From Shigella phage ESh27: 64,000 nt of DNA. Of the stretch, positions 1 to 64,000 are shown one piece after another. The notes beneath the pieces are model-generated. The model saw nothing but the letters and a program-made list of their open reading frames with translations. It was not told where the DNA came from and did no database searches. Position numbers and translations under genes: made by a program. The DNA is taken from sequence record ON528737; one strand, written 5' to 3'. Numbering within the stretch: the stretch's first letter is position 1; each line of letters starts with the position of its first letter.

Positions 1-67
1 CCTCGCAGATGTTAAGGCCGTTCAAAGGCGAAAAATAAATACTGGCCAAAATTAACAGGAGGCCTAT

Positions 68-370
68 ATGGCCTTAAGAGCGATAGCCATTGTGGCGATG
101 CTGGGGTTTTTTGCAGCAACGACTCCTATTGTTGGTACTGCATATGTTGACCCGTACTTTGATAACTTTATGGAATCAGGGATTAAAAACGTATATACTT
201 TGTTCGAAATTCAAAATGTTGAGAATTCTGAAAAATTTTATAAGTATATGGCAAAGCATTACAAAAATAGCCCCTGTGATGATGCATTTGAATGCCAGGA
301 ACAAGGCATAAAAACTGCCAGACAATTTGCCGAGTTCATGAAAATAAAATTAGAGCCTACATCTATCTAA
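68..370 (+). CDS. rI: lysis inhibition regulator RI (periplasmic antiholin)
   Basis: 100 aa, N-terminal signal anchor; matches remembered T4 RI (VDPxFDxFMESGI...YKNxPC...FEC); TATAAATA late promoter further downstream. Confidence 0.75.
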   Translation: MALRAIAIVAMLGFFAATTPIVGTAYVDPYFDNFMESGIKNVYTLFEIQNVENSEKFYKYMAKHYKNSPCDDAFECQEQGIKTARQFAEFMKIKLEPTSI

Positions 371-377
371 TTTACTA

Positions 378-405
378 GCCCCTTCCGAAAGGTTGGGGCT
401 TTTTG
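378..405 (+). terminator. rho-independent terminator
   Basis: hairpin agcccc-ttccgaaaggtt-ggggct followed by T-run; identical copy at 1001..1028. Confidence 0.6.
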
Positions 406-413
406 TATAAATA
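406..413 (+). promoter_or_regulatory. T4-type late promoter (TATAAATA)
   Basis: exact TATAAATA about 25 nt upstream of the ATG at 438. Confidence 0.5.
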
Positions 414-437
414 TCCTTGTAAACTAAGAGAGGATAT

Positions 438-995
438 ATGAAATTTTTAAAATATGTAAGTTGGGTTGTTCTTGTTCCTATAGATTGGATCGCAGCGATT
501 TTGGCAATTATTCTAGCACCATTTGTAGTTCCATTCCATAGTGAAAAAACCGGTAAACTACCTTATGGCTTTAACTGGATGATGACTTACGATAATCCTA
601 TCGATGGTGACCGTGGCCATGTTGAACGTTGGTCTAAAATACGTAAAATTCCTGTTATAGGTAAATATGCTCAACGCGTAGCTTGGCTATGGCGAAACAA
701 AGCATATAATTTTTCGTATCATGTTTTAGGGCGTGAAGCTTCATCAGAATGGCACTATAAAGGCAACACCGAAACTAAATCTGGTTCTCCTGACCCAGCA
801 CATCATGGATACCTTTTAGTTTGGAATGAGTCTGCATGGGGATTATTCGCTGCTATACCTTATCTTAAGGTCGGCGGTATTACATTTTATCTGCGCGTTT
901 ACTGTGGTTGGAAACTTAAGAGTCTTTTGAGTCGTCCTATTCCACGCGCAATGCTTTCATTCCATATCAACCCTTTACGATATTACAAAAACTAA
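438..995 (+). CDS. hypothetical membrane-anchored protein
   Basis: 185 aa ORF, hydrophobic N-terminus; flanked by terminators. Confidence 0.6.
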   Translation: MKFLKYVSWVVLVPIDWIAAILAIILAPFVVPFHSEKTGKLPYGFNWMMTYDNPIDGDRGHVERWSKIRKIPVIGKYAQRVAWLWRNKAYNFSYHVLGREASSEWHYKGNTETKSGSPDPAHHGYLLVWNESAWGLFAAIPYLKVGGITFYLRVYCGWKLKSLLSRPIPRAMLSFHINPLRYYKN

Positions 996-1000
996 TCAAA

Positions 1001-1028
1001 GCCCCTTCCGAAAGGTTGGGGCTTTTTT
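1001..1028 (+). terminator. rho-independent terminator
   Basis: same hairpin as 378..405 followed by TTTTTT. Confidence 0.6.
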
Positions 1029-1094
1029 GTATCTATCAGTTTACTTCTCCTCAGGTTGTGTTATAGTAGACCTTACTTACTAGAGGAGAACGTT

Positions 1095-1274
1095 ATGTCA
1101 CGTAAAGAAAAAATTTCTAAGTTAATGTTTTTGATTGAAGAGTACGCTAACGCTGTATCTGATTGGGAAAATGCCCATGGGTGTGAAGACGGTGATATCG
1201 ATATCAATAAGGCAATGAAAAAGATGGCCGACTCCCACACCGAATTGCAAATGTATGTTAACGAGATTATGTGA
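1095..1274 (+). CDS. hypothetical protein
   Basis: 59 aa from ATG after GAGGAGAA Shine-Dalgarno (internal start of track ORF 1056..1274). Confidence 0.5.
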   Translation: MSRKEKISKLMFLIEEYANAVSDWENAHGCEDGDIDINKAMKKMADSHTELQMYVNEIM

Positions 1275-1281
1275 GGATATT

Positions 1282-1491
1282 ATGCTTTACGATTATACTG
1301 GAAAATCTGAAGACGGCGTACTTGAACTTTTACCTGAAAGCGCTGAAGATGATGATATGACGACGGTGATGTTTTGTAAAAATGGCCCTGGGGATAAGGG
1401 ATGGATTTATCTTCGTCAAGAAAATGACCTAATTGTTTTGGACCCTAAACAAGTTGAAGAGCTTTATCAACATTTAAAACACAATCGGTAG
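1282..1491 (+). CDS. hypothetical protein
   Basis: 69 aa; ATG after GAGGA; start adjusted from track ORF 1255..1491. Confidence 0.5.
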   Translation: MLYDYTGKSEDGVLELLPESAEDDDMTTVMFCKNGPGDKGWIYLRQENDLIVLDPKQVEELYQHLKHNR

Positions 1492-1521
1492 TTTACATCT
1501 TGGTAGGACTATGTTATAGTA
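1491..1521 (+). promoter_or_regulatory. early-type promoter within stem-loop (PeSL-like)
   Basis: GTTTAC-N18-TATAGT; 9-bp inverted repeat gtaggacta/tagtcctac flanks the -10. Confidence 0.5.
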
Positions 1522-1548
1522 GTCCTACTAAAACAAACGGAGAACAAA

Positions 1549-1659
1549 ATGAAACTTTTGCTTATCGCTTATGTTGTAGTACAATACAATTATCCGATGT
1601 TTACGTATAACATGGTAAACGGTGTAATGAATCTTATTGAAGCGAGTATGGTAAAATGA
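1549..1659 (+). CDS. hypothetical small protein
   Basis: 36 aa, GGAG SD; below track cut-off, read by eye. Confidence 0.3.
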   Translation: MKLLLIAYVVVQYNYPMFTYNMVNGVMNLIEASMVK

Positions 1660-1835
1660 CCCGTGAACAAGCTAATAAATTGATGGAACTTATCCGTAAC
1701 TTGCGTGAAGCCGATACTGATTTGAATGATGTAGCTCATTGCGAAGTAAATGGTGGCGACGAGTTCTATGAAAAACAGGTTGATGCTTGTCTGAATGATT
1801 TGGTGAATTTTGTTGAAACTTTAATTGGTGAATAA
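1656..1835 (+). CDS. hypothetical protein
   Basis: 59 aa; ATGA overlap with upstream ORF; read by eye. Confidence 0.4.
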   Translation: MTREQANKLMELIRNLREADTDLNDVAHCEVNGGDEFYEKQVDACLNDLVNFVETLIGE

Positions 1836-1836
1836 T

Positions 1837-2367
1837 ATGAAAACTGTAATTGAAACAACTGAGCTGTTTGGCGATTTATGTATCGAAAAACGTGGTTATG
1901 CTTACGTTCTGACACAAGAAGATGATGCTGTTACTATTCTTCCTATGGAACTGGACAAGATTTTGAAACTCAATCCACCAGGCCATGCATCTGTAATTAA
2001 CATTGACGAAGACCTTCAAGTTCGTTTTTATCACGGACTTTATAGTGGGGTTAATATCGAAACTGAAGACGAATGTTTTTCTATTAATAATTGGAAAACA
2101 TTCGTCACTAAGGTGAAAGAATTCATGGAATCTGAACCAGTCAAAAAGGCCAAACTTCAATGGTCTAAATGCCGTAATGCTTTTATTACAAATCTGGTCA
2201 ACCCTGACTCTACAACGGTCCTGAGCGTTAATCCTTCTTATGAAGACGGCGATGTCGTAGTTATTCGCCAAATTGATGACCTTCGTCAACATATCGTTAC
2301 ATTAGACAAAGATGAAGCAGTTGCTCTTAAAGCTTATCTTGATTCTATTATCCCGACTTTGAAATAA
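1837..2367 (+). CDS. hypothetical protein
   Basis: 176 aa; ATG at 1837 inside track ORF 1825..2367. Confidence 0.6.
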   Translation: MKTVIETTELFGDLCIEKRGYAYVLTQEDDAVTILPMELDKILKLNPPGHASVINIDEDLQVRFYHGLYSGVNIETEDECFSINNWKTFVTKVKEFMESEPVKKAKLQWSKCRNAFITNLVNPDSTTVLSVNPSYEDGDVVVIRQIDDLRQHIVTLDKDEAVALKAYLDSIIPTLK

Positions 2368-2376
2368 GGAATTATT

Positions 2377-2850
2377 ATGATTATCAATGAAAACTCTTGG
2401 CATTTTAAAATTTATGCAGCGTTCAATAGTACATGGAATCGTCCGAAAACGTTGTGTGCTTATTTTTGGAAAACGTTAATCCCGGTATTGGCTGTTTCAA
2501 TTATTGGATTTGCGATTTTAGCAGCAGTCATAATCATTGGCCATGAAATTTTAACTAAATTCTTTGTTTTTAGCAGTCTATGGACATTAGTTCCAGCCTC
2601 AATTGGTGTAGGCATTTTAATTGTAGCAGTCATGGCTCTTATTTCTGTTGGGTTGATAATTGGTCCGTCTTGGTTGTTAGACAAATATAACGACAGAAAA
2701 TATTATAAAGAAATTGAGCTCATTGCACAAAACCAAGAACGAATTAAAAATGGACTTGAGCCTATTGAACGTAAGAAATCATTAATAGGTGAATACCTTA
2801 AATCTCGTAAAGAAAAAGTCTGTCCTACTCTTGAATATAAGGCTAAATGA
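2377..2850 (+). CDS. hypothetical membrane protein
   Basis: 157 aa with several hydrophobic helices. Confidence 0.6.
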   Translation: MIINENSWHFKIYAAFNSTWNRPKTLCAYFWKTLIPVLAVSIIGFAILAAVIIIGHEILTKFFVFSSLWTLVPASIGVGILIVAVMALISVGLIIGPSWLLDKYNDRKYYKEIELIAQNQERIKNGLEPIERKKSLIGEYLKSRKEKVCPTLEYKAK

Positions 2851-3836
2851 TGAAAACAATTATGAAAGGCTACTTTGGTAGCCACCTTTATGGAACGTCT
2901 ACTCCTGAATCTGACGTCGATTTTAAAGAAATTTATGTCCCTCATGCTCGTGATATCTTGACCGGTAACGTTAAAGAACATATGAGCAAGAACACGAATA
3001 ACACATCTTCTAAGAACACAAAAGACGACGTGGACCATGAGTTGTATAGTCTCAAATATTTCTTTAAACTAGCTGCAGATGGTGAAACTGTCGCATTAGA
3101 TATGCTTCACACTCCACCAAGTCTAGTAGTTAAATCTGATTTGCCTGATGTATGGAAGTATATTCAAGACAACAGGTCTCGTTTCTATACCACTAACATG
3201 AAATCTTATTTAGGGTATGTCCGTAAGCAAGCTTCTAAATATGGCGTCAAGGGTTCTCGTCTGGCTGTTCTCCGCCAAGCCCTTAAACGTTCTAATGAAT
3301 GGGGACAATACTTTGATAATGGTGCAGTAATTCGTTTATCACATATGAAGAATGTTCTGCCTGTAGGTGAATTTGCTTCATGGGTTGAAACTGAAAACGA
3401 GAAAACAGGTAAGCAAACATTCTATAGTCTGTTGGACCGTAAATTCCAAGACACGTTAACCAATAAAGAGTTCAATGCCATCCTGGTTAAACTTGAAGAG
3501 AACTACGGTGAACGTGCTCGTAAGGCAGAAGCCAATGAAGGTATTGATTGGAAAGCATTGAGTCACGCATGCCGTGGTGGACTTCAGCTCTTAGAAATTT
3601 ACAAAACCGGCGACCTGGTTTACCCGCTTCAGGATGCTCCATTTATTCTCGATGTTAAGCTTGGTAAACATACGTTTAAAACCGTACAGGAATTCCTAGA
3701 AGATATCGTCGACCAAGTTGAACATGCCGCAGAACAAGCCGCTAAGAATGGTATGCAGCAAAAAGTAGATATGAGTTTCTGGGATGACTTCCTTGAGCAA
3801 GTCTACTTAGAAAACCACAATTCATACTATAAATGA
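2847..3836 (+). CDS. putative nucleotidyltransferase (Pol-beta superfamily fold)
   Basis: 329 aa; N-terminal GS-x9-SDVD motif (GSHLYGTSTPESDVDF) typical of minimal nucleotidyltransferases. Confidence 0.6.
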   Translation: MMKTIMKGYFGSHLYGTSTPESDVDFKEIYVPHARDILTGNVKEHMSKNTNNTSSKNTKDDVDHELYSLKYFFKLAADGETVALDMLHTPPSLVVKSDLPDVWKYIQDNRSRFYTTNMKSYLGYVRKQASKYGVKGSRLAVLRQALKRSNEWGQYFDNGAVIRLSHMKNVLPVGEFASWVETENEKTGKQTFYSLLDRKFQDTLTNKEFNAILVKLEENYGERARKAEANEGIDWKALSHACRGGLQLLEIYKTGDLVYPLQDAPFILDVKLGKHTFKTVQEFLEDIVDQVEHAAEQAAKNGMQQKVDMSFWDDFLEQVYLENHNSYYK

Positions 3837-3839
3837 TAA

Positions 3840-3857
3840 GGGCCTTCGGGCCCTTTA
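3840..3857 (+). terminator. rho-independent terminator (UUCG loop)
   Basis: gggccttcgggccc followed by TTT. Confidence 0.55.
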
Positions 3858-3884
3858 GGGGGTCAAAATATTTTTAAAAAGTAG

Positions 3885-3913
3885 TGTACATGCTTTTAGG
3901 ATATGTTATTATA
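3885..3913 (+). promoter_or_regulatory. early-type promoter
   Basis: TGTACA-N16-TATTAT followed by conserved agacctatc. Confidence 0.45.
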
Positions 3914-3940
3914 GACCTATCAAAACAAGAGGAAAACAAA

Positions 3941-4159
3941 ATGAAAACCAAAATGTTAGAAATGATTCGTGAAGCTGGTGATAAAGGTCTTATGGTTAAC
4001 ACTCGTGATGCAGACCAACGTCAAGCATTCGGTGAACTGAAAGCTAAAGGTCTAGTTAAAGCATCCTTGGGAATCGGTAACGCATTACGAGTCACTTTGA
4101 CTCCTGCTGGTAAAGCAATGTTCTTTCAACCTCTTACCAAAAAATCTCGTCGCAAATAA
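3941..4159 (+). CDS. hypothetical protein
   Basis: 72 aa; ATG after AAGAGGAAAA SD. Confidence 0.55.
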   Translation: MKTKMLEMIREAGDKGLMVNTRDADQRQAFGELKAKGLVKASLGIGNALRVTLTPAGKAMFFQPLTKKSRRK

Positions 4160-4161
4160 TT

Positions 4162-4192
4162 GTTTACTTTTGCTTTAAACATGTTATTATAG
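4162..4192 (+). promoter_or_regulatory. early-type promoter
   Basis: GTTTAC-N17-TATTAT-agacctatc. Confidence 0.5.
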
Positions 4193-4229
4193 ACCTATCG
4201 AAACGAAATGAGTAAATTTGGAGAATAAA

Positions 4230-5210
4230 ATGTTCAACGTTCAAATCAAAAAAGGTATCTATCGTAATAACGAAATCTCTGGTTCTTATGTTGCCACAAA
4301 GACATGGTTCCCGGCAAAGCTTAATCCTGAATGTTCCCACTTAGGTGACGGTAAAATTTTCGTTATGATTGATGGTTCTGAACGTGGAGTATGGGTCTTC
4401 AAATCAGACATCGTAATGGAAGGAGTTGAGACATCACCAGTTGCAGTTATTGAAAGCGCTGAAGATATGAAAACTCGTATCAACAAACGCTTTAAAGTAA
4501 TGAACATGATGACGAATGGCATTATCGATGGCAAAATTCGTTCACTCATTATTTCAGGTGCAGCAGGTATTGGTAAGACGTATTCTCTGGATAAAGCACT
4601 TAATAATGCTAATGATAATGGTTTCATCAAATACAAAAGCATTAATGGCAAAATCTCTGGTATTGGCCTTTACGAACAACTTTGGCTCAACCGTGATGCA
4701 GACAGCGTTCTCTTAATCGATGACGTTGACGTATTCTCAGATATGGATATCTTGAACCTTCTTAAAGCAGCATTAGATACTGGCGATAAACGCAAAGTTT
4801 GCTGGAGCACTGCATCATCTTATCTTGATGATAAGGGTATCGATAAAGAATTTGAGTTTGAAGGTACTATCGTTTTCATTACAAACGTTGATATCGATAA
4901 AGAGTTAGAACGCGGTTCGAAACTTGCTCCACACCTTCAAGCTTTAGTATCTCGTTCAGTGTATTTGGACCTTGGAGTACACTCTAATGAAGAGATTATG
5001 GTCCGAGTTGAAGATGTAATATTATCTACTGACATGATGCAGAAACGTGGTCTGACTGATGCTGAAACGTATAAAGCATTGTCCTGGATGAAGGCTAACA
5101 TATCTCGTCTTCGCAATGTATCATTACGTACGGCTCTTTATGTAGCAGATTTTATTTCAACTGATAAAGACGGTTGGGAGGAAATCTCCGAAGTAACTTT
5201 ACTGAAATAA
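4230..5210 (+). CDS. P-loop ATPase (AAA-like)
   Basis: 326 aa; Walker A GAAGIGKT and Walker B VLLIDDVD. Confidence 0.65.
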   Translation: MFNVQIKKGIYRNNEISGSYVATKTWFPAKLNPECSHLGDGKIFVMIDGSERGVWVFKSDIVMEGVETSPVAVIESAEDMKTRINKRFKVMNMMTNGIIDGKIRSLIISGAAGIGKTYSLDKALNNANDNGFIKYKSINGKISGIGLYEQLWLNRDADSVLLIDDVDVFSDMDILNLLKAALDTGDKRKVCWSTASSYLDDKGIDKEFEFEGTIVFITNVDIDKELERGSKLAPHLQALVSRSVYLDLGVHSNEEIMVRVEDVILSTDMMQKRGLTDAETYKALSWMKANISRLRNVSLRTALYVADFISTDKDGWEEISEVTLLK

Positions 5211-5348
5211 ACTTACAGGAAGTCCTGAGGTAACAAAAGCCATAAAGATGAATAATCATATGGCTTACCTCAAAGAAGGACACCAGGAACCTACTGAGGG
5301 CATAGAAATATTTAAAAATAATGATGTACAAATCAAAGAGGATATGTT

Positions 5349-5636
5349 ATGGATTTTATGCAAAAAATTAAAGCCGCAGTCGAACTCTATGCTCATCGTA
5401 TGGTTAGTTCTACGATGCAATATAGCGAGGATGTTCGCCAGGACTCTTCCTTGAAAGGAAAAACTAAAGCCTTAATTACCTTAGATCGTTTGCAAAAGAA
5501 TGCCCTAGAGATGCTCCAGTACGACAAGGGTGTATATAAGAAAGAACAGGAAGAGAAACTTAAATCTGAAAAATTACAAAAAATCCCGAAGTCTGTTTGG
5601 TTCAGTGGAAAAAATACCGAAAAAAGTTTCTTTTAG
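5349..5636 (+). CDS. hypothetical protein
   Basis: 95 aa; AGAGGA SD; competes with overlapping ORF 5248..5454. Confidence 0.4.
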   Translation: MDFMQKIKAAVELYAHRMVSSTMQYSEDVRQDSSLKGKTKALITLDRLQKNALEMLQYDKGVYKKEQEEKLKSEKLQKIPKSVWFSGKNTEKSFF

Positions 5637-5638
5637 TT

Positions 5639-5668
5639 GTTTACAAGGTCTATGGTTATGTTATTATA
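5639..5668 (+). promoter_or_regulatory. early-type promoter within stem-loop
   Basis: GTTTAC-N17-TATTAT; ggtctat/atagacc inverted repeat. Confidence 0.5.
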
Positions 5669-5694
5669 GACCTATCAACTACTGGAGGTAAAAC

Positions 5695-6222
5695 ATGAAC
5701 GCTAAAGATATTTTCAACCTGGTAAATTATAACGACGGTAAATTTAAATCTGAAGCACAAAGCAAGTTCTTTAATGACGTTGCTTATGGTAACGAGATTA
5801 CCGTGGACGGAGGTCAGATTTTCAAATCTCGCTGGAATTGGATTGTTATCATCGATTCGATTGGAATTGTGGAAGTCTACAAAAACACTAACAAAAAACG
5901 TACATTATTCTGGTCTCGTGAAACTAACGAGCAGTACAAAAAGGATAAAGCATCTCGTTTATCCAAAGTAACCAAGGAAGATATCGAGTTTATCAAGAAA
6001 GATATCGAGATGTACGAAAATTTAATCGCTGAAGACCAGGCAGTACTCGATAAGTTTGATGAAATTAAAGCTTCTCGTGAAATCCCTGACTTCATGAAAG
6101 AAACAGTAAACGAACGATACGCTCTCACTTCAGAACGTATTGCAAACTATACAAAACAGAAATCAGAACGTATTAGTACTCTTCGGAAATTTGAAGAACG
6201 TTTAAAGACGGTTCACGCATAA
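5695..6222 (+). CDS. hypothetical protein
   Basis: 175 aa; GGAGG SD. Confidence 0.6.
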   Translation: MNAKDIFNLVNYNDGKFKSEAQSKFFNDVAYGNEITVDGGQIFKSRWNWIVIIDSIGIVEVYKNTNKKRTLFWSRETNEQYKKDKASRLSKVTKEDIEFIKKDIEMYENLIAEDQAVLDKFDEIKASREIPDFMKETVNERYALTSERIANYTKQKSERISTLRKFEERLKTVHA

Positions 6223-6223
6223 A

Positions 6224-6249
6224 CGCTTTACCCAAGGACGGGTTATAAT
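6224..6249 (+). promoter_or_regulatory. middle-type promoter candidate (Mot-box-like plus -10)
   Basis: cGCTTTAc about 12 nt upstream of TATAAT; resembles T4 MotA-dependent promoter geometry. Confidence 0.3.
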
Positions 6250-6284
6250 GGTTTTGAGTTCCAATTCAATCTGAGGAAATAGTT

Positions 6285-7280
6285 ATGAGCATTACATCTG
6301 ATGCGGTAAAACATGAAATTAACGGTTTATGTGCTTCACAGATTAAAGTGTGGTTTAAAGACCATAACGATCGCAGAGCACTTAATTATGAGCAAATTGC
6401 TATCCAAGTTCATCAATTACTGACTAGTAAATTTGATTTTCATATGCCGTCTGAAATCTATACTAATCTGCCGCGAGCACTTATTAAAGCGTGTAAAGGT
6501 TATGGAAAATCAATGGCTGATGGAATCTTCAGCGCGCTGAATAAACTTAACGTTCTGTCGATGATTAACTCTAACAACATCCTGCGTAATCTAGGACGTA
6601 CTGATTTGTTCGGTCGTGAACAGTGTAAAATGCCTTTGAAATGGATCGTTGCTCATCTTAACGAGAACCAAACACGTTTTATGGCTGTAACAGCACGTTT
6701 ACAAATGGGCCTAGATCGTCAGATGAACTTTAAAACTCATCCACGTTATTCAGGTTCAACAGACTTTTATAAATGCGAGCTTCAAAAGGTCGGTGGCAAA
6801 ACTGTCTTAGTAGTTCGTGTAACGTTTGAAGGACGACGTCAAGGATATTTTGACATAATCGGCTCTGGACTTAAACATTGCGGATTTATCGACGAAGTTG
6901 ATATCAAGCGAGACGGCATTGGATACCGTATTGGATATGTTTGTACTCTTAAAGAAGAGATTTCAGGACCAGCACCAGGACTAAAAGACGTTAGATATAA
7001 AGACGAGCTCGTCGAAGAAATAAAAGAAGTTGAATATGATATCAACCAAGAAGATGCTCTTAAAGACCTTATTGATGAACTGAACCAAGACGTTATTCCG
7101 GTTCAGAAATTTGAATCAAAACATGCTGAGCAAATCAAATACTTTGAAGCTTTGATTAACGAACTTAATGTAACTATTCAACAGACCGACGATGAAATCT
7201 CACGATTGGCCGGATTGAACGGCAAAAATAAAACAGAACGAGCTAATCTTATTCAAGTAGTAAAACTTCTTAAGGAATGA
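6285..7280 (+). CDS. hypothetical protein with C-terminal coiled coil
   Basis: 331 aa; heptad-rich charged C-terminus. Confidence 0.6.
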   Translation: MSITSDAVKHEINGLCASQIKVWFKDHNDRRALNYEQIAIQVHQLLTSKFDFHMPSEIYTNLPRALIKACKGYGKSMADGIFSALNKLNVLSMINSNNILRNLGRTDLFGREQCKMPLKWIVAHLNENQTRFMAVTARLQMGLDRQMNFKTHPRYSGSTDFYKCELQKVGGKTVLVVRVTFEGRRQGYFDIIGSGLKHCGFIDEVDIKRDGIGYRIGYVCTLKEEISGPAPGLKDVRYKDELVEEIKEVEYDINQEDALKDLIDELNQDVIPVQKFESKHAEQIKYFEALINELNVTIQQTDDEISRLAGLNGKNKTERANLIQVVKLLKE

Positions 7281-7309
7281 TGTACAACCAAGGATGGTTG
7301 GAGTATAAT
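7281..7309 (+). promoter_or_regulatory. early-type promoter within stem-loop
   Basis: TGTACA-N17-TATAAT; core caaccaaggatggttggagtataat repeated at 8305 and 49382. Confidence 0.5.
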
Positions 7310-7335
7310 AAATTTTTCAACATGAGGAATATAAA

Positions 7336-8295
7336 ATGGCTCCTATTACACGTAGAGAACTTATCAAAGAATTTACCTCGAACGCATATACCCCAGGACC
7401 TAATCCTATCCGTATGCCTGTAAAGACACCTGAAGAGATTGAGGAAATCTGTTCATATTATGGGATTAATTCTCGTAAGTTTACTCAATTTGAATGTGTT
7501 ACTAACACACCCGTTAAAGAGTTCATTAAAAATGGTGAGTTCAGCCGTTTACTGGCCAAACAGAAACTTCGTAATTTTTGTATTGGCGGTTATGGACAAT
7601 ATTTCGCTAAGCAGTTCCGGAATAACCTTAACAATCTGATGGCCATTGCTTCTCGTATTCGTCCTCAAGCAATTAACATGAAACATTTGAAATATACTTA
7701 CGATAAGTTGGAAATCATGGTTATCAGTGAGAACGAGTTCACTCTTACGTATAAACCTAAGAATGATAACGTTGCTCGTGTATTCCACCAAGCGTTGGAA
7801 GTTTTAGGTGATAATATCCACGAGATTAAAGCAATTTATTCTCGTGAGCTTAATATTATCGACGTTATCAAGAATAAGGGCCATATCGCTATCCAGGCTC
7901 GTGTATCTATTGGTAAAAAGGTTCCTGCGCCATGGTGGCACAAAGACTCTGAATACTATCAAAATCTTAAAAAGGAAAATGCATTGTTTGAAGGCAATAT
8001 TACAGCAACACCAGTCGGTAATGCAGAGGTTCTAGGCGCATATTCTCCGGCACAATCTGGTATGTTTAAAGGTTTGCCAAATGTGTGCAAACTGTCGGCA
8101 GTAAAACTAAATGTTTCTAATGACCTTCTTCCGGCTGAAGATTATCATTACAATCAAATCAAGGCTACTGTAGACCAACTGTCTGCTGAACTTGATAAGG
8201 CACAAGCTAAGCTTCGTGATGCTCAACAGGTGGTGACCAATCTCCAGTTGCAGTACTCTAAACTTTTTAACGCAATGAATGCATTAAAATCATAA
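7336..8295 (+). CDS. hypothetical protein with C-terminal coiled coil
   Basis: 319 aa. Confidence 0.6.
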   Translation: MAPITRRELIKEFTSNAYTPGPNPIRMPVKTPEEIEEICSYYGINSRKFTQFECVTNTPVKEFIKNGEFSRLLAKQKLRNFCIGGYGQYFAKQFRNNLNNLMAIASRIRPQAINMKHLKYTYDKLEIMVISENEFTLTYKPKNDNVARVFHQALEVLGDNIHEIKAIYSRELNIIDVIKNKGHIAIQARVSIGKKVPAPWWHKDSEYYQNLKKENALFEGNITATPVGNAEVLGAYSPAQSGMFKGLPNVCKLSAVKLNVSNDLLPAEDYHYNQIKATVDQLSAELDKAQAKLRDAQQVVTNLQLQYSKLFNAMNALKS

Positions 8296-8299
8296 ATCA

Positions 8300-8329
8300 G
8301 TTTACAACCAAGGATGGTTGGAGTATAAT
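8300..8329 (+). promoter_or_regulatory. early-type promoter within stem-loop
   Basis: GTTTAC-N18-TATAAT; same 25-mer core as 7285 and 49382. Confidence 0.5.
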
Positions 8330-8357
8330 GAATCTATCTTAACGAGAGGAAAATATT

Positions 8358-9302
8358 ATGACGCGTTCACATTACATTGAATACTTTGCCGGTCTTATCG
8401 CTAACGTTCGTGCCCAGCGCGCCGTTGGTGCACTAGGATTTGATGTTCCACACCGAGATGTAGTAAGTGGTATTCTTCGCGATTTTGGTACATACACAGG
8501 CCAAGAAAACCATATCTGTAAAGATACTCAGAATGCGTATTCTCATTCATTAGGGACACTGCTTCAATGGTTCAAACGTTCTCGTTTATTATCTTCTACT
8601 GTAGCTCGCGATAACATTAAAAACTTTATGAAGCCGAGCTTTATTAAATCTGTGACATCTAAAACCGATTTGGTTGAATTCACTATTGTTAATGATGTTA
8701 AAAAGGCTCATTTGGCCGATTGGTTATCTACCATTCCTGAAACTAAATTTGCCGATAAATTTGCTTGTGAATTCAACAACCAAGTGAATATGCTTTTTAA
8801 ACATTCTCGTAAATTATTCACAGGCGGTGATGGTCGTACAAATAAAGTTCATGTTAAAGATTGGGTTACTGCAGTATTCAAACCAACCGGTAATGGTAAC
8901 GCATCATTATCAATTGATATCCAGGTTCCTTATTACTACTCACGTAATCTCGGTACCATGAAAGCCGAAGAAATTAATAAGCACAACAAAACCGTTCGTT
9001 CATTGTCTTATAAACTCCTTGTGATGTTACAGACTATGGATGTTGTTGAAATGTTTGACGAAACCGAAGATAACGGTTCAATGTTATTCAGTTCTCGAAT
9101 TCGAATTAAACTGAAGAACCCTAATGTGTTTAAGCCTATTAAAGAACCTAAAGCAGAAAAGGTCGATATCATGGCTGAAGAACGTGAGTACCTCAAATCT
9201 CGTCTGAAAGAAGTCGAAGCCCAGATTGCAGAACAAACTAAATCGTTAAAAGCTCTGAATGCGAAAGCTGACGGTTTACGAAATGCCATTGAGGTGTTAT
9301 AA
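8358..9302 (+). CDS. hypothetical protein with C-terminal coiled coil
   Basis: 314 aa. Confidence 0.6.
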   Translation: MTRSHYIEYFAGLIANVRAQRAVGALGFDVPHRDVVSGILRDFGTYTGQENHICKDTQNAYSHSLGTLLQWFKRSRLLSSTVARDNIKNFMKPSFIKSVTSKTDLVEFTIVNDVKKAHLADWLSTIPETKFADKFACEFNNQVNMLFKHSRKLFTGGDGRTNKVHVKDWVTAVFKPTGNGNASLSIDIQVPYYYSRNLGTMKAEEINKHNKTVRSLSYKLLVMLQTMDVVEMFDETEDNGSMLFSSRIRIKLKNPNVFKPIKEPKAEKVDIMAEEREYLKSRLKEVEAQIAEQTKSLKALNAKADGLRNAIEVL

Positions 9303-9607
9303 TGAACTTACGTCTTTTAGAGGATATTGATATGAACACTAATCACAGCTTAGTTAAGTTTATTGATGATAGTTCAAAGATTGAATTTGTTCAGCGAGAT
9401 AAAATCCACGGTGAAGAAGAGTTCGTTCCTCCAGCATGGAACGAAATAATGAAAATGGTTGAACGACGTGAAAATGCTGCCAAATCGGCAGCAAAACATC
9501 CATGTCCGGAATGTGGAACTATCCAAGTCCAATTGGTTAACTGGACCACTGATAACTTGAAATTGAAATGCCGTAAATGCTTCCACAAATTTGAGAGAAC
9601 ATTATAA
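9302..9607 (+). CDS. hypothetical zinc-ribbon protein
   Basis: 101 aa; CPEC...CRKC motif. Confidence 0.55.
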   Translation: MNLRLLEDIDMNTNHSLVKFIDDSSKIEFVQRDKIHGEEEFVPPAWNEIMKMVERRENAAKSAAKHPCPECGTIQVQLVNWTTDNLKLKCRKCFHKFERTL

Positions 9608-10020
9608 TGAGATATAGCCTTCGTTGTTTTATCGCAGCTTTAGTTTTTGCTGTTATTCCATTCATTTGGAACAGCCAGAATACTTACATGGAAACTAAAG
9701 TAATTCCTGTGGAGGTAGTGGAATTAATCTCAGGCCAATCTACAGGAAAATATTCTAAATTAGAATTTATTGCAGTCTATAAAGACGAGCAAGGACGAGT
9801 TTTTGACAGGCATGTATCACCGTCATTTTATACGCTTCTGAATAAAGGTGATACGATAGCTATAGAAATTCGTGAGATGGATATTCAACAAAATAGTAAA
9901 GATAACCTGATTTGGTTCTTTGGTACAGTGTTGTTGGTTTCTATCTGTATCACAGGTTTTATTACATGTATTGTATTGGGTGTTAATTGCTTAATTGACG
10001 AAAGGAAAAATAATGTTTAA
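9607..10020 (+). CDS. hypothetical membrane protein
   Basis: 137 aa; N- and C-terminal hydrophobic helices. Confidence 0.55.
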   Translation: MRYSLRCFIAALVFAVIPFIWNSQNTYMETKVIPVEVVELISGQSTGKYSKLEFIAVYKDEQGRVFDRHVSPSFYTLLNKGDTIAIEIREMDIQQNSKDNLIWFFGTVLLVSICITGFITCIVLGVNCLIDERKNNV

Positions 10021-10276
10021 AGTGTACGGGTATGACTCTACTATTCATAAATGCATTTATTGTGATAACGCGAAACGATTGCTGACTGTTAAGAAACAGC
10101 CGTTCGAATTCATTAACGTGATGCCAGAAAAAGGTGTGTTCGATGATGAGAAAATTGCTGAGCTTCTGGTTAAGCTTGGACGTGAATCACAAGTTGGATT
10201 GACTATGCCTCAGGTGTTTGCTCCTGATGGAACTTCGATCGGTGGCTTTGACCAACTACGAGAATATTTTAAATGA
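10013..10276 (+). CDS. nrdC: phage thioredoxin/glutaredoxin NrdC
   Basis: 87 aa; matches remembered T4 NrdC (MFKVYGYDS.IHKC.YCDNAKRLL). Confidence 0.8.
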   Translation: MFKVYGYDSTIHKCIYCDNAKRLLTVKKQPFEFINVMPEKGVFDDEKIAELLVKLGRESQVGLTMPQVFAPDGTSIGGFDQLREYFK

Positions 10277-10629
10277 CATATTCATTAAATCTTAAAGATT
10301 TCCAAGATGTATACGAAGTTTGTGCCAATGAACTTGGTCCTGATGCTCCAACTATTATTGAAGTTTTAAATGTGCTCCCTTCATCATTAGCTTACGAAGC
10401 CAAATCATGGGGTTGGAACGACACTGTCGTTCGTGATGACCTTTACGTCCTGATGAACGATATGATGGTTAAAAAGGCAGAACCGGTTGCACCAATGGTT
10501 ACCATTACCGTTGAAGAATATAATCGCCTGCAAGCCATTGAAGAGCTTCTGTGGAACATTGAATGTGACCTTCCGTCAGGGCTAGAATCCTGGATTGATT
10601 ATGAAGAGCTCAATAAACTCCGGGGTTAA
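10273..10629 (+). CDS. hypothetical protein
   Basis: 118 aa acidic protein. Confidence 0.55.
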   Translation: MTYSLNLKDFQDVYEVCANELGPDAPTIIEVLNVLPSSLAYEAKSWGWNDTVVRDDLYVLMNDMMVKKAEPVAPMVTITVEEYNRLQAIEELLWNIECDLPSGLESWIDYEELNKLRG

Positions 10630-10757
10630 ACCATGGTATTCGGCTCGATGGGAGACTGTCGAGCCAGACGTCGAAACGGTTTACAACGGCGAAGAACCAT
10701 GTTATGATGAACCTTCAATAAATGAATTAATTGATATGGAAATGGGAAGAGATTATT

Positions 10758-10928
10758 ATGCAAGTTAAATTATTGTACCGTTTATTAAAAAACGGCAAAC
10801 ATGATTGGTATTTGCTTATTAAAACCGATCCGAATTTTTTCTCTGGACAACCATTTACAGTTCGTCCTACTAAACGTCAGCTTCGCAAAGCTAAACGTTC
10901 TCATCGTAACTTTTATAAAGTTTACTAA
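10758..10928 (+). CDS. hypothetical small basic protein
   Basis: 56 aa; C-terminal VRPTKRQLRKAKR tail shared with ORF 38732..38944. Confidence 0.4.
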   Translation: MQVKLLYRLLKNGKHDWYLLIKTDPNFFSGQPFTVRPTKRQLRKAKRSHRNFYKVY

Positions 10929-10930
10929 AT

Positions 10931-10938
10931 TATAAATA
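10931..10938 (+). promoter_or_regulatory. T4-type late promoter (TATAAATA)
   Basis: exact TATAAATA about 30 nt upstream of gene 49. Confidence 0.5.
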
Positions 10939-10967
10939 CCCTTATCTATTTAAGGTAAGGGTTTATC

Positions 10968-11441
10968 ATGTTATTATCAGGCGCAAAATATAAAGAAGAA
11001 AAACAAAAATTTTATGATGCACAGAACGGTAAGTGTCCTATTTGCCGCCGTGAATTAGACTCTGATGTTCAAGGTAACCATCTTGACCACGACCATGAAT
11101 TAAACGGGCCAAAAGCCGGTAGAGTTCGTGGATTACTCTGTAATCTGTGCAACGCAGCAGAAGGTCAAATGAAGCATAAGTTCAACCGTTCCGGTTTGAA
11201 AGGTCAAAACGTTGATTACTTAGAATGGCTTGAAGCTCTTCTTGCTTATTTGAAACAAGATTATTCTGATAATAATATCCATCCTAATTTTGTTCCGGAT
11301 AAAACTAAAGAGTTCTCAAGACTAGGTAAAGAGGAAATGATGACCGAGATGCTTCAAAGAGGATTTGAATATAATGAATCTGATACTAAAACACAATTAA
11401 TAGCTTCATTCAAAAAGCAGCTTAGAAAGAGTTTAAAATGA
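10968..11441 (+). CDS. 49: endonuclease VII (Holliday junction resolvase)
   Basis: 157 aa; matches remembered T4 gp49 (HLDHDHELNGPKAG.VRGLLCNLCNAAEG). Confidence 0.85.
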   Translation: MLLSGAKYKEEKQKFYDAQNGKCPICRRELDSDVQGNHLDHDHELNGPKAGRVRGLLCNLCNAAEGQMKHKFNRSGLKGQNVDYLEWLEALLAYLKQDYSDNNIHPNFVPDKTKEFSRLGKEEMMTEMLQRGFEYNESDTKTQLIASFKKQLRKSLK

Positions 11442-13255
11442 AAATTGAAAAAGAAATTGAAGGATTAATTTATAAAACTAATAAAGACCTTTTAAACGAG
11501 AATGCTAATAAAGATTCTCGTGTTTTTCCAACTCAACGGGACCTTATGGCTGGTATTGTGTCTAAGCACATTGCCAAAAATATGGTCCCGTCTTTTATTA
11601 TGAATGCGCATGAAAGTGGAATTATCCACATGCATGATATTGATTATTCTCCTGCTCTTCCATTTACTAATTGCTGTTTAGTCGATTTAAAGGGGATGCT
11701 TGAGAATGGTTTTAAATTAGGCAATGCTCAAATCGAAACGCCTAAATCAATTGGTGTTGCTACTGCAATTATGGCACAAATTACTGCACAAGTTGCTTCC
11801 CATCAATACGGCGGAACGACTTTTGCTAATGTAGATAAAGTACTTTCTCCTTATGTTAAACGCACCTATGCAAAACATATTGAGGACGCAGAAAAATGGC
11901 AAATCGCTGATGCGTTGAATTATGCTCAATCTAAAACAGAAAAAGACGTATACGATGCATTCCAAGCTTATGAATATGAAGTAAATACTCTCTTTAGTTC
12001 AAATGGACAAACGCCTTTTGTAACAATTACATTTGGTATGGGAACCGATTGGACTGAACGAATGATTCAGAAAGCAATTCTGAAAAATCGGATTAAAGGT
12101 CTTGGACGTGATGGGATAACTCCTATTTTCCCTAAACTTGTTATGTTCATTGAAGAAGGTGTTAATCTTTATAAAGATGATCCAAATTATGATATTAAAC
12201 AACTTGCGTTAGAATGTGCAAGCAAAAGAATGTATCCTGACATCATTTCGGTTAAGAATAATAAAGCTATTACTGGTTCTTCAGTTCCAGTTTCTCCAAT
12301 GGGTTGCCGTAGTTTCTTGAGTGTGTGGAAAGATTCGACCGGTAATGAAATTCTTGATGGACGTAATAATCTAGGTGTTGTAACGCTGAATCTTCCTCGC
12401 ATCGCGTTAGATTCTTATATTGGAACACAGTTCAATGAACAGAAATTTGTTGAGCTATTTAATGAACGAATGGATCTGTGCTTTGAAGCCTTGATGTGCA
12501 GAATTAGTTCTTTAAAGGGTGTTAAAGCAACTGTAGCTCCTATTCTTTACCAAGAAGGTGCATTCGGTGTTCGTCTTAAACCTGATGATGATATAATTGA
12601 GTTATTTAAAAACGGTAGAAGTTCAGTGTCTTTAGGATACATTGGTATTCATGAATTGAATATTCTTGTTAGTCGTGATATTGGACAAGAAATTTTAACT
12701 AAAATGAATGCTCATCTTAAACAGTGGACTGAAAGAACTGGATTTGCTTTTAGTTTATATTCGACTCCTGCTGAAAACCTTTGTTATCGCTTCTGTAAAC
12801 TTGATACAGAAAAATACGGAAGTGTAAAAGATGTTACCGATAAAGGCTGGTACACTAATAGTTTCCACGTTTCAGTAGAAGAAAATATTACTCCGTTTGA
12901 AAAGATTTCTCGTGAAGCGCCATATCATTTCATTGCGACAGGTGGTCACATTTCTTATGTTGAACTTCCTGATATGAAAAATAACCTAAAAGGTCTTGAG
13001 GCTGTCTGGGATTATGCTGCACAACATTTAGATTATTTTGGTGTTAATATGCCAGTGGATAAATGTTTTACATGCGGAAGTACTCATGAAATGACTCCTA
13101 CTGAAAACGGATTTGTTTGTTCAGTTTGCGGAGAAACTGATCCTAAAAAGATGAACACTATAAGAAGGACGTGCGGTTATTTGGGAAATCCGAACGAACG
13201 CGGATTTAATCTCGGTAAAAATAAAGAAATCATGCATAGGGTTAAACACCAATGA
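11438..13255 (+). CDS. nrdD: anaerobic ribonucleoside-triphosphate reductase
   Basis: 605 aa; C-terminal glycyl-radical motif RTCGYLG and Zn-ribbon; uninterrupted (no intron). Confidence 0.9.
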   Translation: MKIEKEIEGLIYKTNKDLLNENANKDSRVFPTQRDLMAGIVSKHIAKNMVPSFIMNAHESGIIHMHDIDYSPALPFTNCCLVDLKGMLENGFKLGNAQIETPKSIGVATAIMAQITAQVASHQYGGTTFANVDKVLSPYVKRTYAKHIEDAEKWQIADALNYAQSKTEKDVYDAFQAYEYEVNTLFSSNGQTPFVTITFGMGTDWTERMIQKAILKNRIKGLGRDGITPIFPKLVMFIEEGVNLYKDDPNYDIKQLALECASKRMYPDIISVKNNKAITGSSVPVSPMGCRSFLSVWKDSTGNEILDGRNNLGVVTLNLPRIALDSYIGTQFNEQKFVELFNERMDLCFEALMCRISSLKGVKATVAPILYQEGAFGVRLKPDDDIIELFKNGRSSVSLGYIGIHELNILVSRDIGQEILTKMNAHLKQWTERTGFAFSLYSTPAENLCYRFCKLDTEKYGSVKDVTDKGWYTNSFHVSVEENITPFEKISREAPYHFIATGGHISYVELPDMKNNLKGLEAVWDYAAQHLDYFGVNMPVDKCFTCGSTHEMTPTENGFVCSVCGETDPKKMNTIRRTCGYLGNPNERGFNLGKNKEIMHRVKHQ

Positions 13256-13722
13256 ATTATGATAGATTTTATCCTTGCGATTTTGTGAATGGCCCTGGTT
13301 GCAGGGTCGTTCTTTTCGTTACAGGTTGTTTGCATAAATGCGAAGGGTGTTATAATAAATCAACATGGAATGCTAGAAATGGTATTCCATTCACCGGTGA
13401 AACACTAGAACAATTAATTGAATGTTTGAATAATGATTATATAGAAGGATTAACTATAACCGGAGGTGACCCTCTCTATCCTGACAACCGAGATGTTATT
13501 CATTCTGTGGTTCAAACTATTAAAAATATTTATCCAAATAAAAGCATTTGGTTGTGGACAGGATATAAGTTTGAAGATATTAAACAACTAGAAATGCTTA
13601 AATATGTTGATGTTATTATTGATGGGAAGTATGAGAAAAATCTTCCGACCAAAAAGCTGTGGCGAGGATCAGATAATCAGCGACTTTGGTCAAATACCAA
13701 TGGGGTGTGGAAACATGATTAA
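13252..13722 (+). CDS. nrdG: anaerobic RNR activating enzyme (radical SAM)
   Basis: 156 aa; Cys cluster CDFVNGPGCR...GCLHKCEGC. Confidence 0.85.
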   Translation: MNYDRFYPCDFVNGPGCRVVLFVTGCLHKCEGCYNKSTWNARNGIPFTGETLEQLIECLNNDYIEGLTITGGDPLYPDNRDVIHSVVQTIKNIYPNKSIWLWTGYKFEDIKQLEMLKYVDVIIDGKYEKNLPTKKLWRGSDNQRLWSNTNGVWKHD

Positions 13723-13836
13723 ATTGAACTACATTATGGATACTATAAATGATATGATTTTTCATTTTGGTCCGGAATTTTATTCGCAATATAGTTTAGT
13801 GCTTATCAATGCTTGGTTAATTAATTAAGGGTAAAT

Positions 13837-14052
13837 ATGTATAAATTTCGTAAAGGTTTAGCTGATTTTCTTACAACTGTAACGTTCTTTTTGTTTATGG
13901 CAGTTGGAGCTATTTTTCTTATTCCTTTTACTGGTATATTTTTCGTGATTAGTTTAATTTCTCCGGAAAAGGGTTTATCCTCCAGCGAATTCAATGAACG
14001 TTTGGACAAAATTACTAATAAACTGAATTCTGTTCTTGATAAAAAGGCTTAA
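13837..14052 (+). CDS. hypothetical small membrane protein
   Basis: 71 aa, one or two TM helices. Confidence 0.45.
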   Translation: MYKFRKGLADFLTTVTFFLFMAVGAIFLIPFTGIFFVISLISPEKGLSSSEFNERLDKITNKLNSVLDKKA

Positions 14053-14054
14053 TT

Positions 14055-14372
14055 ATGATTAGTTTTGAGCAGTACGTGGTAGAGAGTTGGAATGGGTTTG
14101 ATATGTTCGGTAATGACTATTATTTTTACGAATGTGGTCTAAATCCTAGTTTTTGGGCTGGACGTGAACGAGATCTCGAAGAAATTAACGCTCGTGCCGA
14201 ATTGTTAGGTGAACTGCCTACGGTTTATTTTACCTTTGATGCATCTGGATTTGTTATCCAGGTTTATTTTCCTGAAGAAAACTCTGGCGAGGATTCTGTT
14301 AATCCTCCTTATTGGGCTTACCAAGGAATTATTTCTCGTGGAACAAAACTCGAACTTAAAGAACAAGATTGA
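14055..14372 (+). CDS. hypothetical protein
   Basis: 105 aa. Confidence 0.5.
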   Translation: MISFEQYVVESWNGFDMFGNDYYFYECGLNPSFWAGRERDLEEINARAELLGELPTVYFTFDASGFVIQVYFPEENSGEDSVNPPYWAYQGIISRGTKLELKEQD

Positions 14373-14661
14373 AATTTATGGCATCCCTGAAGAAGTTGGA
14401 CGTTGTCCAGGATGTTATACTGTTACAAAACTTTTAAAGGAGCTCAATGCTCCTTATACATTTTATAAAGTCCTCACTAATAATGGTAAGATTGAATATG
14501 ACCGACCTTTAATCGTATCTCTTGCTAAACGTGCAGGATTCACTTCACTTAATATTCGTTATCCTGTCATATTTTTAAATGATAAGAAACAAAAGAATAT
14601 TGCAGAGTTTAAAAAGTCCTTGATTTCATTAGGATACGACTCTGATATCATAGAAGATTGA
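14338..14661 (+). CDS. glutaredoxin-like redoxin (NrdH-like), start uncertain
   Basis: CPGC redox motif (IEIYGIPEEVGRCPGCY); no in-frame ATG nearby, GTG at 14338 with AAGGA upstream proposed. Confidence 0.5.
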   Translation: MEQNSNLKNKIEIYGIPEEVGRCPGCYTVTKLLKELNAPYTFYKVLTNNGKIEYDRPLIVSLAKRAGFTSLNIRYPVIFLNDKKQKNIAEFKKSLISLGYDSDIIED

Positions 14662-14685
14662 CCAGGTGCCGCCTGGTCTTCTTTA
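14660..14685 (+). terminator. rho-independent terminator
   Basis: gaccagg-tgccg-cctggtc followed by T-rich tract. Confidence 0.5.
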
Positions 14686-14769
14686 TCCTATTTCTAATAT
14701 AATCCATTAGAATCTTCACTTCACTATCTCCTTGTGCCCCTCTCAAATCGAAAATATTTTCATAAAACA

Positions 14770-14798
14770 GTTTACATCCTCGATAGATATGTTAAGAT
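14770..14798 (+). promoter_or_regulatory. early-type promoter
   Basis: GTTTAC-N17-TAAGAT. Confidence 0.4.
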
Positions 14799-14827
14799 TA
14801 ACACCATCTACCACAGAGGAAAACAAA

Positions 14828-15010
14828 ATGACAATTGAAGATAAAGAAATTAAGGTTGACCAGTACTATTCTGTCAATGGTAATGCAGTACGGATAACCA
14901 GAATTTCAAGCCTGGATGTTTGGTATCGTTCAATCAAATATCCAGAAATTGGTGAACTGCTTTGTGACCGTGGTATCTTCTGTTCAATCGCGAAGGAAAT
15001 TAAACTATGA
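14828..15010 (+). CDS. hypothetical protein
   Basis: 60 aa; ATG after AGAGGAAAA SD. Confidence 0.45.
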   Translation: MTIEDKEIKVDQYYSVNGNAVRITRISSLDVWYRSIKYPEIGELLCDRGIFCSIAKEIKL

Positions 15011-15255
15011 TTAGTTTAGATTCAAAGAAAGTTGTTCTAACCCTTAAAGTTAATGATGAGCGACCGGTATTCGTTACCATTTCAGATTTGCATGTTGAAA
15101 TTGCTAACGGCGTCCGTACTTATCAAACGTCTAAAACACATTGGGACTATATCCCAATGTTGACGCTTACTCAGCGTTTAGAATCAATCGGTCTTAAAGA
15201 CCTTTCAGTAAGTGAAGTGAATTTTATCAAACGCATTGTATCAATCAACCTCTGA
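15007..15255 (+). CDS. hypothetical protein
   Basis: 82 aa; ATGA overlap with upstream ORF. Confidence 0.5.
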   Translation: MISLDSKKVVLTLKVNDERPVFVTISDLHVEIANGVRTYQTSKTHWDYIPMLTLTQRLESIGLKDLSVSEVNFIKRIVSINL

Positions 15256-15262
15256 GGTACTT

Positions 15263-15556
15263 ATGGGTAAAACATATCGTCGTAAAGATTTGAAAGTTCG
15301 CGATTACGACTATTTTGGTAAGCGTAAAGCTCCTGATGGTGTTAGCCACAAAGACATGGTTGAAAACATCTTCCGCTCAGATAAATGGAAACGTATGAAA
15401 GGCGTTGATTCTGAAGTCAAGAACGAAATGAATCGACAACTCCGCAAAGAAGTTCGTAAGTTGAAAAAGGATGTTTACAGTAAAGAAGAGTATGATTATA
15501 ATACTTCTCATACTGAAGCCAAACGTAAAGCTAACGAATGTTATCGTTACAGTTGA
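15263..15556 (+). CDS. hypothetical basic protein
   Basis: 97 aa; GAGGT SD. Confidence 0.5.
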   Translation: MGKTYRRKDLKVRDYDYFGKRKAPDGVSHKDMVENIFRSDKWKRMKGVDSEVKNEMNRQLRKEVRKLKKDVYSKEEYDYNTSHTEAKRKANECYRYS

Positions 15557-15563
15557 GGAAATT

Positions 15564-15695
15564 ATGAATATCAAACGCTGGCTTTTTAAGCAAGGGTTCT
15601 ACACTTTAAATGCTACTCCAAAAGGCGATACAACTAAGTGGTCAGTAACTGACTGGATTAAATTTATTGATGAAAATGGCAATTGGGAAATTTAA
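15564..15695 (+). CDS. hypothetical small protein
   Basis: 43 aa; GAGGAAA SD. Confidence 0.35.
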   Translation: MNIKRWLFKQGFYTLNATPKGDTTKWSVTDWIKFIDENGNWEI

Positions 15696-15896
15696 ATGAA
15701 TCCTGAATCTATGTTATCTCAAAAACTTCGTGAAGAACGTGCCGAATTCTTTGCCAATATGAAACTCAACGGTGTTGAGGATGAAGACTTTTTACGCTGG
15801 TTCTGGATTTACAAATACAAAGAATGCCAACATGCTGTACTATTGACTTGTGCAGTTATGTACGAAGGCTGGAAAGGCGCTAAAAAGTTCGGTTAA
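15696..15896 (+). CDS. hypothetical protein
   Basis: 66 aa. Confidence 0.45.
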   Translation: MNPESMLSQKLREERAEFFANMKLNGVEDEDFLRWFWIYKYKECQHAVLLTCAVMYEGWKGAKKFG

Positions 15897-15899
15897 TAA

Positions 15900-15938
15900 T
15901 GTACAACGATAGGAAGACATGTTATTATCTTCCTATCG
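15900..15938 (+). promoter_or_regulatory. early-type promoter within stem-loop (PeSL-like)
   Basis: TGTACA-N17-TATTAT; 10-bp inverted repeat gataggaaga/tcttcctatc around the -10. Confidence 0.5.
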
Positions 15939-15959
15939 TCTTAAAATGAGGAAAATATC

Positions 15960-16199
15960 GTGGCCCAAGAATTAGATTTTATCAAATTCAAAAAACACCT
16001 CGACGTTAAAATTGGGGATTCAATTGTTAGGATTGAGTATGACATTTTAACAGATGCTATTACTGTTAGATGTGATGGAAATAGTTTCAGCTTCGATACA
16101 ACCGAAAACAAATACCCAATCTATAAAGGCATCTTTGATATGGGTGTTGATATTACTCCACGTGATACAAATTACTTACTTTTCATGCTTAAAAAATAG
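15960..16199 (+). CDS. hypothetical protein
   Basis: 79 aa; GTG start after AGGAAAA. Confidence 0.45.
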   Translation: MAQELDFIKFKKHLDVKIGDSIVRIEYDILTDAITVRCDGNSFSFDTTENKYPIYKGIFDMGVDITPRDTNYLLFMLKK

Positions 16200-16234
16200 T
16201 GTACAGACTCTTGAGAGCAGAGTATAATGCTCTC
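16200..16234 (+). promoter_or_regulatory. early-type promoter within stem-loop (PeSL-like)
   Basis: TGTACA-N17-TATAAT; gagagc/gctctc inverted repeat; near-identical copy at 60883..60917. Confidence 0.5.
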
Positions 16235-16265
16235 GTTGGATAATAAAATAACCGAGGAAAATAAT

Positions 16266-16598
16266 ATGTCTACTAAAATCAAAAACGTAGTTAATTCTTT
16301 CGCTTTCGATAAAGTTGTTGCTCTTCTGGAATCCGGCAATATTGTTACTCCTCAAGTTCTTGACGCGTGGGAATTCCGTCTTTATGAAATCATGCAAAAA
16401 CACGACCAGAAAATTGGACGTAATTCTATTCGTGAAATTCTAGTACAATATATTCTTTCTGAATTTGACGTTGCTGCATTTGGTGTTGAATCTAAAGCTT
16501 ATCAGAAACATGAAATCTCTGAAAAGACTATCCGTCGTATGAAAAATCAACGTAAGAAAAAATTCGTTGACCTGAAAATTGTTAAGGCGGTAAAATGA
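16266..16598 (+). CDS. hypothetical protein
   Basis: 110 aa; GAGGAAAA SD. Confidence 0.5.
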   Translation: MSTKIKNVVNSFAFDKVVALLESGNIVTPQVLDAWEFRLYEIMQKHDQKIGRNSIREILVQYILSEFDVAAFGVESKAYQKHEISEKTIRRMKNQRKKKFVDLKIVKAVK

Positions 16599-16822
16599 GC
16601 GTATTAACAGAAACTTTGATTAATGACCTGCGTCTAGCTGGTTACGAAGTTGGTACAAATAGTCTAGGTCTTCCTCAGATTGAAGGGCCTGGATTTATTC
16701 TAGAATACGAATTCAAACAATGGTGGTTATATGCTACGGTTGACGATGCGTTGAATATTGATTTCGTTGACCAATTTGATTCGTTGGATGCTGCCTTATT
16801 TGCAGCGAAGGAATTAGAATGA
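16595..16822 (+). CDS. hypothetical protein
   Basis: 75 aa; ATGA overlap. Confidence 0.5.
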   Translation: MSVLTETLINDLRLAGYEVGTNSLGLPQIEGPGFILEYEFKQWWLYATVDDALNIDFVDQFDSLDAALFAAKELE

Positions 16823-16977
16823 AACTATCTCGAATTGCTATAACCGAAGAAAAGTTTGGTGAATTTTAAGTCGTCAACTTTATGAAAGTTACGTATCTTT
16901 GATAGTATCTCGTGCTTTAAGATAGGTCTCTAAATATTATGATATAATAGACCTATGAATTGAGCCAAGAGGTACTT

Positions 16978-17535
16978 ATGACTGAACAAAAACCTAAAAA
17001 TAACTATGTGAATAATAAAGAGCTTCTCGCTGCTATAATCGAGTGGAAAAAGGAGCTCTTAAATAATAAAGACCCAAACAAAATTATTCGTCAGAATGAT
17101 ACCATAGGTTTAGCAATTATGCTTATCGCCGAAGGCCTGTCCAAACGTTTCAACTTTTCAGGATATACCCAGTCTTGGAAGCAGGAGATGATTGCAGATG
17201 GGATTGAAGCCTCTATTAAGGGACTTCATAATTTCGACGAAACTAAGTACAATAACCCACATGCATACATAACTCGAGCTTGTTTTAATGCTTTTGTCCA
17301 ACGTATCAAAAAAGAACGTAAGGAAGTTGCAAAGAAATATAGTTACTTCGTTCATAATGTCTACGACAGTCATGACGATGATATGGTAGCGTTGGTAGAT
17401 GAAACGTTTATTCAAGACATCTACGATAAAATGACGCATTATGAAGAATCCGCTTATAAAGCTCCTGGGGCTGAAAAGAAGGAAGTTGTTAGCGATTCGC
17501 CTAGTTTGGATTTTTTATATGAGGATGACAATTGA
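16978..17535 (+). CDS. 55: late-transcription sigma factor gp55
   Basis: 185 aa; matches remembered T4 gp55 (YVNNKELL...[24 protein letters not shown]). Confidence 0.85.
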
Positions 17536-17734
17536 CATCTCTAACTACTTAGAAGAACCTTTTGACGAAGCAATCCCTTATTTGGTAAAACTGTTGGGTC
17601 GTGAATTTAAAATTAATTTTGACATCGACCCTTTGAACCCACATGACGTGTCATTTTCGATAAATGGGACTCCAGTTGAGTACGAGTTCTGTATTGAAGA
17701 GGATGGACGTTTTTATTTTAATTTAATGAGATAA
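17519..17734 (+). CDS. hypothetical protein
   Basis: 71 aa; start uncertain (17519 or 17525). Confidence 0.4.
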
Positions 17735-17735
17735 T

Positions 17736-18059
17736 ATGACTACCGAGATTATTGAAAATAAAGAAGCAGAAGATGCAGTAGCTAAAATGCTACAAGAAAT
17801 ACAAAAGAAAAATGAAGCTGAAGCACGTAAAAAATCCGAAAAGATTCTTAAAAAGAATCGTTTCGAACTAAATCGACTTTATGCTCATGCTCAAGAAGCA
17901 GCAATTCAAAACAACTTCGAAGCTTACGAATATGCTATTAAGAAATCTCGGGATATTCTACGACAACCATATAATGACAAGTTAATTAAAATCCAGTGGG
18001 TTACTACTCGTCAGGCTATTGAGGACATTATTAATGGCGCTAGTTCAAACAAAGTTTAA
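17736..18059 (+). CDS. hypothetical protein (coiled-coil)
   Basis: 107 aa. Confidence 0.5.
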   Translation: MTTEIIENKEAEDAVAKMLQEIQKKNEAEARKKSEKILKKNRFELNRLYAHAQEAAIQNNFEAYEYAIKKSRDILRQPYNDKLIKIQWVTTRQAIEDIINGASSNKV

Positions 18060-18240
18060 ACGTCTGAATCTGAACGCAGGGTTCACCCTTAAATTGGGAG
18101 GTCCTCTTTGTGTTAAAATTTCCGAAAAGGAATATCACGACGGTTCTATTACAGAAATTTGTCCGCCTATTGTAAAGGCAGACCCAAAACAACTCGTGTG
18201 GGTTGATTCATTTCAAGTTAAGAAATGGTGGAAACGATGA
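18034..18240 (+). CDS. hypothetical protein
   Basis: 68 aa; GAGGA SD 8 nt upstream. Confidence 0.4.
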   Translation: MALVQTKFKRLNLNAGFTLKLGGPLCVKISEKEYHDGSITEICPPIVKADPKQLVWVDSFQVKKWWKR

Positions 18241-18376
18241 TAACTTGGACAGGTGGCTAATGAAAGACGAACACCCGGATTTTTAAGCTTATGAATGACA
18301 AATACGAAAAAGTTTAAGGGGTCATATGAATGACGAATTTGACGGATTTTGATAAGATTAAATCTGATAAAAATGA

Positions 18377-18502
18377 GATGATACTTCAATTTGAAGCCGC
18401 TCGTATTAAAGCAGAAAATGAAGGTACTATTACCCGTAAGAAAATCAAGTTCAGGTATAGTCACGAACCTCTATACGGTGTATTAATTGGAAAGGAAGCC
18501 TA
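18377..18502 (+). CDS. hypothetical small protein
   Basis: 41 aa read by eye; weak SD; terminator immediately after. Confidence 0.25.
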
Positions 18503-18518
18503 GTGCTTCCTTTTTTTT
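18491..18518 (+). terminator. rho-independent terminator
   Basis: ggaagc-ctagt-gcttcc followed by TTTTTTTTT. Confidence 0.6.
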
Positions 18519-18566
18519 TGCTTTATATTCTGGATGATAAAATGAACCAACTAATGAGGAAAACAT

Positions 18567-18710
18567 ATGATTATATTTTTAGGTGTGACTATATTGATAT
18601 TAGCCTTCTATCTATTCACTAGGGCGTGTTGGATAGGTTTCTTTAGTACCCCAGATGGATTAATTTCTGTGGTTTTATTTTGCATTGCGATAACGGCGTT
18701 AGACTTATGA
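18567..18710 (+). CDS. hypothetical small membrane protein
   Basis: 47 aa, hydrophobic; GAGGAAAA SD; ATGA overlap with gene 47 start. Confidence 0.35.
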   Translation: MIIFLGVTILILAFYLFTRACWIGFFSTPDGLISVVLFCIAITALDL

Positions 18711-19726
18711 AAATTTTACATTTAGGTGACTTCCATATCGGCGTTAAACAGGACGACCCATGGGTTCAAGATATTCAACGTGATGGTATTCGTCAAGCAA
18801 TTGAATACTCTAAGAAACACGGGATTAAAACTTGGATTCAGTACGGTGATTGGTTTGACGTCCGTAAAGCAATTACACATCGTACAATGGAATTCAATCG
18901 TGAAATCGTTGATATGATTTCTAAAGCAGGCATTCACGTTCATGTCACGATAGGAAACCATGACATGGCGTTTAAGAATACAATAACACCTAACACTGTT
19001 TCTGAATTGTTAACACAATTTGAAAACTTTACTATTTACGAACATCCAACTACTGTAGATTTTGACGGATGTCTGATTGATATCGTTCCGTGGATGTGTG
19101 AAGAAAATACAGGTGAAATCTTAGAGCATATCAAGACTTCTTCTGCTGCGTATTGTGTTGGACACTGGGAACTGAACGGCTTCTATTTCTATAAAGGAAT
19201 GAAGTCTCATGGGCTTGAACCTGATTTCTTAAAGACCTATAAACAAGTCTGGTCCGGCCACTTCCACACAATCTCTGAAGCTGCTAACGTCAAATATATT
19301 GGGACACCATGGACCCTTACTGCAGGTGACGAGAATGATCCTCGCGGATTCTGGGTATTTGACACTGATGTTGAACGTATGGAATTTATTCCTAATGAAA
19401 CAACATGGCATCGACGAATCACTTATCCGTTTAAAGGCAAAATTAATTATTCTGATTATACTAATCTAGCCGTACGTGTTATAGTATCAGAAATTGATTC
19501 AGAGTTGACTAAGTTTGAATCTGAACTTGAAAAAGTAGTTCACTCTCTTCGTATGGTTTCTAAAGTTGATAACAGTGTTGAATCTGATGACGACCAGGAA
19601 ATCGAGATTAAATCACTTCAAGATATCATTAAAGAATATATTGACGCGATTCCAGATATCTCAGACGAAGACAGAGAAGCGCTGGTCAAATATTCCAACG
19701 AACTTTATATTGAGGCAACACAATGA
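18707..19726 (+). CDS. 47: recombination nuclease subunit gp47 (Mre11/SbcD-like)
   Basis: 339 aa; metallophosphoesterase motifs (LGDFH, GNHD); matches remembered T4 gp47. Confidence 0.85.
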   Translation: MKILHLGDFHIGVKQDDPWVQDIQRDGIRQAIEYSKKHGIKTWIQYGDWFDVRKAITHRTMEFNREIVDMISKAGIHVHVTIGNHDMAFKNTITPNTVSELLTQFENFTIYEHPTTVDFDGCLIDIVPWMCEENTGEILEHIKTSSAAYCVGHWELNGFYFYKGMKSHGLEPDFLKTYKQVWSGHFHTISEAANVKYIGTPWTLTAGDENDPRGFWVFDTDVERMEFIPNETTWHRRITYPFKGKINYSDYTNLAVRVIVSEIDSELTKFESELEKVVHSLRMVSKVDNSVESDDDQEIEIKSLQDIIKEYIDAIPDISDEDREALVKYSNELYIEATQ

Positions 19727-19980
19727 CTTTAGATGAATTTAACAATGCTGGGCTCGGGCTTGAAGTTGAAATAGACGTTAAAGATGATGATGGATTCGAG
19801 AACACCATCAAGTATTGGATTGAGCCATTACGTGTTGAAGACAATGAAGTTAAAGCAGTTCATGTTTGTACCGACTGGGCTATTGAATTTAGCTTTAACA
19901 TAATGGACAATGATACTCCTGGCTCTATTCTTAAAATGGCTGAAGCGTGTATTGAGGATGCGTATAATGACGAAGACTGA
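19723..19980 (+). CDS. hypothetical protein
   Basis: 85 aa acidic. Confidence 0.5.
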   Translation: MTLDEFNNAGLGLEVEIDVKDDDGFENTIKYWIEPLRVEDNEVKAVHVCTDWAIEFSFNIMDNDTPGSILKMAEACIEDAYNDED

Positions 19981-20206
19981 TTATGAAATCCATCGTCATG
20001 AATTTAGTATTGGCGACGGTTATATTGGTATCGTTGAATGGACTGAGAATTACGAGGAATCAACTCCTCGTTTCTTTGGAACAATGTATGTTACATGTGA
20101 GTACGCACCAGGTGTTGTTATGTATGCAGAACTAGATGAATATTTTGCTGATAGGGATGACATGTTAAAATATGTAGAGGACTTCATTCGAAGAGAATAC
20201 ATATGA
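19967..20206 (+). CDS. hypothetical protein
   Basis: 79 aa; start adjusted to ATG after GAGGA. Confidence 0.45.
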   Translation: MTKTDYEIHRHEFSIGDGYIGIVEWTENYEESTPRFFGTMYVTCEYAPGVVMYAELDEYFADRDDMLKYVEDFIRREYI

Positions 20207-21891
20207 AATCATTTAAATTAAATCGTGTTCGTTATCAAAACATCATGTCGGTAGGTGGGAATCCTATCGATATCCAATTAGATAAAGTCCAAAAGACATT
20301 AATCACTGGTAAAAATGGCGGTGGTAAATCTACGATGTTAGAAGCCATTACTTTCGGACTTTTCGGTAAACCATTTCGTGATGTTAAGAAAGGACAAATC
20401 ATTAATAGCACGAACAAGAAAGAGCTCTTAGTTGAGCTTTGGATGGAATTCGATGATAAAAAATACTTCATTAAACGTGGCCAAAAGCCCAATATTTTCG
20501 AAATCTCCGTTAACGGTGTTCGTCTTGATGAATCTGCCAGCAGTCGCGACTTCCAAGAAGAATTTGAACGTAGCATCGGAATGTCATACGCGTCTTTTAA
20601 ACAGATCGTTGTGCTTGGGACGGCAGGGTATACCCCTTTCATGGCTCTTAGCACCCCTGCTCGTAGAAAACTTGTCGAAGACCTTTTAGAAGTCGGCACA
20701 CTTGCTGAAATGGATAAAATCAATAAGTCTCAAGTTCGCGAACTTAATTCCCAGGGACAAGTTCTCGATGCCAAGAAAGATGGTATTATCCAACAAATTA
20801 AGATTTATAACGAGAATATCGAACGCCAAAAGAAATTATCTGGCGATAATGTAGCACGTCTACAGAATATGTATGACGACCTAGCCAAAGAAGCTCGTTC
20901 ATTAAAAGCAGAAATTGAAGAAGCTAATGAGCGTCTACTTAATATCGTTCTTGACGAAGACCCTACTGAGGCATTCAACAAGATCGGACAAGAAGCATTC
21001 TTGATTAAATCTAAAATCGACTCATATAACAAAGTTATTAAGATGTATCATGATGGCGGCACGTGTCCTACTTGCGCATCACAATTGCACCAGGGTGACC
21101 CTATTGTCTCTAAGATTACCGATAAGCTTCATGAATGTAATCACTCATTCGAGCAACTTACCTGTCACAGAGATAATCTGAGTGTCCTAGTGGACGAATA
21201 TAGAGCTAACGTTAAGACTAAACAGGACCTTGCATCTGATATTCGTACAAAGAAACAAACAATGATTGCCACTATTGATAAAGCTAAGAAAGTTAAAGCT
21301 GCAATAGAGCAAGCCTCGGCTGAATTTATCGACCATGCCGATGAGATAGCTTTGCTTCAAAAAGAACTTGATAAAATCATTAAAACAAAATCGGATATCG
21401 TTCTTGAAAAATACCATCGTGGTATTATCACAGATATGTTAAAAGATTCTGGTATTAAAGGTGCTATCATTAAAAAATATGTGCCTCTGTTCAACAAGCA
21501 GATTAACCATTATCTTAAAATCATGGAAGCTGATTATGTGTTTTCTATTGACGAAGAATTCAATGAATCTATAAAATCACGCGGACGTGAAGATTTTAGT
21601 TATGCTTCATTTAGTCAAGGTGAAAAAGCACGTATCGATATCGCATTGTTGTTTACATGGCGAGATATTGCTGAAAAGGTTTCTGGTGTTAGAATCAATA
21701 CATTAATTATGGACGAAGTCATGGATTCCGCGACTGATTCTGAAGGTATTAAAGCTATTTCAACAATTCTTAACTCTCTAACCGATGCAAACGTGTTTAT
21801 AATTAGTCACAGAGACCATGACCCACAAGCTTATGGACAACATCTTCAGATGAGCAAAGTTGGACGATTTACTGTAATGACTGTTTCATAA
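20203..21891 (+). CDS. 46: recombination ATPase gp46 (Rad50/SbcC-like)
   Basis: 562 aa; Walker A GKNGGGKST, central coiled coil with CPTC zinc hook, C-terminal signature and Walker B. Confidence 0.85.
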   Translation: MKSFKLNRVRYQNIMSVGGNPIDIQLDKVQKTLITGKNGGGKSTMLEAITFGLFGKPFRDVKKGQIINSTNKKELLVELWMEFDDKKYFIKRGQKPNIFEISVNGVRLDESASSRDFQEEFERSIGMSYASFKQIVVLGTAGYTPFMALSTPARRKLVEDLLEVGTLAEMDKINKSQVRELNSQGQVLDAKKDGIIQQIKIYNENIERQKKLSGDNVARLQNMYDDLAKEARSLKAEIEEANERLLNIVLDEDPTEAFNKIGQEAFLIKSKIDSYNKVIKMYHDGGTCPTCASQLHQGDPIVSKITDKLHECNHSFEQLTCHRDNLSVLVDEYRANVKTKQDLASDIRTKKQTMIATIDKAKKVKAAIEQASAEFIDHADEIALLQKELDKIIKTKSDIVLEKYHRGIITDMLKDSGIKGAIIKKYVPLFNKQINHYLKIMEADYVFSIDEEFNESIKSRGREDFSYASFSQGEKARIDIALLFTWRDIAEKVSGVRINTLIMDEVMDSATDSEGIKAISTILNSLTDANVFIISHRDHDPQAYGQHLQMSKVGRFTVMTVS

Positions 21892-21945
21892 ACGCTTTAA
21901 CACGATGTGGTCATTATAACCACATCAAATTAAATGGAGAACAAC

Positions 21946-22134
21946 ATGGAGTATTCAACCGGACAACATCTTCTTGTTGTCCCTGAAATTAAAAAATATG
22001 TTTTGACCAATACGTTTTCAGGTGAAGAACATATTGTTACTGAACAAATGCTCAAATCTGCTTTTAAAGATGAGTATAATAAAATAATGTCTAATCGCAA
22101 TTCCGCATGGACAGTTACCGACTTCTACGAATAA
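21946..22134 (+). CDS. hypothetical protein (45.2-position)
   Basis: 62 aa; GGAG SD. Confidence 0.45.
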   Translation: MEYSTGQHLLVVPEIKKYVLTNTFSGEEHIVTEQMLKSAFKDEYNKIMSNRNSAWTVTDFYE

Positions 22135-22146
22135 GAGAGAAATAAT

Positions 22147-22563
22147 ATGTTTACTACTGCTAAAGGTTTTACCGCTGCTGATCTGAAAGTTACTTCTATC
22201 CGTACTGACGCTAACCCGCATAACCATAATCGTGTTCGTAAAGCATGGGTCCTGCATTGTGATGACGCAAGTGCTAAAAAGCTTCAATCTTTGCCACAAG
22301 AAACTCGTTTTATGATTTATGGTTTTATTGATAATGATGTATCTGATATGTGGATTCATCTGATGCGTAAGCACTATAAAGATTCTATTGAAGCCGGTGG
22401 AAAAATCGTTCTTGATAAAGATGGTTCTGAGCGCCTGGAAGATTTCTACTGTGTTGATGCCGACGAACAACTAATTGCAGCCGGCGAAATTGTTGCTTCT
22501 AAAATTCCAGAATATATTGAATCACTGCCTGAAGCTATTAAAAAGCAGATGGTTGCTGCATAA
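22147..22563 (+). CDS. hypothetical protein, possibly RpbA-like by position
   Basis: 138 aa, immediately upstream of gene 45 as rpbA is in T4; sequence not recognised. Confidence 0.45.
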   Translation: MFTTAKGFTAADLKVTSIRTDANPHNHNRVRKAWVLHCDDASAKKLQSLPQETRFMIYGFIDNDVSDMWIHLMRKHYKDSIEAGGKIVLDKDGSERLEDFYCVDADEQLIAAGEIVASKIPEYIESLPEAIKKQMVAA

Positions 22564-22603
22564 TAAATTTGTTAAACTTTGAATTGTCTTGAAAGGAAAT
22601 AAA

Positions 22604-23290
22604 ATGAAACTGTCTAAAGATACTATCGCTATTCTGAAAAACTTTGCCTCTATTAACTCCGGCATTCTGCTGAGTCAAGGTAAATTTATTATGACCCGTG
22701 CAGTTAATGGCACCACTTATGCTGAAGCAAATATCTCTGATGAAATTGATTTTGACGTAGCACTTTATGATTTGAATAGCTTCTTAAGCATTCTGAGTCT
22801 AGTGTCTGATGATGCTGAAATTTCAATGCACACCGATGGCAATATTAAAATTGCAGATACACGTTCCACAGTTTATTGGCCTGCTGCTGACAAGAGCACC
22901 ATTGTTTTTCCTAATAAGCCAATTCAATTCCCAGTGGCTTCTGTGATTACTGAAATTAAAGCTGAAGACCTTCAACAATTGCTTCGAGTTTCACGTGGTC
23001 TTCAGATTGATACAATTGCTATTACAAATAAAGATGGTAAAATTGTTATCAACGGTTATAATAAAGTTGAAGATTCTGGACTAACTCGTCCTAAGTATTC
23101 TTTGACTCTTACCGATTATGATGGCTCTAATAACTTCAACTTCGTAATCAATATGGCTAATATGAAAATTCAGCCGGGTAATTATAAAGTAATGTTGTGG
23201 GGAGCTGGTGATAAAGTTGCAGCTAAGTTTGAAAGCTCTCAAGTAAGTTATGTTATTGCAATGGAAGCCGATTCTACTCACGACTTCTAA
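22604..23290 (+). CDS. 45: sliding clamp gp45
   Basis: 228 aa; strong match to remembered T4 gp45 (MKLSKDT...LKNFA.INSGI...MTRAVNGTTYAEANISD). Confidence 0.9.
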   Translation: MKLSKDTIAILKNFASINSGILLSQGKFIMTRAVNGTTYAEANISDEIDFDVALYDLNSFLSILSLVSDDAEISMHTDGNIKIADTRSTVYWPAADKSTIVFPNKPIQFPVASVITEIKAEDLQQLLRVSRGLQIDTIAITNKDGKIVINGYNKVEDSGLTRPKYSLTLTDYDGSNNFNFVINMANMKIQPGNYKVMLWGAGDKVAAKFESSQVSYVIAMEADSTHDF

Positions 23291-23298
23291 GTCAAAGC

Positions 23299-23330
23299 TT
23301 TACGTTTAATGTAGTACGATTATGGAGGAG
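23299..23330 (+). promoter_or_regulatory. middle-type promoter candidate
   Basis: aGCTTTAc Mot-box-like element about 12 nt upstream of TAcgaT. Confidence 0.3.
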
Positions 23331-23365
23331 AAATCCTCCAGATTAATGATAATGAGGAAAATTAC

Positions 23366-24328
23366 ATGATTACTATCAATTCCAAAGAACACATTCTAGA
23401 ACAGAAATATCGTCCTTCTTCCATTGACGAATGTATTCTGCCTGCGTATGACCATGAAACATTCAAGTCTTTAGTATCTAAAGGAAAACTTCCTCATATT
23501 ATTTTGCACTCTCCTTCTCCTGGTACAGGTAAAACAACCGTAGCAAAAGCATTATGTAATGATATCAATGCCGAAATGATGTTCGTCAACGGTTCTGATT
23601 GTAAGATTGATTTTGTGCGTGGTCCGTTAACTGCATTCGCTCGTTCAGTCTCAATGGAAGGCAAGCCTAAAGTTATTGTTATTGATGAATTTGACCGTAG
23701 TGGCCTTGCTGAATCACAACGTCACCTTCGTACATTCATGGAAGAATTCTCTAGTAACTGCTCTATTATTATCACTGCTAACAATATTGACGGAATTATT
23801 GAACCATTACGTAGCCGTTGTCGAGTTATCGAATTCGGTCGTCCAACCGAAGAAGATAAAATCTCGATGATGAAGAAAATGATTCATCGTATGGTTGAAA
23901 TCTGTAAGAACGAAAATATCGAAATCGCTGATATGAAAGTTGTTGCAGCTCTGGTTAAAAAGAACTTCCCGGACTTTCGTCGCACAATCGGCCAATTAGA
24001 CCAGTACTCGTCTAAAGGTGTTCTTGATGCAGGTATTCTGTCTATTGTAACTAATGACCGTGGCACAGTCTCTGATGTTATCGAAGCAATGAAGAACAAA
24101 GATATCAAACAGCTTCGTGCATTAGCTCCAAAATATGCTGCAGATTATTCGTGGTTCATCGATAAATTAGTTTCAGAATGTTATGACCAAGTTGCACCTG
24201 GTAAAAGTATTATTTTGCTTTACGAAATTGCAGGCGAAAATAATAAGTTTCATGGACTAGCAAGTAATATTGAATTACATGTTATGTATATGCTTCTTCA
24301 ACTGACCTGTGAACTGACTTGGAAATAA
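23366..24328 (+). CDS. 44: clamp loader large subunit gp44 (AAA+)
   Basis: 320 aa; Walker [18 protein letters not shown] motif. Confidence 0.9.
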
Positions 24329-24329
24329 T

Positions 24330-24893
24330 ATGAACTTATTCGATGATGACGTCCAGCTTAACGAGCACCAAATTGCATGGAAGTCTAATGACGCTGATGC
24401 GATTCAAAAATGTGCTGATATGTTTAAAGAAAAACCTGAGAATGAATTCTTTAAAATCATTAATGCTATTAACGAAAAGAAATCTATGTCAATTGCTCAG
24501 GTCGACTACTCAAAATTTATGGTTGAGAACTCATTATCCCAGTTCCCAGAATGTATGCCAGCCGTTTACATGATGAACTTAGTCGGTTCTGAATTAAGTG
24601 ATGAAGCGCACTTCAACTATATGATGGCGGCAATTCCGCGTGGTCGTCGATTCTCTAAATGGGCTAAACTAGTCGAAGACACTTCAGAGTTACTAGTTAT
24701 CAAACTGTTGATGAAACATTACACAATCAACATGAATGATGCTACCGAGTATAAGCGGCTCCTTGAAAAAAATAACAAGCTGCCAATAGTCCTTAAAGAA
24801 CTGAAGGCCATGGTCACTGATGAGTTTCTCAAAGAAGTTACTAAAAACGTAAAAGAACAAAAACAATTTAAAAAATTAGCATTGGAATGGTAA
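24330..24893 (+). CDS. 62: clamp loader small subunit gp62
   Basis: 187 aa; position and size as T4 gp62. Confidence 0.8.
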
Positions 24894-24895
24894 AA

Positions 24896-25264
24896 ATGAT
24901 TGAAATTAAATTGAAGAACCCTGAAGATTTTCTGAAAGTCAAAGAGACTTTGACCCGTATGGGCATCGCTAATAACAAAGATAAAGTCCTTTACCAGTCT
25001 TGTCATATCCTCCAAAAGCAAGGTAAGTACTATATTGTCCACTTTAAAGAAATGTTGCGAATGGATGGACGCCAGGTTGATATTGACGGCGAAGACTATC
25101 AACGACGCGATTCTATTGCTCAGTTGCTTGAAGACTGGGGACTGATTGTTATTGAAGACTCTGCTCGTGAAGATCTATTTAGCCTGACTAATAACTTCCG
25201 AGTCATCTCTTTTAAACAGAAAGATGACTGGACTTTGAAAGCAAAATATACAATTGGTAATTAA
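24896..25264 (+). CDS. regA: translational repressor RegA
   Basis: 122 aa; matches remembered T4 RegA (LKVKETLTRMGIANNKDKVLYQSCHILQK). Confidence 0.85.
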   Translation: MIEIKLKNPEDFLKVKETLTRMGIANNKDKVLYQSCHILQKQGKYYIVHFKEMLRMDGRQVDIDGEDYQRRDSIAQLLEDWGLIVIEDSAREDLFSLTNNFRVISFKQKDDWTLKAKYTIGN

Positions 25265-25269
25265 AGCAA

Positions 25270-25289
25270 TGGGACTTCGGTCCCATTTG
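25270..25289 (+). terminator. rho-independent terminator (UUCG loop)
   Basis: tgggacttcggtccca followed by TTTGG. Confidence 0.55.
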
Positions 25290-25345
25290 GAGTATAATAA
25301 GTTCATCAACAAACAAAAGACAATAACTCGTCTAAAGGAAATTAA

Positions 25346-28057
25346 ATGAAAGAATTTTACTTAACGGTTGAACAGATCGGTGATTCAATTTTTGAACGTT
25401 ACATCGATTCTAATGGCCGTGAACGTACTCGTGAAGTAGAATATAAACCATCATTGTTTGCTCATTGTCCAGAAAGTCAGGCTACGAAATATTTCGATAT
25501 CTACGGTAAGCCGTGTACTCGTAAGTTGTTCGCTAATATGCGTGATGCCTCCCAATGGATTAAACGCATGGAAGATATCGGTCTTGAAGCACTTGGCATG
25601 GACGATTTCAAATTGGCGTATTTGTCTGACACTTATAATTATGAAATCAAATACGACCATACAAAAATTCGTGTGGCTAACTTCGACATCGAAGTAACAT
25701 CTCCGGATGGGTTCCCTGAGCCGTCACAAGCAAAACGTCCTATTGATGCTATCACTCATTATGACTCAATTGATGACAGGTTTTATGTATTTGACCTTTT
25801 GAATTCTCCATATGGTAATGTGGAAGAATGGTCTATCGAAATTGCAGCTAAGCTTCAAGAACAAGGTGGTGATGAAGTTCCATCCGAAATTATTGATAAA
25901 ATCATTTATATGCCGTTCGATAACGAAAAAGAATTGTTGATGGAATATCTCAACTTCTGGCAACAGAAAACTCCTGTCATTTTAACCGGATGGAACGTTG
26001 AGTCATTTGATATTCCATATGTGTATAACCGAATCAAGAATATTTTTGGCGAATCTACTGCGAAACGTTTATCACCACATCGTAAAACTCGTGTTAAAGT
26101 TATCGAAAACATGTATGGTTCTCGTGAAATCATTACATTGTTTGGTATCTCTGTTCTTGATTACATTGACCTTTACAAAAAATTCTCTTTTACCAATCAA
26201 CCGTCGTATTCTCTGGATTACATTTCAGAATTTGAATTGAACGTTGGTAAACTGAAATATGACGGCCCTATTTCTAAGCTTCGTGAAAGCAATCACCAAC
26301 GATATATTTCTTATAACATCATCGACGTGTATCGTGTATTGCAAATTGATGCTAAACGCCAGTTCATCAACTTGAGTTTGGACATGGGTTATTATGCTAA
26401 GATACAGATTCAATCTGTGTTCAGCCCAATTAAAACTTGGGACGCTATTATTTTTAATAGCCTTAAAGAGCAGAACAAGGTGATTCCACAAGGTCGTTCG
26501 CATCCAGTTCAACCTTACCCAGGCGCTTTTGTTAAGGAACCTATTCCAAATCGATACAAATATGTAATGAGTTTCGACCTTACATCTCTGTATCCAAGCA
26601 TCATTCGCCAAGTGAATATTAGCCCGGAAACAATAGCAGGAACGTTTAAAGTAGCTCCATTGCATGATTATATTAACGCAATCGCTGAACGTCCTTCAGA
26701 TGTGTACAGTTGCTCTCCTAATGGCATGATGTATTATAAAGACCGTGACGGTGTAGTTCCAACTGAAATCACTAAGGTCTTTAATCAACGTAAAGAACAT
26801 AAAGGTTACATGCTTGCAGCTCAACGTAATGGTGAAATAATTAAAGAGGCATTGCATAATCCTAATCTTTCTGTTGATGAACCATTAGATGTTGATTATC
26901 GTTTCGACTTCACTGACGAGATTAAAGAAAAGATTAAAAAGTTGTCTGCTAAATCTCTTAATGAAATGCTGTTTAGAGCTCAACGTACTGAAGTTGCAGG
27001 TATGACTGCACAAATTAACCGTAAATTGCTCATCAACTCGCTTTATGGTGCACTTGGCAACGTTTGGTTCCGTTATTATGATTTGCGTAATGCTACTGCA
27101 ATCACAACATTCGGGCAAATGGCTTTACAGTGGATTGAACGTAAAGTTAATGAATATCTGAATGAAGTTTGTGGTACAGAAGGTGAAGCTTTCGTTCTTT
27201 ATGGTGATACAGACTCTATTTACGTATCTGCTGATAAAATTATCGATAAGGTTGGTGAATCTAAATTCCGTGATACCAACCATTGGGTAGACTTCTTAGA
27301 TAAGTTCGCTCGTGAACGTATGGAACCTGCTATTGATAGAGGTTTCCGTGAAATGTGTGAATACATGAACAATAAACAACACTTAATGTTCATGGACCGA
27401 GAAGCTATCGCTGGTCCTCCGCTCGGTTCTAAAGGTATTGGCGGATTTTGGACTGGTAAGAAACGTTATGCATTAAACGTGTGGGATATGGAAGGTACTC
27501 GTTACGCTGAGCCTAAACTCAAAATCATGGGTCTCGAAACACAGAAATCTTCGACCCCAAAAGCAGTACAGAAAGCTCTTAAAGAATGTATTCGACGTAT
27601 GCTTCAGGAAGGTGAAGAATCATTACAAGAATATTTTAAAGAGTTTGAAAAAGAATTCCGTCAATTGAATTATATTAGCATCGCGTCGGTATCTTCTGCG
27701 AATAACATTGCTAAATATGACGTAGGTGGATTCCCGGGTCCCAAATGCCCGTTCCATATTCGTGGAATTCTGACGTATAACCGGGCTATCAAAGGTAATA
27801 TCGATGCACCACAAGTTGTAGAAGGTGAAAAAGTATATGTTCTGCCTTTACGTGAAGGAAACCCGTTCGGTGATAAATGTATCGCATGGCCTTCTGGTAC
27901 TGAAATCACAGATTTAATTAAAGACGACGTACTTCATTGGATGGACTACACGGTTCTCCTTGAGAAGACATTTATTAAACCACTTGAAGGATTCACATCA
28001 GCAGCGAAACTCGATTACGAGAAGAAAGCATCTCTATTCGATATGTTCGATTTTTGA
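25346..28057 (+). CDS. 43: DNA polymerase gp43 (family B, 3'-5' exonuclease plus polymerase)
   Basis: 903 aa; exo motif FDIEV, polymerase motifs DxxSLYPS, KxxxNSxYG, YGDTDS; N-terminus matches remembered RB69-type gp43. Confidence 0.95.
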   Translation: MKEFYLTVEQIGDSIFERYIDSNGRERTREVEYKPSLFAHCPESQATKYFDIYGKPCTRKLFANMRDASQWIKRMEDIGLEALGMDDFKLAYLSDTYNYEIKYDHTKIRVANFDIEVTSPDGFPEPSQAKRPIDAITHYDSIDDRFYVFDLLNSPYGNVEEWSIEIAAKLQEQGGDEVPSEIIDKIIYMPFDNEKELLMEYLNFWQQKTPVILTGWNVESFDIPYVYNRIKNIFGESTAKRLSPHRKTRVKVIENMYGSREIITLFGISVLDYIDLYKKFSFTNQPSYSLDYISEFELNVGKLKYDGPISKLRESNHQRYISYNIIDVYRVLQIDAKRQFINLSLDMGYYAKIQIQSVFSPIKTWDAIIFNSLKEQNKVIPQGRSHPVQPYPGAFVKEPIPNRYKYVMSFDLTSLYPSIIRQVNISPETIAGTFKVAPLHDYINAIAERPSDVYSCSPNGMMYYKDRDGVVPTEITKVFNQRKEHKGYMLAAQRNGEIIKEALHNPNLSVDEPLDVDYRFDFTDEIKEKIKKLSAKSLNEMLFRAQRTEVAGMTAQINRKLLINSLYGALGNVWFRYYDLRNATAITTFGQMALQWIERKVNEYLNEVCGTEGEAFVLYGDTDSIYVSADKIIDKVGESKFRDTNHWVDFLDKFARERMEPAIDRGFREMCEYMNNKQHLMFMDREAIAGPPLGSKGIGGFWTGKKRYALNVWDMEGTRYAEPKLKIMGLETQKSSTPKAVQKALKECIRRMLQEGEESLQEYFKEFEKEFRQLNYISIASVSSANNIAKYDVGGFPGPKCPFHIRGILTYNRAIKGNIDAPQVVEGEKVYVLPLREGNPFGDKCIAWPSGTEITDLIKDDVLHWMDYTVLLEKTFIKPLEGFTSAAKLDYEKKASLFDMFDF

Positions 28058-28097
28058 TATAATGCCATGGACGGTAAACTAATTAAATGAGAGAAAT

Positions 28098-28733
28098 ATG
28101 AAAACTACTCCTATTACTATCGCTATTGACGCAATCATAAAACAAGCTTCTTCTTTGGCCGCTATGGCCAAAGTAATTAGTCAAAACCCTGCTCGTTATA
28201 ATGTTATTCTAGAAACACTTCGACGCCCTGGACTGAGTAATTATGAAAGTCGTGTAATTATTACAGGTGTTGGTAAGAACGCTAATATCGCAACTAAAGC
28301 TTCTGAGACATTTGCTTCACTCGGTATCCCAAGTATGTACTTGAACACCGGGCATTATTCTCACGGTGATGCAGGATTTATTGCGCCTAATGATGTGTTG
28401 ATTCATATTAGTCGTTCTGGTAAGACTGAAGAAATGATAGGTGTTGCTAAACATCTTCGTATGATTCGTCCTCAGGTTAAACAGATTCTGTTACATTGTA
28501 ACCCTGACATTCCACAAGAATACGAAGCTCTTTTTGATTATACGTTCTGTACCGGTATCGCGGTAGAAGTTGACGAGAACTCTTTAGCTCCGACTATGTC
28601 CACTACATTGTTGTTAGCGCTTATCGATACGTTTGCTATCAACCTTTCGTCTGAACGTGGATTTACCTCTAATGACTTCCTTAAGTTCCACCCTGGCGGT
28701 GCACTAGGTGCCATGTTACGAGGCGAACAATGA
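28098..28733 (+). CDS. SIS-domain sugar-phosphate isomerase (KdsD-like arabinose-5-phosphate isomerase)
   Basis: 211 aa; GVGKNANIATKASETFASLGIPS...HGDAG...ISRSGKTEE matches the KdsD/GutQ SIS-domain pattern; no CBS domain. Confidence 0.7.
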   Translation: MKTTPITIAIDAIIKQASSLAAMAKVISQNPARYNVILETLRRPGLSNYESRVIITGVGKNANIATKASETFASLGIPSMYLNTGHYSHGDAGFIAPNDVLIHISRSGKTEEMIGVAKHLRMIRPQVKQILLHCNPDIPQEYEALFDYTFCTGIAVEVDENSLAPTMSTTLLLALIDTFAINLSSERGFTSNDFLKFHPGGALGAMLRGEQ

Positions 28734-28873
28734 AAGCAATAACAATAGGACTTTTACTATTGATGCTTGTCATGACTATCTACTGGAGCTTAACGGCTCC
28801 GGTAATGATTCCAACACTTGTAATTGGATGGATTATGATTGGTCTACAGGCAAAGTATGAATGCTTTAACTAG
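28730..28873 (+). CDS. hypothetical small membrane protein
   Basis: 47 aa, two hydrophobic segments; ATGA overlap with SIS gene stop; read by eye. Confidence 0.35.
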   Translation: MKAITIGLLLLMLVMTIYWSLTAPVMIPTLVIGWIMIGLQAKYECFN

Positions 28874-28914
28874 AATAGTGTACAATACACCTACTTACCA
28901 ATGAGGACTTCAAC

Positions 28915-30600
28915 ATGAAAAAAGCTGTTATTCTTGGTGCTGGATTGGCAACTCGTTTATATCCAATTACTCACCATATTCCAAAAGTTCTTGTGAACTA
29001 TAAACAAGACACTATTCTGAGCAATTTGTATACAATTTATTCTGACCTTGGCGCAGATGAAATTATTGTAGTAGTTCATTCAAAATTTGCTGAAACCGTT
29101 CGAGCTTATTGTGAGCAAGAAGGGTTCAATGTGACTATTCGTACAGTTGATGAAGCGTATGGTTCTGCTTATGCTCTTGCTAAATTACACAAAGATTTAG
29201 ACGGCCATAACGTAGTTGTTAACTGGTGCGATATTATTCCTGATTTTGGTTCATGGTCTTGGAATGTTAACGCAATCTATGTTAAGGGTGATGAATGTCG
29301 ATATAATTTCGATGGTGAAAATATCACTAACGTAGGTTCAACAGGCGGTAATGTTGTAGGAATTTATCAGTTCAAAGACTGGGAATTCTATATGGGTTCT
29401 ACTGATGAGGAAATTCATGAATACTGCAAAGGACGTGATTTCGTAGAATTCCTTTACAGCAGCGCATTCAATAAATCAGAGCTTATGAATCTAATTGATT
29501 TAGGTGATATGCCTAAACTTGAAAAAGCTCATGAAGTTCGTGAACTTAATCGTAGTTTTAATGCAGTTGAAATTGGTGAAGAAACTGTAACTAAATTCGC
29601 ATTAACTGAACAAGGTCGAGCTCTTCAAAAAGATGAGATTTCATGGTATTTGAAAGTGAAATCAGATTCAGTCCCTCAGTTAGTTTCTGTTAATGAAAAT
29701 AACTTTGAAATGGAACGCATTAAAGGTAAGCCAGCATTTGAATATATTAAATCCAAATCAAGTCTTGCTCGTCCACAAATTGTTGATGCAATTTTAGATG
29801 CACTGAAATTCAGCACAGACATTTATTTTGTAAGTCCTGAAACTGTTCGTCGTGATTTCACTAAAGAATTCTATACGAAAGTTATTGATCGTTGTGAAAG
29901 CATTCAACCATTGATTGATTCATTTGGTAAAATCACACATGTGAACTACACTAAGATTGGACGTCTGAAGCCAATGCTGAAACAAGCTTTAGAACATCTT
30001 ATTCGTTATCATAACCGTTCTCAGGGACAGTACTCTGTTATTCATGGTGACCCAAACTTCAGTAATACTATGATTACCGATAACGGCGAAGTCAAGTTTA
30101 TCGACCCTCGTGGATATTTTGGTGAAACCAAGATTTACGGGCCAAAATTGTATGATGAAGCTAAAGTGCTTTATGCTGTTTCAGGTTATGATGAATTCAA
30201 CGCTAATCCGACCTGGGGCCAGTTTATTATTGATGAAACAACTTGTAATGTGACTATTAACATCAATCCATTAGTTTACAAATATGGAAAGATGAGTTCG
30301 TTTAACGAGTATCATCATTTGGCAGTGGCAATTATCTGGATTGCATTAGGTGGTTATTTCAAGAATAATCCACTTAAAGCGGTAGCCGCATATTATAAAG
30401 GTATGGAACTTCTAACTAAGCAATTACGTAACATGGGCCGTGTACTTCAAGATGGCTCTATTAGTTATGACGTAGCAGAACCTGTAACGGCTACTCTGAT
30501 TACAAAAAATCCTGGTAAATGGGTACTAACTGATAAAGAAACTGGTGTTTCCTATCGTCCAATCGGTGGCGATATCACTCATCAATGGGAACGAATCTAA
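28915..30600 (+). CDS. bifunctional sugar-1-phosphate nucleotidyltransferase / sugar kinase (putative)
   Basis: 561 aa; N-terminal GxGxR nucleotidyltransferase motif (AVILGAGLATRLYP...PKVLV); C-terminal APH/choline-kinase-like HGDPNFSN...FIDPRG. Confidence 0.7.
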   Translation: MKKAVILGAGLATRLYPITHHIPKVLVNYKQDTILSNLYTIYSDLGADEIIVVVHSKFAETVRAYCEQEGFNVTIRTVDEAYGSAYALAKLHKDLDGHNVVVNWCDIIPDFGSWSWNVNAIYVKGDECRYNFDGENITNVGSTGGNVVGIYQFKDWEFYMGSTDEEIHEYCKGRDFVEFLYSSAFNKSELMNLIDLGDMPKLEKAHEVRELNRSFNAVEIGEETVTKFALTEQGRALQKDEISWYLKVKSDSVPQLVSVNENNFEMERIKGKPAFEYIKSKSSLARPQIVDAILDALKFSTDIYFVSPETVRRDFTKEFYTKVIDRCESIQPLIDSFGKITHVNYTKIGRLKPMLKQALEHLIRYHNRSQGQYSVIHGDPNFSNTMITDNGEVKFIDPRGYFGETKIYGPKLYDEAKVLYAVSGYDEFNANPTWGQFIIDETTCNVTININPLVYKYGKMSSFNEYHHLAVAIIWIALGGYFKNNPLKAVAAYYKGMELLTKQLRNMGRVLQDGSISYDVAEPVTATLITKNPGKWVLTDKETGVSYRPIGGDITHQWERI

Positions 30601-30986
30601 TGCACCGTGTAGAAAACATGCTTAATCTTTGTTTTGATGTCGATGATTGTATAACAGAGTGGAATAACAATCGTGATTATGTGAACTTCAAACCGGACGT
30701 CGAAATGGTGTCCGCCATTAATGCCCTGTATGATGCAGGGCACACCATAACGCTTTACACGGCTCGTGGTATGAAGTCTGTAGGACCTGGTCGTATAGCA
30801 ATTGACATTCTCCCGAGTCTGATTCAGAACTTGGAAAACATTGGTTTGAAGTACCATAATTTGCTAACACATAAACCAGTATATGATTGGATTATCGACG
30901 ACAAAGCTATGCGTCCTGACGAATTCAAAGCTCTTATGAATAAAGGCGAATTCGAAACATTTAAATCATATAAACCGAATCTATAA
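30600..30986 (+). CDS. HAD-like phosphatase (putative)
   Basis: 128 aa; N-terminal FDVDDCIT resembles HAD motif I (imperfect); TAATG overlap with upstream gene. Confidence 0.5.
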   Translation: MHRVENMLNLCFDVDDCITEWNNNRDYVNFKPDVEMVSAINALYDAGHTITLYTARGMKSVGPGRIAIDILPSLIQNLENIGLKYHNLLTHKPVYDWIIDDKAMRPDEFKALMNKGEFETFKSYKPNL

Positions 30987-31043
30987 TAATTTAAGTAAGA
31001 CCTGCAAAAACCATCGCATCAATTAACGTGAGATGCAAAAAAA

Positions 31044-32204
31044 ATGAATACTTTTAAAATCGGAACGAATTTTGATTTAGCTCTTCTTGATAAAATCGTA
31101 GAGCTCAATAAAACCTATCCTAATAGCTTGATAAACGAAGTATATGGCTCTACAAGAGAAATGGCTTTTGTAGCAGCCAGACCTGATTTTAGGCTTCCTG
31201 ACGTCGACAAAAAGATGTTAGAAGACTATGTTAAACGTTGTAACGAATTAGGTATTTGCTTTAACTATACACTCAACACGATAAATCCTGGTTCAAAAAG
31301 AGAACTAGTTGAGTGGAAGAAGAAAGCTATTCAGGATTATGTTCAGTATCTTTGGTCAATAGGCGTATGGCGTATTACTATCGCTAACCCTGTTGTTATG
31401 GAAATTGTTCGTGAAGTCAATAAAGATATTGAGATTGAAGTTTCAACAATTCTACATGTTGATGCCGTAACTCAAATCAAATACTTACACGACCAATATA
31501 ACATCAAAAAGGTCTGCTGTGGAATTCATAAGAACCGTTCAGTTTCTTTCCTGAAGCGTGCAGCAGAGTTTTGCAATAAGAACAATATAATATTTGAAGT
31601 TCTTGTAAATGAGTTCTGTTCTAATGCTGGTAAAGGGTATACAACACATTGTAGCTATCGTGACTCTTGCTATATTTTCCATAGTACTGATGTTACAGCT
31701 GATGATGCTAAATCCTTAAATGGATATCCAATGCAACACTGCATTAAAGCTCGTGATACAGACCCATTTAACTGGCTGAGAACTCGTTTTGTTCGTCCTC
31801 AAGATTTGAAACTTTATAATGATATTGGTATCACTCAATTCAAAGTTTCAGGACGTACAGGTAGCACAGACTACATTTTGAAAGTTCTTGAAGCATACGC
31901 TTCTGAAAAGTTTGAAGGTAATTTGTTAGAACTGTGGAAGCCTTTAGAGACTATTTTCACTCTTGAAAATGAGACTGAGTTTTCACATACAGTAAATATT
32001 GAAACCTCTTTGTTAGATGGCTTTTTAGAAAAAAGGTGGTTCAGACATCCGGATTTTGATTGTGCTAATGAAATCTGTGGGTCAACGTGTACATATTGTG
32101 AAAGATATTATAAACGTCAATTATCTAAAAATGGGTTAGCAGAAAACTCTATATCTATTATTGATATAACTAACTCTGATGACGCTTTGAGGTACCCGGA
32201 ATGA
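31044..32204 (+). CDS. hypothetical protein with Cys-rich C-terminus
   Basis: 386 aa; C-terminal CANEICGSTCTYCERY plus earlier NEFCSNAG...HCSYRDSCY; family not assigned. Confidence 0.6.
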   Translation: MNTFKIGTNFDLALLDKIVELNKTYPNSLINEVYGSTREMAFVAARPDFRLPDVDKKMLEDYVKRCNELGICFNYTLNTINPGSKRELVEWKKKAIQDYVQYLWSIGVWRITIANPVVMEIVREVNKDIEIEVSTILHVDAVTQIKYLHDQYNIKKVCCGIHKNRSVSFLKRAAEFCNKNNIIFEVLVNEFCSNAGKGYTTHCSYRDSCYIFHSTDVTADDAKSLNGYPMQHCIKARDTDPFNWLRTRFVRPQDLKLYNDIGITQFKVSGRTGSTDYILKVLEAYASEKFEGNLLELWKPLETIFTLENETEFSHTVNIETSLLDGFLEKRWFRHPDFDCANEICGSTCTYCERYYKRQLSKNGLAENSISIIDITNSDDALRYPE

Positions 32205-32440
32205 TTTCTAGAAAAACTTTTAACCACCAACTTAATGAAGAGATTTTGACTATAAAACTGAACACTAACGAACAAATTCTTAAAAAGGCCCTGATGGGCC
32301 TGTTTGAAACTAAAGCGGCTAAAGTGATTAAAGAACCTGTTCAACTAGAATATTATGCTGATGCATTTCTTCATAGTGTTCTTGGAAGTATCGATGCTGA
32401 AGCTTTACGTTATATCAACATTGTCAAGAAATTCAAATAA
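32201..32440 (+). CDS. hypothetical protein
   Basis: 79 aa; ATGA overlap. Confidence 0.45.
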   Translation: MISRKTFNHQLNEEILTIKLNTNEQILKKALMGLFETKAAKVIKEPVQLEYYADAFLHSVLGSIDAEALRYINIVKKFK

Positions 32441-32470
32441 GCTTTACGAATTGAGTATATAATAAATTGT
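32440..32470 (+). promoter_or_regulatory. middle-type promoter candidate
   Basis: aGCTTTAc followed by TATATAAT upstream of gene 42. Confidence 0.3.
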
Positions 32471-32482
32471 ATTGAGGTAAAC

Positions 32483-33199
32483 ATGGGAAAACATAACACA
32501 ATGAAATATATCAAAGCCGCAGATTTTCAAACCGCATTTAAAGCAGTCAATCGTGAAATTTTAGAAAACCCGGAATTCGTAACTGATTCTCGTATTGGAC
32601 GTTGTAATGAAATTGGGTCTATGACCGTAGTTGTTGACACTCCATCATCATTCAAAATGACCGACCCACGTATTAATCGCATCTCTTATGAATATGCCGA
32701 AGACTTCTGGAAGTTTATGATTTCTGGTGGTACCAACGCAGAAGAAGCGTTTAAGGCATATCCTAATGTCGCTAAATTTATTTCTAAACCAAAATCAGAT
32801 GTTTTGCCGGCGAACTTCAACACTTTCTATGGTCCTCGCATTGCGGCCCAATTACCAGCTCTTCTCAAAGAACTTAAAGAGAAGCCTAACTCTCGAAGAG
32901 TTGTGTTCCAAATTCTAGAAAGTTCTGATCAGGCTTTGCTTGATTCAGACGAAACACTTGAATATCCATGTACTGACTCAGTGACTTATTATATTCGTGA
33001 TGGTAAGCTTTATACACACTGTCATATGCGTTCTCAGAACTGTGCTGTTGTTATGCAGTTGGATTTTTATCTCCAAGGAAAATTACTTCATTATATCGCT
33101 AACGAATGTGGTGTAGAAGTTGGTGATTATACTCATACCATGGTAAGTGCCCATGTGTTTGAACGTGATTTTGATTATGTTAAAGGATTCCTTGACTAA
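32483..33199 (+). CDS. 42: dCMP hydroxymethylase gp42 (thymidylate-synthase fold)
   Basis: 238 aa; active-site region PCTDSVTYYIRDGKLYTHCHMRSQNCAVVMQLDF parallels T4 gp42 / thymidylate synthase. Confidence 0.8.
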   Translation: MGKHNTMKYIKAADFQTAFKAVNREILENPEFVTDSRIGRCNEIGSMTVVVDTPSSFKMTDPRINRISYEYAEDFWKFMISGGTNAEEAFKAYPNVAKFISKPKSDVLPANFNTFYGPRIAAQLPALLKELKEKPNSRRVVFQILESSDQALLDSDETLEYPCTDSVTYYIRDGKLYTHCHMRSQNCAVVMQLDFYLQGKLLHYIANECGVEVGDYTHTMVSAHVFERDFDYVKGFLD

Positions 33200-34098
33200 T
33201 GGCTATTTTCCGCGTACCAATCTTGAGTATGCGGTCTTATGAAACTGGACAGTATGCTATCCTTAAGGATGGCAACTTCCAACTTCATTTGCACCGTGCT
33301 AATCCAGGCGATGTGATTACATATCCACGTAATGCATCTGATATTAAAGAATGCGAACGTCTTTTCCCGGAATTTAAGTTTGTTCCATTATGGTATAAAG
33401 ATAACGCGTATAACACTCGTAAATATTTCTGGTCTGAAAACGAATTTGTTGTTGATTCATTAATTGCTTATTATGATTGTGATTTTCTAATCACAGATAT
33501 CACTGGATATGACGGCGCTTTTGATGTAGAATTCAATTTCAATATCACTGCAGACCCTAATAAACCACGTTTTTATATTGACGAATTCTTAAAAACCGAC
33601 ATGTTGTCGGTTAATCGTTCACTTCAAACTACTGTGTTGAATGAACGTCAAAAAGAAGTGCTGGTTAACGCAGGTGCAGACGATAATAAGATTATCGTAA
33701 CGCAGAAAGTTATACGTCCTTCCATCATGCAGCGTCTTGTAGGTGATTTGGCTCCTATTCATGTAGATGGTATTTTTCATCCATTTCGAATTAGTGATCC
33801 GTGTTATCATTTTGAACAAGTGGTTGAATGTGCAATTCAATTAGGTCAACCGCTTTATATAACCGATCCAAATAATAGCTTCGACAGAAATAAGTATCCT
33901 GAAGAAGCGCTGATTCGAATTTTTAAACCAACTAAAACTGAGTACTACCAAATTCTTAAAGGACGTCCGAAGATTCAATATTTCGAAAATCCTGAAGAAG
34001 TATTCCATCCAGGTCTTGGTGAGTTCATCTACTTTAATGCTTTAATTTCTTCGCCGTATAATATACCTAAATACGAAGATGTCGTAATCGAGGAATAA
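33199..34098 (+). CDS. hypothetical protein occupying the beta-glucosyltransferase position
   Basis: 299 aa between gene 42 and uvsX; no recognisable similarity to T4 beta-gt. Confidence 0.6.
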   Translation: MAIFRVPILSMRSYETGQYAILKDGNFQLHLHRANPGDVITYPRNASDIKECERLFPEFKFVPLWYKDNAYNTRKYFWSENEFVVDSLIAYYDCDFLITDITGYDGAFDVEFNFNITADPNKPRFYIDEFLKTDMLSVNRSLQTTVLNERQKEVLVNAGADDNKIIVTQKVIRPSIMQRLVGDLAPIHVDGIFHPFRISDPCYHFEQVVECAIQLGQPLYITDPNNSFDRNKYPEEALIRIFKPTKTEYYQILKGRPKIQYFENPEEVFHPGLGEFIYFNALISSPYNIPKYEDVVIEE

Positions 34099-34099
34099 A

Positions 34100-34648
34100 A
34101 TGGCTAAAATTATTTTAGTAGATGGCCCGGATAATGCCGGTAAAACAACTTTCATTAATGACATAATGGAAATTAGTGAAAGATATGTAAAGATTGATTT
34201 CCCTAAACGAACAGTTGATGGACGTTTCGATGTTAAGTCTCGAAATGAAGTTGGTTGTTTCGAAACGATGTTGAATTATTTAGACCCTACTAAGATTTAT
34301 CTGTTAGACCGTGGATATATTAGTAACTGGGTTTATGGACGTATTCGACAAGATGCGGACTCGGTTCTTGACGTTTATGAACAGGATTATGTTCGTCTTT
34401 GTCAAAACCATGATGTGTTCACAATTATTTTAACACGTAACGAAATGACTGAAAGTTTTGAAGACGACCTTATTACTTTGTCTTCATTCGGTTTTAATAC
34501 AGTCATTTCACATTTTGAAGAGTTTGCAATTCATAACAAAATCCAAACGTATCAATTACTTAATCATGATGGTGCTAACAAAGTTATAGGATTTAATGCA
34601 AGCGAACGTAATGATTTGATTACAGAAATTATCAAATGGGCTCGTTAA
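34100..34648 (+). CDS. P-loop NMP-kinase-like protein (thymidylate-kinase fold)
   Basis: 182 aa; Walker A GPDNAGKTT and DRGY motif like TMPK DR(Y/H). Confidence 0.55.
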   Translation: MAKIILVDGPDNAGKTTFINDIMEISERYVKIDFPKRTVDGRFDVKSRNEVGCFETMLNYLDPTKIYLLDRGYISNWVYGRIRQDADSVLDVYEQDYVRLCQNHDVFTIILTRNEMTESFEDDLITLSSFGFNTVISHFEEFAIHNKIQTYQLLNHDGANKVIGFNASERNDLITEIIKWAR

Positions 34649-34667
34649 GAGCCTGTTTAAAGTTTTA

Positions 34668-34694
34668 AATGCTGTATAACCCTTAGTATATAAT
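34668..34694 (+). promoter_or_regulatory. middle-type promoter candidate upstream of uvsX
   Basis: aaaTGCTgtA followed about 12 nt later by TATATAAT. Confidence 0.35.
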
Positions 34695-34747
34695 CATCTT
34701 ATCTTTTAAACGTGAGTAAAATATAATGATGCCTATGGAAAAATACA

Positions 34748-35920
34748 ATGTCTGATTTAAAATCTCGTCTGATTAAAGCTTCTACTTCTAAAATGACTGC
34801 AGACTTGACTAAGTCTAAGCTGTTTAATAATCGTGATGAAGTCCCTACTCGTATTCCGATGTTGAATATTGCACTAGGTGGTGCTCTGAATGCAGGATTG
34901 CAATCAGGCTTGACTATTTTTGCTGCACCTTCTAAACATTTTAAAACATTGTTTGGACTAACTATGGTTGCAGCGTATATGAAGAAATATAAAGATGCAA
35001 TCTGTTTGTTCTATGATTCGGAATTTGGTGCTTCGGAATCTTACTTCCGTTCGATGGGTGTTGATTTGGACCGCGTAGTTCATACACCAATTCAGTCTGT
35101 CGAACAACTTAAAGTCGATATGACTAATCAGCTTGATGCTATTGAACGCGGTGATAAAGTTATTATCTTTATCGATTCAATCGGTAATACTGCATCTAAG
35201 AAAGAAACCGAAGATGCATTGAACGAGAAAGTTGTAGGTGATATGTCTCGTGCTAAGGCACTTAAATCTCTGTTCCGCATTGTGACTCCTTATCTGACTA
35301 TTAAAGATATTCCGTGTGTTGCAATCAACCATACAGCAATGGAAATCGGCGGACTATATCCTAAAGAGATTATGGGTGGTGGTACAGGTATTCTTTACTC
35401 TGCTAACACTGTATTCTTTATCTCTAAACGTCAGGTTAAAGAAGGTACAGAATTGACCGGTTATGACTTCACGTTGAAAGCAGAAAAATCTCGTACGGTT
35501 AAAGAGAAATCTACTTTCCCGATCACGGTTAATTTTGATGGCGGTATTGACCCATTCAGCGGCTTGTTAGAAATGGCAACTGAAATTGGTTTTGTGGTTA
35601 AACCTAAAGCCGGTTGGTATGCTCGTGAATTCCTTGACGAAGAAACAGGTGAAATGATTCGTGAAGAGAAATCATGGCGTGCTAAAGCTACTGATTGCGT
35701 AGAATTCTGGGGACCGTTGTTTAAACACAAACCTTTCCGAGATGCAATTGAAACTAAATATAAACTAGGTGCTATCTCTTCTATTAAAGAAGTTGATGAC
35801 GCTGTTAACGATCTTATTAATTGCAAAGCAACAACTAAAGTTCCGGTTAAAACTTCTGATGCTCCATCTGCAGCAGATATAGAAAACGACCTTGACGAAA
35901 TGGAAGATTTCGATGAATAA
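34748..35920 (+). CDS. uvsX: recombinase UvsX (RecA/Rad51-like)
   Basis: 390 aa; strong match to remembered T4 UvsX (MSDLKSRLIKASTSK...). Confidence 0.9.
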   Translation: MSDLKSRLIKASTSKMTADLTKSKLFNNRDEVPTRIPMLNIALGGALNAGLQSGLTIFAAPSKHFKTLFGLTMVAAYMKKYKDAICLFYDSEFGASESYFRSMGVDLDRVVHTPIQSVEQLKVDMTNQLDAIERGDKVIIFIDSIGNTASKKETEDALNEKVVGDMSRAKALKSLFRIVTPYLTIKDIPCVAINHTAMEIGGLYPKEIMGGGTGILYSANTVFFISKRQVKEGTELTGYDFTLKAEKSRTVKEKSTFPITVNFDGGIDPFSGLLEMATEIGFVVKPKAGWYAREFLDEETGEMIREEKSWRAKATDCVEFWGPLFKHKPFRDAIETKYKLGAISSIKEVDDAVNDLINCKATTKVPVKTSDAPSAADIENDLDEMEDFDE

Positions 35921-36254
35921 TCTCGATGATTTGAATCTAGAAATCGTTGATGAATCCCCTTCTTCGGAAGGGGAAGACATTCGCAAAGAACGAGTGTTTA
36001 ATGAATCTCTTAAAATTATCCGTTCAGCAATGGAAAATGTCATTCAAGAGATTCTGATTACACTTGAAGACGGTTCTCATCATATAGTCTATATTACAAA
36101 ACTAGACTGGGTTGATGGTAAAATCGTAATGGACTTTGCAGTTCTTGACCAGGACAGAAAAGCAGAACTTGCGCCGCATGTTGAAAAATGTGTTACAATG
36201 CAGGTACAACAAGCTTTTAATGAACGAACCAAGAAAAAATTTAAATTCTTTTAA
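35913..36254 (+). CDS. gp40-like protein (by synteny)
   Basis: 113 aa between uvsX and gene 41; start chosen at ATG after GGAAG overlapping the uvsX stop. Confidence 0.5.
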   Translation: MNNLDDLNLEIVDESPSSEGEDIRKERVFNESLKIIRSAMENVIQEILITLEDGSHHIVYITKLDWVDGKIVMDFAVLDQDRKAELAPHVEKCVTMQVQQAFNERTKKKFKFF

Positions 36255-36263
36255 GGAGTTATC

Positions 36264-37706
36264 GTGGTAGAAATTATTTTGTCTCATCTCGTATATGACC
36301 AGGCTTATTTTTCTAAGGTCTGGCCTTATATGGATTCTGATTACTTTGAGCGTGGACCGGCAAAAAATGTCTTTAAAATTATAAAGAGCCACGTTAACGA
36401 ATATAATGCAATGCCATCCATCAATGCATTAAAGGTGGCTTTAGATAACAGTTCTTTAACTGAAGCCGAATATAAAGGAACTTCAGACCTAATTGAAAAA
36501 TTGGCTGATACTCCTGAAGACCACGAATGGTTGGTTAAAGAAACTGAGAAATATGTCCAGCAAAAAGCGATGTATAATGCCACGTCCAAAATCATTGAGA
36601 TTCAGACTAATGCCGAACTACCTCCAGAACAACGTAACAAGAAAATGCCTGACGTAGGAGCTATTCCTGATATTATGCGTCAAGCACTTTCAATTTCGTT
36701 TGATAGTTATGTTGGTCACGACTGGATGGAAGACTATGAAGCACGCTGGCTTTCTTATCTAAATAAAGCACGTAAGGTCCCGTTCAAATTAAACATTCTG
36801 AATAAAATCACCAAAGGTGGTGCAGAAACAGGTACACTGAACGTTTTAATGGCTGGTGTTAACGTTGGTAAATCTTTAGGCCTTTGTTCACTTGCCGCAG
36901 ATTATCTTCAAACAGGACATAATGTTCTTTATATTTCCATGGAAATGGCTGAAGAAGTTTGTGCTAAGCGTATAGATGCAAACATGCTTGACGTATCACT
37001 CGATGATATCGATGATGGTAACGTATCTTATGCTGAATATAAAGCCAAGATGGAAAAATGGCGTTCAAAATCCACATTAGGACGTTTAGTAGTCAAACAG
37101 TATCCTACTGGTGGAGCTAATGCTAATACATTCCGTGCATTGCTTAATGAATTGAAACTCAAGAAGAACTTTGTGCCGTCTGTAATTATAGTCGATTACT
37201 TAGGTATTTGTGGGTCTTGTCGTATCAGAGTTTACACCGAAAATAGTTACACATTAGTTAAAGCTATCGCAGAAGAACTTCGTGCATTAGCAGTAGAATC
37301 TGAAACAGTTCTATGGACTGCAGCTCAAGTAGGACGTGCAGCATGGGATGCTTCAGACATGAACATGAGTGATATCGCAGAATCAGCAGGTTTACCAGCA
37401 ACGGCAGATTTCATGTTGGCCGTAATTGAAACTGAAGAACTTGCACAAGCTGAACAACAACTTATCAAACAAATCAAATCACGATACGGTGATAAGAATA
37501 AGTGGAACAAGTTCTTGATGGGTGTACGTAAAGGCAATCAGAAATGGGTTGAGATTGAGCAAGAAGGCATGAACACACCTAACACAGTAAATGAAAACGC
37601 AGGTGCTCAGATGCGTCAGGCAGAGGTGAATCGTACGGAACGCGTAGGTAAAGCCAAAGCAACACGTGCTGACCTAGATAGCTTAGCCAATGAGTTAAAA
37701 TTTTAA
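36264..37706 (+). CDS. 41: replicative DNA helicase gp41 (DnaB-like)
   Basis: 480 aa; GTG start (MVEIILSHL...) as in T4; Walker A GVNVGKS. Confidence 0.9.
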   Translation: MVEIILSHLVYDQAYFSKVWPYMDSDYFERGPAKNVFKIIKSHVNEYNAMPSINALKVALDNSSLTEAEYKGTSDLIEKLADTPEDHEWLVKETEKYVQQKAMYNATSKIIEIQTNAELPPEQRNKKMPDVGAIPDIMRQALSISFDSYVGHDWMEDYEARWLSYLNKARKVPFKLNILNKITKGGAETGTLNVLMAGVNVGKSLGLCSLAADYLQTGHNVLYISMEMAEEVCAKRIDANMLDVSLDDIDDGNVSYAEYKAKMEKWRSKSTLGRLVVKQYPTGGANANTFRALLNELKLKKNFVPSVIIVDYLGICGSCRIRVYTENSYTLVKAIAEELRALAVESETVLWTAAQVGRAAWDASDMNMSDIAESAGLPATADFMLAVIETEELAQAEQQLIKQIKSRYGDKNKWNKFLMGVRKGNQKWVEIEQEGMNTPNTVNENAGAQMRQAEVNRTERVGKAKATRADLDSLANELKF

Positions 37707-37710
37707 TAAA

Positions 37711-37735
37711 AAGGAGACTTCGGTCTCCTTTCGGG
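37711..37735 (+). terminator. rho-independent terminator (UUCG loop)
   Basis: ggagacttcggtctcc followed by TTT. Confidence 0.55.
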
Positions 37736-37794
37736 GTTTACATCTTCCTCTAGTCATGATATGATGTACTTACACCAACCAAGAGGAAAACATT

Positions 37795-38169
37795 ATGAAT
37801 ATGTCTCAAGCAATTTTTACTGCAATCACCGAAAACACAACTGTTGAAGTAGTTTCTCCGCTGGCAACCTACGTTATTCTTGCTCCTAAAACTATTGTAT
37901 CTCGTATGGAAAACATGGGCAAACGTATCGTACAAATCGTTGGAGCCGGAAATCAAAAACTTGATTATCTGCGAACCATCAAAGCTTATGAACATTTCCA
38001 ACTAGAAAAAGGTTCTCCCATCCAGGTAGAACTCGTAAATGGTGATATCGTTCGAGCGATGTTCCATCATTTCTACGCATTGAATGACCCATCTAAAGCT
38101 GTTCGTTTAATTGCATACGACGCAAACCAAAACGAAATCAACGCAGATATATCTAAATTACGTTTTTAA
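37795..38169 (+). CDS. hypothetical protein
   Basis: 124 aa; AAGAGGAAAA SD. Confidence 0.55.
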   Translation: MNMSQAIFTAITENTTVEVVSPLATYVILAPKTIVSRMENMGKRIVQIVGAGNQKLDYLRTIKAYEHFQLEKGSPIQVELVNGDIVRAMFHHFYALNDPSKAVRLIAYDANQNEINADISKLRF

Positions 38170-38198
38170 GTTTACTTCTCCGGTAGTTGTGTTATTAT
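38170..38198 (+). promoter_or_regulatory. early-type promoter
   Basis: GTTTAC-N17-TATTAT-agacctatc. Confidence 0.5.
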
Positions 38199-38224
38199 AG
38201 ACCTATCAACTACTGGAGAACAAA

Positions 38225-38542
38225 ATGAAAACCATCGATTGTAAAGCAGAATTTAAGATTTTTTATCACGGTTCAAGTAGTTCAGCTAACATCGAAAACA
38301 TGCTTTGTCCTCCTGAAGAAACAGGAGTTCTGTCTGAAACTGGACGTAAGAAAAACTTGGATCGTGTATTCTTTACTGAAGATATCGGTTTAGCAAAGAT
38401 TTATGCAGGACGAGCAGCACGCTCTTATGGAGGTGAACCACGTCTCTATCGAGTAATTTCTCCGGTAGACGTAGTTCAAATGAATGATACTAAAGGTGCT
38501 ACAGTTTATCACGCTGAATGGGCATTTTGCGAGGAAATATGA
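38225..38542 (+). CDS. hypothetical protein with HGS...Y...E motif
   Basis: 105 aa; FYHGSSSS, SYGG and AEWAFCEE spaced like an H-Y-E ADP-ribosyltransferase triad; weak. Confidence 0.5.
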   Translation: MKTIDCKAEFKIFYHGSSSSANIENMLCPPEETGVLSETGRKKNLDRVFFTEDIGLAKIYAGRAARSYGGEPRLYRVISPVDVVQMNDTKGATVYHAEWAFCEEI

Positions 38543-38730
38543 GCAAATTAACTAAAATTACTTTTATTGGCTGGTTTAAAAGCGGTGAGATGTTCACTAA
38601 AGATATCATGTTATCAGGTGATCGTGAAGAAATCGAGTGGGTTACGGTACAACTTGCTGAAGTGAACAACGCATTAGTTAAAGCATTTGTTAATGACGAG
38701 AAAGTTTTTGAAGCAGACTTCAGAGGTTAA
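38539..38730 (+). CDS. dmd: Dmd antitoxin (inhibitor of RnlA/LsoA-type toxins)
   Basis: 63 aa; matches remembered T4 Dmd (GWFK...MFTK...AEVNxALVKAF). Confidence 0.75.
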   Translation: MSKLTKITFIGWFKSGEMFTKDIMLSGDREEIEWVTVQLAEVNNALVKAFVNDEKVFEADFRG

Positions 38731-38731
38731 T

Positions 38732-38944
38732 ATGTATTCAACTGTGTTTAAACCATCAACATACGAATTTGCATCAACTACACAATGGAAAGCTCTTATT
38801 CTGGAAGGATGGGAACTAATGATGGACTGTGAAGCATCTGAAAAGTTTCCACACGGCAAAGTGGACTTCGTTAAATTTGCTGTACGTCCGACTAAACGTC
38901 AGATTCGTCAAGAAAAACGCAAATTTCGCAAAAGTTTAAAATAG
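38732..38944 (+). CDS. hypothetical small basic protein
   Basis: 70 aa; C-terminal VRPTKRQIRQEKRK tail, paralogous to ORF 10758..10928. Confidence 0.45.
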   Translation: MYSTVFKPSTYEFASTTQWKALILEGWELMMDCEASEKFPHGKVDFVKFAVRPTKRQIRQEKRKFRKSLK

Positions 38945-38946
38945 CT

Positions 38947-38976
38947 GTTTACAAGCACCACATACTGTGTTACTAT
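38947..38976 (+). promoter_or_regulatory. early-type promoter
   Basis: GTTTAC-N18-TACTAT. Confidence 0.45.
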
Positions 38977-39004
38977 CTTTCTATCAACTACAGAGGAAAT
39001 TGAA

Positions 39005-39373
39005 ATGAAAAAATTAATCGCTTTAGCAATGGTATTTGGATTAACCGGATGTGGTGCTCATGGCTTTATCCCTAATAATGTCGGCCAATTGATTTATAAC
39101 CCGAATGTTAAACAGTACAACCAACCTAAAGTTGAAGTGGAAGACCCGGTTACTGTAGGTAATCGAATGATTCAAGCTGATGCCCATGCTCAACGTTATC
39201 GTGATTCTGATACTGTAGCATTGACAAAAGAACAACGCGTTAAAGAACATTGCTTACAGGCTACCGAAATCGCATTCATTCGCTATGTTGAAACAACTGG
39301 TAAAGAGCCTACCCAGAAACAAATCGCGAATAACTACGTCCAGTGTATTGAACGTTTAAACAAATTTAATTAA
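39005..39373 (+). CDS. hypothetical lipoprotein
   Basis: 122 aa; signal peptide with lipobox LTGC. Confidence 0.55.
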   Translation: MKKLIALAMVFGLTGCGAHGFIPNNVGQLIYNPNVKQYNQPKVEVEDPVTVGNRMIQADAHAQRYRDSDTVALTKEQRVKEHCLQATEIAFIRYVETTGKEPTQKQIANNYVQCIERLNKFN

Positions 39374-39376
39374 TTG

Positions 39377-39406
39377 GTTTACGCCAAAGTTAAAACAAGA
39401 TACTAT
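39377..39406 (+). promoter_or_regulatory. early-type promoter
   Basis: GTTTAC-N18-TACTAT. Confidence 0.4.
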
Positions 39407-39434
39407 AAACATAACAAATCAAGAGGAAATTAAC

Positions 39435-39683
39435 ATGGAATTATTCGTAGCTAGTTCAGTAGCAGTTTTAATCGCAGGTATTGGTTCAATCATCATTTAC
39501 ATGTTGCCTTGGGTAATCGCACTTATTCGTGGCACAAAAAGCACAACAGCAATCTTCTTTGTATCTTTGCTCTTTAACTGGACGATGGTTGGTTGGATTG
39601 GAACTTTAATTTGGTCTATCGTTGCCGAAAAGAAATCTGCTCAGCAGCCTCAACAAGTAATTATTATTCGCGAAAAAGAATAA
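39435..39683 (+). CDS. Imm-like superinfection immunity membrane protein
   Basis: 82 aa, two TM helices; PWVIALIRG...LLFNWTMVGWIGTLIW fits the Imm family pattern. Confidence 0.6.
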   Translation: MELFVASSVAVLIAGIGSIIIYMLPWVIALIRGTKSTTAIFFVSLLFNWTMVGWIGTLIWSIVAEKKSAQQPQQVIIIREKE

Positions 39684-39687
39684 ACTT

Positions 39688-39717
39688 GTTTACATTATAG
39701 ATGGACTATAGTATAGT
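39688..39717 (+). promoter_or_regulatory. early-type promoter within stem-loop
   Basis: GTTTAC-N18-TATAGT; ggacta/tagtcc inverted repeat. Confidence 0.5.
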
Positions 39718-39746
39718 AGTCCTATCAAATCAACTAAGGAGTTAAA

Positions 39747-40040
39747 ATGAAAAAGTTATCATTGGCAGCAATCTTACTTGCAGTATCGTGTGCACCGGCT
39801 CCAGTTACAGCAGGTTATGATAAAGACCTCTGTGAGTGGTCAATGACTGCAAATCAAGAAGATGTTGAACAACAAATCTTCTCTGATATCATGAACATCA
39901 CTAAACGAGACCGTCCTAATATGGTTAATAAAGTTGTTGAACAACTTAAGTCTGGCGGTATCATGCAGTACAACTATGTTTTGTATTGTGACCCTAATTT
40001 CGATAACAAAGATATCATAACCGAAATCACAGGTGAATAA
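39747..40040 (+). CDS. sp: Spackle (periplasmic superinfection exclusion protein)
   Basis: 97 aa with signal peptide; AGYDKDLCEWSMTA...QYNYVLYCD matches remembered T4 Sp. Confidence 0.7.
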   Translation: MKKLSLAAILLAVSCAPAPVTAGYDKDLCEWSMTANQEDVEQQIFSDIMNITKRDRPNMVNKVVEQLKSGGIMQYNYVLYCDPNFDNKDIITEITGE

Positions 40041-40041
40041 T

Positions 40042-40692
40042 ATGATTTATTATATGCACAAAAACGCGCCATTTAAATATGGTAAATTTCCTAATGCACA
40101 ATGTTATAATATAACGCCGAATGAAAATAATAACGGATACCATATTGGTGTAATTTTTGTAATTGTTAAAGATAACGAAATCGTTGCCTGGGCAGATTTT
40201 AAAGGTACAACGTATGACGTTAATCCGGTTCCGTTCACATATTATAATTTAATGGATTTGGCATACGACTATAATTGGTTTACTCATGATACTCTGGCAC
40301 ATGTTGAAGGCGTAGGATTTGACATCTCTTATTCTAGTTATTCATTATGTCCTATGAGCCGAGCTCACGGTAAAGATGTATCATATCTTTCAATTCGGAA
40401 ACGTGTAAACTTCAAACGTAGTACAGAGTATGTTGGTGGACTCTTTGTTAAAGATAATAAAATAACCCGTATTAGTTATCCTTTAAGTGTAGGTCAAAAA
40501 GATGTTGATGTTGATTTAGACTTAACTGAAAATAACATTAATCACATTGCTTCTGTATATTTTGATATCGATGAAAAAATTGTAGTGTGTGGATACGAAT
40601 TACCACCTGAAGAAAAGGCTGAAGCAATTGAAGTCGAATTAGAAATTTCTGTTGATGACCAAATATTTAATGCATTTATGAATCGAGGTTAA
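40042..40692 (+). CDS. hypothetical protein
   Basis: 216 aa; start at ATG 2 nt after sp stop. Confidence 0.55.
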   Translation: MIYYMHKNAPFKYGKFPNAQCYNITPNENNNGYHIGVIFVIVKDNEIVAWADFKGTTYDVNPVPFTYYNLMDLAYDYNWFTHDTLAHVEGVGFDISYSSYSLCPMSRAHGKDVSYLSIRKRVNFKRSTEYVGGLFVKDNKITRISYPLSVGQKDVDVDLDLTENNINHIASVYFDIDEKIVVCGYELPPEEKAEAIEVELEISVDDQIFNAFMNRG

Positions 40693-40693
40693 A

Positions 40694-40891
40694 ATGACTA
40701 CTGCAATTTGCACTGGTTCTAAAATTAGTGTTTTTACAAGTTTTGAAGATTATGAAGTTGTTTCAAAACACCAATGCCATATTAGCGTAAAAGCTAATGA
40801 TGGTGTAATTTGGAATATTCCACACTATGAAGACACTACATATGAAGTCACAGATGCGAACGGTGATAAAGCGATCTTTGTGATTGATTAA
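40694..40891 (+). CDS. hypothetical protein
   Basis: 65 aa. Confidence 0.45.
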   Translation: MTTAICTGSKISVFTSFEDYEVVSKHQCHISVKANDGVIWNIPHYEDTTYEVTDANGDKAIFVID

Positions 40892-40910
40892 ATATACTCA
40901 GGAGGTACCT

Positions 40911-41378
40911 ATGGGTATTATTAACACTGCAATAGATTCAGTTTATGCATATAAGTTTATTCGACTAATGCAAAAACCTTTTACAGAATGGAAAGCGTAC
41001 GAAGCCAAAATAATCGACGAACGTGGAAGTGTTCTTAAACGTCCTTCTACTCCCGAAGAGAAAGCGGCTTATACACCTTTTCATGCTTCAGTTCGTTCAA
41101 TGAAGCGAATGATGAGCACTGTTCCAGGACTTAATGGAATGGCCTCAATGATGTCTGCCTGGAGTGCTGTAGCATCCCGCTATAACATTACAGAAGAACA
41201 GCAGAAAGAAATATTTAAAGAACTCCCTTTATTTGAGGATATGGTGGCTGGTGATTCAGGTGGCAGTCCTCAAGCTATTGCATCAGGAACAACTACAGGT
41301 GCAGTCGTAAATAAAGGTCCAGAACAAATTCCTTCCAAGAAAAGAAAGCGAATTAAAGTAAATATCAATAAGTTGTGA
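40911..41378 (+). CDS. hypothetical protein
   Basis: 155 aa; AGGAGGT SD; basic C-terminus. Confidence 0.5.
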   Translation: MGIINTAIDSVYAYKFIRLMQKPFTEWKAYEAKIIDERGSVLKRPSTPEEKAAYTPFHASVRSMKRMMSTVPGLNGMASMMSAWSAVASRYNITEEQQKEIFKELPLFEDMVAGDSGGSPQAIASGTTTGAVVNKGPEQIPSKKRKRIKVNINKL

Positions 41379-41417
41379 TATGATGGCCTTATTAATTTAA
41401 GGCCTCTGGAGAATACT

Positions 41418-42440
41418 ATGGCTGAATGGATAGATAATGAATTTGCTTATCGTGCGTTTTCTCACCTCCCTCGTTTTAGACAAATCAATAATTCAAGCAC
41501 ATTTAAATTAACATTTCGTTGTCCAGTTTGTGGCGACTCTCAGACAGATGCAATGAAAGCTCGCGGATGGTATTATGGCGGTACTCCAGGTAATGTGCAT
41601 TGCTATAACTGCCAATATCATAATACGATTTCCGGATACTTAAAAGAGTATGATGAAGAGCTTTATCGCGAATATCTAATGGAAGTACGTAAAGAAAAAG
41701 CTAGAATGGAACCAAAGATTGAAAAGGTTCCTGAACATAAACCAGAACCGGAGAAAAAGACTATAAATTCTTTGCCGTCTTGTTCTCGTCTGGACAAGTT
41801 GCCTGAAGAGCATCCTATTGTGAAATATGTTAAGTCTCGTTGTATTCCTAAAGAATCGTGGAACAGATTATGGTTCACATTAGAATGGCCTAAATTGGTT
41901 AACAAGATTCAACCTGGTACGTATAAGAAAGAGATTCCTGAACCGCGTTTAGTGATACCTATTTTTAATAAAGACGGGAAGGCTGAGTCATTTCAAGGAC
42001 GTGCACTTCGCAAAGATGCTCCTCAAAAATATATCACTATTAAAGCTTTTGAATCTGCAACAAAAATTTATGGTGTTGAACGTGTTAAGGAAGGAGACGT
42101 CTGGGTAATGGAAGGCCCTATTGATAGTTTATTCATACCCAATGCAATCGCTATTACAGGCGGCTCAATAGATTTAGATGTGGTACCATTTAAAGAACGT
42201 CGGGTATGGGTAATGGATAATGAACCTAGGCATCCGGATACTATAGCTCGTATGAAGCGATTAGTAGATGCAGGCGAACGTGTTATGTTCTGGGATAGAG
42301 CTCCATGGAGATCAAAGGATGTGAATGATATGGTAATGAAAGAAAATGCAACACCACAAGAAATTTTAGAATATATGAAACAGAATATTTCAAGTGGGTT
42401 GCATGCTAAAATGAGATTATCTCGTTATTCGAAGATTTAA
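41418..42440 (+). CDS. 61: DNA primase gp61
   Basis: 340 aa; N-terminal zinc ribbon CPVCGDS...CYNC and TOPRIM region. Confidence 0.85.
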   Translation: MAEWIDNEFAYRAFSHLPRFRQINNSSTFKLTFRCPVCGDSQTDAMKARGWYYGGTPGNVHCYNCQYHNTISGYLKEYDEELYREYLMEVRKEKARMEPKIEKVPEHKPEPEKKTINSLPSCSRLDKLPEEHPIVKYVKSRCIPKESWNRLWFTLEWPKLVNKIQPGTYKKEIPEPRLVIPIFNKDGKAESFQGRALRKDAPQKYITIKAFESATKIYGVERVKEGDVWVMEGPIDSLFIPNAIAITGGSIDLDVVPFKERRVWVMDNEPRHPDTIARMKRLVDAGERVMFWDRAPWRSKDVNDMVMKENATPQEILEYMKQNISSGLHAKMRLSRYSKI

Positions 42441-42634
42441 ACAAGCCCTATAATAGCAAAGGCCAAATCAACTACAGTATCCAACGGAACAGAAGGAACT
42501 ATAACACCATTAGCAACTAACACCGGTGCAATCCCGAAGTTCCATGAAATAATGCCACCTACAACTATTGCAGCGATAGCAGTTTTCTTTTTATTGCCTT
42601 TAATAGCGTTGATTAACGATGGAAGTTTAAACAT
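42437..42634 (-). CDS. hypothetical small membrane protein (opposite strand)
   Basis: 65 aa, two hydrophobic helices; strong AAGGAGA SD 5 nt upstream on minus strand; convergent with gene 61. Confidence 0.45.
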   Translation of the reverse strand: MFKLPSLINAIKGNKKKTAIAAIVVGGIISWNFGIAPVLVANGVIVPSVPLDTVVDLAFAIIGLV

Positions 42635-42723
42635 AATATCTCCTTAGTTACCTTATTATTTATTACGCTTTATAAAATTAATGTTAGAATTAACTCTCTT
42701 ATACTGAATTGAAAGGAAAAATA

Positions 42724-43245
42724 ATGGCACACTTTAACGAATGTTCACAACTTATTTCTGGTGTTGATAAAGCAGAAGAAGCTTATTTTAATGCTCTGAT
42801 TCACGAAGATAAAGACCCACTGCAGGTAATGCTTGATATGCAGAAATCTTTACAGGTTCGTCTGGCGAATGACAAGCCTGAACATAACAAACATCCTGAT
42901 GAATTGGCCACTGCTGGCGATGTTGTTGATTGGCTGCGTAATCAGAAAGATTATATTGATGATGAATTCCGTGAACTGCTGACTTCACTTGGTGGTATGA
43001 GCAATGGTGAAAAAGCTGCCAGCAGTGTATGGAAGCCTTGGAAAGCACAACATGCTGAATTCCGTAATCGTCGTATTGATGAGTTGTCTCCTGAAGACCA
43101 GCTCGAAATTAAATTTGAGATGATTGATATCCTGCACTTTGTTCTGAACATGTTCCATGGCCTTGGACTGACTGCAGAAGAAATCTTTAAACTGTATTAC
43201 CTGAAAAACGCCGAGAACTTTGCTCGTCAGGACCGAGGTTATTAA
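42724..43245 (+). CDS. 56: dCTP pyrophosphatase gp56
   Basis: 173 aa; matches remembered T4 gp56 (MAHFNEC...DPLQVMLDMQ...EIFKLYYLKN.ENFARQD). Confidence 0.85.
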   Translation: MAHFNECSQLISGVDKAEEAYFNALIHEDKDPLQVMLDMQKSLQVRLANDKPEHNKHPDELATAGDVVDWLRNQKDYIDDEFRELLTSLGGMSNGEKAASSVWKPWKAQHAEFRNRRIDELSPEDQLEIKFEMIDILHFVLNMFHGLGLTAEEIFKLYYLKNAENFARQDRGY

Positions 43246-43526
43246 TGTCTCGTTTAAATAAACGTCAGCTTAAGAAAGCTCGTAAGAAGCATATTAATGC
43301 TATAATTGAAAACGCTAATGTTGAAATCTTTGTAGAACTCTTAGCCAATCAACTAAAAAATTTATCTAAACAAGAAATTGATATGAATACTGAAAATGCT
43401 AAAAATGTAATCGAAACTCATAATGTTTTTGCTCAAGCTACAGCCGAATACATTGCTAATCCTACTGCTGAAAATCTAGCTAAAATGACTGAAGCCAATA
43501 AAGCAGTCCAAGCTGCTAAATTGTAA
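43245..43526 (+). CDS. hypothetical protein
   Basis: 93 aa; basic N-terminus. Confidence 0.5.
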   Translation: MSRLNKRQLKKARKKHINAIIENANVEIFVELLANQLKNLSKQEIDMNTENAKNVIETHNVFAQATAEYIANPTAENLAKMTEANKAVQAAKL

Positions 43527-43528
43527 GT

Positions 43529-43536
43529 TATAAATA
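43529..43536 (+). promoter_or_regulatory. T4-type late promoter (TATAAATA)
   Basis: exact TATAAATA about 30 nt upstream of soc. Confidence 0.55.
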
Positions 43537-43567
43537 CACCTGTAATTAAACAACAAAGGAGTTTATT

Positions 43568-43804
43568 ATGGGTGGTTTCGTTAATATCAAAACCTTCACG
43601 CATCCAGCTGGTGAAGGTAAAGAAGTTAAAGGTATGGAAGTTTCTGTTCCGTTTGAGATTTATTCAAACGAACATCGGATTGCAGATTCTCATTACCAAA
43701 TCTTTCCATCAGAAAAGGCAGCTTATTCTGATGTCGTTTCTGATGCAGCAACTTGGAAAACTAAGAACGCCGCAATGTTTACCCCTACACCAGTAAGCGG
43801 TTAA
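43568..43804 (+). CDS. soc: small outer capsid protein Soc
   Basis: 78 aa; VNIKTF...HYQIFPSEKAAYS matches remembered T4 Soc. Confidence 0.8.
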   Translation: MGGFVNIKTFTHPAGEGKEVKGMEVSVPFEIYSNEHRIADSHYQIFPSEKAAYSDVVSDAATWKTKNAAMFTPTPVSG

Positions 43805-43812
43805 ATAATTTA

Positions 43813-43837
43813 AGGAATCCTTCGGGATTCCTTTTTT
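43813..43837 (+). terminator. rho-independent terminator (UUCG loop)
   Basis: ggaatccttcgggattcc followed by TTTTTT. Confidence 0.6.
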
Positions 43838-43847
43838 CGTTTCTAGA

Positions 43848-43877
43848 GTTTACAACCACTAAAAACTGTGTTAAGAT
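43848..43877 (+). promoter_or_regulatory. early-type promoter
   Basis: GTTTAC-N18-TAAGAT. Confidence 0.4.
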
Positions 43878-43905
43878 ATTCTTACCTACTCAAGAGGAGA
43901 ACAAT

Positions 43906-44133
43906 ATGTTAAATCGTTGGATTAAACCTAATAACACATTAGGTGCTTTGATTGCTCAAGAAGTTTCGTTGAAATACGGTCTTGGATATTACGATGATGT
44001 AGTCGTACACTCATTCATGATGGATGGTGAAGACGTCAAATTTAATGCCGAAATCCGTTGGGATGATGGTGGTGTTCGTTTTGTTCGAGGAACAATTAAT
44101 GCTTACGATACTGAAGAAGTTATTTGCTGTTAA
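43906..44133 (+). CDS. hypothetical protein
   Basis: 75 aa; AAGAGGAGAA SD. Confidence 0.45.
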   Translation: MLNRWIKPNNTLGALIAQEVSLKYGLGYYDDVVVHSFMMDGEDVKFNAEIRWDDGGVRFVRGTINAYDTEEVICC

Positions 44134-44146
44134 ACCAGGCGAAGGT

Positions 44147-44335
44147 ATGATGCCTATTCCTGATACACACGAAAAAAGTTGGGAATACATTGGTGACGGC
44201 ATGATGGAAGAAGTTATTCGTCCTAAGTCTGCTTCAAGCTCTTCAAGTTATAATCATTCATACGTATCGTCTTGGCCTGGTGATTCTGGGACAAGTTATT
44301 CTGATTGTGGTTCAAGCTCAGGGAGCTGTGAATGA
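44147..44335 (+). CDS. hypothetical protein (Ser-rich C-terminus)
   Basis: 62 aa; internal start of track ORF 44024..44335. Confidence 0.4.
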   Translation: MMPIPDTHEKSWEYIGDGMMEEVIRPKSASSSSSYNHSYVSSWPGDSGTSYSDCGSSSGSCE

Positions 44336-44511
44336 ACAGAATAGTAAAATGGTTTAAAAGCTTGAATGATGGAGTCGGACCGGAAGATTGGTTAGATGTT
44401 TTTGAAGAGAAAATGGTCAAAGAACTCCAGAAACATGAAGAAAAGCTCGTCGAAGATGAAGGCGAACGTATTGTAAAACTTTATATGGGTGAACCATTGA
44501 GGAAATTATAA
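44332..44511 (+). CDS. hypothetical protein
   Basis: 59 aa; ATGA overlap; read by eye. Confidence 0.35.
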   Translation: MNRIVKWFKSLNDGVGPEDWLDVFEEKMVKELQKHEEKLVEDEGERIVKLYMGEPLRKL

Positions 44512-44975
44512 TGGATGCTATGTTATTTAAAATGTATTTGCTTGAAGCCAAGTCATTTAAACATATACCAGTAGAAGATAAGACTCCACTAGAAATAGCT
44601 ATTCTCATTAACAAAAGTCTAAATAATCCGCAATATATCGTAGAAGAATTCTGTAAATTGCAGATTCCTAAAGGTTACAAAATTCGTGTAGAGCGAGTTG
44701 GAGCTATTACTCATTCTAAAAATTCTCCATTTAGTCTTGAAGAAGGCATAAAGGATTTAGGGTACGAATCTACAGAAAATGCTGTTTATGTGAATCCTGA
44801 AAAGCGTTTAGACCTGTTTGAAAAGCGAGACCATAAGTATTTTGCCAAAAAATACTTTATTACATCATTAGCAGATTTAACCCATTTGCAACGAGCTATT
44901 TGGAAATTTTTTAAGACAAAAGGTGTAGCACTAGAAACATTCTCTGAACCTGCTAGTTTTTATCTCGGTGAATAA
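44511..44975 (+). CDS. hypothetical protein
   Basis: 154 aa; TAATG overlap. Confidence 0.55.
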   Translation: MDAMLFKMYLLEAKSFKHIPVEDKTPLEIAILINKSLNNPQYIVEEFCKLQIPKGYKIRVERVGAITHSKNSPFSLEEGIKDLGYESTENAVYVNPEKRLDLFEKRDHKYFAKKYFITSLADLTHLQRAIWKFFKTKGVALETFSEPASFYLGE

Positions 44976-45156
44976 TATGGACCTTATGAGTATGTTTGAC
45001 GAGCCTGAAGTTGAGGCTCCTAAAGTGCATCGTAGTGAACTTGTTGATGAACTAGATAGTATTATACAACGTCATGGCTTTAGTTTACCATTAGAAGTCC
45101 TGAAAGACCTAGCCTCTTATTATGACGACCCGCCACCATGGAGTCCTTGGAAATGA
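44968..45156 (+). CDS. hypothetical acidic protein
   Basis: 62 aa. Confidence 0.45.
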   Translation: MNNMDLMSMFDEPEVEAPKVHRSELVDELDSIIQRHGFSLPLEVLKDLASYYDDPPPWSPWK

Positions 45157-45305
45157 AAGAGCAATTCTTAGTGGAAACCAAGAAAAAGGACTTTGAGATA
45201 TGGTATCGAATGGTGAAAGGGTTGGCATTGCTTCTTAAAGCATCACCATTCATGTTAGAACAACCTGGTCCTGATGGTCCTTTAGTCGGAAAGCTTAAAA
45301 AGTAG
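45153..45305 (+). CDS. hypothetical small protein
   Basis: 50 aa; ATGA overlap; read by eye. Confidence 0.3.
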   Translation: MKEQFLVETKKKDFEIWYRMVKGLALLLKASPFMLEQPGPDGPLVGKLKK

Positions 45306-45333
45306 TTTACAACCCCTCCTCTTATGTTATGAT
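45305..45333 (+). promoter_or_regulatory. early-type promoter
   Basis: GTTTAC-N17-TATGAT. Confidence 0.45.
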
Positions 45334-45360
45334 AGACTTATCTTTAAACGGAGGTCTATC

Positions 45361-45495
45361 ATGACATGTCAATCTGAACAAGAGTACATGGTCTCGGGTA
45401 TCTCTAAATTTGAGATTGTGGAAATTGAAGACTTAGAATATATCCCTTTATCTCGATTATACAAAATCATTCATTTGAAAATGTTGAATTTTTAG
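45361..45495 (+). CDS. hypothetical small protein
   Basis: 44 aa; GGAGGT SD; read by eye. Confidence 0.3.
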   Translation: MTCQSEQEYMVSGISKFEIVEIEDLEYIPLSRLYKIIHLKMLNF

Positions 45496-45524
45496 TGTAC
45501 AAACTCTTCCGATGATGATACTAT
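45496..45524 (+). promoter_or_regulatory. early-type promoter
   Basis: TGTACA-N17-TACTAT. Confidence 0.45.
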
Positions 45525-45552
45525 ACCTTTATCAACCATAGGAGAAACCTAA

Positions 45553-46161
45553 ATGTTTATGCCGTATAACGAGTGTGAAATTGAAGAAATGGTTCGTCGT
45601 GCTCAAAACCCCGAATATCAAGATGTATTGCAGTACGAAATTGATAGTCAATTCAGCGACATTGAACAAAGTATACTGTGGCAGTGTATGGAAAACAAGC
45701 CAGACTGTATTCAACAGGAGTTAAGTTCAATCGTTCGTAGAAATTGGTCGTCTTCTGTTCCTGAGACAATGTATCGTGGAATCTCTAAGAAAACTATGGC
45801 CACACTCGATGATAAAGGCATTGGTAGTATTATTAAATTTGACAGAGTAATGAGCTTCAGCCCAGTGTTTGGTGTAGCACGTAACTTCGCTTCGTATAAT
45901 TTTTATGGAACATTTAATATGTTCTGTATCAAAGATGCACCATTTGCTTTCAACTTCCGTGAACATATGCTTAATATGATTCTGGCTGCGCCATCTTGTG
46001 AGTTCAATGGAGCTTTCCCTGAAGCGACAAGACGGTCTAATGCTAGACTTATATCTGACGAATGTGAATTTATGCTCCCTATAGGGACTACACTGCGTGT
46101 AGATTCTATTATTCAAGATGGAAATTATACAATCTGGAATCTGATTATTGTCAGTTACTGA
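45553..46161 (+). CDS. ADP-ribosyltransferase, ModA/ModB-like (putative)
   Basis: 202 aa; R (MYRGIS), S-x-S (MSFSPV) and E-x-E (DECEF) spaced like R-S-E class ARTs; located between soc and dda as modA/modB in T4. Confidence 0.6.
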   Translation: MFMPYNECEIEEMVRRAQNPEYQDVLQYEIDSQFSDIEQSILWQCMENKPDCIQQELSSIVRRNWSSSVPETMYRGISKKTMATLDDKGIGSIIKFDRVMSFSPVFGVARNFASYNFYGTFNMFCIKDAPFAFNFREHMLNMILAAPSCEFNGAFPEATRRSNARLISDECEFMLPIGTTLRVDSIIQDGNYTIWNLIIVSY

Positions 46162-46313
46162 CTGGATTGGAATAACCGGATGGAACTCAGAACCATTATA
46201 ACACATAAAAAATTAAAGCATTTTACGAAAAAAGAGTGTACACTACCTGAGGGCATGATATTATAAGCTTATCAGCTAAATGACCTAACGTCCGTAAGAC
46301 AGAGGAAAATATT

Positions 46314-47060
46314 ATGTTATCAAATAATAAAATTAACAAAATCAATCGTCGTCTTGACCACACCAGAGCTTCTGCGAAGAGACGCTCTAAGGATTTTAAC
46401 TTAGACTTTAATTACCTTAAAAACATTCTTGATCAAAAGGTCTGCGCTTACTCAGGTGAATCTTTCAATAACTCTGTTGAAGGTGAGAAATTATCCTTAG
46501 AACGTTTTAATAACGATATCGGCTACATTAAAGGTAATGTTATCCCTGTTAAGAAAAAATATAATACGGCTCGTTCTGATTTAACATTAGAAGAACTTAT
46601 TGAGAAACGTGACGCTATTGCAAGACGTATCGCTAATCCTTCTGTCCGTAAAGTAGAGAAACTTAATCTTGATGAGAAGAAATGGGCCCAAATTAAAAAG
46701 GTTTATGGTACTATTTTAAAAATCCGAGCAAAACGTGAAAATCGTGTTAAGCATATGGCTAACATGATGAAAAATCAACCTTTATCTAACGAATCTAAAC
46801 TTAGAATTGTTGCTTTGAAGGCACGCATTAATGGCTCACATCAAGCGGAAGGCCATGAACTTACTAAACTCAACGTTCTTCTTAAAGGCTCTGACTGGAA
46901 AACTAAAACTAAATTAACTGACGCTGAATCGCTTTTCGATACATATGATAAAGTTATCCAAGGTTTGCAACGTTTTGAAAAGATTGGTTTCATTGGTAAA
47001 TTAAAATTGAAACGTGGCTTACCACTTAGCGCATCATTATTCCAACTGATTAAAGGTTAA
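46314..47060 (+). CDS. hypothetical protein (Srd position by synteny)
   Basis: 248 aa between Mod-like gene and dda; contains LERFNNDIGYIKGNV segment; identity not confirmed. Confidence 0.4.
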   Translation: MLSNNKINKINRRLDHTRASAKRRSKDFNLDFNYLKNILDQKVCAYSGESFNNSVEGEKLSLERFNNDIGYIKGNVIPVKKKYNTARSDLTLEELIEKRDAIARRIANPSVRKVEKLNLDEKKWAQIKKVYGTILKIRAKRENRVKHMANMMKNQPLSNESKLRIVALKARINGSHQAEGHELTKLNVLLKGSDWKTKTKLTDAESLFDTYDKVIQGLQRFEKIGFIGKLKLKRGLPLSASLFQLIKG

Positions 47061-47062
47061 TT

Positions 47063-47374
47063 ATGGTTTATGTATATGCAATAGTTTATCGAGATATGGA
47101 AGGATTTACTGTCCCGGTTCCTCTTGATGAATATCGTCCTGCAGTATTTTTTAGAAAGGATATTGCAGATAAAGTTTTCGATACTTTGAAAACACAGTAT
47201 AAAACAGATTTAAAAATGGGAGTTCTAAGAATGGTTGAAACTCCGCGTAAGTTCTGGTTTAATAAGCTTGAAATGAAACACGTTAAACTAGATGCGGAGA
47301 CGCAAAGATTGTATCAACGAATTCTAGATACCGGCCGTATTGTTAGTATTCCAATTGCAGGGACTTTACGATGA
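47063..47374 (+). CDS. hypothetical protein
   Basis: 103 aa; stop overlaps dda start. Confidence 0.5.
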   Translation: MVYVYAIVYRDMEGFTVPVPLDEYRPAVFFRKDIADKVFDTLKTQYKTDLKMGVLRMVETPRKFWFNKLEMKHVKLDAETQRLYQRILDTGRIVSIPIAGTLR

Positions 47375-48684
47375 CATTTGATGATTTGACTGAAGGCCAG
47401 AAAAACGCCTTCAACGTTGTTATGAAAGCTATTAAAGAAAAGAAACATCACGTAACTATTAATGGACCTGCAGGTACAGGTAAAACAACCCTTACTAGAT
47501 TCATCGTTGAAGCCCTTATTTCTTCTGGAGAATCAGGTATTATTTTAGCAGCACCAACACACGCTGCTAAAAAGGTTCTAAGCAAACTTGCTGGACAAGA
47601 AGCATCGACTATTCATAGCATTCTTAAAATCAACCCAACTACATACGAAGAAAACGTATTATTTGAACAGAAAAAGGTTCCCGACTTAGCCTTGTGTCGT
47701 GTACTGTTATTTGATGAAGCGTCAATGTGCGACCGTTCTCTGTTTAAAATAATGTTAGCTAGTATCCCTAAATGGTGTACAGTAATTGGAATTGGTGACC
47801 GATGTCAGATTCGTCCTGTAGACCCAGGCGAATCAACTGCGTATCTAAGTCCTTTCTTCACTCACAAAGACTTCGTGCAATGCAACCTTACAGAAGTTAA
47901 ACGTAGCAATGCACCAATTATTGATGTTGCGACCGATATTCGTAATGGCAAATGGATTTATGATAAAGTAGTTGACGGGCATGGTGTTCATGGATATACA
48001 GACCTTAAATCGTATATGATGAACTATTTTAATGTCGTTAAAACTCCTGAAGACCTTTTCGAAAATCGAATGATGGCATTCACAAATAAGTCGGTGGACA
48101 AGTTAAATTCAATTATTCGCCGAAAACTTCTTGAAACAGAAAAACCATTTATTAAAGATGAAGTCATTGTTCTACAAGAGCCATTTACTAAGACATATAA
48201 GCTAGATGGTAAAAATATGACCGAAATGCTTTTCAATAACGGGCAATTCGTTCGTATTCGAGATGCTGTAGAAACGTCTACATTCGTTAAAGCACGTGGT
48301 GTTTCTGGCGAATATATGATACGATACTGGAATCTTACAGTAGAAACATATGGGGATGATGAAGAATACGTCCGCGAAGATATAAAGGTTATTTCTTCCG
48401 AAGAAGAGCTTTATAAATTCAATTTGTTTTTGGCTAAGACTGCAGAAACATACAAATTCTGGAATAAAGGTGGTAAAGCTCCGTGGAGTGAATTCTGGGA
48501 TGCTAAACGTATGTTCACTAAGGTGAAGGCACTACCAGTATCAACCTTCCATAAGGCTCAGGGTATGTCTGTTGACACGGCCTTTGTTTATACACCGTGT
48601 ATCCATTATGCCGATTCAGAATTAGCTAAACAGTTATTGTATGTCGGCACAACTCGTGGCCGTTTTGACGTCCATTTTATTTGA
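47371..48684 (+). CDS. dda: Dda DNA helicase (SF1B)
   Basis: 437 aa; Walker A GPAGTGKTT; strong match to remembered T4 Dda. Confidence 0.9.
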   Translation: MTFDDLTEGQKNAFNVVMKAIKEKKHHVTINGPAGTGKTTLTRFIVEALISSGESGIILAAPTHAAKKVLSKLAGQEASTIHSILKINPTTYEENVLFEQKKVPDLALCRVLLFDEASMCDRSLFKIMLASIPKWCTVIGIGDRCQIRPVDPGESTAYLSPFFTHKDFVQCNLTEVKRSNAPIIDVATDIRNGKWIYDKVVDGHGVHGYTDLKSYMMNYFNVVKTPEDLFENRMMAFTNKSVDKLNSIIRRKLLETEKPFIKDEVIVLQEPFTKTYKLDGKNMTEMLFNNGQFVRIRDAVETSTFVKARGVSGEYMIRYWNLTVETYGDDEEYVREDIKVISSEEELYKFNLFLAKTAETYKFWNKGGKAPWSEFWDAKRMFTKVKALPVSTFHKAQGMSVDTAFVYTPCIHYADSELAKQLLYVGTTRGRFDVHFI

Positions 48685-48693
48685 GAGAAAATT

Positions 48694-49371
48694 ATGAGCA
48701 CTGATGTTATTATAGATTTTGAAACATTCGGCAATACATCAAAAGCTGCTGTTATTGACCTTGCGGTTATTGCATATAATTCCGACCCTGAAGTTGTTGA
48801 AACATTTGAAGAACTTGTTCAACGAGGTAAGCGAATTAAATTTAATTTAGCTTCTCAGAAAGGGAAGCGAGTTTTCGCTAAATCCACTATGAAATGGTGG
48901 AAAGAACAATCAGCAGAAGCACGTAAAAACCTGGCTCCGTCTGAAGACGATGTCACTACGCTTGAAGGCATTAAAATCTTTTTAGATTATTGTCGAGCTA
49001 ATAAAGTTGACCAATGGAAATCACAGATGTGGTGCCGTGGTATGAGCTTTGACTTCCCGATATTGGTCGATTTGATTCGTGATCTCTATCGTGATGAAGG
49101 TGTTCTTGAACCAGATATTGATACTGATAAATTAGAACCGGTTAAATTCTGGGCTCAACGCGATATTCGTACGGCAATCGAAGCTTACTCGTTGACACGA
49201 GGATTAAGTATGTGTCCATTACCGATGGGTACGCTAAAAGGATTCGTTGCCCATGATAGTATTCATGATTGTGCTAAAGATATTTTGATGTTAAAATATG
49301 CTCAGCGTTATGCGCTTGGTCTTGAAGATGTCCCTGAGAATCCTGACCCGTTAAGTGTAAAACAGCGATAA
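48694..49371 (+). CDS. dexA: exonuclease A (DEDD 3'-5' exonuclease)
   Basis: 225 aa; N-terminal IIDFETFG exo motif; position after dda as in T4. Confidence 0.8.
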   Translation: MSTDVIIDFETFGNTSKAAVIDLAVIAYNSDPEVVETFEELVQRGKRIKFNLASQKGKRVFAKSTMKWWKEQSAEARKNLAPSEDDVTTLEGIKIFLDYCRANKVDQWKSQMWCRGMSFDFPILVDLIRDLYRDEGVLEPDIDTDKLEPVKFWAQRDIRTAIEAYSLTRGLSMCPLPMGTLKGFVAHDSIHDCAKDILMLKYAQRYALGLEDVPENPDPLSVKQR

Positions 49372-49376
49372 AATCA

Positions 49377-49406
49377 GTTTACAACCAAGGATGGTTGGAG
49401 TATAAT
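49377..49406 (+). promoter_or_regulatory. early-type promoter within stem-loop
   Basis: GTTTAC-N18-TATAAT; same 25-mer core as 7285 and 8305. Confidence 0.5.
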
Positions 49407-49437
49407 CTTTCTATCTTAACCAAACAGGAAAAACATT

Positions 49438-49932
49438 ATGAATATCAATACTACGGCTACTTACATCCTGAAAGACGAAAAACAAATTAACTGGTATGGT
49501 GCTTCAGTGCGAGCTTACGAAAAGTTTTGTGAAATTTTAGGCACCACTCAAGGTAATAGTTTCACTATTGTTAACTTCATCAAACAAGCTGAAGGCCCTT
49601 GGTTATTCTTAGAAATTAAAAATTCATATGGTACAATTTCCACTACCGCCCTTCCAAGCACAGACTTTGAACTGTTGATTGAAGAAGTAGAACCCGTTAA
49701 AGACATCTGTATTGATATGGATATCGCTTGTATGTACGGTACTCTGATTAAGCCTATTGAGCCTACTGATTTGCTGTGTAAATATGTTTCAATTCGACGC
49801 CCGTTCGCAGGTCCAGTAAATGGATGGGTAACTGACCAGTGGATTGAAGACGGTGTTGAACTTCTGAACGTTGTTCATGCAGGTGATTTTAGTGTAGTTC
49901 CACGTAGTGCTGTGGTTAATATCCTTAATTAA
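49438..49932 (+). CDS. hypothetical protein (paralog family, copy 1)
   Basis: 164 aa; C-terminal GWVTDQWIEDGVELLNVVHAGDFSVV shared with the next two genes. Confidence 0.55.
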   Translation: MNINTTATYILKDEKQINWYGASVRAYEKFCEILGTTQGNSFTIVNFIKQAEGPWLFLEIKNSYGTISTTALPSTDFELLIEEVEPVKDICIDMDIACMYGTLIKPIEPTDLLCKYVSIRRPFAGPVNGWVTDQWIEDGVELLNVVHAGDFSVVPRSAVVNILN

Positions 49933-49935
49933 TGT

Positions 49936-49964
49936 TGTACATCCAAGGATGGATGGAGTATAAT
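49936..49964 (+). promoter_or_regulatory. early-type promoter within stem-loop
   Basis: TGTACA-N17-TATAAT; variant of the caaccaagg...tataat core. Confidence 0.5.
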
Positions 49965-49994
49965 GAATTCAATTTAAACAAAGAGAGAGAAATT

Positions 49995-50480
49995 ATGAAT
50001 CTTGGTATTATTGGTGAAATCGTTCGCGTATCTAACAAATCTCGTTCTAAAGCCGCAGGAAAATTGGTCGAAGTTGTAAGTATTCAACTTAAAGAAGGCG
50101 TTAAAGATGAAGATTCTGAGGTAAAAGTTCGTATTATTCCTAGTTTTGGGACACAGGAAACCAAATTTGCTTATGTTCGTGCAAAGTTCTTGGAAACGCC
50201 TGTGAGTAGTGCTTTTGCTTCAAGAGAAAAAGTTGAATCCACAGAGCATAATGCACAGTTCAAATGGGCCTTGTGTAAAGGTGTTGAATTCCAGACCGAT
50301 AAAGAATTTGACTTCATCGATGAATATGGTTATCCAAGCAAAACTGATACTATGTGTGGCTTCATTAGTGACCAATGGGTTGAAGATGGTGAAAAGTTAT
50401 ACAATATCGTATTCTTAGGTGACTTCCGAGTTGTTAAAGAATCTGAAATCACTCGCTATGTGTCTCCTCGTAAAGCTTAA
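49995..50480 (+). CDS. hypothetical protein (paralog family, copy 2)
   Basis: 161 aa; N-terminal SRSKAAGKLVEVVS and C-terminal GFISDQWVEDGEKLYNIVFLGDFRVV. Confidence 0.55.
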   Translation: MNLGIIGEIVRVSNKSRSKAAGKLVEVVSIQLKEGVKDEDSEVKVRIIPSFGTQETKFAYVRAKFLETPVSSAFASREKVESTEHNAQFKWALCKGVEFQTDKEFDFIDEYGYPSKTDTMCGFISDQWVEDGEKLYNIVFLGDFRVVKESEITRYVSPRKA

Positions 50481-50489
50481 GGAATTATT

Positions 50490-50909
50490 ATGAATATTGC
50501 AAATCTCTCTATTGGTGATTATGTACACGTATCAGATGCTTCTCGCTCTAAAGTTGCCGGGAAGTTGGTTGAAGTTCTTTCTGTAAGTTGTGGACTCTTT
50601 AGTCCACATCAAGTTAAAGTTCGTGATGCTGATGGCAACATTGGCTACGTCTCAAGCCAATTCATTGAACCAGAAGAAAAAGCGTTCAAATGGGGACTAT
50701 GCAGATCAGTTTCTGTTGAAAAAGACCACGAATTCACTATTGCTGCGGCAACCGATGGAACGCCATGGAAAACTAAGCAAATCGCCGGATTTATTAGCGA
50801 CCGTTGGGTAGAAGATGGTGTTAAGCTTTATAACATCGTTTTCGCTGGTCAGTTCATGGTAGTTCCTGAATTCCAAATTAAAAAATATAGCCCGGCTGCT
50901 TTCGCATAA
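50490..50909 (+). CDS. hypothetical protein (paralog family, copy 3)
   Basis: 139 aa; SRSKVAGKLVEVLS and GFISDRWVEDGVKLYNIVFAGQFMVV. Confidence 0.55.
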   Translation: MNIANLSIGDYVHVSDASRSKVAGKLVEVLSVSCGLFSPHQVKVRDADGNIGYVSSQFIEPEEKAFKWGLCRSVSVEKDHEFTIAAATDGTPWKTKQIAGFISDRWVEDGVKLYNIVFAGQFMVVPEFQIKKYSPAAFA

Positions 50910-50913
50910 AGTT

Positions 50914-50962
50914 GTTTACTTCTCCTCTGGTTTTGATATTATAACCATATCAACCAGAGGAG
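50914..50962 (+). promoter_or_regulatory. early-type promoter within stem-loop (PeSL-like)
   Basis: GTTTAC-N17-TATTAT inside an 11-bp inverted repeat ctcctctggtt/aaccagaggag; distal arm supplies the SD. Confidence 0.5.
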
Positions 50963-50968
50963 AATAAT

Positions 50969-51217
50969 ATGTTAGTTTACCGCGTAGAACGTAGTTTTTG
51001 TACTCAACGTGAATCATTACCAGGAATTGCTATTGAAGACGGTAAAGCCGTCAGAATTTGGGAAACCTCTTGGAATAAAGAACCTCGTTCGCCATACGGT
51101 TGGTCGGGCACCGACAACTCTGAAGAAACATGGGAGTTCCTTGATAAACATGGAATACTCTCAGGTAATTTCTACCATCACGGCGACAACTATAATGTCC
51201 CTAATCGTCGAAGATAA
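50969..51217 (+). CDS. hypothetical protein
   Basis: 82 aa; GAGGAG SD. Confidence 0.5.
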   Translation: MLVYRVERSFCTQRESLPGIAIEDGKAVRIWETSWNKEPRSPYGWSGTDNSEETWEFLDKHGILSGNFYHHGDNYNVPNRRR

Positions 51218-51482
51218 ACTCCTTGAACAAAATATCTTAAGATACTATAGAATTGAGCACACATTTGAATTGAGTGAAGATTGGGCTCAAGGGTTCTATT
51301 TTGGATTTGAAAGTGTTGACGCGGTTTATGCATGGTTTGATGACCAGGTAGATGTTGAACTCTTGAAAGCTAAAGGATACTACATCGCGGTCTATGAAGC
51401 ACCTGATTTCATCCTCGGAAGTTGTCAATTAGTGTTCAGACGTTCATTGGCAGAACAAGTTGATTTTATTTTGCTAAAATGA
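51195..51482 (+). CDS. hypothetical protein (overlaps upstream gene, no SD)
   Basis: 95 aa from first in-frame ATG; 23-nt overlap with 50969..51217. Confidence 0.35.
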   Translation: MSLIVEDKLLEQNILRYYRIEHTFELSEDWAQGFYFGFESVDAVYAWFDDQVDVELLKAKGYYIAVYEAPDFILGSCQLVFRRSLAEQVDFILLK

Positions 51483-51511
51483 TGTACAACAACTATGGTC
51501 TATGATACTAT
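51483..51511 (+). promoter_or_regulatory. early-type promoter within stem-loop
   Basis: TGTACA-N17-TACTAT; ggtctat/atagacc inverted repeat. Confidence 0.5.
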
Positions 51512-51539
51512 AGACCTATCAAAACAAGAGGAGAATATT

Positions 51540-51767
51540 ATGAAACGTCAAATCATTAAAAACGTAACTACTGATTCAAACATCGATGAGTTTGAAGATG
51601 TTCTGTTTAATCCTGATTTAGTTGTTGTACAGAAAAACTGGACTGAATTTTTATGCTACACTGAAGTGGTTTACGTTTACGAAAAACTCGGTGATGAAAT
51701 GCCTATCTATGGTATCTTCCGTGAAATCACTGAAAATGGTACAACTTATTGGAAGGAAACTTACTAA
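51540..51767 (+). CDS. hypothetical protein
   Basis: 75 aa; AAGAGGAGAA SD. Confidence 0.45.
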
Positions 51768-52177
51768 TGGCTAATAAATTCCGCGTTAACTCATGGTACC
51801 AATTTAAAGATAAACGTGCCCAAGAAGAGTTTATTAAAAACCACACTGATAATGGGATTTATGCACGACGTCTTGGCATGGAACCATTTAAAGTATTAGA
51901 TGTTGACCATCTTGGACGACCTACTAAAATTGTGACATCTACTGGCATGGTTGGATACGCAACTGGTGGTGATATTCTTGATGAAAACTTTATCTGGCTC
52001 TCTACTAGTGAAGCAGAGTTTTTTGATGAAGTTGGAAATCCATATCAAGCGTCTGAAGAGCAAGACTCTGGAGAACTTGATGAATTGTCCGAATTTCCGG
52101 TGATGACGATTACTATCGAAAATAACGACCAGGCATGGTCTTTGTATCAAATGTTGAAAACACATTTTAAGGAATAA
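51767..52177 (+). CDS. hypothetical protein
   Basis: 136 aa; TAATG overlap. Confidence 0.5.
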
Positions 52178-52179
52178 TA

Positions 52180-52359
52180 ATGCCGTTATACGACTATAAA
52201 TGTCAATCTGAAGATTGTGGTCATGAATATGAAAAAATTAAAAGGATTTCTGAACGAGAAAACGATGTTTGCCCTGAATGTCATCGTCTGTCTACTCGTC
52301 GGGTTTCTGCTCCTAAACATGTGAACGGTGGTTTTTACGACTTACTTAAGAAGGGATAA
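52180..52359 (+). CDS. zinc-ribbon protein (FmdB-like)
   Basis: 59 aa; MPLYDYKCQSEDCGHEYE...CPECH; read by eye. Confidence 0.4.
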   Translation: MPLYDYKCQSEDCGHEYEKIKRISERENDVCPECHRLSTRRVSAPKHVNGGFYDLLKKG

Positions 52360-52361
52360 TT

Positions 52362-52787
52362 ATGGCTTTTAAAGGTTTTGAAATTGGCAAGAAATACCGT
52401 ATTATCAAAGGTCAAGAAGATAATTTCTTGAGAATTCTTAATACGACTGGTAAACGTCTTAATACTAATCTGCATACTACTTTATTGTCCAAAGATTTTA
52501 TTGTGGAAGAGATGATTGGTTACGGCGTTTCGGTTATTGCTGTAGAAGCCGTAGGCGATTATGGCCGAACTATTCATAGTATGCAAGGTGATATTCTGCT
52601 TTATGGTGCAGAATTTAAATTCTTTGAAGAAGTTTCGGAACCAGATACAGCTGTCGATTTCAAAAAAGGCTCTATAGAATTTGTTGATGGTTCGGTGATC
52701 GTATCAGGCGATGTGGTCATTACAGTTAAAAGTGAACAAGGGCGTTTGGCTGCAATTGATGCACTTCAGAAAATTAAATTTAAATAA
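52362..52787 (+). CDS. hypothetical protein
   Basis: 141 aa. Confidence 0.5.
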   Translation: MAFKGFEIGKKYRIIKGQEDNFLRILNTTGKRLNTNLHTTLLSKDFIVEEMIGYGVSVIAVEAVGDYGRTIHSMQGDILLYGAEFKFFEEVSEPDTAVDFKKGSIEFVDGSVIVSGDVVITVKSEQGRLAAIDALQKIKFK

Positions 52788-52805
52788 GGGCTTCGGCCCT
52801 TTTTG
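52788..52805 (+). terminator. rho-independent terminator (UUCG loop)
   Basis: gggcttcggccc followed by TTTTT. Confidence 0.6.
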
Positions 52806-52850
52806 CTTTAGATTTCGGATGATAGAATACCTTCATAACGAGGAGACAAC

Positions 52851-54668
52851 ATGATTAAAAATGAAATTAAGGTACTGTCAGATGTAGAACATATTAAGAA
52901 ACGTAGTGGTATGTATATTGGTTCTTCTGCTAAAGAAGCACATGAACGTTTTTTGTTTGGTAAATATCAACAAGTTGAATATGTTCCTGGTCTGGTTAAA
53001 TTAATCGATGAGATTATTGACAACTCGGTTGATGAAGCTATTCGTACATCATTTAAGTTTGCAAATAAAATTGATGTGCAAATTAAAAATAATCAAGTTT
53101 CGGTGGAAGATAACGGACGTGGTATTCCTCAAGGTTTAGTTACCGACCAAACGGGTGAACAAATTCCTGGGCCTGTTGCAGCCTGGACTATTCCAAAAGC
53201 CGGTGGTAACTTTGGTGATGACTCTGAACGTAAGACTGGTGGTATGAACGGCGTCGGGAGTAGTTTAACTAATATCTTCTCTACGTTGTTTACAGGCATA
53301 ACGTCAGATGGCGAAAATGAAATCACTGTTAACTGTTCAAACGGGATGGAAAACAAATCATGGTCTTCTAAGAAATCTAAAGGTAAAGGCACTAAAGTAA
53401 TCTTCACTCCTGATTTCACTTCATTTGAAGAGCATAATTTATCTCAAATTTATTTAGATATTACTTTAGACCGACTTCAAACATTGGCAGTCGTTTATCC
53501 TGATATCAAGTTCACATTTAACGGTAAAAAGGTTGATGGTAATTTTAAACGATTTGCTAAACAATTTGGCGAAGATAATATCATTCAAGAAAATGATAAA
53601 GTCTCTATAGCATTCACAACATCACCAGATGGCTTCCGTCATTTAACTTATGTGAATAACATCCATACTAAAAATGGTGGACATCATGTTGAATGTGTAA
53701 TGGACGATATCTGCGAACATCTTTTGCCAGGTATTAAAAAGAAATATAAGGGTATTGAAGTCACTAAAGCTCGTGTTAAAGAATGCCTCACAATGTTGAT
53801 GTTTATTAGAGACATGAGTAACATGCGTTTTGATTCTCAGACTAAAGAACGTTTAACGTCAACATATGGTGATATTCGTAATCATATCCAATTAGATGCT
53901 AAGAAAATTGCTCAGGCACTTCTTAAAAACGAAGCCTTGATTATGCCTATTGTTGAAGCAGCATTAGCTCGTAAATTGGCAGCAGAAAAGGCTGCAGAAA
54001 CTAAAGCAGCTAAAAAGGCCACTAAAGCTAAGGTTCATAAGCATATTAAAGCTAACCAATGCGGTAAAGATGCAGATACGACATTGTTTTTAACAGAAGG
54101 TGATTCGGCAATTGGATATCTCATTGATGTTCGTGACCGTGAACTACATGGCGGATTCCCATTACGTGGTAAGGTGATGAATAGCTGGGGTATGTCATAT
54201 GCTGATATGATGAAGAACAAAGAGCTCTTTGATATCTGTGCTATCACAGGTCTTATTCTTGGTGAAAAAGCAGAGAATACGAACTATCGTAATATTGCAA
54301 TTATGACCGATGCCGATCATGACGGTCTTGGAAGTATCTATCCGGCTTTGCTTGCTTTCTTTAGTAATTGGCCTGAATTGTTTGAACAAGGACGTATTCG
54401 CTTTGTTAAAACGCCTGTAATTATTGCACAAATTGGCAAAACACAAAAATGGTTTTATACTGTAGCTGAGTATGAAGAAGCTAAAGATACACTGCCTAAG
54501 CATAGTATTCGATACATCAAGGGATTAGGCTCCCTTGAAAAGTCAGAATATCGTGAAATGATTCAGAACCCTGTGTACGACGTAGTTAAACTTCCTGAAA
54601 ATTGGAAAGAACTCTTTGAAATGTTGATGGGTGATGATTCAGAACTTCGTAAAGAATGGATGTCCTAA
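52851..54668 (+). CDS. 39: DNA topoisomerase II large subunit gp39 (GyrB-like ATPase plus TOPRIM; 39 and 60 fused)
   Basis: 605 aa; GHKL ATPase motifs (IDNSVDEA, GRGIP, GGMNGVGSS) and TOPRIM (LTEGDSA, DADHDG) in one ORF. Confidence 0.9.
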   Translation: MIKNEIKVLSDVEHIKKRSGMYIGSSAKEAHERFLFGKYQQVEYVPGLVKLIDEIIDNSVDEAIRTSFKFANKIDVQIKNNQVSVEDNGRGIPQGLVTDQTGEQIPGPVAAWTIPKAGGNFGDDSERKTGGMNGVGSSLTNIFSTLFTGITSDGENEITVNCSNGMENKSWSSKKSKGKGTKVIFTPDFTSFEEHNLSQIYLDITLDRLQTLAVVYPDIKFTFNGKKVDGNFKRFAKQFGEDNIIQENDKVSIAFTTSPDGFRHLTYVNNIHTKNGGHHVECVMDDICEHLLPGIKKKYKGIEVTKARVKECLTMLMFIRDMSNMRFDSQTKERLTSTYGDIRNHIQLDAKKIAQALLKNEALIMPIVEAALARKLAAEKAAETKAAKKATKAKVHKHIKANQCGKDADTTLFLTEGDSAIGYLIDVRDRELHGGFPLRGKVMNSWGMSYADMMKNKELFDICAITGLILGEKAENTNYRNIAIMTDADHDGLGSIYPALLAFFSNWPELFEQGRIRFVKTPVIIAQIGKTQKWFYTVAEYEEAKDTLPKHSIRYIKGLGSLEKSEYREMIQNPVYDVVKLPENWKELFEMLMGDDSELRKEWMS

Positions 54669-54690
54669 GCTCCTTCGGGAGCTTCATTTT
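54669..54690 (+). terminator. rho-independent terminator (UUCG loop)
   Basis: gctccttcgggagc followed by T-rich tract. Confidence 0.55.
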
Positions 54691-54710
54691 AATTTTAATA
54701 AGGCTTAATT

Positions 54711-55811
54711 ATGAAAGTTATGTTTATCCCATCTCGCGCAGTCCCGTTTAACCCAGAACGTGTACAAGGTGGTCTTGAAGCAGTACATTTAAATGTGTTG
54801 AAATATCTTGTGTCCATCGGTGCTGATATTGATTATATCGGCTTTGATAATGACACGTTTGGTGACTGGAAAGTTACACACCATCCTGTTGGTCATCTGA
54901 CTAAATTCAGTCTAGGTATGAGTTATACTATGGCTCGTAAGATTGTTGAACTAGCCGGCATTAATGAGTACGATTTCGTTGTTACAATGGAACCGACCAA
55001 ACTAACCGTTCAGGCAATTAAAGACGCAGGTCTCTCTAAAGTTCATAAGAATTTTATGGCAACACCATTTGAACCGGTATCTCGTGGCATTGTTCAAATT
55101 TGGGACCAGACTATTCAAATTCATAAGAATGGTGGTAAGAGTTATGCTCCTACTAAAGCCTTCCGTGAATTTGAACGCAAATATTGTTATATGACTTCAG
55201 GACTGACTGACAAAATTGATTATGATTATTGGCGAGCAAATCCGTTGTTTGAAGCCGAAGATTATCCGGTTATTTGTTTGACTGAAAAACCGGAAGTTCT
55301 CCCAGCAACTGATTTGATTATTAGTGCTCAACGTTATGACACTAAGATGCGTCGTACTGATGTTGCTCTTGAAGCGATTAAAGCATTAGGCGAAAATGGT
55401 ATTGGTTATTGTCCAAGCAAATGGGCACCACCAGCTAAGTATCCTGTTATTATTGATGCTCCACACAGTGAAATCATGGAACGTCTTAAAACAGCTAAAG
55501 CACTTATTAATACGTGTCCTGACACGGGTACGGTAGAGAATAGTTCTATTGAAGCCATCTCTAAAGGTGTCCCTGTAATTCAGTTAGTTTTTAAGGATTA
55601 TCCGCATGCGACATTCGAATATGACCCAGATACTGTGCGTGTAGAAATTGATTCCTCTACTCCTAAGAAAGAAGTAGTTGCGCTTTACACAAAAGCTGTA
55701 TTAGAATTCACTGACACGTACGAAGCTCGAGTTAAACGTGCTGAAGCAGTATGGAAGAAGTATAACCGAGATGCAGTTGTTGCAATGTGGGATAAAATCT
55801 TCACAGCGTAA
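54711..55811 (+). CDS. GT-B fold glycosyltransferase (candidate DNA glycosyl/arabinosyl-transferase)
   Basis: 366 aa; N-terminal MKVMFIPSRAVPFNPERVQGGLEAVHLNVLKYL and C-terminal ENSSIEAISKGVPVI resemble GT4-type GT-B motifs; sits between gene 39 and rIIA. Confidence 0.65.
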   Translation: MKVMFIPSRAVPFNPERVQGGLEAVHLNVLKYLVSIGADIDYIGFDNDTFGDWKVTHHPVGHLTKFSLGMSYTMARKIVELAGINEYDFVVTMEPTKLTVQAIKDAGLSKVHKNFMATPFEPVSRGIVQIWDQTIQIHKNGGKSYAPTKAFREFERKYCYMTSGLTDKIDYDYWRANPLFEAEDYPVICLTEKPEVLPATDLIISAQRYDTKMRRTDVALEAIKALGENGIGYCPSKWAPPAKYPVIIDAPHSEIMERLKTAKALINTCPDTGTVENSSIEAISKGVPVIQLVFKDYPHATFEYDPDTVRVEIDSSTPKKEVVALYTKAVLEFTDTYEARVKRAEAVWKKYNRDAVVAMWDKIFTA

Positions 55812-55827
55812 ATCCTGAATCGCCTGA

Positions 55828-55878
55828 GGCACTATTACACATAAGATGATAGATTATATGGTCTTTAGTAATAGTGCC
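55828..55878 (+). repeat. inverted repeat (11-bp arms, 29-nt loop)
   Basis: ggcactattac ... gtaatagtgcc, perfect; loop contains gatagattatatgg; lies between the glycosyltransferase and the next ORF. Confidence 0.6.
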
Positions 55879-55903
55879 CTAGGAATCTACTGAAGAGAAT
55901 ATT

Positions 55904-56104
55904 ATGAGAACATATAACGTGGACTTGGAACTTTTTGATAAAGCAGTGCTCCGGGAATTCCGGCTTATCCAAAGATTTTTTGATATCGAGTCAGCAGAGT
56001 TCTTTAAAGAACGCTTTAAAGAAATTCGATATAAAATACAAACCGATACAGCTACTAAAGAAGAACTTCTTGAAGTAGCAGAAATTTTTAAACGTAACTT
56101 GTGA
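55904..56104 (+). CDS. hypothetical protein (rIIA.1 position)
   Basis: 66 aa immediately upstream of rIIA. Confidence 0.45.
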   Translation: MRTYNVDLELFDKAVLREFRLIQRFFDIESAEFFKERFKEIRYKIQTDTATKEELLEVAEIFKRNL

Positions 56105-56116
56105 TGAGAGAAAAAT

Positions 56117-58330
56117 ATGATTATTGAAACGGCTAAAGAAACGATTATTGGTTCAGGCGGTAAGAGCACAGCATTCACTATTCAAGGCAATAGCAAAGTT
56201 TATAAGATTTTGTCTAATGACCTTTATACAAACAAAGAATTGGCTTGTGTACGTGAATTAATTACAAACTGTATCGATGGACAAATTCTTAATGGTTGCA
56301 CTGATAAGTTTATTGTTCAGGCTCCAGGTCGTTTAGACCCACGCTTTGTAGTTCGAGACTTTGGTCCTGGTATGAGCGATTTCACTATTCGAGGTAATGA
56401 CGAAGAGCCAGGAATCTATAACTCATATTTTGCTTCAACTAAAACATCGAGCAACGATTTCATTGGTGGATTCGGGCTCGGCTCTAAAGCTCCGCTAGCA
56501 TATACCGATACGTTTAACCTTACGTCTTATCACAACGGTGAAGTTCGTGGTTACGTAATCTACCAAGATGACACAGGTCCACAAATTAAGCCGACCTTTG
56601 TAGATAAAATGGGTCCTGATGACCGTACGGGTGTAGAAGTAGTTGTACCGGTTAACCCGGAAGATTTTGAAAAATTCGCATCCGAAATTGCATATGTTAT
56701 GCGTCCTCTAGGTGATATTGCAGAAGTTCGTGGTGTTAAAGATATTAAATACTTCCCAGAATTTGATGATGTATATTTGGCCAAGGAAGCTCCATGGGGT
56801 GAACGTGGTAACATCATGGCTGTTTACGGTGGTATTGTATATCCAATCGGAAGTGTTATTAAAGAACAAACATGGATGATGACGCGATGCACTACAGCTT
56901 ATATTAAATTCCCTATGGGTGAACTAGATGTAGCCCCGTCTCGTGAAGCATTGTCATTTGATAAACGTACAGTAGCAAATATCCATAAACGTGTTGCAGA
57001 AATCGATGCTAAATTGTTCGCTGAAGATTCTAAGAAATGGATTGATTGTAAATACCCACGTCATGTGTTCCGTGAAATTGATTCTCTTGGTTATACCGCT
57101 CGTAAATACATGGAAAAGGCCGGGTCTAATATTGAATCACTGAAATACTCTAAAGAACAACTAACTTATTCTGAGTTGTACAAACGTTTTAAAATGGGAC
57201 CTGAGTGGTGTAATCTTGGTGTCGTATACGATATCGTTGAATCCCCTCGTCTTCGTCGTATTCGTGAAAGTGGTAGCTCATCATCAACCATTTCAATTAA
57301 CAGCCTGATTGGCATTAACATTAAAAACGTTGAAATTGTTATTGACGACGTTAAGGGACGCGTTCCATTAATGCGAGCTCTTAATTCAATTGAAATGTCT
57401 AAAGACGAGGTTAAATTATCCGGTAAAGTTCCACGCGGTTTTGGTAAAAGCGTACTATTCGTTGACCCTACAGACGAAGATGCAATGAAACTTCTGGAAC
57501 GCCTTAAAGTTATCTTTGATGGCGATAGCATTAACATGTACAAGACTTCAGAGCTTTTACAAATCGTTAAGCCATGGATTGAAGTCAGGAAACGGACTAA
57601 TGAGCCTCGTCCTAAATCCCCAAGTGCTCATCGATTCTTTAAGAATGAAAACGATGTTTGGGTATCAGAAGACCTCTTTATTCCGGCAAGTGAAGCAGAT
57701 GAAATCCAAGGTTATGCTATAGTTCGTAATCGTTCTAATGCTGAATGTCTTGACGCAGATAAAGGTTGGTTGAACTATGACTCCAATTTCTTGACCCGTA
57801 TTGCTGATTTGTCAGGTATTAAAGAGTTCACTGTAGTTCGTCCACAGATTGCTAAGAAAGTTCGTAAACTTGGTGAAGTAGAATGTTTGTTTGAAAAATC
57901 AATTAATGACTATATTATGCTAATCGATAAAGTAGATTATGATGAGTATGTATCACCAAGTCGTAGAGCACAGCCTTATTTGAATCATATTACTCGTAAC
58001 GAAGAGCTTAATTTCCTTAGTAAGTATTTTAGCTCTAAGAACAAAGAAATCAGTAAAGACTTTGCAAAACTCTCAACAGTAAATAATCGTTGGGGATGGA
58101 ATCGATTCGCAGGTGCTACTAATACAGACCTGAACAGGAAGTTAGAATTGTGTGCTAAAATTTTCGATAAGCTTAAAGATAATGCTTACGATAATGATGA
58201 TAAAATGGTTATTGAATTCGAAACCAATTATCATATTGTGTCAGAATACATGGGACGACGTGGTACTCTTTCTAAAGAACAAGTCGCTCAAATCGTTAAA
58301 TTCATGAAGGCCGTGGAAGCGGCCAAATAA
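56117..58330 (+). CDS. rIIA: rIIA protein
   Basis: 737 aa; N-terminus MIIETAKETIIGSGGKS...LYTNKELACVRELITNCID matches remembered T4 rIIA. Confidence 0.9.
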   Translation: MIIETAKETIIGSGGKSTAFTIQGNSKVYKILSNDLYTNKELACVRELITNCIDGQILNGCTDKFIVQAPGRLDPRFVVRDFGPGMSDFTIRGNDEEPGIYNSYFASTKTSSNDFIGGFGLGSKAPLAYTDTFNLTSYHNGEVRGYVIYQDDTGPQIKPTFVDKMGPDDRTGVEVVVPVNPEDFEKFASEIAYVMRPLGDIAEVRGVKDIKYFPEFDDVYLAKEAPWGERGNIMAVYGGIVYPIGSVIKEQTWMMTRCTTAYIKFPMGELDVAPSREALSFDKRTVANIHKRVAEIDAKLFAEDSKKWIDCKYPRHVFREIDSLGYTARKYMEKAGSNIESLKYSKEQLTYSELYKRFKMGPEWCNLGVVYDIVESPRLRRIRESGSSSSTISINSLIGINIKNVEIVIDDVKGRVPLMRALNSIEMSKDEVKLSGKVPRGFGKSVLFVDPTDEDAMKLLERLKVIFDGDSINMYKTSELLQIVKPWIEVRKRTNEPRPKSPSAHRFFKNENDVWVSEDLFIPASEADEIQGYAIVRNRSNAECLDADKGWLNYDSNFLTRIADLSGIKEFTVVRPQIAKKVRKLGEVECLFEKSINDYIMLIDKVDYDEYVSPSRRAQPYLNHITRNEELNFLSKYFSSKNKEISKDFAKLSTVNNRWGWNRFAGATNTDLNRKLELCAKIFDKLKDNAYDNDDKMVIEFETNYHIVSEYMGRRGTLSKEQVAQIVKFMKAVEAAK

Positions 58331-58339
58331 GGAAACATT

Positions 58340-59275
58340 ATGTACAATATCAAATGCTTGTCCCAAGAAGAACAGTTAGAAGCTTACGGCCTGGTTGAAT
58401 CAGGCAAATGGACTCGTAAAGAAATTGCCGATTACTTCGACATTTCAACAGATACTCTTCGTAAGATTGTTAAGAATTTTAAAGCTGAAGAGAAAGCAGC
58501 TGAATTTGAAGACGAAGAACAGATCCCAGAAAATGATGAACCTATTATCGGCGGACATCGTCCAGAAATCGTATGGAACGCGTCATCTAAATTTATTTCA
58601 ATCATTGAAGGACGCGTAGCATACAATGCGACCCCATCAAGTCATGCAAATTTTGAAGAAATTAAAACTAATCTGGTCGCAGGAAACCTTAGTAAAGCTG
58701 TTGAACTTATTAACGTCAAGAAAGCTATTACTAAGTTTGTTGACGGTAATGTTACTATTGAAGGTGGTAGTTTATTTTATCAAGGTATAGAAATTCGTTC
58801 AGGTCTGGTTAATCGTATTATTGATTCCATGGAAAAAGGCGAAGACTTTAAATTCTATCTGCCGTTCCTTGAAAACCTGTTAGAAAACCCGAGCGAAAAA
58901 GCTGTACAACGTTTATTCGACTTCTTGGTTGCAAATGATATTGAAATCACTGAAGATGGGCATTTCTACGCGTGGAAAGTAGTTCGTAAAGATTATTTAG
59001 ATTGCTATAGCGGTACATTTGATAACTCCCCAGGTAAAGTTGTTTCAATGCCTCGTACTCGTGTTAACGATGATGATACACAAACCTGCTCCCGTGGTCT
59101 ACATGTTTGCGCTAAATCATATATTCGTTACTTTGGTTCTAGCTCAGATAAAGTTGTTAAGGTTAAAGTTCATCCGCGCGATGTTGTATCTATCCCGGTT
59201 GACTACGGTGATGCTAAGATGCGTACTTGTCGTTATGAAGTAATTTCAGACGTTACTGAATTATTTGCAGAATAA
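58340..59275 (+). CDS. rIIB: rIIB protein
   Basis: 311 aa; MYNIKCLSQ...PRTRVNDDDTQTCSRGLHVC...KVKVHPRDVVSIP matches remembered T4 rIIB. Confidence 0.9.
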   Translation: MYNIKCLSQEEQLEAYGLVESGKWTRKEIADYFDISTDTLRKIVKNFKAEEKAAEFEDEEQIPENDEPIIGGHRPEIVWNASSKFISIIEGRVAYNATPSSHANFEEIKTNLVAGNLSKAVELINVKKAITKFVDGNVTIEGGSLFYQGIEIRSGLVNRIIDSMEKGEDFKFYLPFLENLLENPSEKAVQRLFDFLVANDIEITEDGHFYAWKVVRKDYLDCYSGTFDNSPGKVVSMPRTRVNDDDTQTCSRGLHVCAKSYIRYFGSSSDKVVKVKVHPRDVVSIPVDYGDAKMRTCRYEVISDVTELFAE

Positions 59276-59280
59276 TAATT

Positions 59281-59303
59281 GGGGACTTCGGTCCCCTTTT
59301 TCT
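59281..59303 (+). terminator. rho-independent terminator (UUCG loop)
   Basis: ggggacttcggtcccc followed by TTTTT. Confidence 0.6.
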
Positions 59304-59315
59304 TTAGGGGTAATT

Positions 59316-59603
59316 ATGATTCATCCATTTGACGTATCAGAATCCAAAATTGCTAATCTTCGTGGTCATCATAAGTGTAAATCAGTTTATTGTGCTAAAT
59401 TGGTAAAACATCCTGGTGATGCACACTATGGCTGGTTAGAATGCGACGAAGTTGTTATTGAAATCCCACCGGTAGATGCTAACTATCTTGAAGAAGGAGA
59501 CCGCATTTATTTTGGCGAACTACACATCAGAGGTATCTATGGTAAAGACGAACTTGGGACTGTTGAGACTGAAGAATCTTCCGACATTTATCCTGTCGAA
59601 TGA
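59316..59603 (+). CDS. hypothetical protein
   Basis: 95 aa; start moved to ATG downstream of the terminator hairpin. Confidence 0.45.
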   Translation: MIHPFDVSESKIANLRGHHKCKSVYCAKLVKHPGDAHYGWLECDEVVIEIPPVDANYLEEGDRIYFGELHIRGIYGKDELGTVETEESSDIYPVE

Positions 59604-59619
59604 GTTTTTGACTAGTGAA

Positions 59620-60096
59620 ATGAAAGTGAAGATTGCTGACACTGCTCGGTATTCATTGAGCCAAAATCCAGACCAAAACAAAGAAGATGTAGTTCGACGT
59701 TGTAAGGTTGCAGTCTTTGCAGAGTATGTAGTAGCAAATTGGCTAGACGGATATGTTAATAAAGGTAATGAAGACGTAGAAGACCCGTACACATATGCAT
59801 GGGACGTGTTAGCCCATCCTAAATATTGTGGAATTCGTGTAGAAGTCAAGACACATCAGATGGATTCTAAATGGATTTCTGTTACCACAGGATACAGTGG
59901 TGATTATCCGGGTGGCAACGGAATCAACATAGGGCCATTCCTGAATCATCGAGTTGCAGACTGTATTATTATATTGAATGTCAAAGAAACCTCACCTGAC
60001 GTCTTCTCTTATTCTATAAAGTTCGTGGGAGACCATGAAGACCTAAAGAAAATCGTTCGTAAGAGCAACTACAACGGGTGGTATCTTCAACTTTAA
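59620..60096 (+). CDS. hypothetical protein, possible nuclease (denB position)
   Basis: 158 aa; D...EVK segment (DVLAHPKYCGIRVEVK) could be a PD-(D/E)xK-like site; function not established. Confidence 0.45.
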   Translation: MKVKIADTARYSLSQNPDQNKEDVVRRCKVAVFAEYVVANWLDGYVNKGNEDVEDPYTYAWDVLAHPKYCGIRVEVKTHQMDSKWISVTTGYSGDYPGGNGINIGPFLNHRVADCIIILNVKETSPDVFSYSIKFVGDHEDLKKIVRKSNYNGWYLQL

Positions 60097-60108
60097 TTTC
60101 ATAAAAGT

Positions 60109-60139
60109 GTTTACAACTAAGTAGGACTATGATACAGTA
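60109..60139 (+). promoter_or_regulatory. early-type promoter within stem-loop
   Basis: GTTTAC-N18-TACAGT; taggacta/tagtccta inverted repeat. Confidence 0.45.
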
Positions 60140-60164
60140 GTCCTATCTAAAAGAGGATAACATC

Positions 60165-60428
60165 ATGAAATTTAAATTTTTCTACGCAAAACATAAAGTG
60201 ACAGGTGAGTTTGTTTCAATGTACAACACCGCAGACGACGAAGGGATGATTTATACCCATTTAGGCCTATCTCGTTGGGACTCGGACGTGCCTTATATGT
60301 CATCTGAAGCCGAAATAACTCGTCTGGTTAATGGACATATGAACGACCATTTTGGTGTTATTCTTTCTAAAGACCTTAAAGAGGTTATCAACAAAGGATA
60401 TATGGAACTCGCGGAAGTTGAGATATGA
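60165..60428 (+). CDS. hypothetical protein
   Basis: 87 aa; AAGAGGA SD. Confidence 0.5.
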   Translation: MKFKFFYAKHKVTGEFVSMYNTADDEGMIYTHLGLSRWDSDVPYMSSEAEITRLVNGHMNDHFGVILSKDLKEVINKGYMELAEVEI

Positions 60429-60620
60429 GCTCTAAAATGTGGATCGGAATATGGTTGCTTAGTATCCCTATGATTTGTATAATATTTTCAATTGCATTGA
60501 GGTACTTATGAAAAATGCACTTCTTATTGTACTAAAAACAATTTGTGATACGGTTTTTTACATTGCATGTTCTTTCACTGGAACATGGTTGGCTTTAACA
60601 TATTTTAATGTAATTTAATT

Positions 60621-60650
60621 GTTTACATCACGGTACGATTATGGTATAGT
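60621..60650 (+). promoter_or_regulatory. early-type promoter
   Basis: GTTTAC-N18-TATAGT. Confidence 0.45.
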
Positions 60651-60678
60651 AGTCTTATCAAAACACGAGGAATACAAA

Positions 60679-60879
60679 ATGGCTAAGCTTTTTAAAGATG
60701 TTGAAATTGGTGAAAAATTTGTCCTGAATAATGGTCAGCAGCTTATTCGTGTAGCTTCTATCGCCGGACAAACTCATAACTGTATCGCCCCAACGTGTTG
60801 GACTCGATTCTTTATTGAAGATGACACTGAATGTTTAACTGTTGAAGAGCTTTTTGAACGTTCTGATATGACCGAATAA
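60679..60879 (+). CDS. hypothetical protein
   Basis: 66 aa; ACGAGGAA SD. Confidence 0.45.
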   Translation: MAKLFKDVEIGEKFVLNNGQQLIRVASIAGQTHNCIAPTCWTRFFIEDDTECLTVEELFERSDMTE

Positions 60880-60882
60880 AAT

Positions 60883-60917
60883 TGTACAAACTCTTGAGAG
60901 CAGAGTATAATGCTCTC
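60883..60917 (+). promoter_or_regulatory. early-type promoter within stem-loop (PeSL-like)
   Basis: TGTACA-N17-TATAAT; near-identical to 16200..16234. Confidence 0.5.
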
Positions 60918-60955
60918 ATGGATTACAAAAACATTAATCAATTGAGGAAATTAGC

Positions 60956-61402
60956 ATGACCAAATATTTAACTCGTAAAGACCTTCTGGCCGTTGGCGGT
61001 GAAGTTGTTGCAGTAGTTCGTAATGGTGAATACGGTTCCGAAGTTTCTAAAGAGTTTCGTTCTCGTGAAGGTTTTTACTTCTTTGTTAAAGGTTCATCTG
61101 ACTGGCGACAAGTAGCAGCACGATTCTTTGTAGGACGCCAACGTTCTAAACAAGGGTTAGATGCAATTCTTTCTCACATTCGTCAAGGCCGTTCGCAACT
61201 GGCTCGTACCATGGGCACTAATAATATTGAATATGATGTAATCTTTGTTTCAGCCAAGAACATGAAACCTCTGACTACCGGTTATGGTAAAGGTCAATTG
61301 GCTCTGGCATTCACTCGCAATCATTCATCAGAATATCAAACACTCACTGAAATGAACCGTCTTCTGGCTGATAATTTCAAATTCATTCTGCAGAGTTACT
61401 AA
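60956..61402 (+). CDS. ndd: nucleoid disruption protein Ndd-like
   Basis: 148 aa; [30 protein letters not shown] and SHIRQ.RSQLART match my recollection of T4 Ndd. Confidence 0.55.
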
Positions 61403-61409
61403 TTTATAT

Positions 61410-61443
61410 AGGCCTATTAAGTTAGGCCTTTAATTTATTTTTT
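61410..61443 (+). terminator. rho-independent terminator
   Basis: aggcct-attaagtt-aggcct followed by T-rich tract. Confidence 0.5.
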
Positions 61444-61455
61444 GAGGTAATTAAA

Positions 61456-61602
61456 ATGGTAGCATGGATTATTGCATTGCTGTGTTGGTCGTTTTTATTC
61501 GTTAACACTTTAGTTACGGGCGAAACAACAGTATTTCAACAGGCCGTATCACAAGGTACCTTAGCAGTCTTAGCTCTTATTAACGTGTTAAAAGGCGAGT
61601 AA
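61456..61602 (+). CDS. hypothetical small membrane protein
   Basis: 48 aa hydrophobic; GAGGT SD; read by eye. Confidence 0.35.
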   Translation: MVAWIIALLCWSFLFVNTLVTGETTVFQQAVSQGTLAVLALINVLKGE

Positions 61603-61742
61603 TGATTAAGAAAATCTTAACAGGAGCCTTCGGGCTCTTGTTGTTGCTTACGGTTCTGTACTACGGTGTGATGTTTGGACTAATCCAAGTAGTGCTTTTC
61701 ATTTCAGATGTTATAATGGTTATTCGTTCATTAATATGGTGA
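61602..61742 (+). CDS. hypothetical small membrane protein
   Basis: 46 aa hydrophobic; TAATG overlap; read by eye. Confidence 0.35.
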   Translation: MIKKILTGAFGLLLLLTVLYYGVMFGLIQVVLFISDVIMVIRSLIW

Positions 61743-61746
61743 AAAT

Positions 61747-63072
61747 ATGCAATTGAATTCTCGTAATCTAAAAAGTATTATTGATAACGAAGCCTTAGCA
61801 TATGCGATGTACACCGTTGAAAACCGTGCAATCCCAAACATGATTGATGGATTCAAGCCGGTTCAACGTTTTGTGATTCATCGTGCGTTAGATTTGGCTC
61901 GTGGTAATAAAGAAAAATTTCATAAACTTGCGTCAATTGCGGGTGGTGTTGCAGATTTAGGTTATCACCATGGTGAATCTTCTGCACAAGATGCAGGTGC
62001 ATTAATGGCTAACACATGGAACAACAACTATCCACTGTTAGATGGTCAAGGCAACTTTGGTTCTAGAACAGTCCAAAAAGCTGCAGCATCTCGTTATATT
62101 TTTGCTCGTGTAAGTAAAAATTTCTATAATGTCTATAAAGATACTGAATATGCTCCAGCTCATGAAGATAAAGAACACGTTCCACCAAAATTCTATCTTC
62201 CTATTATTCCGACAGTTCTTTTGAATGGTGTCTCTGGTATTGCAACCGGTTACGCAACAAATATTCTGCCTCATAGTTTTAAATCAGTCAAAAAGGCCGT
62301 ATTACAAGCTCTTCAAGGTAAAAATGTCACTAAGCCAAAAGTTGAATTCCCGGAATTCCGTGGTGAAGTGCATGAAGTTGATGGGCGATATGAGATTCAT
62401 GGAACATATAAGTTCACATCTCGCACTCAAATGCAGATAACTGAAATCCCATATAAATTCGATCGTGAAACGTATGTGAGTAAGGTTCTTGACCCGTTGG
62501 AAGACAAAGGTCTAATCTCGTGGGAAGACGATTGTGGTGAACACGGCTTTGGGTTTAAGGTGAAGTTCCGTAAAGAGTACTCGCTTCCTGATGATGAAGA
62601 GCTACGTCATGAAAAAATCATGAAAGATTTTAGTCTCATCGAACGTCGTTCACAAAACATCACAGTGATTAATGAAAAGGGTAAATTAGCGGTCTATGAT
62701 AACGTAGTGGACTTAATCAAAGATTTTGTTGAAGTCCGTAAGACTTACGTTCAGAAACGTATTGACAACAAAATCCTTGAATCTGAAAAAGCATTTAAAC
62801 TTGCTTTTGCTAAGGCACACTTCATCAAAAAAGTTATCAGTGGTGAAATTGTGATTCAGGGCAAGACTCGTAAAGCTTTGACTGAAGAGCTAGCACAAAT
62901 CGAAATGTATAAAGAACATGTTGATAAACTGGTAGGTCTTAACATCTTCCATATCACTTCCGACGAAGCACGTAAACTAGCAGAAGAAGCTAAAGCTAAG
63001 AAAGAAGAAAACGAGTATTGGAAGTCTACTGATGTTGTGACAGAGTACACTAAAGACTTGGAGGCACTTTGA
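61747..63072 (+). CDS. 52: DNA topoisomerase II medium subunit gp52 (GyrA-like)
   Basis: 441 aa; breakage-reunion domain (FIHRALD...ASRYIF...RV); position after ndd region as in T4. Confidence 0.9.
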   Translation: MQLNSRNLKSIIDNEALAYAMYTVENRAIPNMIDGFKPVQRFVIHRALDLARGNKEKFHKLASIAGGVADLGYHHGESSAQDAGALMANTWNNNYPLLDGQGNFGSRTVQKAAASRYIFARVSKNFYNVYKDTEYAPAHEDKEHVPPKFYLPIIPTVLLNGVSGIATGYATNILPHSFKSVKKAVLQALQGKNVTKPKVEFPEFRGEVHEVDGRYEIHGTYKFTSRTQMQITEIPYKFDRETYVSKVLDPLEDKGLISWEDDCGEHGFGFKVKFRKEYSLPDDEELRHEKIMKDFSLIERRSQNITVINEKGKLAVYDNVVDLIKDFVEVRKTYVQKRIDNKILESEKAFKLAFAKAHFIKKVISGEIVIQGKTRKALTEELAQIEMYKEHVDKLVGLNIFHITSDEARKLAEEAKAKKEENEYWKSTDVVTEYTKDLEAL

Positions 63073-63148
63073 GTGCCCTAGCCTTAGGATTTCTCGGTGC
63101 AATAGCTGCACTAGTGATTTGGCTGTATTGGTTGGACAATCACGATTA

Positions 63149-63179
63149 GGGAGCTTCGGCTCCCTTTGTGCATTTTTTT
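63149..63179 (+). terminator. rho-independent terminator (UUCG loop)
   Basis: gggagcttcggctccc followed by T-run. Confidence 0.6.
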
Positions 63180-63189
63180 CTCACAAAAC

Positions 63190-63219
63190 AGTTTACATGT
63201 GCTTCAAACGTGATATTAT
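63190..63219 (+). promoter_or_regulatory. early-type promoter
   Basis: GTTTAC-N18-TATTAT-agacctatc. Confidence 0.5.
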
Positions 63220-63258
63220 AGACCTATCAAAACAAAACAACCAAATTGGAGAAATAAA

Positions 63259-63891
63259 ATGTCTAAAGTTACTTACATCATCAAAGCTTCTGAAAACGCT
63301 CTGAATGAAAAAACTGCGGCAATAATGGTTTATATCATTAAGAACAACTTCACCACTGCTGCCAATGTCCGTGAAGCTCTGGAAGCAGAATACAATGCAT
63401 CAGTTGTTAACTCTAACATTGGTGTATTGATTAAGAAAGGTTTAGTCGAAAAATCCGGTGATGGACTTGTGGCAACCGGCGAAGCAATGGATATTATCCA
63501 AAAAGCTGCAGACCTATTTGCTCAAGAAAATGCTCCAGAACTTCTTCAGAAACGTAACACTAGAAAAGCACGTGGAGTTACTCCTGAAATGCATGAATTA
63601 GCAAACTTTGTTTTTGAAAATATTAAAGATAAAGTTGAAGTTAAAGAAATTGGTGAAAACCGTAGTAACTTGGAAGTTCGATTTGCAAAACGAGTTCTAG
63701 GTATTCGCCAAATTGAAATTCGACGAGATGGCGCTCTTAGAATCTTTGCATACAACATGTCAGAAGCTGAATCAAAGCTGTTTACTTCTCTTGAAAATGA
63801 TGTTAAGATTAAGATCGGTGGTAAATATACTTACATTGACTTCCCTAATGTGTCCAAAGAAATCATTACCCTTGTAACTAACGTACTGTGA
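63259..63891 (+). CDS. motA: middle-transcription activator MotA
   Basis: 210 aa; MSKVTYIIKAS...VVNSNIGVLIKKGLVEKSGDGL...AQENAPELL matches remembered T4 MotA. Confidence 0.7.
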   Translation: MSKVTYIIKASENALNEKTAAIMVYIIKNNFTTAANVREALEAEYNASVVNSNIGVLIKKGLVEKSGDGLVATGEAMDIIQKAADLFAQENAPELLQKRNTRKARGVTPEMHELANFVFENIKDKVEVKEIGENRSNLEVRFAKRVLGIRQIEIRRDGALRIFAYNMSEAESKLFTSLENDVKIKIGGKYTYIDFPNVSKEIITLVTNVL

Positions 63892-63900
63892 GGAATACAT

Positions 63901-64000
63901 AATGAATAAGCTGAATATTATTAACGAACTTCGTAAATGTGCAGAACCTACTCAGGAAGGATGGGATATTTGGTACCATGGAGCTTATCTTGGAACTATC
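63901..64000 (+). CDS. hypothetical protein (5' fragment, continues past window end)
   Basis: ATG at 63901 after GAGGAATA SD; open to the end of the window. Confidence 0.4.

Follow-up and report, generated by a model that had tools for sequence, protein, structure and literature searches.

Positions 38539–40040 of the analysed stretch of Shigella phage ESh27 (ON528737) carry dmd, tifA, imm.1, imm and sp on the plus strand, followed by adfA (61.2), and this cluster consists of ordinary RB69-type (Mosigvirus) early genes in an arrangement that is not new, since the RB69 record (NC_004928/AY303349) already names each of them at this locus. The analysis covered a 64-kb stretch of ESh27 DNA (the window). 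It is quite probable that the interval represents the RB69-type form of the T4 41–61 early region, made up of small, individually promoted genes with ortholog-like functions, in which the move of imm.1–imm is the derived feature. The original prediction, that exclusion functions had been relocated into one module, was borne out for imm.1–imm, which appear to have moved, and not for dmd, tifA, sp and adfA, which sit as in T4 and Dhakavirus. Nor does the single module stand: separate early-promoter motifs precede imm.1, imm and sp, and Dmd, TifA and AdfA, whose targets are host toxin–antitoxin systems, do not belong among the exclusion functions (PMC9391042, PMC11825919).

Gene content and early promoters

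The genes of the interval, with the adjoining ORF040c and the early-promoter motifs, are as follows:
38170–38198, plus strand: early-promoter motif GTTTAC-N17-TATTAT, upstream of ORF040c–dmd–tifA
38225–38542, plus strand: ORF040c, 105 aa, neighbour gene with a predicted minimal ADP-ribosyltransferase fold
38539–38730, plus strand: dmd, 63 aa (PF17587, 74.3 bits against a cut-off of 27, E 1e-20)
38732–38944, plus strand: tifA (61.4), 70 aa (PF23945/DUF7279, 71.7 bits against 24.5, E 4.5e-20)
38947–38976, plus strand: early-promoter motif, left junction of the imm.1–imm cassette
39005–39373, plus strand: imm.1, 122 aa, predicted lipoprotein (PF17578/DUF5481, 38.9 bits against 27, E 1.2e-9)
39377–39406, plus strand: early-promoter motif between imm.1 and imm
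39435–39683, plus strand: imm, 82 aa, predicted inner-membrane superinfection-immunity protein (PF14373, 56.9 bits against 27.9, E 1.8e-15)
39688–39717, plus strand: early-promoter motif, right junction, upstream of sp
39747–40040, plus strand: sp, 97 aa, Spackle (T4 gp61.3) (PF25676, 144.6 bits against 27, E 1.5e-42)
40054–40692, plus strand: adfA (61.2), anti-DarT factor A, 212 aa (PF23813, 397.7 bits, E 1.3e-119)

All cluster proteins exceeded their Pfam cut-offs and PHROG matches concurred, while a search of nine proteins against NCBIfam returned nothing informative. BLASTP against T4 gave full-length alignments with aa identity values of 64% for Imm, 67% for Sp, 54% for Dmd, 57% for TifA and 33% for Imm.1. 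These Pfam and T4 matches agree with the predicted presence of a Dmd homolog, a lipoprotein, an Imm-family protein and Spackle within 1.5 kb on the plus strand, and the proposed alignment with T4 Imm, Sp and Dmd places the Imm-like ORF in the Imm family; that inventory had missed tifA and had not recognised the lipoprotein as Imm.1. The T4 region (41–dmd–61.4(tifA)–sp–61.2(adfA)–61.1–61) shares the dmd–tifA–...–sp–adfA order and six full-length orthologs with 33–68% identity, but differs in that imm.1–imm lies ~6 kb away beside gene 43, with a gap of 11 nt against a promoter-bearing gap in ESh27, and in being without ORF041c and ORF040c.

The likeness to RB69 is far closer, with 97.8% DNA identity over 2.5 kb of the cluster and the same annotated genes (dmd, 61.4, imm.1, imm, sp and 61.2, RB69p039–p034) in like order, spacing and orientation. 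ESh27 is nevertheless distinct from RB69, if closely related; one difference is that the split ORFs 053c/052c and 047c/046c of RB69 are single ORFs in ESh27. The same 2.5 kb recurred at 95–99% identity in ~155 phage records, so that the pattern is not a product of chance, and the gene arrangement is common to ~153 Mosigvirus genomes. Codon differences from RB69 were nearly all synonymous in imm, sp, tifA and imm.1, which points to purifying selection. Genes, functions and exact order are on record for RB69 and ~150 relatives, and the cluster has little discovery value as such; its modest interest is evolutionary. For annotation it offers a compact set of early genes for phage conflicts, directed against RnlA/LsoA, ToxIN and DarT or, in two cases, encoding exclusion proteins.

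By transfer from their T4 or RB69 orthologs, Imm, Imm.1, Sp and Dmd most likely work as those proteins do. Imm aligned over residues 1–82 with residues 1–83 of T4 Imm (E 2e-38), was 100% identical to RB69 Imm and showed two hydrophobic segments as in T4 Imm (residues 1–34 and 40–59, called by Kyte–Doolittle windows ≥1.6); by analogy, it would keep the DNA of a secondary T-even phage out of the cytoplasm from the inner membrane. PF14373 is a broad family with members in unrelated Burkholderia, Ralstonia and Vibrio phages, so that the ORF might in principle be just another PF14373 membrane protein, such as a paralog or moron, without being the functional equivalent of T4 Imm. This reading is highly improbable and was rejected on the full-length match to T4 Imm and the single copy: the 64% identity extends across all 82 residues at near-equal length and the C-terminus QVIIIREKE is the same in ESh27 and T4, an Imm.1 ortholog lies directly upstream as in T4, no other PF14373-like sequence occurs in these genomes, and family members from outside the T-even phages are ≤44% identical. 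Judged by these alignments, the Imm-like ORF is a true Imm ortholog. Imm.1 (E 3e-20 with T4 Imm.1, 99% identity with RB69) carries a lipobox, LTGC, at residues 13–16 (LAGC in T4) and was detectable in Mosigvirus and Tequatrovirus only; it would be a lipoprotein that travels with imm.

Sp was 100% identical to RB69 Sp and matched PDB entries 6x6o (E 1e-39) and 7cn6 (E 8e-34). Spackle is known to have an export signal, a mature start at Gly23, a Cys29–Cys81 disulfide and an interaction with gp5 (PMC7677548). In the ESh27 protein the N-terminus is hydrophobic at residues 4–24 (signal peptide), the ...VTA|GYDKD junction with its mature start at Gly23 is kept, and Cys29 and Cys81 are invariant among seven homologs; periplasmic Spackle would bind the tail-lysozyme domain of gp5 of an incoming phage and inhibit gp5. 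Dmd matched PDB entries 5i8j (E 5e-38) and 5hy3_B (E 1e-17) and shared 97% identity with RB69 Dmd (two substitutions). Its gene is placed after gene 41 and before 61.4, as in T4 and RB69, its 63 aa fit the ~60 aa size of Dmd, and as an antitoxin mimic it would bind and neutralise the RnlA/LsoA RNase toxins.

The early-promoter motif GTTTAC-N17-19-TAYWRT was searched in the whole window and occurred 16 times, always on the plus strand, against 0.46 expected; four of the 16 copies lie within 38170–39717. The promoter cassettes aligned with 12 invariant columns. The spacers of imm.1, imm and sp are 60–63 nt long and every one of them contains a separate promoter motif and a Shine–Dalgarno sequence; tight coupling is confined to ORF040c–dmd, where stop and start overlap as ATGA, and dmd–tifA, with a gap of 1 nt. 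Because imm.1, imm and sp each have a separate early-promoter motif, the three are, as predicted from these motifs, not an operon. A terminator scan detected no terminator-like hairpin in the gaps between the cluster genes, the three junctions of imm.1 and imm included, the sole classic hairpin-plus-promoter cassette being that after gene 41 (37711–37765).

Position of imm and the former locus after gene 43

The T4 order is 43–imm.1–imm–42, with imm between 42 and 43 as the original prediction had it, and Gaprivervirus RZ, Dhaka-like fDHCT2, Serratia 4S and Jiaodavirus JD18 likewise have imm directly 3′ of gene 43, with local tblastn in agreement. In T4, JS10, KP179 and X20, sp belongs to the interval bounded by genes 41 and 61. 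A concatenated Imm+Sp query found the two adjacent in 157 records, which belong to the Mosigvirus group save for a few not individually identified, and imm occurs once per genome (1040 places in 1040 records). Compared with every other Tevenvirinae genus examined, the position of imm beside sp is, on this distribution, derived and fixed in Mosigvirus. Wherever imm.1 is present it stands directly upstream of imm, an order held in ESh27/RB69 and T4; read from synteny, the moved unit is the two-gene cassette imm.1–imm, which kept its order and orientation and now occupies the gap between tifA and sp. The 41–61 interval is an insertion hotspot, and ORF041c, ORF040c and orf65 are also extra with respect to T4. 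No paper discussing the relocation of imm explicitly was found in the literature; imm, sp and dmd are unmentioned in the comparison of five T4-like genomes by Nolan et al. 2006, and the RB69 arabinosylation paper describes the sugar island with no mention of the missing imm.

In ESh27, the interval from gene 43 to uvsX encodes an SIS isomerase, a nucleotidyltransferase, a U32-like protein and a ThyA-like protein (5-hydroxycytosine-arabinosylation genes), and two features lie at the former imm position:
28098–28733, plus strand: SIS-domain arabinose-5-phosphate isomerase gene, in the slot after gene 43 that imm(.1) takes elsewhere
28730–28873, plus strand: conserved small ORF of 47 aa, hydrophobic (phrog_3610, E 1.9e-22)

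The T4 imm–42 spacer is homologous to ESh27 28734–28914, and the homologs of the 47-aa ORF are the "imm-42 intercistronic" ORF of T4 and gp076 of Gaprivervirus RZ, both of which overlap the imm stop codon as ATGA. In ESh27, the ATGA overlap is now with the stop codon of the isomerase gene. The 47-aa ORF is, on this homology, a footprint of the former imm locus. It clearly marks the old position, and the place that imm takes in Mosigvirus can be read as the derived one.

The sugar island is therefore present where T4 has imm, as had been proposed, but it did not replace imm in a causal sense. That the island pushed imm out was rejected because Serratia 4S and fDHCT2 carry a homologous island and still have imm directly after gene 43. 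These relatives show that imm can keep its place beside gene 43 in the presence of a DNA-modification island.

Possible routes of the imm.1–imm move

In the route we favour, recombination between ~60-nt early-promoter/5′UTR cassettes would have moved imm.1–imm, possibly by modular shuffling of the PeSL (promoter-early stem-loop) "mini-circle" type, and loss of the gene 43-side copy would have followed or been coupled to the move; none of the cluster genes would need another for its mechanism. Both the PeSL mechanism and TTTACW-N17-TAYWAT as the T4-type consensus have been described (PMC2839356, PMC4122927). As in the PeSL systems of Arbiol et al. 2010 and Comeau et al. 2014, small non-essential early genes are flanked by conserved promoter cassettes in a plastic region, and the ESh27 motif fits the T4/PST-type consensus, with sigma-70-like early-promoter motifs flanking the shuffled genes. 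The likeness is partial, however, since the three imm junctions lack the stem-loop/terminator half; mobility of the cassette is putative.

Pairwise and MAFFT alignments did not discriminate between a gene 43-downstream and a tifA–sp type of donor locus for the junction promoters, which are not assignable because all early-promoter cassettes share one consensus. A search for direct or inverted repeats bracketing imm.1–imm returned just the promoter-derived similarity D2/D11 and short chance-level matches, and the T4 imm–42 spacer contained no GTTTAC-type promoter motif. The region is also mosaic, with gp41 (86%), imm (64%) and tifA (57%) closest to T4, and sp (73%), dmd (67%), ORF040c (90%) and gp43 (84%) closest to Dhakavirus. 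This mosaicism means that a simple intragenomic jump is not the only path.

Alternatively, in an ancestor whose backbone was of T4 type, the 43-to-42 segment may have been replaced by homologous recombination with a Dhakavirus-like or 4S-like phage that bore the arabinosylation island, T4-type imm.1–imm surviving only through a copy inserted beside sp earlier or at that time, maybe a xenolog from a co-infecting Tequatrovirus-like phage. We hold this alternative only tentatively and consider it rather doubtful. It would account for gp43 and the 42-like gene sharing 84% and 79% identity with fDHCT2 against 62% and 25% with T4, for Imm sharing 64% with T4 against 50% with fDHCT2, for the restriction of detectable Imm.1 to Tequatrovirus and Mosigvirus, and for the flanking tifA, adfA, gp41 and gp61 also being nearest T4. 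Dhaka-like donors, however, have their own imm after gene 43, so that its loss and replacement by the isomerase gene would be needed as well, and no genome with two imm genes was present (1040 records, 1040 places). Replacement and jump lead to the same end arrangement and are not separable by the present data.

The imm–sp pair and its neighbours

A pair of the same kind occurs outside Mosigvirus. In Morganella phage MP1 (gp080A–gp0080) and Providencia phage PSTCR6, a PF14373 Imm gene lies directly upstream of a PF25676 Spackle gene on one strand. These proteins share 31–44% identity with those of ESh27 and the pair differs from that of ESh27 in its ATGA overlap, in a tk–rI context in place of 41–61 and in the lack of an upstream imm.1. 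The Gualtarvirus-type imm–sp pair has apparently arisen apart from the Mosigvirus pair, and a second lineage mildly favours selection for clustering. A scan of IMG/VR with an Sp profile yielded 22 sp loci, with Imm within 3 kb in Mosigvirus-type loci and MP1 only and no new lineage.

It is conceivable, if on balance improbable, that Imm and Spackle, which block successive steps of one secondary infection, are kept adjacent for co-inheritance or co-transfer, possibly with physical cooperation at the envelope. The coupling of imm to sp by an ATGA stop/start overlap in Gualtarvirus (MP1, Rgz1, PSTRCR_127/121) and PSTCR6 is in keeping with such a module, as is the different neighbourhood of that pair, downstream of tk and rI, and in MP1 the canonical imm and sp slots hold no PF14373 or PF25676 member. 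We estimate the chance of landing beside sp at a few percent per event, given ~16 promoter sites per 64 kb. Against a module, the ESh27 genes have their own promoter motifs and 60–63 nt spacers and hence no coupling, most genera, T4 included, manage with imm and sp ~6 kb apart, and the 41–61 interval is an insertion hotspot; adjacency is seen in only two lineages and the comparison is post hoc. The more specific proposal, that imm–sp is a convergently selected "superinfection-exclusion supergene" arisen at least twice, in Mosigvirus by the imm.1–imm move and in Gualtarvirus/PSTCR6 as a translationally coupled pair near rI, is in our view unlikely. If it were true, inheritance and horizontal transfer would each carry both envelope-level blocks together, in a single promoter-bounded cassette. 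The independent imm–sp pairing could guide a proper test of clustering among phage exclusion genes.

The interval read as an RB69-type early region also includes genes directed at host toxins. TifA is 100% identical to RB69 TifA (57% to T4 gp61.4), for which inhibition of ToxN has been shown experimentally (PMC9391042), and would by analogy neutralise ToxN. AdfA, which would bind DarT, has six substitutions relative to RB69; among them is R164H, with His at residue 164 in ESh27 and Arg in RB69, and R164H is the DarT1-neutralising substitution described for AdfA (PMC11825919). For ORF040c, a PDB sequence search gave zero matches and fold comparison alone was informative; with its predicted mini ADP-ribosyltransferase fold, this ORF is a more promising lead than the exclusion cluster.

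Gene content between genes 41 and 61

ORF listing and Pfam searches showed that the window is a segment of a T4-type phage genome, and a PHROGs search was consistent with the Pfam assignments of the following genes.

36264-37706, +, gene 41 helicase
37795-38169, +, ORF041c
38225-38542, +, ORF040c
38539-38730, +, dmd (PF17587, 74.3 bits)
38732-38944, +, tifA/61.4 (PF23945)
39005-39373, +, lipoprotein gene, imm.1 (PF17578/DUF5481)
39435-39683, +, imm (PF14373, 56.9 bits)
39747-40040, +, sp (PF25676, 144.6 bits)
40054-40692, +, adfA/61.2 (PF23813, 397.7 bits)
41418-42440, +, gene 61 primase

The limits of the cluster described in the original prediction (38539-40040; dmd, a lipoprotein gene, an Imm-like gene and spackle) coincide exactly with the dmd start and the sp stop. 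The alignment with T4 Imm, Sp and Dmd proposed there as a check was carried out by BLASTP (window against T4 proteins) and gave identities of 64% (across all 82 residues, E 2e-38), 67% and 54%, respectively; the values for gp61.4, gp61.2 and Imm.1 were 57%, 68% and 33% (E 3e-20). Based on these matches, the Imm-like ORF is identified as the Imm ortholog and the lipoprotein as Imm.1. The lipobox reads LTGC in the window Imm.1 and LAGC in T4 Imm.1, the window Imm has two hydrophobic segments as in T4 Imm, and the features on record for T4 Spackle (PMC7677548), an export signal, Gly23 and the Cys29/Cys81 pair, are all present in the window Sp. Close relatives with solved structures were found for Sp (6x6o, 7cn6) and Dmd (5i8j, 5hy3).

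A megablast search with 38200-40700 matched 489 phage records, about 155 of them 95-99% identical across the whole query, with 97.8% DNA identity for RB69 (Mosigvirus; NC_004928). The order annotated in the RB69 RefSeq record is 41, ORF041c, ORF040c, dmd, 61.4, imm.1, imm, sp, 61.2, so that the dmd-61.4-imm.1-imm-sp arrangement is not new and has been on record since deposition of the RB69 genome. Window and RB69 do not differ in the protein sequences of Imm, Sp and TifA (100% identity) and show 99% identity in Imm.1. The underlying codon differences (synonymous/non-synonymous: imm 2/0, sp 2/0, tifA 1/0, imm.1 10/1) are almost all synonymous, which argues that these are maintained genes.

Ancestral and derived positions of imm and sp

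The T4 order is 43-imm.1-imm-42-βgt-segA-uvsX-40-41-dmd-61.4-sp-61.2-61.1-61, in agreement with the earlier statement that T4 imm lies between 42 and 43. A position directly 3′ of gene 43 is shared by imm of T4, Gaprivervirus RZ, Dhaka-like fDHCT2, Serratia phage 4S and Jiaodavirus JD18, as confirmed in all five genomes by local tblastn, and sp lies between 41 and 61 in T4, Dhakavirus JS10, Jiaodavirus KP179 and Winklervirus X20; in JS10 (41-ORF040c-dmd-61.4-sp) the 61.4-sp interval holds no gene. When the Imm and Sp sequences were concatenated and used as a tblastn query, the two halves matched at one place in 157 records (the examples listed were all Mosigvirus), fitting the approximately 153 records with an Imm at least 95% identical. 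A single weaker joined match came from Morganella phage MP1 (74% coverage), and in the remaining records the halves lay at two separate places or one half occurred alone. No genome carried a second imm copy (1040 records, 1040 places).

Since imm follows 43 and sp lies in 41-61 in the relatives listed, sp is concluded to have kept its place, and the derived position in Mosigvirus is that of the imm.1-imm pair. Imm.1 was detectable in Mosigvirus and Tequatrovirus only, and imm.1 is annotated immediately upstream of imm in both T4 and RB69; the two genes moved together, and neither their order nor their orientation changed. The clustering originally observed is confirmed and its interpretation partly supported: the relocation of exclusion functions is real but limited to one cassette.

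At the old locus, the T4 "imm-42 intercistronic" sequence (153 nt) aligns with window 28734-28914, labelled in RB69 as ORF054c, "similar to T4 42-imm intercistronic region". Translation revealed a hydrophobic ORF of 47-48 aa conserved in T4, RZ (gp076) and the window.

28730-28873, +, small hydrophobic ORF, 47 aa, MKAITIGLLLLMLVMTIYWSLTAPVMIPTLVIGWIMIGLQAKYECFN (phrog_3610, E 1.9e-22)

In T4 and RZ the start codon of this ORF shares an ATGA with the imm stop; in the window it shares one with the stop of a SIS-domain arabinose-5-phosphate isomerase gene (28098-28733), so that the isomerase gene fills exactly the slot expected for imm(.1). The T4 RefSeq record does not annotate this small ORF, and the RB69 annotation, ORF054c, is too short at 36 aa.

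The 43-uvsX interval of the window encodes the isomerase, a 561-aa nucleotidyltransferase, a U32-like protein, a ThyA-like enzyme, a 299-aa ORF and a kinase, a set known as the RB69 cytosine-arabinosylation cluster (PMC6024577, PMC13326640); the counterpart of the 299-aa ORF, RB69p046:47, is listed as arabinosyltransferase 1 in PMC13326640. That this sugar island stands there instead of imm is correct as a description of this genome but not as a forced replacement. Serratia phage 4S (43-orf152-imm-isomerase-nucleotidyltransferase-…-42-like) and fDHCT2 (43-imm-smallORF-orf166-nucleotidyltransferase-…-42-like) carry both, so island and imm can coexist beside gene 43, and the island is ruled out as the cause of the move.

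As an alternative path, a Dhaka-like segment could have replaced 43-42, with the T4-type imm.1-imm kept or inserted separately. This is suggested by the gene-by-gene mosaicism of the region in comparison with T4, JS10 and Dhaka-like phages: T4 is nearest for gp40, gp41, gp61, tifA, adfA, imm and imm.1, and Dhaka-like phages for ORF040c, dmd, sp, orf65, gp43 and the 42-like gene.

Early promoters and organization of the row

ORF040c, imm.1, imm and sp have their own T4-type early-promoter motifs upstream, and a Shine-Dalgarno sequence stands about 8 nt ahead of every ATG. The window contains 16 matches to GTTTAC-N17-19-TAYWRT, always on the + strand (expected 0.46); this pattern fits the T4/PST-type promoter consensus of promoter-early stem-loop (PeSL) cassettes, TTTACW-N17-TAYWAT (PMC4122927).

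37711-37765, +, promoter-plus-hairpin cassette directly after gene 41; hairpin AAGGAGAC-TTCG-GTCTCCTT, then TTTACA-N17-TATGAT
38170, +, early-promoter motif (GTTTAC-N17-19-TAYWRT)
38947, +, early-promoter motif (same pattern)
39377, +, early-promoter motif (same pattern)
39688, +, early-promoter motif (same pattern)

PeSL-cassette recombination excises and re-inserts small early genes via mini-circles (PMC2839356), and imm.1-imm may have been moved by such recombination between early-promoter cassettes. Promoter cassettes of about 60 nt from several loci and phages share 12 invariant columns on alignment, enough common sequence for homologous exchange; they are too alike for cassette comparison to assign a donor to each junction promoter. 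The hairpin half of PeSL was not found at the imm junctions, and an early promoter of this type is missing from the T4 imm-42 spacer. The sole full PeSL-like element in the interval is the one at 37711-37765.

Spacers of 60-63 nt each contain their own promoter motif; the row is therefore not an operon, and the "one module" proposed for it is overstated. Tight packing is confined to ORF040c-dmd (ATGA overlap) and dmd-tifA (1-nt gap). Two classes of conflict gene stand side by side in the row, namely inhibitors of host toxin-antitoxin systems (Dmd against RnlA/LsoA, TifA against ToxN, AdfA against DarT; PMC9391042, PMC11825919) and the exclusion proteins Imm and Sp, which block secondary phages at the envelope (PMC7677548, PMC6832632).

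One finding speaks for selection of imm-sp linkage: Gualtarvirus phages (Morganella phage MP1 and its relatives) and Providencia phage PSTCR6 have a PF14373 Imm followed by a PF25676 Spackle, and this pair sits 3′ of tk and rI.

KX078569 46414-46847 (4983-5416 of the MP1 sequence L006), imm-sp pair, translationally coupled by an ATGA overlap of imm stop and sp start
4001-4467 of the PSTCR6 sequence L008, imm-sp pair

Imm and Sp of this group are only 31-44% identical to the window proteins, which argues for an independent arrangement, and neither a PF14373 nor a PF25676 member was found in the MP1 slots after 43 and between 41 and 61. However, imm and sp are about 6 kb apart in most genera, genes 41 and 61 bracket an insertion hotspot and an IMG/VR scan found no third imm-sp lineage, so that selected clustering is considered rather unlikely. 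After gene 43, MP1 instead encodes a lipoprotein (gp033) together with a 70-aa protein that has a single TM segment (gp032).

ORF040c, AdfA and RB69 reading frames

ORF040c, absent from T4 and translationally coupled to dmd, is part of a very conserved family of uncharacterised proteins. It was found in 609 phage records, among T4-like phages of Escherichia, Klebsiella, Aeromonas and Acinetobacter, with identities of 64-100% and, in one Vibrio phage, 34%. H15-G16, Y60 and E103 are invariant, and the AlphaFold model has a pLDDT of 83.5. Within 36264-42440, JS10 is specifically nearest for ORF040c, dmd, sp and orf65.

AdfA codon 164 (40054-40692, +) encodes His in the window and Arg in RB69, with five further residues differing. 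R164H is an escape substitution with which RB69 AdfA binds and neutralises DarT1 (PMC11825919), so that this RB69-like phage probably carries a naturally active allele.

Two genes of the sugar island that form single ORFs in the window are each divided in the RB69 reference.

28915-30600, +, nucleotidyltransferase, 561 aa (RB69 053c/052c)
33199-34098, +, 299-aa ORF, no Pfam match (RB69 047c/046c)

The single 561-aa ORF supports the suspicion in PMC6024577 that the 053c/052c split is a sequencing artefact, and the single 299-aa ORF agrees with the handling of RB69p046:47 as one protein in PMC13326640.

Follow-up and report, generated by a model that had tools for sequence, protein, structure and literature searches.

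The 64-kb window analyzed here, a stretch of 64,000 nucleotides from Shigella phage ESh27 (record ON528737), very likely carries a real late-expressed membrane-protein gene on its minus strand, at 42437..42634 (65 aa; ATG-to-TAA ORF, stop codon included). By sequence comparison, this ORF is the Mosigvirus ortholog of RB69ORF029w and T4 dam.1 and is already known as an annotated hypothetical protein. Its novelty is therefore low, and as a discovery it is ordinary, since hundreds of genome records list the gene under that name. The interest lies instead in what appears to be an unstudied, conserved late membrane protein of T-even phages: few genes sit on the late-only strand inside the T-even early region, and this one is conserved in at least 8 genera.

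A single opposite-strand gene between the primase and dCTPase genes

Around the ORF, the DNA of the window is ~96% identical to that of RB69-like Mosigvirus phages (Shigella phage Shf125875 and Escherichia phage moha). The convergent neighbor is gene 61, encoding DNA primase (41418..42440, plus strand; PHROG 47, E 1.1e-101, and annotation in relatives), and the divergent neighbor is gene 56, encoding the dCTPase/dUTPase (42724..43245, plus strand; PHROG 173, E 6e-45, and annotation in relatives). A reading of this DNA made from the sequence only had described a 65-aa minus-strand ORF with an AAGGAGA Shine-Dalgarno, a stop overlapping that of gene 61, and an upstream region shared divergently with gene 56, and the ORF listing and the sequence agree with each part of this description. 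The Shine-Dalgarno lies at 42639..42645 on the minus strand, 4 nt before the ATG; the coding sequences of gene 61 and the ORF overlap by 4 nt, with both TAA stops sharing 42438-42439 within TTTAAA; and the 89-nt stretch upstream of the ORF, up to the gene 56 ATG at 42724, is common to both divergent genes. An AGGAG(G) element is found in nearly all orthologs, with GGAGG lacking the leading A in two.

The sequence-only reading had also proposed that this is the only credible opposite-strand gene, and both the strands of annotated genes in Shf125875 and a search of the window uphold that proposal. In Shf125875, one strand holds 89 of the 90 CDSs in 1-50 kb, the sole exception being the homolog of the minus-strand ORF, and every CDS in two more stretches (50-59.5 kb and 163-169 kb) is on that same majority strand. 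The window itself is tiled by plus-strand ORFs of at least 60 aa save for eleven short gaps, and when the minus-strand ORFs located in gaps were matched to PHROG, none had a family match except 42437..42634. Further minus-strand genes at 1590-1739, 18213-18464, 45080-45253, and 52186-52320 were considered and dropped for want of a family match.

The ORF belongs to a family confined to T-even phages of enterobacteria

The protein aligns over its full length (residues 1-65) with positions 1-65 of the 65-position profile of PHROG 2024, a family of unknown function (E 1.6e-26), and the identical protein sequence already stands in the databases under Shigella phage ESh27, as hypothetical protein URY13851.1. 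It is 94-98% identical to annotated Mosigvirus proteins. RB69ORF029w (NP_861719), at 94% identity, has the same length and position, convergent with gene 61 and with overlapping stops. T4 Dam.1 (ADJ39749, from phage T4T), at 55% identity, likewise faces gene 61 with overlapping stops, but its upstream neighbor is dam, whereas in the window it is gene 56. The copies in VR20-type Gaprivervirus genomes are ~49% identical. The earlier annotations as RB69ORF029w and T4 dam.1 had escaped the sequence-only reading.

A tblastn search returned matches in 692 phage records, covering T4-, RB69-, and VR20-type phages, and the ORF is intact at 80% coverage or more in 685 of them. Among the source names read, the protein is "hypothetical" or "uncharacterized"; the exceptions are a few automatic "holin" or "putative holin" labels and one record that names a homolog "putative head morphogenesis protein" without support. 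In the literature searched, we found no paper mentioning dam.1 or RB69ORF029w.

To look further afield, a family profile of 69 members (cluster representatives) was run against 1.84 billion representative proteins. The search returned nine proteins, four of them divergent and 60-68 aa long; all were family members, fragments, or low-complexity variants, with no tie to a known family. Orthologs are present in at least 8 genera (Tequatrovirus, Mosigvirus, Gaprivervirus, Dhakavirus, Jiaodavirus, Gelderlandvirus, Moonvirus, and Kanagawavirus), across which the homologs share 21-55% identity. The T4-like phages that carry the divergent members infect Klebsiella (Jiaodavirus), Salmonella (Gelderlandvirus), Citrobacter (Moonvirus), and Enterobacter (Kanagawavirus), and the family is confined to T-even phages of enterobacteria.

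Position is conserved together with sequence. Every ortholog occupies the opposite strand, either in the interval from the gene 56 region to the 3' end of the primase gene or one gene removed from that end, and we found the matching opposite-strand arrangement in T4T, RB69, VR20, KP179, Melville, CF1, CIP9, JS98, and metagenomic contigs. The JS98 (Dhakavirus) copy is present though unannotated. The 4-nt stop overlap with the primase gene is kept in most lineages, while the stops do not overlap in KP179 and in locus L024, and in the divergent lineage L019 the convergent neighbor is another gene and not the primase.

A second, tandem, unannotated copy of 46 aa (PHROG 2024, E 1.9e-17) is found in Gaprivervirus, at ~2266-2406 in VR20 (locus L005) and also in L011, L017, and L018. 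The cytoplasmic N-terminal part is missing from this copy, which is similar to the JS98-type single copy; an in-frame stop upstream suggests that it is a truncated duplicate.

Purifying selection argues that the ORF is translated

We compared the pattern of substitutions among homologs of the ORF. Within genera, dN/dS is 0.09-0.39 (Nei-Gojobori). Between genera, synonymous sites are saturated (pS 0.60-0.75), and the proteins are still 45-55% identical. Within three genera, 57 sites are variable, with the third codon position accounting for 33 of them and the second for 4, and the length changes among the 69 cluster representatives are in-frame only (3-residue deletions). The low dN/dS, the preponderance of third-position changes, and the restriction of indels to in-frame events all point to purifying selection, and therefore to translation of the ORF.

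For a chance ORF that is no gene, one could cite its shortness (65 aa), the AT-rich genome, and the absence of experimental support. However, a reading frame that is intact in 685 of 692 records, that recurs in at least 8 genera as homologs of 21-55% identity, and that shows dN/dS below 0.4, a third-position bias, and a conserved Shine-Dalgarno and promoter (see below) is hard to reconcile with chance; the comparative data effectively refute this explanation, and we regard it as vanishingly improbable.

A putative late promoter precedes the ORF in every lineage examined

On the minus strand upstream of the ORF, at 42657..42664 and 22 nt before the ATG, we found a putative variant of the T4-type late promoter box, AATAAATA, which matches 7 of the 8 positions of the consensus TATAAATA and has an A at -13. 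The late box of T4 spans -13 to -6 (PMC1524935), and by this rule transcription would start at 42651 on the minus strand, 6 nt 3' of the box, with a leader of ~17 nt. The A(-13) form is the commonest T4 late-promoter variant: among the T4 late sites listed by Geiduschek and Kassavetis, 32 of 50 are perfect and 9 of 50 have A at -13 (PMC2988020). In RB69-type late promoters, -13 is poorly conserved (Nolan et al. 2006, PMC1524935), and A at this position is tolerated in T4 and RB69 alike. The promoter HMM scan of Nolan et al. lists no late site here for RB69 (PMC1524935).

The box recurs throughout the family. In every lineage examined, the ATG is preceded at a distance of 12-33 nt by a NATAAATA or ATTAAATA box, with a strong Shine-Dalgarno in between; the upstream regions are otherwise unalignable between genera, yet each has a late-type box. 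The window shares AATAAATA with RB69, JS98, and some T4-type contigs, while T4 and loci L019 and L024 have GATAAATA, and VR20 and loci L022 and L023 have CATAAATA. KP179 has two boxes, CATAAATA at 12 nt and GATAAATA at 33 nt from the ATG; CIP9 has TATAAATA; and Melville and CF1 have ATTAAATA. In nearly all lineages, the box departs from the consensus at -13. The sequence-only reading had suggested that the gene might be late or independently regulated, and a late-promoter box upstream in every lineage examined makes late expression very probable.

The core of the box, ATAAATA, is rare in this DNA: the 64-kb window has 6 copies against 27.9 +/- 5.1 expected, a 4.6-fold depletion. These lie at 34-41, 406-413, 10931-10938, 13527-13533 (minus strand), 42657-42664 (minus strand), and 43529-43536, and five of the six are 22-31 nt before start codons. 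Besides the copy at the minus-strand ORF, the other four in this position are 24-31 nt before the starts of rI, a DUF7338 gene, gene 49, and soc, and the box before rI (68-370, PF24205) is the identical AATAAATA variant. In T4, rI, 49, and soc have late promoters. The sixth copy is antisense within nrdG and has no ORF. Only two copies in the 64 kb are on the minus strand, and we calculated the chance of one of the two falling in a slot 12-35 nt before this ATG as ~7.5e-4. Judged by this distribution, ATAAATA in the early region appears to be almost a late-gene marker.

Strand agrees with this assignment, in that the early and middle transcripts of T4 are all of opposite polarity to the late-only strand (PMC2988020), and we found no sigma-70-type promoter on the minus strand near the ORF. 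Since the late box is conserved, the motif is depleted elsewhere, and the other copies stand before gene starts, we infer a gp55-dependent late transcript from ~42651, and the minus-strand ORF is most likely a gp55-dependent late gene. Late in infection, RNA polymerase carrying the late sigma factor gp55 would start at the variant promoter AATAAATA (42657-42664) and make a presumably monocistronic mRNA with a short leader and a strong Shine-Dalgarno.

The late box adjoins a probable middle promoter of gene 56

On the plus strand, the shared upstream region holds a probable MotA-type middle promoter of gene 56 (42662..42690), with a mot-box-like CGCTTTA at 42666-72, a 12-nt spacer, and a -10 element TAGAAT at 42685-90. 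The homologous RB69 site, Pm:16038, has a score of 21.6 and is among the best-scoring middle promoters in the supplement of Nolan et al. 2006 (PMC1524935), and MotA is the probable activator of the gene 56 promoter. The minus-strand late box and this middle promoter thus stand back-to-back within ~35 bp (42657-42690).

We found no intrinsic terminator or hairpin on either strand in 41900-43300, and because of this, the late transcript would run antisense into the 3' end of gene 61. The functional product might then be a late antisense RNA that helps shut off the primase mRNA, with the ORF incidental or secondary. This explanation draws on the overlapping stops and on the lack of a terminator in that interval, and there are sites at which T4 transcribes both strands, though not at the same time (PMC2988020). 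On the other hand, the amino acid sequence is under purifying selection and all lineages have a strong Shine-Dalgarno; the convergent neighbor differs in L019, and the stops do not overlap in KP179 and L024. We therefore consider an antisense RNA function very improbable.

The protein is predicted to cross the inner membrane once

AlphaFold2, run on the 69-sequence alignment, gave a confident model with a mean pLDDT of 86.7 and helices at 3-11, 15-41, and 51-64. Hydrophobicity marks one membrane-spanning segment, ~18-41, and RB69ORF029w was given a single TM segment at 21-41 (TMHMM) and no signal peptide by Nolan et al. 2006 (PMC1524935). All five Lys residues are within the first 17 residues and there is no Arg, which by the positive-inside rule would place the N-terminus in the cytoplasm. 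The C-terminal helix (51-64) is only 14 residues long and has D52 and D56 in the window protein and E-K, E-Q-x-R, or E-H-x-K in distant members; being short and charged, it probably does not cross the membrane a second time but lies on, or re-enters, the periplasmic leaflet. On these predictions, the product is most likely an inner-membrane protein with one TM helix, beyond which a short C-terminal helix would sit on the periplasmic side. The prediction of a membrane protein in the sequence-only reading thus finds support in the hydrophobicity, the AlphaFold2 model, and the TMHMM prediction for RB69ORF029w. Its two hydrophobic helices fare less evenly: helices at 15-41 and 51-64 are indeed modeled, but only that at 15-41 has the length and hydrophobicity needed to span the membrane.

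The hydrophobicity of the first helix varies across the family, being marginal in the RB69 and T4 versions (Hessa sum +0.4 to +3) and strong in VR20 (-2.4). Two candidate family traits were considered and set aside: a SAR domain, as weak hydrophobicity is not conserved, and a lambda S-like dual start, as the M1/M6 pair of T4 is not kept in RB69 or VR20.

Conservation is densest in the periplasm-proximal half of the TM helix and the turn that follows. Among 14 diverse members, W31, P37, and G43 are invariant, N32, P47, and G63 are conserved in at least 90%, and residue 52 is always acidic. This gives a core motif, W-N-[FYL]-x3-P-x5-G-x3-P plus an acidic residue, which the window protein satisfies with W31, N32, F33, P37, G43, P47, and D52. 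In the predicted topology, a basic cytoplasmic N-terminus (1-17) would be followed by the TM helix (~18-41), carrying the invariant Trp31 and Pro37 and the nearly invariant Asn32, then by a Gly43/Pro47 turn on the periplasmic side, and finally by the C-terminal helix (51-64), with its conserved acidic start, on or dipping back into the outer leaflet. Since the invariant residues are periplasm-proximal, the protein is most likely to work through a partner that it binds on the periplasmic side of the inner membrane.

A late role at the envelope is the leading guess

Searches for a relative of known function gave little to build on. The window, T4, and VR20 proteins gave nothing meaningful when scanned against Pfam, NCBIfam, and PADLOC; a sequence profile search of the PDB gave only a chance match (NqrE, E 0.82); and Foldseek found no match in the PDB and only family members among viral models. 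Late timing, small size, and membrane location are circumstantial; across phages in general they are the marks of lysis control, envelope protection, or membrane-based assembly. Our leading guess rests on them: the protein may be an accessory factor, and no canonical holin, that adjusts what happens at the envelope late in infection (lysis timing, lysis inhibition, or late exclusion, for instance). We rank this possibility first and offer it tentatively, with well under even confidence. A more speculative form of the idea, to which we give about one chance in a few, is that the family is an overlooked part of how T-even phages control the envelope late in infection, perhaps a third regulator of holin T or of lysis inhibition, or else a late exclusion factor, and that its conserved W-N...P...G...P surface would be the working part, on the periplasmic side of the inner membrane.

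Among known lysis regulators, the T4 RI antiholin is similar in being small, with a membrane segment near its N-terminus and its C-terminal part in the periplasm, as predicted for the ORF protein. The two are not homologous, however, and the periplasmic globular domain of RI has ~70 residues, compared to ~24 residues past the helix here.

The sequence-only reading had floated a holin-like or exclusion-like role. A holin or pinholin-like lysis effector, permeabilizing the inner membrane at the end of infection, would also be a small membrane protein with a late promoter, as this one putatively is. The TM helix is weakly hydrophobic, Gly/Ala-rich, and SAR-domain-like in the RB69 and T4 versions, and pinholins and class II holins such as phage 21 S68 share the size, the late expression, and, in some members, such a helix; a few homologs also bear the automatic "holin" or "putative holin" labels. 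Holins cross the membrane with two full TM helices, end in a charged cytoplasmic C-terminus, often have a dual start, and are encoded beside an endolysin gene, and none of these traits is seen in the ORF protein. A single membrane-spanning helix is predicted, the protein ends in ...AFAIIGLV with no charged tail (all K/R being N-terminal), and the flanking genes encode primase and dCTPase, with no endolysin gene nearby. Adjacency to an endolysin or spanin gene is common for holins but not universal, and the T4 lysis genes are scattered. In addition, no lysis family in Pfam, NCBIfam, or PHROG is matched, nothing outside the family came up in the exhaustive profile search, VR20 (-2.4) does not share the weak hydrophobicity, and the labels are unreviewed annotations. 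T-even phages already possess holin T, which also counts against a second holin. On these sequence comparisons, the holin explanation is disfavored, and we hold it to be improbable.

We also weighed a superinfection-exclusion or immunity factor like T4 Imm, which would sit in the inner membrane and block secondary phage DNA entry or envelope damage. Imm, too, is a small inner-membrane protein of T-even phages, and in RB69-type genomes it is encoded ~3 kb away, as part of a neighborhood with imm and spackle. A predicted periplasm-facing conserved surface on a small inner-membrane protein would suit such a role, as would the restriction of the family to enterobacterial T-even phages. Nevertheless, the ORF protein has no sequence relation to Imm or to any other family (no Pfam hit at E <= 0.1; no Imm-like proteins among the profile-search hits), and the closeness to imm is absent in T4. 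Imm has two TM segments, and imm and sp are expressed early. The ORF, with one predicted TM segment, is on the late-only strand, while imm and sp are on the early/middle strand, and apparent late-only expression would be odd timing for exclusion. Altogether, we find an Imm-like function unlikely, though not negligible.

The gene is missing from the T4 reference annotation

In the T4 records NC_000866 and AF158101, a 310-nt unannotated gap lies at the dam.1 site. We found that the T4 ortholog is intact there, with its late box and Shine-Dalgarno, at 1239-1439 of the extracted loci (L007/L008) and unannotated; the JS98 ortholog (NC_010105) is similarly intact, with late box and Shine-Dalgarno, at ~1474-1674 (L032), and unannotated. 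The supplements of a time-resolved T4 transcriptome/proteome study and of a CRISPRi-ART fitness screen do not contain dam.1, and because these T4 data sets were built on a reference annotation without the gene, they do not cover it.

This gap bears on one more explanation, in which the protein either serves as a membrane-bound factor in assembly, for example of heads or tails at the inner membrane, or is carried in the particle as a minor component. Putative late timing would fit, as structural genes are also late, and mass spectrometry of virions against the T4 reference proteome would miss the protein because the annotation omits it. Among the records sampled, however, none labels the protein structural on experimental grounds, and it does not resemble known structural or chaperone families; a role in the particle or its assembly seems to us a poor prospect. 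Returning to overlooked envelope control, if that idea were true, the annotation gap would explain how such a factor was missed by sixty years of T4 genetics and by recent genome-wide screens.

Other features of the window

Three stretches of 340-440 nt each (18241-18679, 45157-45552, and 61403-61746) have no plus-strand ORF of at least 60 aa. Rfam detected no RNA family anywhere in the window, these stretches included, and their minus-strand ORFs have no family match; by sequence, they may hold small plus-strand genes or regulatory DNA.

After rI, at 438-995 on the plus strand, is the gene for a 185-aa DUF7338/PHROG 2143 protein with an N-terminal hydrophobic segment. This gene has its own canonical TATAAATA box and, upstream at ~371-404, a terminator-like hairpin with a T-run, and in Shf125875 other small genes take its place.

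Follow-up and report, generated by a model that had tools for sequence, protein, structure and literature searches.

Genes, promoters and hairpins of the cluster

The cluster of interest lies within a 64,000-nucleotide stretch of Shigella phage ESh27 (sequence record ON528737), hereafter the window. An earlier note on this DNA had singled out three adjacent genes encoding proteins of 164, 161 and 139 aa; three adjacent open reading frames of exactly these lengths were found on the plus strand at the positions concerned. The genes, together with the elements that flank them, are as follows:

49378–49406, + strand: promoter P1, serving copy 1; TTTACA-17-TATAAT, sigma-70/T4-early type, 11 of 12 consensus positions.
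49438–49932, + strand: copy 1, 164 aa, ortholog of motB.1; putatively LSm/SH3-like N-terminal domain (NTD, residues 1–85), disordered linker (86–106) and C-terminal domain (CTD, 107–164; DNA 49756–49929).
49936–49964, + strand: promoter P2, serving copies 2 and 3; TGTACA-17-TATAAT, early type, 10 of 12 consensus positions.
49995–50480, + strand: copy 2, 161 aa, ortholog of MotB; basic KOW-like NTD (residues 1–66), linker and shared CTD (about 88–161; the piece modelled is 50238–50477).
50490–50909, + strand: copy 3, 139 aa, a second MotB-like gene (RB69 ORF010c type); KOW-like NTD and shared CTD (50673–50906).
50915–50964, + strand: boundary element downstream of, and outside, the triplet; a promoter-like site overlapping the 5' part of a hairpin.

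Copy 2 has an alternative reading of 182 aa, beginning with an ATG at 49932. We favour the ATG at 49995 as the start because the promoter falls within the longer reading: the –10 box of P2 (49959–49964) lies inside it. The alignment with T4 MotB also begins at 49995, and the N-terminus specified from there agrees with that of T4 MotB, so that the 182-aa form is unlikely. Copy 3 is shorter than T4 MotB because it lacks the linker.

The spacers of P1 and P2 are nearly identical. No promoter of its own was found for copy 3, the start of which lies 9 nt past the stop of copy 2; given this short gap and the absent promoter, copies 2 and 3 belong to a single transcription unit. The proposal that each gene has its own stem-loop promoter therefore fails on both counts: there are two promoters for three genes, and the supposed stem-loops ahead of copies 1 and 2 are no more stable than folds of shuffled sequence (z –0.25 and –0.71, respectively). 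The sole real hairpin lies after copy 3, with arms at 50920–50931 and 50953–50964 (–24.6 kcal/mol, z –5.2; none of 200 shuffles folds as well as 50920–50964). The promoter-like site that overlaps it (TTTACT-16-TATTAT, 50915–50942) belongs to the next gene, which is motB.2-like.

The 3' arm of this hairpin pairs the GAGGAG Shine-Dalgarno sequence of the motB.2-like gene (ATG 50969). It is predicted that transcripts reading through from upstream would mask the ribosome-binding site in the hairpin, and that transcripts from the internal promoter, being without the 5' arm, would leave it exposed. Comparable arrangements of hairpin and internal promoter occur at some T4 genes (e.g., soc, e and I-TevI). 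The motB.2-like gene itself (phrog_1106, 50969–51482) carries an 11-bp deletion (CTACAGTAAAT) relative to phage Shf125875; it is present in the window as an 82-aa open reading frame plus an out-of-frame one of 157 aa, where relatives encode an intact protein of 174 aa. A pseudogene, a strain-specific mutation and an assembly error are alternative explanations of this disruption.

At the DNA level, phiC120 and Shf125875, both of them Mosigvirus (RB69-like) phages, share ~97.7% identity with the window. The gene order of the window—dda, dexA, copies 1-2-3, motB.2-like, cef, goF, 39.2, a goF paralog (ORF005c-like) and gene 39—agrees with the annotated Shf125875 and RB69 records. The three genes thus occupy an early region flanked by dexA and cef, as expected for the MotB family in T-even phages; this stretch is non-essential according to the T4 literature. 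The same region holds a second paralog pair: goF (51767–52177) and the RB69 ORF005c-like gene (52362–52787), both of which match phrog_622 (7e-38 and 1e-21, respectively). In addition, the N-terminal part of the ORF005c-like product has a weak match (3.8e-4) to phrog_2333, to which copy 1 belongs. Kim et al. [quoted passage not shown]

Homology of the three copies and their published relatives

The similarity in the C-terminal block shared by the three proteins is significant. With compositional adjustment, BLASTP aligns copy 1 with copy 2 at 3e-10 and with copy 3 at 2e-10, in both cases restricted to the C-terminal 29–36 residues; between copies 2 and 3, the alignment is full-length (3e-31, 44% identity). 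All three proteins pass the gathering cut-off (25 bits) of the Pfam motB family, PF17613, scoring 35.1, 179.8 and 83.5 bits for copies 1, 2 and 3, respectively. The copy 2 match (4.7e-53) takes in profile positions 5–157 of 162, and the copy 1 match (1.5e-8; residues 84–159, profile positions 78–153) the CTD half only. Among the PHROG families, copy 1 falls in phrog_2333 (1.8e-82) and copy 3 in phrog_1671 (6e-51, profile positions 2–166).

A multiple alignment, as the earlier note had recommended, reveals that the homology of copy 1 exceeds the 30-residue motif: across the family, it extends over the entire CTD of ~56 aa (residues 109–164). Invariant positions are distributed across all strands of the domain, which carries an invariant D-x-W-x-E-[DE]-G turn. 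The possibility that the motif is a product of compositional chance among unrelated genes can be dismissed with near certainty, in light of the adjusted BLASTP values, the Pfam scores of all three proteins, and the same predicted fold obtained from independent models (see below).

A further motif that had been noticed near the N-terminus, SRSK(A/V)AGKLVEV, was confirmed in copies 2 and 3, where it is located within the KOW-like NTD. These two copies show the two-domain MotB architecture, namely a KOW-like NTD with SRSKxAGKLVEV followed by the CTD. The full architecture is absent from copy 1, of which the CTD half alone matches; its NTD is of a different kind (phrog_2333).

The linker of copy 1 contains an element of its own. 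Residues 93–106 (49714–49755), in a region modelled with low confidence, carry a conserved motif, D-[MIF]-D-[IVL]-x-x-x-Y-G-T-L-I-K-P, which was found in 83 of the 264 family proteins collected (e.g., in relatives P0149, P0152, P0156 and P0158). In some relatives, the motif forms the extreme N-terminus and is followed by an NTD of another type. A short linear interaction motif and a recombination joint are both possible interpretations.

Existing records already name the three genes. The Shf125875 record labels copy 1 'similar to RB51 and RB69 motB.1', copy 2 'transcription factor MotB' and copy 3 'similar to RB69ORF010c; similar to motB'; the RB69 record has 'MotB-like' for the last of these. 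Judged by sequence, then, the triplet consists of orthologs of motB.1, motB and RB69 ORF010c ("MotB-like"). Section 3.2 of Patterson-West et al. (2021, PMC7827196) describes a CTD common to MotB and MotB.1, and regards one of the two genes as probably a duplicate of the other; RB69 is reported in the same paper to have two motB copies and one motB.1. The cluster is an annotated and published paralog family, and its detection in the earlier note is a rediscovery. Orthologs of copy 3 (at least 80% identity) are present in ~206 of the 765 phage records with a MotB-like gene.

Comparison with T4 gives the following picture. Copy 2 is the ortholog of T4 MotB (57% identical to T4-type MotB, P0036): the two proteins are equal in length, share the layout of KOW-like NTD and CTD, and are both encoded between dexA and cef. 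They differ in charge, T4 MotB having a pI of 9.2 and copy 2 being acidic overall (pI 5.6). T4 has a single KOW-type motB gene, whereas the window has two, copy 3 also possessing the T4 MotB architecture. Copy 1 is the ortholog of T4 MotB.1, with which it shares the CTD, the linker motif and a homologous NTD (BLASTP 2e-9); it is 47% identical to the intact T4-type MotB.1 (P0131) over 99% of its length. Gene order differs between the two phages, being motB.2-motB.1-motB in T4 and motB.1-motB-motB-like-motB.2 in the window. The RB69 cluster (motB.1, motB, ORF010c) belongs to the same genus and has the same three-gene arrangement as the window.

Copy 1 is intact at 164 aa, in contrast to the reference versions of its ortholog. 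The T4 reference MotB.1 is frameshifted to 119 aa, the intact T4-type protein having 143 aa. In T4 NC_000866, motB.1 (locus L001, 2643–3151, minus strand) contains an extra G midway through the shared CTD, reading GGATTGGAAGATGG as compared with GGATT-GAAGACGG in the window; the product ends in ...DQWIGRWR, and the remaining CTD is readable in the next frame. T4 'wild' (KJ477684; locus L003, 598–1029) contains an intact, unannotated 143-aa motB.1 whose product is identical to P0131, a protein that occurs on 256 contigs. The RB69 reference motB.1 (locus L032, 3377–3873) is split by two extra Ts in T runs, giving open reading frames of 132 aa and 29 aa, and an extra A in an A run was observed in the motB.1 of an IMG/VR locus (L017, 3177–3681). 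The frameshifts of the reference motB.1 genes lie inside, or just before, the shared CTD.

Published MotB.1 experiments used NC_000866.4 coordinates and give the size of the protein as 13.8 kDa, and T4 MotB.1 gave neither a phenotype nor an effect on RNA (Kim et al. 2025, PMC12152347). The negative assays were performed with the frameshift-truncated, 119-aa reference form. The absence of most of the shared CTD from this form is of modest practical interest to T4 early-protein researchers.

Fold, charge and distribution of the shared C-terminal domain

The CTD is predicted to form a five-stranded, SH3-type barrel of the Tudor/chromo/KOW class. The AlphaFold2 model of the copy 2 CTD, built from a 65-sequence alignment spanning all architectures, shows five beta strands at a pLDDT of 92.7. 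A full-length model of copy 1, made from a different alignment (pLDDT 78; low confidence in linker residues 86–106), gives the same fold class. Structure prediction, which the earlier note had suggested as a check, hence agrees between independent models. The predicted fold has the SH3-type, five-stranded barrel that characterizes the Tudor or 'Royal' superfamily. A Foldseek search of the PDB puts the same fold on top, with the 53BP1 Tudor domain in first place at an E-value of about 0.02, which is not significant and offers weak corroboration only. Neither copy 2 nor the CTD profile matched any PDB sequence at E ≤ 10, and no structure of a family protein has been solved; the CTD is classed as fold-similar, rather than as a member of the Tudor family, because a sequence relationship is undetectable. 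The likeness to Tudor, chromo-barrel, PWWP and KOW barrels (53BP1 Tudor, MRG15 chromo, Spt5 KOW, and the C-terminal Tudor domain of UvrD/PcrA) is accordingly one of fold only. In PMC7827196, the CTD is labelled an OB-fold or cold-shock-like DNA-binding domain on the basis of HHpred. There are no OB-fold or cold-shock proteins among the top 60 structural matches of the CTD model; on the model, the domain looks like a Tudor/chromo-type barrel instead, which revises the HHpred label.

The charge of the domains bears on which of them binds DNA. The CTDs are acidic to neutral, with pI values of 4.65 (copy 1), 4.68 (copy 2) and 6.87 (copy 3). Of the two KOW-like NTDs, only that of copy 2 is clearly basic (pI 9.7), the NTD of copy 3 having a pI of 6.7; copy 1 is acidic over its whole length (pI 4.5, net charge –9). 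With the positive charge of copy 2 concentrated in the NTD and the CTD acidic or neutral, we infer the NTD to be the main seat of nonspecific DNA binding. The DNA affinity of MotB would, by this reasoning, come mainly from the KOW-like NTD, and the CTD would serve in association or docking. The pI of 6.7 weakens the idea that a basic KOW head binds DNA in the case of copy 3.

Two further readings of the CTD have to be weighed. Certain Tudor, PWWP and chromo-type barrels bind DNA, and the CTD of T4 MotB is near neutral (pI 7.9). Either MotB domain was held to be a possible DNA binder by the 2021 authors (PMC7827196). It is conceivable, though on balance doubtful, that the CTD is a nucleic-acid-binding module, as in their OB-fold/cold-shock-like proposal, with all three proteins coating DNA and the NTDs merely modulating. 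Somewhat more speculative is a strong version of the docking idea: the CTD may be a Tudor-like docking or oligomerisation module, not a DNA-binding OB fold, particular to T4-like phages, and a common handle by which interchangeable heads, whether KOW-like, LSm-like or of another kind, reach one shared partner or join a hetero-oligomeric, nucleoid-remodelling complex. If this adapter reading is true, the three paralogs cooperate rather than act redundantly, and the T4 MotB.1 assays that proved negative would have to be redone with the intact protein of 143 aa, most of the CTD being absent from the 119-aa form. An acidic, barrel-type CTD also changes the choice of domain to mutate in order to abolish DNA binding.

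The CTD has a narrow distribution. An exhaustive profile (HMM) search of 1.84 billion cluster representatives returned 32 matches, four of them spurious; the remainder are proteins of 43–251 aa. The four rejected sequences (P0257, P0259, P0261 and P0263; 306–842 aa) each match in 4–7 partial stretches, where unrelated repeats such as 'GYATEQWVxxKxYLT' mimic a portion of the motif. This leaves about 28 genuine 50%-identity clusters for the CTD among the 1.84 billion proteins. All distant members sampled consist of a KOW-like NTD plus the CTD, and that form is therefore probably ancestral.

Within this range, the CTD is found on a variety of partners. Across T-even phages, it is fused to at least four unrelated types of NTD, and MotB.1-type CTDs are 72–88% identical to that of copy 1 although the NTDs are unrelated. 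Locus arrangements also differ. A survey of 25 IMG/VR loci plus reference genomes gave (i) RB69-like loci, with three CTD genes, (ii) T4-like loci, with motB.2, one variable-NTD CTD gene (143–181 aa) and MotB, (iii) another group, with a CTD protein of 181–251 aa and MotB, and (iv) a further set, with a single gene of 125–166 aa.

Three database proteins (P0035, P0045 and P0055) begin like copy 2 or T4 MotB but have a C-terminal part of the copy 3 type. Their breakpoints differ, and one lies exactly at the conserved GFISDQWVEDG core. The sequences suggest unequal exchange (deletion/fusion) between tandem paralogs; since some of the three are on short metagenome contigs, it is also possible that they are assembly chimeras.

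Selection, mosaic exchange and likely role of the cluster

The earlier note had inferred tandem duplication with divergence, and this is well supported: the homology is significant, and synonymous divergence between the copies is saturated (dS > 1.7), the conserved core included, so that the duplications are old. Recent gene conversion between the copies in the window is unlikely, as saturation extends even to that core. Among 7–9 Mosigvirus genomes, gene-wide dN/dS (pairwise, NG86) is 0.12, 0.24 and 0.15 for copies 1, 2 and 3, respectively, as compared with 0.04 for dexA, 0.04 for cef and 0.13 for goF. These values indicate that all three copies are maintained by purifying selection. Maximum dS in the same genomes rises from 0.08 in dexA to 0.32 in copy 1, 0.62 in copy 3 and 0.72 in copy 2 (positions 48694–50909 of the window against loci L002, L004–L006 and L029–L032). 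Such sharp differences between neighbouring genes indicate that Mosigvirus phages have exchanged the motB segment in mosaic fashion.

Within the family, tight DNA binding and an effect on H-NS footprints are known for T4 MotB only. According to Patterson-West et al. 2018 and 2021 (PMC6070864, PMC7827196), it is an abundant early protein that binds DNA tightly and without sequence specificity, whether the DNA is unmodified or contains glucosyl-hydroxymethyl-cytosine. It alters the H-NS footprint, doubles burst size and up-regulates 75 host genes, about one third of which are in the H-NS regulon. [quoted passage not shown] Interference with H-NS is a theme shared with T7 gp5.5 and T4 Arn, but these bind H-NS directly, whereas MotB associates via DNA only (PMC7827196). 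No homology of the triplet proteins to T7 gp5.5 or T4 Arn was detected in Pfam or PHROG scans.

It had also been proposed that the duplicated genes are typical of counter-defence or host-range factors, and one form of this idea has the paralogs diversifying, each tuned to another host defence or variant. Part of the idea stands. MotB perturbs H-NS silencing, and its effect on H-NS might be interpreted as relieving xenogeneic silencing. Genera differ from one another in the copy number, gene order and NTDs of this stretch, paralog chimeras exist, and the dS of copies 2 and 3 (up to 0.6–0.7), far above that of dexA, points to mosaic exchange. However, the comparison of dN/dS across related phages, a check proposed in the earlier note, yielded a signature of purifying selection and not of an arms race, and the shared CTD is the most conserved portion of the proteins, nearly invariant across genera. 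We know of no defence system that is targeted by MotB. In laboratory hosts, moreover, burst size is about 2-fold lower when T4 is deprived of motB, and no cost is seen when it is deprived of motB.1. Scanning the three proteins against PADLOC and NCBIfam yielded no matches; the libraries are without anti-defence models, and these scans are hence uninformative. On balance, diversification against host defences appears improbable.

Our preferred reading, to which we assign a probability of roughly 80%, is that the triplet is the motB.1 – motB – motB-like early cluster of an RB69-type (Mosigvirus) T-even phage, with two-domain products, a MotB-like role and the CTD as a common adapter. Each product combines a variable N-terminal module, a flexible linker and the common CTD of about 56–75 aa, the module of copy 1 being an acidic, putatively LSm/SH3-like NTD related to GoF. 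P1 serves copy 1, and P2 copies 2 and 3. By analogy with T4, copy 2, and probably copy 3, would do the same job in this phage as T4 MotB, an early and abundant protein that changes the seating of H-NS on DNA and de-represses part of the H-NS regulon. The CTD would act as the adapter through self- or hetero-association, or by docking on one shared partner; in this way it would link the DNA-binding heads of copies 2 and 3, and possibly an RNA-binding head in copy 1, to the same place.

The triplet itself is of little consequence, and the side results are of modest practical value for work on T4 early proteins. More generally, a modular family confined to T4-like phages provides a compact system for studying domain shuffling among early host-takeover proteins.

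Follow-up and report, generated by a model that had tools for sequence, protein, structure and literature searches.

A GT-B glycosyltransferase of Shigella phage ESh27 is the ortholog of RB69 gp3 and most likely a chain-extending DNA arabinosyltransferase

The gene between gene 39 and rIIA of Shigella phage ESh27 encodes a GT-B glycosyltransferase of 366 amino acids, and is the Mosigvirus ortholog of RB69 ORF003c. Its product is most likely a chain extender rather than the base-proximal transferase of an arabinosylating system. The window, the whole stretch of 64,000 nucleotides that was analyzed (sequence record ON528737), is from an RB69-like phage (Mosigvirus), and all coordinates below refer to it unless another genome is named. 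A first-pass annotation had proposed this gene as the transferase that puts the NDP-sugar of a biosynthetic island in the same genome onto hmC. The GT-B assignment, the connection to a DNA-modification system and the use of the island's NDP-sugar have stood, whereas hmC as the acceptor was wrong and transfer onto the base was probably wrong. The gene is already known, with a published structure and a published proposal for its role, and the first-pass annotation correctly rediscovered it.

The open reading frame begins on the plus strand with an ATG at 54711 and its stop codon ends at 55811, exactly as annotated in the first pass. A Shine-Dalgarno-like AAGG (54700–54703) is located 7 nt 5′ of the ATG. 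Both motifs that had been described, a GT4-like N-terminus and a C-terminal E...EA...G.PVI, were found on direct reading. The N-terminal segment, MKVMFIP...GGLEA, includes a glycine loop, the GT4-like 'GG' motif, with the codons for G20-G21-L22-E23 at 54768–54779. The C-terminal acidic motif, TGTVE276NSSIE281AISKGVPVI, extends from T272 to I290 (codons at 55524–55580). In an alignment of 11 homologs G20, G21, L22, E276 and P288 were invariant, and E281 was nearly so. The spacing of E276 and E281 is E-X4-E, a variant of the E-X7-E of GT4 enzymes; the E-X7-E itself is absent, the position eight before E281 being occupied by G273.

The protein has 98.4% identity to RB69 ORF003c/gp3 (NP_861693.1). 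A sequence search of the PDB returned 9iqz and 9ir0 (E 1.6e-248 for 9iqz, about 98% identity), which were released on 2025-07-16 under the titles 'phage HY126 glycosyltransferase' for 9IQZ and the same '... with UDP' for 9IR0; the association with UDP is known here only from the latter title. We take He et al. 2026 (Nat Chem Biol) to be the likely source of these structures. The structure predicted with alignment-based AlphaFold (pLDDT 90) has two Rossmann-like domains with an interdomain cleft, and superposes on the HY126 crystal structure with a TM of 0.96, so that the GT4-like GT-B fold expected from the sequence was borne out. RB69 gp3 and the HY126 glycosyltransferase are also 366 aa long, are encoded between gene 39 and rIIA.1, and differ from the window protein by a handful of substitutions; they are practically the same protein. 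The same location of the gene in Mosigvirus, between gene 39 and rIIA.1/rIIA, has been described elsewhere (PMC13390438). In PHROGs the protein matched phrog_8302, 'unknown function', at 1e-221 over residues 1–366. It belongs with PHROG 8302 and the RB69 gp3/HY126 proteins by full-length homology, by location and by co-occurrence with an island for 5-hydroxycytosine (5hoC) and UDP-arabinose. RB69 ORF003c was proposed as a DNA arabinosyltransferase with a predicted GT-B fold in 2018 (Thomas et al., 2018; PMC6024577), and the first-pass reading was much the same. Later work re-assigned the base to 5hoC, gave a crystal structure of the protein and refined its role to that of a second transferase.

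No Pfam-A family matched the 366-aa protein at E ≤ 10, and its distant relatives gave sub-threshold Pfam scores (GT4-conflict, 0.0028; Glyco_trans_1_4, 0.013). The family is tiny. Word-indexed homolog searches yielded 5 and later 10 clusters, and the small size was confirmed by an exhaustive HMMER scan of 1.84 billion proteins, in which there were 11 representatives at E ≤ 1e-3.

The island (28098–34648) fills the region between gene 43 and uvsX, in which T4 has imm, 42 and b-gt. It begins on the plus strand with genes for a SIS-domain arabinose-5-P isomerase (28098–28733; Pfam SIS, 4.2e-10), a bifunctional NTP-transferase/kinase fusion (28915–30600; Pfam NTP_transferase, 7.9e-10, with weak kinase matches) and a small HAD-like phosphatase (30585–30986). 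These are orthologs of RB69 gp55, gp52:53 and gp51, to which, together with HY126 AfhE/AfhF, the supply of UDP-D-arabinofuranose has been ascribed (PMC13326640). Farther along the same strand are a thymidylate-synthase homolog (32483–33199; Pfam Thymidylat_synt, 2.3e-15; RB69 gp48 ortholog) and a transferase of 299 aa (33199–34098; RB69 gp46:47 ortholog), the start of which overlaps the stop of the synthase gene. From the assignment of its ortholog (PMC13326640), the 299-aa protein is the putative first arabinosyltransferase, base-proximal and alpha. The last gene of the island, also on the plus strand, encodes a P-loop nucleotide kinase of 182 aa (34100–34648), the ortholog of RB69 gp45 according to the RB69p045 annotation. 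A gene for a peptidase-U32-like protein of 386 aa (31044–32204; Pfam, 7e-11; RB69 gp50 ortholog) stands in the middle of the island and has no equivalent in the annotated stretch of the island of Acinetobacter phage DLP3; in the literature this protein is listed only as a 'sugar or heterocycle reductase'.

The synthase has RSQNC where ThyA has RSCDV and T4 gp42 has RSNDV; an Asn thus corresponds to D169 of E. coli ThyA, and an Asp corresponds to N177. In alignment it is almost identical to RB69 gp48, which makes 5-hydroxy-dCMP, and Asn at the D169 position is a signature of such flavin-dependent enzymes (PMC13326640). The signature and the near-identity to gp48 together indicate that this genome makes 5hoC, not hmC; on the reading of its synthase, the acceptor base is 5hoC, and the hmC of the first-pass annotation has to be given up. 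The modified cytosine of RB69 was determined by MS/MS and NMR to be beta-D-Araf-(1→3)-alpha-D-Araf-O5-deoxycytidine, in which an ether bond joins the sugar directly to C5 and the methylene group is lacking, the base being 5-hydroxycytosine (Lee et al., NAR 2026; PMC13326640). An independent paper also found the earlier assignment of hmC to RB69 to be erroneous (PMC13390438). The combination of a dCMP hydroxymethylase with an hmC acceptor, as for T4-type DNA glucosyltransferases, does not hold for this phage. The genome had been said to have no recognizable alpha-gt or beta-gt, and indeed neither T4 protein had a tblastn match below E = 2 in the whole window. BLASTP against the 366-aa protein gave E ≥ 5 in every pairing, and between 47 and 55, where T4 has a-gt, the window has only small ORFs.

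The distribution of the two transferases among phages bears on which sugar each one adds. With tblastn, the 299-aa transferase turned up in 348 phage records spanning many genera, including Mosigvirus, Dhakavirus JS98, Shewanella phage Thanatos, Acinetobacter phages and phages of Klebsiella, Enterobacter, Edwardsiella, Yersinia, Pectobacterium, Erwinia, Serratia, Proteus and Providencia. Phages with no 366-aa homolog are among these records, and in all the lineages of arabinosylating phages that were found the 299-aa gene adjoins that of the synthase. For the 366-aa family tblastn gave 211 records, with one place per record in Mosigvirus and two in Acinetobacter phages. RB69 carries two arabinoses and DLP3 three (PMC13326640), and two have been published for NP and Bas46/47. 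On tblastn matches at E ≤ 1e-3 and chemistry published for only a few phages, the copy number of the 366-aa family tracks the number of arabinoses, one copy corresponding to di- and two to tri-arabinosylated DNA. One 'Tegunavirus' record, outside Mosigvirus and the Acinetobacter phages, carries a 366-aa homolog of less than 60% identity. The idea that the 299-aa and 366-aa transferases are paralogs was rejected, there being no detectable similarity between them.

The enzymes of DLP3 provide the closest biochemical parallel. Full-length identity of the 366-aa protein is 43% to DLP3 gp77 and 40% to gp76, both of which belong to the same phage-restricted family. With UDP-Araf as donor, gp76 and gp77 together put one more arabinose on RB69 DNA; they have no activity on plain 5hoC DNA and are active only when combined (PMC13326640). 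The two DLP3 paralogs are encoded inside the island, beside the kinase gene, and jointly add the third sugar (beta-1,5), whereas the single copy in the window, at a distance of 20 kb from the island, has been assigned the second (beta-1,3). RB69 gp46:47 has been named 'arabinosyltransferase 1' and gp3 'beta-arabinosyltransferase 2', the role of gp3 being listed as proposed, not confirmed (PMC13326640). The distribution of the 299-aa transferase, the match to published chemistry, the homology to gp76 and gp77 and the ties of the family to the island in other phages all argue that the 366-aa enzyme is the extender.

Two metagenomic contigs carry further members of the family. In one from an uncultured phage (L008, 450–3019; Logan SRR26937416), a member of 41% identity shares 4 nt with the start of a gene for a 299-aa-type transferase (48% identity), which is followed by a nucleotide kinase gene (48% identity), a third arrangement of the same parts. 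In a T4-like contig (L007, 3040–4224; JGI 3300045321) a more distant member of 394 aa and 34% identity follows genes for a DNA ligase and a phage DsbA homolog, another insertion context.

If the modified cytosine received its first sugar from the 366-aa enzyme, as was hypothesized in 2018 for RB69 ORF003c and again in the first-pass annotation, it would be hard to account for the arabinosylating phages of many genera that lack this protein and keep the 299-aa transferase beside the synthase. Copy number follows the count of extra arabinoses, and the DLP3 homologs are inactive on 5hoC DNA and extend DNA that is already arabinosylated (PMC13326640). Against the form of this reading in which the base is hmC there is also the identity of the base, 5hoC. 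We regard direct transfer to the base as unlikely. A different target altogether, for instance a protein, a small molecule or a glycan of the host envelope, might be suggested by the nearest folds, which act on lipids, thiols, LPS and sugars. This is very improbable, given that every phage genus carrying the 366-aa family also has the arabinosylation island, that the family is essentially restricted to phages in the HMMER scan described above, and that its homologs gp76 and gp77 act on DNA (PMC13326640).

Since DLP3 gp76 and gp77, paralogous relatives of the window protein, are active only together (PMC13326640), gp3 might need a partner too. In the strongest form of this proposal the 366-aa protein would be inactive alone and would work only in partnership with a second transferase, perhaps the 299-aa enzyme, either by binding DNA or glycan or by contributing to a shared active site. 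The translational coupling of a family member to a 299-aa-type transferase in the metagenomic contig L008 is in its favor. In Mosigvirus, however, the gene is a unit apart, about 20 kb from the island, and has its own ribosome-binding site. The motif for donor binding and the acidic motif do not vary (E281 nearly so), and a homolog was crystallized with UDP, according to the title of 9IR0, both as in a complete enzyme. An obligate partnership therefore seems improbable to us, and chain extension by the 366-aa enzyme remains the preferred reading.

A scheme that is probably correct as a whole can be put together as follows. Deoxycytidine would be replaced by 5-hydroxydeoxycytidine, made as the mononucleotide by the flavin-dependent thymidylate-synthase homolog of the island, and UDP-D-arabinofuranose would be made by the island from ribulose-5-P. 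The 299-aa transferase would put the first alpha-D-Araf on the 5-hydroxyl of cytosine. The 366-aa enzyme, a UDP-sugar-dependent GT-B protein, would act on phage DNA after replication, adding to the first sugar a second, beta-(1→3)-linked D-Araf to give the di-arabinosylated cytosine typical of Mosigvirus. The longer glycan may then give wider protection from host nucleases and glycosylases. What we infer is the sugar, rather than the base, as the acceptor, the linkage that results and the advantage that the phage draws from it. The second D-Araf transfer, onto arabinosyl-5hoC DNA, by gp3 is a proposal supported indirectly by the phyletic pattern and by the activity of gp76 and gp77.

Among DNA hypermodifications, arabinosylated 5-hydroxycytosine was resolved recently; it is described as shielding T4-like phages from restriction enzymes, type I CRISPR-Cas and the DNA glycosylase Brig1, and the number of arabinoses may alter which defenses are evaded. 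A deletion of Aat in Bas46 was reportedly made by Mahler et al. in 2025, in Cell Host Microbe. Correct naming of both transferases should help to annotate some 150 Mosigvirus genomes, in which this gene is still a 'hypothetical protein'. Glycan length should also be predictable from sequence, with mono-arabinosylation expected from no copy of the 366-aa family, di- from one and tri- from two.

GT4 enzymes retain the anomeric configuration of the donor sugar, and the nearest structural neighbors of the 366-aa enzyme are retaining GT4 enzymes. In published fold searches both arabinosyltransferases, of 299 and 366 aa, are GT4-like. Since an alpha sugar is followed by a beta sugar and both are presumed to come from one donor, UDP-D-Araf, one of the two transferases must invert. 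If the donor is indeed shared, a retaining mechanism alone does not explain two arabinoses of opposite anomeric configuration on GT4-like enzymes. We suggest, tentatively, that the 366-aa enzyme could be a beta-D-arabinofuranosyltransferase that inverts on a scaffold shared, among its nearest relatives, by retaining enzymes only, and could represent a new, phage-restricted GT family for glycan-on-DNA acceptors, a standing to which the lack of a Pfam GT match and the E-X4-E motif point. For the same two reasons the protein is described here as GT4-like in fold, not as a member of GT4. This stereochemical mechanism and the standing as a separate family are the angle that remains novel.

Among known systems, the bacterial retaining GT4 enzymes BshA, MshA, PimA, WaaG and sucrose-phosphate synthase are only 10–15% identical to the window enzyme; they have E-X7-E and retain, whereas the window enzyme, with E-X4-E, no Pfam GT4 match at E ≤ 10 and a proposed beta product, may not. 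The T4 alpha-glucosyltransferase (GT72) and beta-glucosyltransferase (GT63) have no sequence similarity to it. They use glucose and 5hmC, in contrast to D-Araf and 5hoC, and the acceptor of the window enzyme is probably a sugar hydroxyl rather than a substituent of the base. The gentiobiosyl-hmC enzyme of T2 and T6 (beta-alpha-GT/TAGT) is likewise a second transferase that converts a DNA-linked monosaccharide to a disaccharide (PMC6024577; PMC13216743). Its sugar and base are different, and it is likened to the window enzyme by function alone, with no claim of common membership.

The gene order on the plus strand is gene 39 (52851–54668), the transferase, rIIA.1 (55904–56104), rIIA (56117–58330) and rIIB (58340–59275). 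The order in T4 is 39-mobA-60.1-60-rIIA.1, and the first-pass annotation had placed the transferase in the gene 60/mobA slot. That placement was mistaken, as the equivalent of gene 60 lies inside an unsplit gp39 and the insertion is 3′ of it. Gene 39, which encodes the topoisomerase II large subunit and forms the left boundary of the insertion, is a single open reading frame of 605 aa equivalent to T4 39+60. The C-terminal part of its product is 91% identical in amino acids to T4 gp60 (tblastx, with the match ending at 54665), which marks a phage whose gene 39 is not split into 39/60 as in T4, and which has neither inserted mobA nor translational bypass in gene 60.

Homology to T4 and to JS98 breaks off at 54668 and resumes at about 55886–55904, where the rIIA.1 homolog forms the right boundary. 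The same interval is only about 50 bp in T4, and in JS98 it consists of 588 unrelated, unannotated bases. From the break and the resumption, the transferase gene with an upstream hairpin and a downstream repeat is, as judged by sequence comparison, a distinct insertion of 1.2 kb into a variable slot, in agreement with the inserted module that had been postulated. The upstream hairpin (54667–54684, plus strand; ΔG −10.5 kcal/mol, z −3.65) has a UUCG loop and a 7-bp stem, is followed by a T-rich tract and is terminator-like. It is right at the end of gene 39 and 26 nt 5′ of the transferase start codon, and no promoter-like site was found between it and the ATG. Bracketing by UUCG terminators, as had been claimed, holds on this side only. 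No second UUCG hairpin was found downstream of the transferase gene, where there is instead an imperfect inverted repeat 3′ of the stop codon (55823–55883, plus strand; ΔG −28.5 kcal/mol, z −4.54), with arms of 16 nt (55823–55838 and 55868–55883), a spacer of 29 nt and no T-run after it. This very stable hairpin falls within the segment that is missing from T4 and JS98; an RNA processing or stability element and an insertion scar are candidate roles for it.

The slot between 39 and rIIA.1 appears to be a hotspot for differing insertions. In JS98 (Dhakavirus, NC_010105.1) it covers 2437–3024 and contains two small ATG-initiated frames and a GC-rich hairpin, GGGCCGCAAGGCCC, none of them related to the transferase. 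The JS98 gap as a decayed copy of the transferase was considered and rejected, since blastn and tblastx showed no similarity between it and 54669–55885. In Shigella phage JK45 the match to 54000–56500 of the window spans about 3.0 kb (1831–4834) in two pieces, compared with 2.5 kb here. Three hypothetical proteins are annotated in that region, and the sequence suggests that the JK45 slot has an extra insertion of about 500 bp.
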